Shown here in pieces: positions 1 to 18,795 of a stretch of 18,795 nt of DNA. The stretch comes from Selaginella moellendorffii (Eukaryota; Plantae; Lycopodiophyta). Position numbers and translations under genes: made by a program. The stretch's first letter is position 1. Each line of letters opens with the position of its first letter. Below the pieces are notes generated by a model, which ran no database searches, was not told the origin of the DNA, and saw nothing but the letters and a program-made list of their open reading frames with translations. The stretch spans positions 194,455 through 213,249 of the forward strand of contig NW_003314420.1 of the NCBI RefSeq assembly GCF_000143415.4, written 5' to 3'.

Positions 1-1934
1 ATCTGGTTCTGGCAGTGGGTAGAAGAATTTCGTGGGTGTCCTGTAAAACGAACTCTGAGCTCTTTAGAGCCTTATCAAGGATTTGATCGTGCTGATTGTC
101 GAAGCCTGTGGTGTACCTTGGTGGACTACTACAGCCAACTTGCTCCAACTCTGTCAAGTCTACCTTTGCTTTTGAGAGAATAAGATGTGCCGGGCAATAG
201 ATAATCTCTTGTGAAGGTTTAAGTTCCGTACAAGTACCACAATTTTCTTCAAGGCGCAAGTCAACATCGTCTGGCATGCTATGTTCATTGTTTTGGATCA
301 GTGCATTTATGCTATGTGCTATTCTGCTGGCTGAGTTTCCTGGATAAGATACTTCCATTCCCTCGTTCGTAAAACTGGGAAGACAGGCAGCGTCAACACG
401 ATAGATAAGCTGCTGGGCGAGATCTTTAATCAAAGGAAGGTAGCTCTTTTTATCAGTGTTTTGTCTGAAGCTGCCCGTAGATTGGAAGTCTGTGTTCTCA
501 GTTCTTTTCAGAGATGCATCTTTGTCTTTCTCCAGATTTTGTTCCCCTGTTTTGTCTCTTTTTTTTGCCTCTCTTCTCGATTTTTCTTCATTTACTGATT
601 TCATTGCATATGTATTTGCCAGGCTGTCCTCACAGAAGGTTGTTTTGGGCTTTTTACAATGAAAATAATTTCTTTTTTTCATGGAACTATAATTTAATAG
701 TTGAGGGGAATACGAGACCACATCAGCAGACCTTTTTTGTTGACGAGTTGAACCAGACCGTCTTAAGGGCAAAAAGGATGTTTTAGACAGCTTGTGCTTG
801 ACTCGTTTCCCTTCTGCTTTCTGAAAAAAGAATAAATACTGAAAATGGGTTTTCATGGCTAACCTGACGTTTTGAGCTCGGTAAAAGTCCCAGTGCAGAC
901 AAACTTTTATGAACTTGAACTCCGGTTTTCCAGGACGCTTTTCTAATGACTGGTTCCTTTGGTTTCGACTTCGATCCTGAATCAAACCCCACAAGTTTAT
1001 TGCTTCTAATAAGCTCAACTGTGTTGCTGCCACAGGAGCGTAAGATTGTGACTTGTTCGCTTTTCAAAGTATTTTCCAATTCAAGATCCGGCAGGCCCAT
1101 TTCTTGCAGATTTGTCAGGGAACCAAACCAAGGCCCAACTCCCTCGCGAGAATGACGCGCAAATTCAGAATCCCATGGAGGCTTTTGCAAGTTTGTTTTA
1201 GGTTTAGATTGCGACCTGTAGAAATGATGATGTACTAAAACGACGTGAAAGACTCACTTTACCCCAATTTAGAGCGCCGGATCTGATCAAAGTGCTTCAC
1301 ACGGTCTTTGCAAGATATCTTTTCTGGAATTGTTGCTCGTTTCCTTTTTGTCTTCGAAAGTCCGACCTGTGGTGTTCAAAGTATTAATGAAGGAAAAAAC
1401 TAGCAAGAATCTCACTCCGTCATCATGTGCATGCACTGTAGTACATGATTTCTTTCTTGACTGGTTCTGCACACAATGTGAGGAGCTACTGCTCTTTTTC
1501 AGGGAGTTGACGTCTGGTGTGGCGGTTGCAGAAATCGGGACTAAACCAGCTGTCCGAAGGCAACAGTTAGGAGCTTCAGCTTTTGTCCGCTGGTATTTGT
1601 GCAGAGGAACTTTATGTCTGAGCGATTCTGCCGGCAGAGAATGCTTTTTACCAGTAGGCTCTGTGCATGAATACGGCAAGTAACAGTGCAGGGATCTTCT
1701 TCGATTTCCACCGACAGGTGCTTTTCCCTCCGCTCCTTTCCCAAGCTGTTGAGCTTCAAAGCTTTCCAAAATCTGTTCGTCGTTGATCTTCGTGATCGTT
1801 TGCTGTCCTTTTTCTTTTACAATGCTTGATATTCGATTGTTTTCTAAAAAACTCTGGAACAAGTCTAGATCTGCTGGAGCATGCCTGGCCACAAGAGCTA
1901 TCAGAGGTGGGCTCACGTACTCAGGGAAAGCCAT
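1..1934 (-). CDS. Spliced protein-coding gene, unknown function (K/S-rich, low complexity), 3' end beyond window; exons 1934-1416, 1366-1263, 1215-864, 820-<1
   Basis: Three GT-AG introns (1415-1367 GTGAG..CAG, 49 nt; 1262-1216 GTAAAG..CAG, 47 nt; 863-821 GTTAGC..CAG, 43 nt) join ORF 1287..1934, a 104-nt exon (VGLSKTKRKR...RSKLG), ORF 783..1190 and a stop-free frame from 820 to the window edge (KAEGKRVKH...MKKRNYFHC...LLPTARTR), all with consistent phases. A further in-frame 45-nt intron at 731-687 is possible. CpG is retained, unlike in the TE block. No domain recognised; start codon uncertain. Confidence 0.75.
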
Positions 1935-2334
1935 AATCTTACAACTAGCTGCAATACGACCACAAACCTATTAGTATCACCCTCGTCAGTTTCAGTATAT
2001 TCTCCTGGACAATTTTTTTATGTCGAGAAGAGTGTTTTCCAGGATGATTTCTAGCTTGTTTCTAAGATGGCTCTTATTGCCCTTCCCTGCAGTTCAAGAA
2101 GACTTGGAGTATCACCTCCTATGACATACAAGGTAATCTTGCACAGAAGCCTCATAAAGTCACAAATTGCTAGCATATTCTGTTTGAGAAACTGAGAAAA
2201 GGTAAAACTCAAGTCAGAATGAAAATAATTTAGCATCTTACACACATGAATATCAGCAAATATACGATCAAGCCACAGAACCTGGGATTTTCTGAAGTAC
2301 ATACCTTTACTATAATAGATGTAATCCGGGTTCT
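1935..2334 (-). other. Probable spliced transcript segment upstream of the gene (5' UTR exons or 3' end of a neighbouring gene)
   Basis: Intron-like GTATGT..TTCTCAG (2304-2192, 113 nt) and GTATGT..CTGCAG (2129-2087, 43 nt). Every joined frame I tried hits a stop before 1934. Confidence 0.3.
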
Positions 2335-2789
2335 NNNNNNNNNNNNNNNNNNNNNNNNNNNNNNNNNNNNNNNNNNNNNNNNNNNNNNNNNNNNNNNNNN
2401 NNNNNNNNNNNNNNNNNNNNNNNNNNNNNNNNNNNNNNNNNNNNNNNNNNNNNNNNNNNNNNNNNNNNNNNNNNNNNNNNNNNNNNNNNNNNNNNNNNNN
2501 NNNNNNNNNNNNNNNNNNNNNNNNNNNNNNNNNNNNNNNNNNNNNNNNNNNNNNNNNNNNNNNNNNNNNNNNNNNNNNNNNNNNNNNNNNNNNNNNNNNN
2601 NNNNNNNNNNNNNNNNNNNNNNNNNNNNNNNNNNNNNNNNNNNNNNNNNNNNNNNNNNNNNNNNNNNNNNNNNNNNNNNNNNNNNNNNNNNNNNNNNNNN
2701 NNNNNNNNNNNNNNNNNNNNNNNNNNNNNNNNNNNNNNNNNNNNNNNNNNNNNNNNNNNNNNNNNNNNNNNNNNNNNNNNNNNNNNNNN
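2335..2789. other. Assembly gap (455 N)
   Basis: Run of N; ORFs spanning it are artefacts. Confidence 1.
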
Positions 2790-3737
2790 ATTCATCCATG
2801 TGTCTACAGAATATCCTGAACCTGCTATATGGCCTGTCTAGGTAAGCTCCTCCTACACTAGGGGAGGCCAAGAAAATCCAAGGCTACCCAACTCACTCAC
2901 TGGCTGACAAGACCAAACCAATCAAGCTAGGGACCCAAGGTTATATTGCACTGCACAGGATAAATCCCACATAAGAGGATGATGAAGTGTGCTCAACCGT
3001 GTTTCCACTGGTCGGTTGCAAACTACTTCAAGGCATCAGGTAAGGTGCAATTGGCCCAGTTGCCCCACTGTCACACTCTTGCAGGACATAAATAAAGAAC
3101 ACTCTTTTACTAATCAGATATGCTTAGGGCCATTGTGTTGCCACTAGCAGGCTGTGAGCCACTCTCTTCTACTCAAGAATTCCTTCAAAATCTCTATGTC
3201 AGAGCATCCCACCATTGGCCAGTAACATAGTAGTCCTGGGACAATGATCTTGAATCCAAGAGTGTTCTCATAGGAGTTAGATTTGAGAGTGTCCTCCATG
3301 TATGTTGCTAGTGGTAGGCCATGAGATCTCTCTCTCCATATTCAAAGTCCTCATAATCACTAGTATACACTGTTAAACACTTTCAAATGCAGGACCACTG
3401 GAAAGATGGGGGTGGGGCCCAGCCTAAGATCTTTGTCTTTTATGCTAGATCATAACATGGTGTTAGAATGTTTTAGATGGTTCTTAAGATGAGATTGATG
3501 CCTAAATACCTCTTTCTCCCTTAAAATCCCTCACATCTTGCAGCTGGAATTGCTAGGGTATACCATCCAAAGTTGAATAGCAGCAATAATCCATATGGCA
3601 TTAGGGTAGGATAATTATGCTAAGGGGGGTTTGGGGTATTTTTAAAGAGGATAAAATTGGATTTGGAGATCTAGTTTGGAGGTAGATAAAAGTAAATATA
3701 GCATAGGTGGCAGAGTAGGGTTAGTCTCCATAGACTA

Positions 3738-3913
3738 TGTTATGCCACCTCTTGAGATTCCTTACCACCCAACCACCCCTAAGCTACCTCAAAAACTTTA
3801 TTATGTTGCCGCTCCATTGTGAGCCTTAGGGTAGGTTAAGTTCCCTACCCTAACATGCCTTAATATACCCATGAGCTTAATGTTGACCACATGGTAAAAG
3901 TTGGTGCCTAACA
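3738..3913 (-). repeat. 3' LTR of element A (core; weak homology extends left to ~3699)
   Basis: TGTTATGCC...CTAACA aligns to 7663-7849 at roughly 84% identity, almost all differences transitions. Confidence 0.85.
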
Positions 3914-3925
3914 ATTCTTCCCCCC
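3914..3925 (-). promoter_or_regulatory. Polypurine tract of element A
   Basis: GGGGGGAAGAAT on the minus strand, abutting the 3' LTR. Confidence 0.8.
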
Positions 3926-3929
3926 AATA

Positions 3930-5300
3930 AAGTCTTTGTCCCAAGGATGAGTTGTACTGGTGATCACCTTTTTTGGGGAACTCTGCTCAAGCTTCTAGTC
4001 CATTTACTACAGTCATATATATCAAGGAAGCATTGGGCCCGTCACTTTGAGATAGTACACCTTTCAACTAGCTAACATAAAATACTAGATGAATTTCACC
4101 CTAGTTAGCAATTGCACTGATAAGCCGCCTTACCAATGCACTCCAACACTTCATATGGACCAGCATACCAATGAGAAAGTTTATCACTCTTCCCATTCCA
4201 TAAAGCCACTAAGGTGTTCCATTGCTCACTTGACGGAAAAATCACTTGCACAAAGATGAGATCACCCACCGTATATTCCTTGAATTAGCGATATTCATTA
4301 GTAAACTTTTCCACTCTATCCTAAGCTGCCTACAAATTCTGTTTGCAAACCACTAGAATCTCATTAAGTTCTATGGCTAAATCAGTTCTCTTGGAATTAA
4401 GCTTATCTTGAACATCCTTACTCAAATGCAATCCCAAATCCACTGCTATTCGGGGATGCCTTCCAAACATGGCAAAGTAAGGACTTAATTTGGTTCTATT
4501 ATATTAGCTATTATTATAAGTAAATTGCACCAATGGAAGATATAAATCCCAATGTCCTTGCCTTTGACTAATGTTATAGTGTAGCATATCCTCCACCACT
4601 TGATTCATATGCTCAATTTGCCTATCCATCTAAGGATGATCTCCACTCGAAAGTTTCAAAGTCACTTGCATAGTCTTTGCAAAGCTCTTCCAAAATCCAC
4701 TAGTGAACTTTGAATCTCAATCATTAATGATGTCTTTCAACAAACCAAAATCAGGAAAAATCTTCTCTAAATGGACTGTAGCCAAGTTTGAGGCAGTGAC
4801 AGTCTTCTAAAGAACCAACAATCGTACATATTTCGTCAATCGATCCACTATAACCCATATTTGCTCCTTTTACCTTTGTGTTCATGGCAAACAAGTGATG
4901 AAGTCCATAGAGATACTACACCAATGGCTCTAAGGAATAGGTAAAAGCTGCAAAAGTCCCCTTGGCTTCTCCTATGGCACTTAAACCACTAACAGAGTTC
5001 ACATGATTTACAATACTTGAGGATATTAGCCTTTATATTCTTTCAATAAAAATTGTACTTAATCAACTTATACATCTTCTTCCCCCCAAAATAACCAGCC
5101 TCTGGACAATCATGATAATGGAATAAACTTGAGTAATTAACACATCCACCTGTGGCAAATATACATGGCCATTGTAGTAAAGAATCCCATCCATCAATAG
5201 AAAGGTGCTTCCATCTAGCCTCGCAAAGAGACAACCTCAGAGCATCTTTAGCCTAAGCACACTTAACCAATTGCCCAAACTCATTGGCCACCTTACTTAA
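3930..5300 (-). pseudogene. Gypsy integrase pseudogene (Zn-finger, core, GPY/F); chromodomain apparently mostly deleted
   Basis: HDCPEAGYFG...KYCKSCELC; SISMDFITCLP; VIVDRLTKY; D*DSKFTSGFW; HP*MDRQIEHMNQVVEDML; WYAGPYEVLECIGKAAY; only an AEFP remnant before the PPT. Confidence 0.88.
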
Positions 5301-5344
5301 ATGATAACAAAACTGTGTTTGTAATGCCATCACATAACAAAATG

Positions 5345-5960
5345 AGATAAAGTATTTGCCACCACATTTGATTTCCCAGATGATGCTCAATAGGAAACTC
5401 CTAAAACTCCATGAGTTTGACCATCTAATGAACTTGCCTAGTGTTCAACTCCTTTTGTGTGAAAAGATACACAAGAGGTTTATGATCCATCAACACTACA
5501 AACACTACACTATAAAGATAGTGCTGCCATGTCTACAAAACATGAATAATAAAGAGTAACTAATAAAGAGTAAAAATATCATCCAAAAAAATCTCTACAA
5601 ACTCATGAAGATAATGCCTAAATACCTTTGTCATCAATCAAGTAAATATGGCTGGTCAAAGTAAATAGCATAATTGTAAACTCAAAATGCTCGAAGCTCA
5701 TGCTGAATGTTGTCTTGGAGATCGATGCATCATCCATTATAATCTGATGATATCCACTATTCAGATCAATTTTGGTAAACACCCATGCTTCACCAAGCTT
5801 GTCTAAGATATCATCCACACACAGTATCGGCATTTTATCCTTCATTGTCTTCTTGTTCAAGGCACAATAGTCAATACACATCTACATTGAACCATCCTTC
5901 TTCTTCACAAGCAAGACTGGAGCACCAAATGGAGATTTACTTTGCTGAATAAATCCAAAC
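5345..5960 (-). pseudogene. Gypsy RT N-terminal part fused by deletion to RNase H C-terminal part
   Basis: [28 protein letters not shown]; KIDLNSGYHQI; FLDDI at ~5590-5576; then directly LLFIIHVL*TWQHYL, DHKPL and NVVANTLS of RNase H. Confidence 0.88.
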
Positions 5961-6289
5961 TCAAGTAACTCCTTGATTTGTCGTTGAACTTCTTACTCCT
6001 TTGTATAACTCAACTAAAATGAACACTAGAAAATTGGCTGCGTCCCCAGCTTCAACATAATCCCATGCTCCACATCTTATAATGGAGGCAACCCATGAAA
6101 AAGTTCAAATGGAAAAATATCAGAAAACTCATCAAGTTTATCCCGTACTACTGCTTCTCCCCCACACGTGCCTTGGTCCCTCAAGTCACAAACAAACAGC
6201 AAGTAACTTGAAAATGCTTTTCTATTATAGCCCACTTCAAAGATATGGTAGAGAGCATAACAACTGGAGGTTGAACTCCCTCTCCAAAC

Positions 6290-7591
6290 CACACATCTTT
6301 AATGCTATTGTACTCTAGCAAGACATGCTTAATACTCCACTTTATCTTTGGATCCACCTTCACCAACCATAGCATCCCAAAAATGAGATCCTGGATATCT
6401 ATTCTTCACAAGTATGGTTTTGCCAACCAAGACTTCCAACCCCTTGACACAAGCATTGAAATGTTAAGTAGAGGTAGCTACACCTTCCATTGTATATAGA
6501 AAAACTCCTTGTGTTACTAGACCATGCTCCTCAACAAACTTTGCTGAAAAAAAGTTGTCATTGCTCCCACTATCCAGTAAAATTTGCATTAAACCGCCAC
6601 AAATTATGCCCTCCAGCATTAAAGCTAATTCACAAGTGTCCTCGAGCTCCATCTTTTTCCACACACAGTTGAGTTGATGAGCAATGATCGAAAGCCTCTT
6701 CCTCCAACCAGAATGGTCATCCCTGTCATCCTCACATTGCAAAGTTTGCAACTTTTTAGTGTCTGACTTACCATCAGTAGAAGATTGGCCATTCTTTTTG
6801 CTCTACTGCTTATTTTTCAATTGTGAACAATTAGTTTTATAGTGTCCAAGTTCGCCCCAATAATGACAACCCTGTTTATAATTCTTCATAAAGAACTTCT
6901 ACTTCTTTGACCCCTTTGCATCCGAAGTAATCACTATAGACTTCAATTTGTGATGCTTGTTTCCATTCTTGTGTCCACGACAATCATTATGATGATTCTT
7001 GATAGAAGGACTCCTTGAACGCTTGTGAGACTTGTCATTGTCAAGTCGACGAGCCATATTAAAGAGCTCCTCCAAACTCTTTATAGGCTAAGAATGATGC
7101 AAGTATTGCTACATGCTCTCACTATGAAAGCCATCAATGAAATAAAATTTGTTCTAATCTAGATCCTTCATTAGAACATGGCTAATCAAACAAGTAAGCT
7201 TCTCAATATAGTCCTCAAGTGTCATTTTCCCTTGCTGAAAATGTTGAAGTTTTGTGCAAGCATTCTCCACGTCGTAATGAAGGGTAAAACATAAATGAAA
7301 AGTAGCCTCAAACTCATCCATGGTAGACATTGGTGGTTTTCTTATCTACAATATGAGACTCCTCAAGCCAATTCCACTATTGAAAACCCGCATCACATAA
7401 AACCATTGGAATAGCCACTAAAGCCTCTGCATCTTGAGTACCTTTAGCAGTTAAAAACTTCTTCACATTGGCTAGCCAAATGAGACACTCGTCCACACCA
7501 CCATCACTAAAAAAAGCTGGAATCTTGAGTCAATCTATTTAGTGGCACCATCATTGATAATAGGATTCTAGGGTTCAACTTGGTTGGCCAT
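6290..7591 (-). pseudogene. Gypsy gag (zinc-knuckle remnant) and aspartic protease pseudogene
   Basis: KIPAFF...WLANVKKF; QQGKMTLEDYIEKL; CHYWGELGHYKTNC at 6868-6827; protease LLDSGSNDNF at 6580-6551; LIFGMLWLVKVDPKIKW. Confidence 0.85.
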
Positions 7592-7603
7592 CACAACCAA
7601 CTC

Positions 7604-7614
7604 CTTTGATACCA
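7604..7614 (-). promoter_or_regulatory. Primer binding site (tRNA-iMet type) of element A
   Basis: TGGTATCAAAG on the minus strand (plant consensus TGGTATCAGAG), just inside the 5' LTR. Confidence 0.8.
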
Positions 7615-7615
7615 A

Positions 7616-7849
7616 TATTATGATCTAGCACAAAAAGACAAAGATCTAGTCTCTCAAAATTACGTTACGCCACTTCTTGAGGTTCCTCACCACCCAACCA
7701 CCCCCCGAGCTACCTCAAAAGCTCCACCGCACTGCCACCCCACTGTGAGCCCTAGGGTAGGTTAAGTTCCCTACCCTAACATGCTTTAATATACCCTTGA
7801 GCTTCCCTTTGACAAACATTGACTACATGGTCAAAGTTGGCGGCTAACA
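7616..7849 (-). repeat. 5' LTR of element A (~234 bp)
   Basis: Homologous to 3699/3738-3913; inner boundary set by the PBS; plus-strand right end CTAACA. Confidence 0.85.
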
Positions 7850-7938
7850 CACAGCCTCTAGCAAGATTAACATTGTGCAAGATAAACATCACCTCATATA
7901 AGATATAACAGTCTACGAAAACTAAACCACTTACTTGC

Positions 7939-8304
7939 TTGATTAATTGTGTTAGAATAAAGGATCTAGATCAAAACAACTCCTACTTCATTAATAGCTT
8001 CCACAATGACAGCATGAGGCAACACATATATCATTCCCAACTTACAAAGAGTTTAGAGGAGATCTTTGATGTGGCTTATCGACTTAACAGTGATAATCAT
8101 AAGTCTTGCAAGCATTTGAGGAGTCCTTCAGTTGAGAATCATCATGATGATTGCTATGGACACAAGGATATGAACAAACATCACAAGTTAAAGTTTGTGA
8201 TGTCTATTTTGGATGTGAAAAAGTACAAGTTCTTTGTGAAGAATAATAGGCAAGATTTTCACCATTGTGGTGAACTTAAAAACTACAAGGTTGATTGTCG
8301 ATAG
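7939..8304 (+). pseudogene. gag fragment of element B
   Basis: KDLDQNNSYFINSFHNDSMRQHI...SLEEIFDVAYRL...HHCGELKNYKVDC parallels the gag and zinc knuckle of A. Confidence 0.8.
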
Positions 8305-8435
8305 TTGAAGAACAAGTAGTAGAGGAAGAAGAATAACCAATCTTCTAGTGACAGCAAGTCAGATACTAAAATGTTACAAAATTTCCAGTGTGAAGATGAT
8401 GATGAAGACCATTCTAGTTAGAGGAAGGGGCTTTT

Positions 8436-9575
8436 TGTTGCGAATGTGACTTTGGGTATTGAAAGTTACTTGTTGCCCAGTCCTTACAGACACTCTTTCC
8501 TTACTGCCACAATGGTAGAAGGTCGGTATTGCTAGACCCTTTATCAGCCCCTCTTGTTCAAGTGTTAGTAAACTGGACTTTGCATCTGTACTTGGCCGAA
8601 TGAGCATAAGGATGGAATTCCTAAGTGTCTATTAGCCAAGCATACTTGGCCTAGCTTTTTACTTCTTTTTTGCTCTGTCTTGCACTAGCTTGACAAGAAC
8701 CTTCGCATATTGAGACTAGTCCCTCAATATCGCTAGATGATAGCTTACCGTGTCTGCCAAACACCCTCGCTATCATGCCCTTTGTGTTAGTCTCATTTCG
8801 GTCCCAAATGCTATTTATGAAAAGTGTCTAGATTTGCTCATTTGGCATATCTACAGAGTGTAGAGATTAGCCTGAACACAATGGTGTTCGTCCCGTATCC
8901 AAATTCACATTCTAGCGCTATTCCATATTTAGTAAGTTTCGAGCTTGTCCCAAAGACTAACTCCTGGTACTAAGGGAGGCTTGGGGTGAAAGCCCAAAGT
9001 GTGTATTCCTCAAAGGGGGTGGGGTTGTGGGGGGTTCCAAATGTATAGTAGGGATAGTGGGTAAGTCAGGCATGGTTGACCAACCTAAGGCATAGTCTAG
9101 CTCCTGCTTGCGTGCCTGTCCTTGTTTTGCGTCTGACTTGGGTTTAAGCCCAAGTTCCATTCCATGCTAGCTGGTGGAGTACCCATTTCCTCATGTTAGG
9201 CCATCAGTATGCCGAAATAGGGCCAGACTTTGTTTGGCTCCGTTTTGCATGCTGGTCCTGGCATTGGGATGCTGGTTGCTCTAGGACTATTCCAAGTTGC
9301 TCCGGGCTCCTGTCCCTTTGCTCCTTGGGCTGTATGCTCGGGAATTGCTCTGTGGTCTAGTTCCATCACTCCTTGGCTCCATGCTTGGGGGTTTGGCACT
9401 GTTCCTTTGTTCAGTGGCCCAAGGCCCTGAACCTCGGGTTCCACACCAATGTTCTATGGACATGTGGCATGTGACATATGGCATATGACTCGTGGCACAT
9501 GGAGGGTTTAGGTACCGCTTCGTGGTTTTATCCTATGGTAAATCAGGATAAAGGGCCAAAACCACGTATGCTACA
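8436..9575 (+). repeat. 5' LTR of C1 (1140 bp)
   Basis: TGTTGCGAATG...GCTACA followed by TT + PBS; homologous to 12441-13516. Confidence 0.85.
9459..9500 (+). repeat. Three degenerate 14-bp tandem units in the C1 LTR
   Basis: GACATGTGGCATGT / GACATATGGCATAT / GACTCGTGGCACAT; C2 has a single unit at the equivalent site. Confidence 0.75.
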
Positions 9576-9577
9576 TT

Positions 9578-9588
9578 TGGTATCAAAG
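9578..9588 (+). promoter_or_regulatory. PBS (tRNA-iMet type) of C1
   Basis: TGGTATCAAAG 2 nt after the LTR-terminal CA; the C2 equivalent is TAGTATTAGAG at 13519-13529. Confidence 0.8.
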
Positions 9589-11543
9589 GATGAGTTTTAG
9601 TGAGTACTATTCAATGAGATTGGGCAACTAGTCTTGTTGCATATGCAGAGATGAAAATGATGATCTGAGTGGGTATACATTTGGGTGCAAAGGCTTCGCA
9701 ATGGTTCCTTGGGTATGGATTTTGGATACCTTTCGTTCTAGGTTATATGAGCTTTTGCTTGGGCTCATAAGTTTGAGATAAGATGTTTCGGTTGCACGAG
9801 TTTTCGCTTGGGCTCGTGAGTGAGGCACATTAGCATTTCAAGGTTACACTTTGAGTTGGCAGGATTAATGTTAGCCTATCGGTGGTTCCATAAGTTGTTC
9901 CTTGTACCATGGGAGAAAGTAAACCTTCCCTAGGTTTGCTATAAGTGGCAAATAGGCTAGTCCATAGCTGTTTAGCACGACACTAGTGGATCCTTCCTAG
10001 GCATGATTACAAGTGGATCAATCAAGACTATAGGGATTAGTCTATTGGTTCAAGTAGTAATTGCCGTGCTCTCTTATAAACTTTTCTTGGATTGGACTGA
10101 AGGCAGTGTGAATGCAAGCTTGAGGTTTAGTCAAAAGATGAGACCGAAAAGAGAGTCATCAGGACGAAGGATCAAACATATAAATCATTTTCTCTTCATG
10201 GAGAGATGATTTGCAATGAGATGTGACTCATTGCTCATATTCGCATTATGCAATCAAGAGTCCCTACCTTGATGCATGTTGGAAATGATGGTCTTACAAA
10301 TGGCACGTCATGGAATGGATAGCGATGAAGCATTAAACCATTTTGTCTAGGTTTGCTATTGGAAGACTTGGGTTACAATGCTCAATTCTTTTTCAAGGAA
10401 CCTTGCTATTGCTCCTTGAGTAGCTTGGTGTTGGATTAGTTCTGAGTTTGGTCAGATAAAGGGCGGCATGAGCTTGTCCATGTTATGAACAAAAGTTAGT
10501 GGTCTTGGGTGTTGTAAGTCTCTATCGGTAGAGTGTGGCATTTATGTTGCATTTTATCAAAACAAGTTAGCACTTGATATTCACATAAACCTTTGAAGTA
10601 ATGACATTGGCATTGCTCGTGGTGTTACTCAATTGTTGGTCAAGACATTGTGATTCTTATATCATATCTATGTGATAATGAGCAATGTGTTTAAGAAGTT
10701 GCTTGGTTAAATGATGATCAACCCCAAGGTGGTTGATGGAGAAGCTAGTCTACTTACAGGTAGTACCATTGTAGTAGCTTTGACTGGATTCTTGATGGTG
10801 ATCCATTGTGCTAAGATTAAGTTGGTTCCTTGTTCTTGCCCATAAGGTGTTGGAAACGTAAGATTCATTTGCTATAGCTCATCAGTTGATCTGTTAGCAC
10901 TTGGAGTAGATTGTTGGATAGAGAAGGTGTGTAGTTGGGGCATTGATATGTGTTAGTGGAAGTGGCAATGTTATTTTGAGTGATGAGGAATTTTCTTTAG
11001 ACCTTGATTTTTCATGTTATTTTTCTTGTTAGTGTTTTGACTTCATATTGAATCTTGAAAGTGATTGGAGAAGAGTGTTAGTGCGATGTGGATATCCAAA
11101 GATATAGTCTTCATGATCAAGCCTTGGGTGTTCACTTTGCATTTTTGCGGATATCGATGTTGGATGTCGGAAAAATGGGCAAAAATGTTTGATACTTAAG
11201 CATGCTATGGTCTTGAGACCACATGCACTACACTTTCGCTTGTTGCTCATCAACTCAACTATGTGTGGAACAAAATAAAGGCCAAGGACATTTGTGCATC
11301 AGCTTTAATGTTGGAGGGTAGGTTTTATGGTGGTCAATTTGAAGTTTGCTAAATAGTAGGAGTGATGACAATTTTATTTTGGGAAAGTTTATTGAAGAGC
11401 ACAACTTAGTGACATAAGAAGTTCTTACATATATAATATAAAGTGTAACTACCCTTGCCTAGCATTTTGATGCTTATGTAAAAGAGCTATAAGTGTATGT
11501 TGAAAAAACCACACTTGTGAAGACTTTTTATCTAGTGGATATC

Positions 11544-11724
11544 TATAAACAATTAAAGAGAATGATTCGAGAGACAAATATAAAGGGAAAAAGGCTCATG
11601 AATAAGAGTGCACTTTCTTTTCCAATTGGTTAAGGGTTTTAGGATATTCAGGGTTAAATGTCCTTGGATTTCAATAGTATTGTGTTAGGTGTTTTTTCAG
11701 AAAGTCTAAATTTAAGAGTTTACA
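11544..11724 (+). repeat. 5' LTR of TRIM (181 bp)
   Basis: TATAA...TTACA; about 75% identical to the 3' LTR over the 149-nt alignable part, mostly transitions. Confidence 0.85.
11652..11707 (+). promoter_or_regulatory. Decayed 5S rRNA-derived internal Pol III promoter segment in TRIM 5' LTR
   Basis: GGTTAAATGTCCTTGGATTTCAATAGTATTGTGTTAGGTGTTTTTTCAGAAAGTCT aligns without gaps to the 3' LTR copy and to 5S nt 50-105; box C is badly eroded. Confidence 0.6.
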
Positions 11725-11925
11725 TTTCGTATCAAAGGGGTCTTGGATCCGACTCTATTAGTTAACTTAAAGGAATAATACCACATGTTGAGAATGATAT
11801 CTAGCAAGTTTAGTTTACCTTTGGTTGAGCTCAACTTAAGGATAAAGAGAGTGGAACTCTCAAAAGAACTATAGATCTTAACTTATGTTCACAAGGGCAT
11901 GAACTTATAAAGAAATATGGTGGAT

Positions 11926-12120
11926 TATAAGAAATCAAAGAGAATGAGTTAAGAAACAATTGATATAGGTTCAAATATAAAGAGAAAAAGGCCATGAATA
12001 AAAATATATCCCCTTTTTCAATCGGTTAAAGGTCTTGGGATATTTGGGGTTAAGTGTCCTTTAATTTGAATAATATTGGGCTGAGTGACCTCCTAAGAAG
12101 TTCAAATTCAAGAGCTTACA
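11926..12120 (+). repeat. 3' LTR of TRIM (195 bp)
   Basis: TATAA...CTTACA, preceded by the PPT-like tract and followed by the TSD. Confidence 0.85.
12048..12103 (+). promoter_or_regulatory. 5S rRNA-derived box A / IE / box C segment in TRIM 3' LTR
   Basis: GGTTAAGTGTCCTTTAATTTGAATAATATTGGGCTGAGTGACCTCCTAAGAAGTTC vs recalled angiosperm 5S nt 50-105 AGTTAAGCGTGCTTGGGCGAGAGTAGTACTAGGATGGGTGACCTCCTGGGAAGTCC: 38/56 ungapped, 11 of the 18 mismatches are C>T or G>A. Confidence 0.8.
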
Positions 12121-12440
12121 ATATTGTGGATCTCATTTTTGGGATGCCTTGAGTAAGGTCGTTAGTGAGTTTAAGCAATTGGTTGAGTGTGCTTAAGCTC
12201 AGGATGATGAAAAGAGTCTCTTTGTGAGCCAAAATAGATGCACGTTTCTCATTGGTGGATAAGATTCTTTACTAAAATGGGTGTGTGTATTTACTACAAG
12301 TGGATGTGTTGATTAATTATGTTTTATTCCACTAGCATGATCTTCTAGAGGCTGTTCATTTTGGGGGGAAGAAGACATATGAGCTGATTAAGTGAAATTT
12401 TTATTGGAGAAATATAAAGGCTAATATCCTCAAGTATTGC

Positions 12441-13516
12441 TGTCGTGAATGTGACTTTGGGTATCGAAAGTTACATGTCAGGTAGTCCTTACGGACACTC
12501 TTTCCTTACTGCTACAATGGCAGGAGGTCGGTATTGTTGGTTCCCTTTATTAGCCCCTCTTATTCAAGTGTTAGTAAACTAGGCTTAGCACCTGTACTTA
12601 GCCAAATGGACATAAGGTAGGAACTCTTATATGTTTCTAGTTAAGCATACTTGGTTTGGCTCTTAGTTCTCTTTTGCTCTTAGTCCCTCAATATCGCTAG
12701 ATGATAGCTTACCGTGTCTGCCAAACACCCTCGCTATCATGCCCTTTGTGTTAGTCTCATTTCGGTCCCAAATGCTATTTATGGAAAGTGTCTAGATTTG
12801 CTCATTTGGCATATCTACAGAGTGTAGAGATTAGCCTGAACACAATGGTGTTCGTCCCGTATTCAAATTCGCATTCTAGCGCTATTCCATATTTAGTAAG
12901 TTTCGAGCTTGTCCCAGAGACTAACTCCTGGTACTAAGGGAGGCTTGGGGTGAAAGCCCAAAGTGTGTGTTCCTCAAAGGGGGCGGGGTTGTGGGGGGTT
13001 CCAAATGTATAGTAGGGATAGTGGGTAGGTCAAACATGTCTGATCAACCTGAGGCATAGTCTAGCTCCCGCTTGAGTGCCTGTCTTTGTTCTGCGTCTGG
13101 CTTGTGTCTAAACCCAAGTTCTATTCCATGCTAGCTAGTGGAGTACCCATATCCTTGCGTTAGGCCATCGGTATGCCGAAATAGCACTAAACTCTGTTTG
13201 GCTCTGTTTTGCATGCTGGTCCTAGCACTGGGATGTTAGTTGCTCTAGGACTATTCCAAGTCGCTCTGGGCTCCTGTCCCTTCGCTCTTTGGGCTGTATG
13301 CTCGAGAGTTGCTCCGTGGTTCGGTTCCATCACTCCTTGGCTTCATGCTTGGGAGTGTGGCACCATTCCTTCGTTCAGTGGCCCAAGGCCATGAAACTTG
13401 GGTTCCACACCACTGTCCTTTGGACACGTGGCACAAAGAGGGTTTAGGTTCTGCTTCGTGGTGTTATCCTATGGTAAATCACTATAGGATAAAGGGTAAA
13501 AACCACATGTGTTACA
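12441..13516 (+). repeat. 5' LTR of C2 (1076 bp)
   Basis: TGTCGTGAATG...GTTACA; lacks ~40 bp at 12680 and two 14-bp units relative to the C1 LTR. Confidence 0.85.
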
Positions 13517-13824
13517 TTTAGTATTAGAGGATGAGTCTCGGCGAGTACTATCCAATGAGATTGGGCAACTAGTCTCGTTGCATACGCAAAGATGAAAACG
13601 ATGATCTGAGTGGGTACACGTTTGGGTGCAAAGGCTTCGCATTCGTTTCTTGGGTATGGATTTTTGTTACCTTTTTGTACTGCATTGTATGAGCTTGCTC
13701 TTGGGCTTATAAGATGGATGTGAGATGTTCTATTTGCATGAGTTTATGCTTGGGCTCGTTAGTGAGGCACATTAGCAACTCGAGGTTACACTTTGAGTTG
13801 GCAGGATTAATGTTAGCCTATTGA

Positions 13825-13863
13825 TGGTTCTATGAGTTGTTCTAGTGGTTCTGTGAGTTGTTC
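13825..13863 (+). repeat. 21-bp-period tandem duplication specific to C2
   Basis: TGGTTCTATGAGTTGTTC-TAG-TGGTTCTGTGAGTTGTTC; C1 has one copy (~9883-9900). Confidence 0.7.
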
Positions 13864-16373
13864 CATGTACCATGGGTGAAAGTAAATCTTCCCTAGGTTT
13901 GCTATGAGTGGCAAATAGGCTGGTCTGTAGCTGTTTAGCATGGCACTAGTGGATCTTTCCTAGGCATGATTACAAGTGGATCAATCAAGACTATAGGGAT
14001 TAGTCTATTGGTTCAAGTAGTAATTGCCGTGCTCTCTTATAAACTTTTCTTGGATTGGACTGAAGGCAGTGTGAATGCAAGCTTGAGGTTTAGTCAAAAG
14101 ATGAGACCGAAAAGAGAGTCATCAGGGATGAAGGATCAAACACGTAAATCATTTTCTCTTCTTGGAGGGATGATTTGCAATGAGGTGTTAACTCTTTACT
14201 CGTGTTCATATTATGCAATCAAGAGTACCTATCTTGATGGATATTGGAAATGATGGTCTTACAAATGGTAGGTTATGGGATGGATAGCGGTGAAGCACTA
14301 AACCATTTTGTCTAAGCTTGCTATTGGAAGACTTGGGTTACAGTGCTCAATTCTTTTCTAGGGAACCTTGTTATTGCTCCTTTAGTAGCTTAGTGTTGGA
14401 TTAGTTTTGAGTTTGGTCAGAAAGAGAGTGGCATGAGCTTGTCCATGTTATGAACAAAAGTTAGTGGTGTTGGGGTTGTAAGTCTCTATCGGTAGAGTGT
14501 GGCATTTATATTGCATTTTGTCAAATTGAGTTAGCACTTGATAGTCACATAAACCTTTGTAGTAGTGACATGGGCATTACTCGTGGTGTTGCTCAATTGA
14601 TGATCAAGTCATTGTGATTTCTATTTTATATCCATGTGATAGTGAGCAATGTGTTTACGAAGTTGCTTGGTTAAATGATGATCAACCCGAAAGTGGTTGA
14701 TGGTGAAGCTAGTCTACTTGCAAGTAATAGCATTGTAGTAGCTTTGACTAAATTTTTAATGATGATCCATTATGCTAAGCTTATATTGGTACCTTGTTTC
14801 CTTGAGGGTTTGCCCATTAGGGTGTTGGAAAAAGGTTGTAGCATTCATTTGCTATAGCTCGTCGGATGATCTGTTAGCAGTAAATTGTTGGATGGAGAAA
14901 ATGTGTAGTTGAGGCATTGACATCACTAGCATTTGTGTTAGTTGAAGTGGCATTGTTATTTCAAGTGATAAGGAATTTTCCTTGGACCTTGATTTTCCAC
15001 GCCATTTTTCTTGTTAGTGTTTATGCTTTACATTGGATCTTGAAGGTGATTGAAGAAGAGTGTTAGTGCAATGTGAATATCCGAAGATGTGGTCTTCGTG
15101 ATCAAACCTTGGATGTTCATTTTGCACTTTGTAGATGTCCATGTTGGATATCGGTGAGATGGGCAAAGATGTTTGATGCTTAAGCATATTGATGGATCAT
15201 GAGAATTTGTGTTGAGGTGAACCTATGTGAAGTTGTTAGTAAGAGGAAGTTGGTTGAGTCTTGAAAGTTTGCATTCCTAGACTGAGAGTCATTCTTTCTC
15301 TAGGATGGAAAATTTTCCACAAATTTTCTTAAGATTTTCCAATGGCCGATTTGTTGGTCACTTTGCCGAAAACTATTTCGTTTTCTTAAGCTAGTACAAA
15401 CTAGTGAAAGGGTTGGAGTTGACTTTGGTTGGCTTAGACCTTAGTAAATAGTTTGTATGATGTAGCCCAAAAGGGATACTGACTTTTGGGGCTAAGGCAG
15501 TTAAGTTGGATAGAGTCTGGAGTTGGTGTAGAAAAGTGGCTGATGCGCTTTTCTAAGAAAGGTGACCCTTGTGCCTTTCTTTTATAGTGTTGTGCTTCGT
15601 GGTAGGTTGCACTTTGCATTTCGTTTAGACTCTATGAGAGTAGTGGGCTCTCACTGATCCTAATTTGGTCTTGGTGGTCTTGTGCCTTGGCTAAAGATGG
15701 TGATGACCAACTTAGTTGTTTGAGGTTGAAATGTTAGTACCTATACTATAGCTTTGTCTATGAGGAGGTTGTGTACCGATATGAGTCCATCTTATGATCT
15801 TCACTTTAGTTTCAACTGAGTGTTGATCATGCATAGCTAGCCTCTTTAAGGCATGCTCATAGGTATTGGCTAAATGCATTAATGAGCTTATTTTGGTTGA
15901 GTTGGATTCGAGTGGTCATTTAGTTCGTACTTGTCCATGAACCTATATCTCATACATGAGGTATTATGTTACTATTGGACAAGTATATAACTTGATGGCA
16001 TGAGTTTAGTGTTTAAGTCTTGTGAAGGCAAGTTGAAAGAGTGATTGTTGGTTGTTTGACAACTAATGATTCCTTGTAGACTTTGTCAAAGACTGTTTGA
16101 CACTTGCTTCGCTTGATGATGATTTAGTAGTGATGGGCTTGCTTTATCGGATGGTGTTGTAGAGGATCATGTCGTTAGACTTACATGGATTTTCCATGTT
16201 GGCATATCGATTCTACCTCTGTCGATATCATTTAGTGATGTTTAGTCTATGGTGTTGGATTTCATTAAATCTTGGATATGGTGATTCATTCCTTGATGAT
16301 GTGTTATCTGAAACTGAGTTTTGTTGAAGGATTAGTCTCAGATATGACTAAAGATCTTCAACTTTGTTGCTAT

Positions 16374-16822
16374 NNNNNNNNNNNNNNNNNNNNNNNNNNN
16401 NNNNNNNNNNNNNNNNNNNNNNNNNNNNNNNNNNNNNNNNNNNNNNNNNNNNNNNNNNNNNNNNNNNNNNNNNNNNNNNNNNNNNNNNNNNNNNNNNNNN
16501 NNNNNNNNNNNNNNNNNNNNNNNNNNNNNNNNNNNNNNNNNNNNNNNNNNNNNNNNNNNNNNNNNNNNNNNNNNNNNNNNNNNNNNNNNNNNNNNNNNNN
16601 NNNNNNNNNNNNNNNNNNNNNNNNNNNNNNNNNNNNNNNNNNNNNNNNNNNNNNNNNNNNNNNNNNNNNNNNNNNNNNNNNNNNNNNNNNNNNNNNNNNN
16701 NNNNNNNNNNNNNNNNNNNNNNNNNNNNNNNNNNNNNNNNNNNNNNNNNNNNNNNNNNNNNNNNNNNNNNNNNNNNNNNNNNNNNNNNNNNNNNNNNNNN
16801 NNNNNNNNNNNNNNNNNNNNNN
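16374..16822. other. Assembly gap (449 N)
   Basis: Run of N. Confidence 1.
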
Positions 16823-17064
16823 TGTTGTTGGCATTTGTGTATTTGTTAGTTAGCAACTATGTTGACATTCAAACAAACTGACTATCAAGTTTGAGTTATT
16901 TGTGTTCTAGATGAGATTGTTTAGTAAGGGTTGAGTGGGCTAGACCTATTTGGCTTTGTTATTTAGTGCTGGGTCATGACTGTGCCACCCTCCCAAAATT
17001 CATCATATTATATTACAGGCTATATATCAAGGTCATGAGGGCCCACACAGGGCAGCTGACCTGG

Positions 17065-17715
17065 TTATTTATGTAGGAGATGTCTTCCCATGAAACAGTA
17101 CTTGTGTATAATCACATCAGGCAGTAGAAGCTGGACCTGGTAGAAGAAACTGGAAACATGTTTGGCAGTAGAGCACATATGTGTAGGTGAATTGGGCAGC
17201 ATAGTTCTTGACATGGTGGAACTTGTTTCTTTGTATGGCCAGGACTGAGTGTTTCTTTGGGCCTGGCTGATATCTTGCTTCCAGAACTCTGTGTAGGCAG
17301 GGGAAGCCTTGAGTGTAGTGTTGACTAAGGTGGTTGAGTGAACTGGGTTCACTTCTTTGCAGTAGAGGTAGTACTTTGTCATGTGCTCCCTTTTCTTGAA
17401 ACATGCTTGTCACTGTTCTTCATCAAGGGTGCTCCAGACAGTCTTCATACTCCTTTCTCTAGAAGTGATGGAGTTTGGTCCTTCTTGGTTGTTCTTGCTT
17501 TTAGCTTGCAGGTTTTGTTTCATGTTAGGAGTGGCTTGATTGTTATAGTGTTCTTGGGTCAATGCTTGATCATGTCTGTCACAACTATGCACTCCTCCCA
17601 AATTGGCATCTTGTGAAGCTTGGAGCTTGGCAAATGGAGTTCTTAAGCACAGCTTGGAATAAATTGGAATGCGGCAGTTATTAAGTCTGAATAGCAAGAC
17701 TGTCAAGGACTTCAT
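17065..17715 (-). pseudogene. Degenerate reading frame with a single internal TGA, possibly TE-derived
   Basis: ORFs 17410..17715 and 17065..17382 share a frame and are separated by one TGA (17412-17410); the region is CpG-poor like the TE block. Confidence 0.3.
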
Positions 17716-17819
17716 ACATAAACACAGCCAAAGAATTCAGAGTAGTCCTTGGTTGTGCAGTAAGTACAGCAAAGGCGAGGCTGTTCAAAGGCCATAAAGG
17801 TTTATTAAATGGAACAAAA

Positions 17820-18766
17820 CTTTAATCTGTCTGTAGCCCCTAAGAAGTGTGCAAGTCTGCTCCTCTGAAAAAGGAACTGTTCAAAGTTGTTCAGTACATA
17901 TGCGACCTGTACCTTTCTTGCAACTATTGCTACAGCATCATTTTATCTAACCCCGCAATGTAAGTTCAGTGAGCTTGTCCATGGTGCCTTTCCATAAAGA
18001 AAGAGGGCTACCTCATATTCCACCACAGTTCCAGCCGTCTAACCTTATCCCAGCCTCTATTGTTTTTATTACTTTTCAGGAATTGTAAATGCATGTCATA
18101 TCTTGGTTTGGAGCTATCCTGCATCTTGCTCGTCGTATTGAATTTTTTGTAGTACCCATCTGCGGTTTGTAATACAATTTCACTCCTTATGATCAAATGG
18201 TTCGTGTGGAATTTTACATAAACCAAAGTCGTTTTGGTGTTTCTGTGAATGCAGAGGCTTTCATAGTCAAAGATTCCAGATCACAATAATTTTCTTTGTG
18301 GCATCTATAGCTGGAACAATACAGAGACATGGAGAATTTCCAAAAGAGGAGAATCTCCAGACTTTGGAAAATGCCTCGAGAAATTCTATAAACCGCCCAA
18401 GAGCTTCGATCTTGTCACCCCCACTGCCAGTTTGTGTATTTTCTAGAAAAAATCCAAGGCAATAAAAGTAGAGGCAAAGAAGATTCATAGCGAGGTAACA
18501 GGAATAGAGACGGTGGTTGCTGTGATGATAGTAGACAAGGAGCAGAAACAGAGCACAGTAGTATTGCGTAAGGAAACTTGCCTTTCAAATTTACCCGTTT
18601 GCAAGTGGGAGAATCTATCTTTGCTTTAGAATACTTGCTCTAAGTATCCTGGAAGCACGGAGCTTCTGGTCAGATTTTTTTATCATCATGAAAGCTTTTG
18701 TGGTCAATCTCACAATTGGTGAATACGTTTCAATGTAATCCAAACCTGGGATCTTGCTGTCAGCAC
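17820..18766 (-). CDS. Probable multi-exon gene segment of unknown function; exon boundaries tentative
   Basis: Acceptors TTTTTTCTAG (18443), TGTTCCAG (18311) and TTTTTCAG (17865); 48-nt GTACAG..CAG intron at 17912-17865; open exon-like frames NTQTGSGGDKIEALGR, YRCHKENYCDLESLTMK and SEIVLQTADGYYKKF...RGWDK; CpG retained. Some required donors are weak. Confidence 0.35.
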
Positions 18767-18794
18767 CTAGCGAAACCAGATATACAGCTTGATT
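18684..18794 (-). mobile_element. Short Ty1/copia reverse transcriptase fragment
   Basis: AVYLVSLGADSKIPGLDYIETYSPIVRLTTKAFMM matches the copia RT motif ARLVAKGFxQxPGIDYxETFSPVVRxxT; similarity stops abruptly after it. Confidence 0.65.
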
Positions 18795-18795
18795 G

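Follow-up and report, generated by a model that had tools for sequence, protein, structure and literature searches.

A Cassandra-like mini-retrotransposon with 5S-type control regions in its LTRs in the spikemoss Selaginella moellendorffii

To our knowledge, Cassandra is the only validated LTR retroelement in which the RNA polymerase II promoter has been swapped for a polymerase III promoter. Maiwald et al. (2024, PMC10853983) define it by the 5S-related stretch in its LTRs, which always comprises the A-box, the IE and the C-box, has a core of about 70 bp and is accompanied by a Met PBS and a PPT. Cassandra RNA has an 18-nt terminal redundancy (Kojima's summary), and an age of 250 million years has been quoted for the group. 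Its range is given as monocots, dicots and ferns, to the exclusion of gymnosperms (PMC10853983, PMC7215508). With these elements (Kalendar et al. 2008; PMC7215508; PMC10853983) the spikemoss element described here shares the lack of genes, a length below 1 kb, box A, IE and box C in each LTR with an 18-nt spacing, and a tRNA-Met PBS, whereas its host is a lycophyte.

Related solutions have been described elsewhere. The nemertean TRIM Ajax, with a size of 421–434 bp that is similar to that of our element and a reported 5-bp TSD, likewise has no more of 5S in its LTR than the promoter part, with box A, IE and box C (PMC10886601); its hosts are animals and its origin is surely independent, and the two are likened here by description only. 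SINE3 elements, i.e. 5S-derived SINEs, are likewise non-autonomous retroelements driven by the internal promoter of 5S, but they have neither LTRs nor a PBS, are moved by LINEs and produce variable TSDs. From S. moellendorffii itself comes Helenus-1_SMo, a TRIM with a small-RNA-derived polymerase III promoter in its LTR and a 5-bp TSD (PMC10886601), in which, however, the module is tRNA-like rather than 5S-like, the LTRs measure 120 bp and the internal part 85 bp. Membership in Helenus was considered for our element and rejected, as its LTRs hold no tRNA-derived module: ARAGORN found no tRNA-like sequence in the window, and Rfam no tRNA on either LTR. The first TRIMs of this genome, SmoRetroS1-8, are of the same element class as the copy described here and were reported as eight subfamilies with 10,158 copies that account for 1.19% of the assembly (Gao et al. 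2016, PMC4717578). In that survey of 48 genomes no Selaginella TRIM was named Cassandra, and all TRIM families other than Cassandra were stated to lack 5S sequence (PMC4717578). Set beside them by description only, the 5S-bearing family that we report may be one of SmoRetroS1-8 with an overlooked 5S module.

The window, i.e. the whole stretch of S. moellendorffii DNA analysed here (18,795 nt), contains at 11544–12120 a non-coding LTR mini-retrotransposon (TRIM) of 577 bp, which, at a probability of about 0.88, we regard as an old, inactive copy of a non-autonomous element with 5S-derived box A, IE and box C in its LTRs, i.e. as Cassandra-type (table 1). Its two direct repeats, paired by their best global alignment, match in 136 of 180 columns (75.6%) and differ by 38 transitions, 6 transversions and one 15-nt indel; their local alignment score of 79 compares with 10.9 ± 1.6 (maximum 22) in 1000 shuffles, so the repeats of 181 and 195 bp noticed in a sequence-only reading of this DNA are borne out. 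The great age claimed there is matched by a Kimura (K2P) distance of 0.32 between the LTRs, and the claim of a gene-less element invisible to an ORF track by the finding that, among the ORFs of the window, the longest one touching the element has only 54 aa. A repeat finder places the starts of the two LTRs 382–396 bp apart. Neither self-comparison of the window nor a scan with the 5S pattern revealed a second family copy or a solo LTR in it, and the GL377724.1 locus that overlaps the window contains no further copy either.

Table 1. Positions in the window of the parts of the element, its putative control regions and its insertion site.
Feature	Position	Strand	Remarks
5′ LTR	11544..11724	+	181 bp, TA...CA; more decayed LTR; left boundary from empty paralog
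3′ LTR	11926..12120	+	195 bp, TA...CA; 15-nt insertion 11957–11971 relative to 5′ LTR; right boundary from paralog and contigs
Internal domain	11725..11925	+	201 bp, non-coding
PBS TCGTATCAAAGG	11727..11738	+	after TT spacer; 9/12 relative to Cassandra tRNA-Met PBS
Purine-rich tract, weak PPT candidate	11909..11925	+	13/17 purines, no clean run; directly before 3′ LTR
TATAAA kept in both LTRs	11579..11584 (5′ LTR), 11976–11981 (3′ LTR)	+	72–73 nt upstream of box A
Putative 5S internal-control-region module, 3′ LTR	12048..12090	+	box A GGTTAAGTGTCC, 18-nt spacer, box C GGGCTGAGTGACC
Putative decayed 5S internal-control-region module, 5′ LTR	11652..11694	+	box A GGTTAAATGTCC, 18-nt spacer, box C reduced to GTGTTAGGTGTTT
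Rfam 5S_rRNA (RF00001) match	12030..12117	+	19.5 bits, E 0.051
Empty insertion site in paralogous gypsy copy	6385..6398	-	TRIM flanks meet around single ATATC
Left copy of putative 5-bp TSD, ATATC	11539..11543	.	alternatively end of 16-nt left copy (11528–11543) of 14-bp duplication
Right copy of putative 5-bp TSD, ATATT	12121..12125	.	alternatively start of 14-nt right copy (12121–12134)

The termini of both LTRs read TA...CA. An LTR start at TGGAT (11536/11919), which would provide canonical TG...CA ends and a better PPT, was rejected, since there is then no duplication in the flanks and the homology of the host sequence reaches up to 11543. Two nucleotides past the 5′ LTR begins TCGTATCAAAGG, a decayed variant of the published Cassandra PBS TGGTATCAGAGC that agrees with it in 9 of 12 positions and ends in ...CAAAGG. 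Because so loose a match is frequent by chance—11 matches of this grade occur on both strands of the window, which equals the chance expectation, at about 3 per 10,000 positions—the evidence for this PBS lies in its placement, which is roughly a 2-in-1000 event at a tolerance of 6 nt on one strand. The Met-type PBS of the sequence-only reading is upheld in this form, and the contigs of the family read TTTGGTAT at this place. Of the PPT that had been claimed to end in GGTGGAT, the end is indeed found at the 3′ border of the internal domain, while the tract as such is weak (table 1).

A conserved TATAAA lies in each LTR about 23 nt upstream of the point where the Rfam alignment would place +1 of a 5S gene. 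As Arabidopsis 5S genes require a TATA-like motif at −28 (PMC5887818), the TATAAA of the LTRs could by analogy be likened to this element of 5S genes. Just upstream of box A, each LTR also contains a second box-A-like string (11623–11650, GGTTAAGGGT..., and 12019–12046, GGTTAAAGGT...), as if a short part of the box A region had been duplicated internally.

The published Cassandra search pattern (Kalendar et al. 2020) consists of box A (RGTTAAGYRHGY), a spacer of 15–25 nt (typically 18), box C (RRRATRGGTRACY) and then the PBS (PMC7215508). When the spacer was fixed at 18 nt, the only match in the window was the one in the 3′ LTR, with 3 mismatches in 25 positions; none of 200 dinucleotide shuffles matched, and a scan of all 35,530 positions on both strands reached 3 mismatches just once. 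At the homologous site of the 5′ LTR the 18-nt spacing is intact and 6 of the 25 positions are mismatched, box C having turned into a run of T through C-to-T changes. Six or fewer mismatches are found at just 4 of the 35,530 positions, and two of these four are the two LTRs. The spikemoss box A reads GTCC, where the Cassandra pattern wants RHGY, i.e. an ending in G-Y. A box-A-like string in the gypsy fragment that hosts the element (about 12183–12200; 5268 on the minus strand) was discarded, as its 7 mismatches to the full pattern are at chance level.

A covariance comparison points in the same direction. For the 3′ LTR alone, 5S_rRNA ranks first among 4,227 Rfam families, with a score that stays below the gathering score of 38; the alignment leaves out 40 positions in the 5′ half of the model, is confident from box A to just beyond box C, and retains a closing stem that resembles helix I. 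At the gathering threshold Rfam yields no match anywhere in the window, and 5S_rRNA was found neither in a 901-nt search with E up to 10 nor on the 5′ LTR alone. The match to the 5S control region that had been claimed for both repeats is clear in the 3′ LTR, while in the 5′ LTR it is carried by the pattern and its spacing, with nothing from RF00001 to accompany it. Folding of the LTR RNAs gives z values of −1.4 and −0.1 relative to shuffles, i.e. no gain beyond the sequence. Judged by its sequence, each LTR contains some 60 nt of 5S internal control region, well kept in the 3′ LTR and eroded in the 5′ LTR. Both LTRs have a run of T (T5/T4) that precedes box A by about 30 nt and occupies roughly +17 to +21 of the 5S frame, a position of the same order as the 18-nt terminal redundancy of Cassandra RNA. 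Beyond box C, the 3′ LTR lacks any stretch of at least four T, which is a difference from Cassandra.

The window copy belongs to a larger family. Contigs were taken from three public runs, all from one organism that may or may not be S. moellendorffii, and were aligned to 11000–12700 at a likeness of at least 80%; no RNA run is among those that contain this stretch. Summed contig depth, which just like contig number does not equal genomic copy number, is 70–240 over the internal domain and the unique flank and 11,000–72,000 over the LTR cores (11570–11683 and 11969–12082; run X1), i.e. about 100 times higher in the latter, with individual LTR-core positions covered by more than 100 contigs. 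The LTR core is highly repeated. At its right end, 27–34 contigs per run lose their likeness precisely after 12120, where their consensus continues with TTTGGTAT, i.e. with the start of the Met PBS behind the TT spacer, and contigs with LTR-to-LTR joins and differing internal lengths are seen as well. At 11668 and 12064, where the window copy has A, the majority letter of the family is G, which restores the GGG after box A of the 5S consensus. The boundary that these contigs support is the end at 12120, whereas the 5′ end of the LTR rests on the empty paralog, so that within the reach of these contigs the family withstands the refuting conditions named in the sequence-only reading, with a boundary shared among copies at the 3′ end. 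A scan of metagenomes with a 27-nt degenerate pattern derived from that reading gave no match.

Size, two LTRs, Met PBS and 5S module are all present, and the Cassandra-like TRIM of the sequence-only reading is supported. Since Maiwald et al. define Cassandra by its hallmark, the spikemoss element qualifies as one: it combines a 5S stretch in the LTR with an 18-nt spacing of the boxes in both LTRs and a Met PBS, and it is a gene-less element of less than 1 kb with two LTRs, a likeness that is judged on the 5S core, the pattern and the PBS only. A definition by hallmark is not one by descent, and a spikemoss TRIM might instead have captured a 5S promoter on its own, for example when a 5S-derived SINE landed in its LTR, and would then be convergent with Cassandra. 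Just this SINE-into-LTR route has been proposed for Ajax in nemerteans, and, as in Ajax, the 5S likeness of our element is limited to the internal control region (PMC10886601). The spikemoss LTRs (181–195 bp) are also shorter than those of Cassandras that are themselves described as small, i.e. the Asteraceae elements with their LTR median of 270 bp; multiple origins are openly discussed for Cassandra, and its distribution is patchy, with gymnosperms said to be without it (PMC10853983). On the other hand, box A and box C stand exactly 18 nt apart, as in the Cassandra pattern, yet the 5S gene itself has that spacing (PMC7215508). The Met PBS, the putative 5-bp type of insertion and the length of 577 bp, which is within the 565–860 bp quoted for Cassandra (Kojima's summary), all fit Cassandra, and Maiwald et al. 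prefer a single origin of the lineage (PMC10853983). We consider a separate origin unlikely, though well worth keeping in mind.

How the Cassandra-type element entered its present site can be read from a paralogous sequence. Sensitive self-comparison of the window shows that its flanks recur on the minus strand (11450–11535 resembles 6476–6391, and 12121–12147 resembles 6398–6372), and because both flanks are contiguous in this paralog (6476–6372), i.e. in an empty site, the inserted block is exactly 11544–12120. The paralog represents the protease region of a decayed Ty3/gypsy element, with a weak match to RVP_2 and with gag, RT and integrase pieces nearby, and some contigs of the public runs also correspond to the host repeat without the TRIM block. 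The pentamers at the two junctions, ATATC and ATATT, agree in 4 of 5 letters and the empty paralog holds a single ATATC, which is the usual picture for an LTR integrase. When the left flank is aligned end-anchored to the paralog, however, four scoring schemes all rate highest an alignment that reaches 6385, which corresponds to a 14-bp target (ATATCCAGGATCTC in the paralog) on both sides, and the 5-bp solution comes second, 4–12 score units below. The 5-bp TSD that had been proposed agrees with the junction pentamers and the single ATATC of the paralog, but is outscored by this longer duplication.

A 14-bp duplication would not fit integrase. A Cassandra-type cDNA could also have been inserted without this enzyme, for example if a staggered break captured it or if it recombined through the few letters that the target has in common with the end of the internal domain, with a duplication of 14–16 bp as the result. 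Such an entry would be in line with the alignment through 6385 and with the presence of GTGGAT in both flanks where the paralog has CAGGAT, as the internal domain ends in GGTGGAT. Yet the ATATC/ATATT pair is found exactly at the junctions and has the usual 5 bp, a quasi-repeat in the target (GATATC...GATCTC) makes the alignment ambiguous, and TRIM-less contigs have 7 or 17 other letters at the insertion spot, which points to frequent indels there. Given this short quasi-repeat and the contig variants, an 11-nt indel next to a normal 5-bp TSD is still plausible, and entry without integrase seems rather improbable to us.

Two further explanations would do away with the retrotransposon altogether. 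Tandem 5S units span a few hundred bp (PMC5887818), and with repeats that start 382–396 bp apart the locus could be what is left of a 5S rDNA tandem array, or else two 5S pseudogenes, with units about 390 bp apart. This is very unlikely and was rejected: there is no full 120-nt 5S sequence and no Rfam match at the gathering threshold, 40 model positions are missing and only about half of a 5S gene is recognizable, behind the first repeat lies a Met PBS, the block has the defined boundaries of a discrete insertion in a gypsy protease region that also exists as an empty paralogous site, and family copies stop at the end of the repeat to continue with TTTGGTAT. Accidental 5S likeness and accidental repeats in AT-rich repeat DNA, for which a G+C content of 32% in this region and an Rfam score below gathering might be adduced, are practically ruled out by the shuffle controls for both the 5S pattern and the LTR alignment, along with the all-position scan and the family contigs.

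By analogy to Cassandra, the life cycle of a Cassandra-type element in the spikemoss may be pictured as follows. TFIIIA, TFIIIC and TFIIIB would assemble on the internal control region of the 5′ LTR and RNA polymerase III would produce the RNA of the element, for which an autonomous LTR retrotransposon would supply the packaging proteins; initiator tRNA-Met at the PBS would then prime reverse transcription, and the cDNA would be integrated. In this polymerase III model, the polymerase would have to pass the T run that precedes box A in the 5′ LTR. The present copy landed in the protease region of a decayed gypsy element and, after insertion, decayed mainly by C-to-T and G-to-A transitions, with the 6:1 bias for transitions probably being a trace of the methyl-cytosine decay of old plant repeats. 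As box C of its 5′ LTR is destroyed, the copy can no longer act. At angiosperm substitution rates of about 0.7–1.3 × 10^-8 per site per year, K = 0.32 would roughly translate into an insertion age of 10–25 million years, a figure in which methylation inflates the transitions and in which the angiosperm rates perhaps do not hold for spikemosses.

The neighbourhood of the element is itself a mosaic of decayed repeats. The gypsy element with the empty site (3722–7849, minus strand) has LTR remnants at 3722–3913 and 7647–7849 that are 78% alike, a PBS (TGGTATCAAAGG) at 7603–7614, and stretches of gag (6902–7529), protease (6467–6802), RT (5621–5881) and integrase (pieces at 4108–5252). A gag ORF of the window found no homologue in a protein search, and an RT ORF found one unrelated 836-bp contig, with only gypsy RTs of other plants and of algae in a representative search. 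The recipient of the TRIM is another copy of this gypsy family, a fragmentary one that lies head to head with the first on the plus strand (7909–8434, 11233–11535 and 12121–12439). It lacks about 1.06 kb of the RT region between 12147 and 12134, and the ends that meet there overlap by 14 nt, which suggests a deletion between short direct repeats. Two non-coding direct repeats of 2.8 kb (8436–11232 and 12441–15204), each beginning with TG, share 84.5% of their letters and recur very often in the public runs. The first of them is a clean insertion at the gag–protease junction with a 5-bp TSD (CTTTT/CTTTC), and its last 14 nt resemble the LTR end; it contains an internal 'CTACA TT TGGTATCAAAGG' (9573–9589), which is decayed in the second repeat (13519–13530). 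Each of the two looks like a piece of a large non-autonomous LTR element that comprises an LTR of about 1.14 kb, a PBS and 1.6 kb of non-coding interior, and a 3′ LTR after the second repeat was not found in the window.

All three PBSs in the window (7603–7614 on the minus strand, 9578–9589 and 11727–11738 on the plus strand) end in ...ATCAAAGG, where the canonical ending is ...ATCAGAGC. This may reflect parallel G-to-A decay or a primer variant specific to spikemosses, and with such a common ending the TRIM and its neighbours could share their primer tRNA. Farther away lies the gene SELMODRAFT_431560 (about 1070–2400, minus strand; on GL377724.1 of GCA_000143415.2), which encodes 370 aa with no Pfam domain and no homologue found; a 215-aa ORF of the window (1290–1934, minus strand) is 100% identical to this hypothetical protein over 81% of its length, although an exact look-up of the ORF gave no entry. 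With the sequence of the window present in the GL377724.1 locus that was retrieved through this protein, the host is established as a lycophyte. Assembly gaps are located at 2335–2789, interrupting this gene, and at 16374–16822.

Within its family the present copy is an ordinary fossil, of use chiefly as a nested insertion that can be dated and for which a paralog preserves the empty site. The lycophyte/euphyllophyte split took place roughly 400 million years ago. We lean towards the view that TRIMs with a 5S promoter form an abundant lycophyte family beyond the fern and angiosperm range, in which case either their lineage predates this split or plants have captured a 5S promoter into TRIMs more than once. 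Because the searchable literature reports ferns and angiosperms only, the spikemoss family appears to extend the range of Cassandra, a possibility raised in the sequence-only reading for the case of a lycophyte host, which S. moellendorffii is. Searchable full text, a scope outside which lie most subscription journals and Repbase, contains no report of Cassandra in Selaginella or in lycophytes, so that Cassandra from this lineage is probably, though not certainly, previously unreported.

If our interpretation is true, the statement that Selaginella TRIMs hold no 5S sequence needs correcting under either origin, and the TRIM annotation of the Selaginella reference genome would be amended. The lycophyte family would also provide a far outgroup for testing whether the 5S promoter was captured once or repeatedly. 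In Asteraceae, the promoter of Cassandra tracks the host's own 5S gene (PMC10853983), and with this outgroup it could be asked whether the promoter of the element tracks the 5S gene of its host here as well. Such an outgroup would also bear on the true age of the Cassandra lineage.
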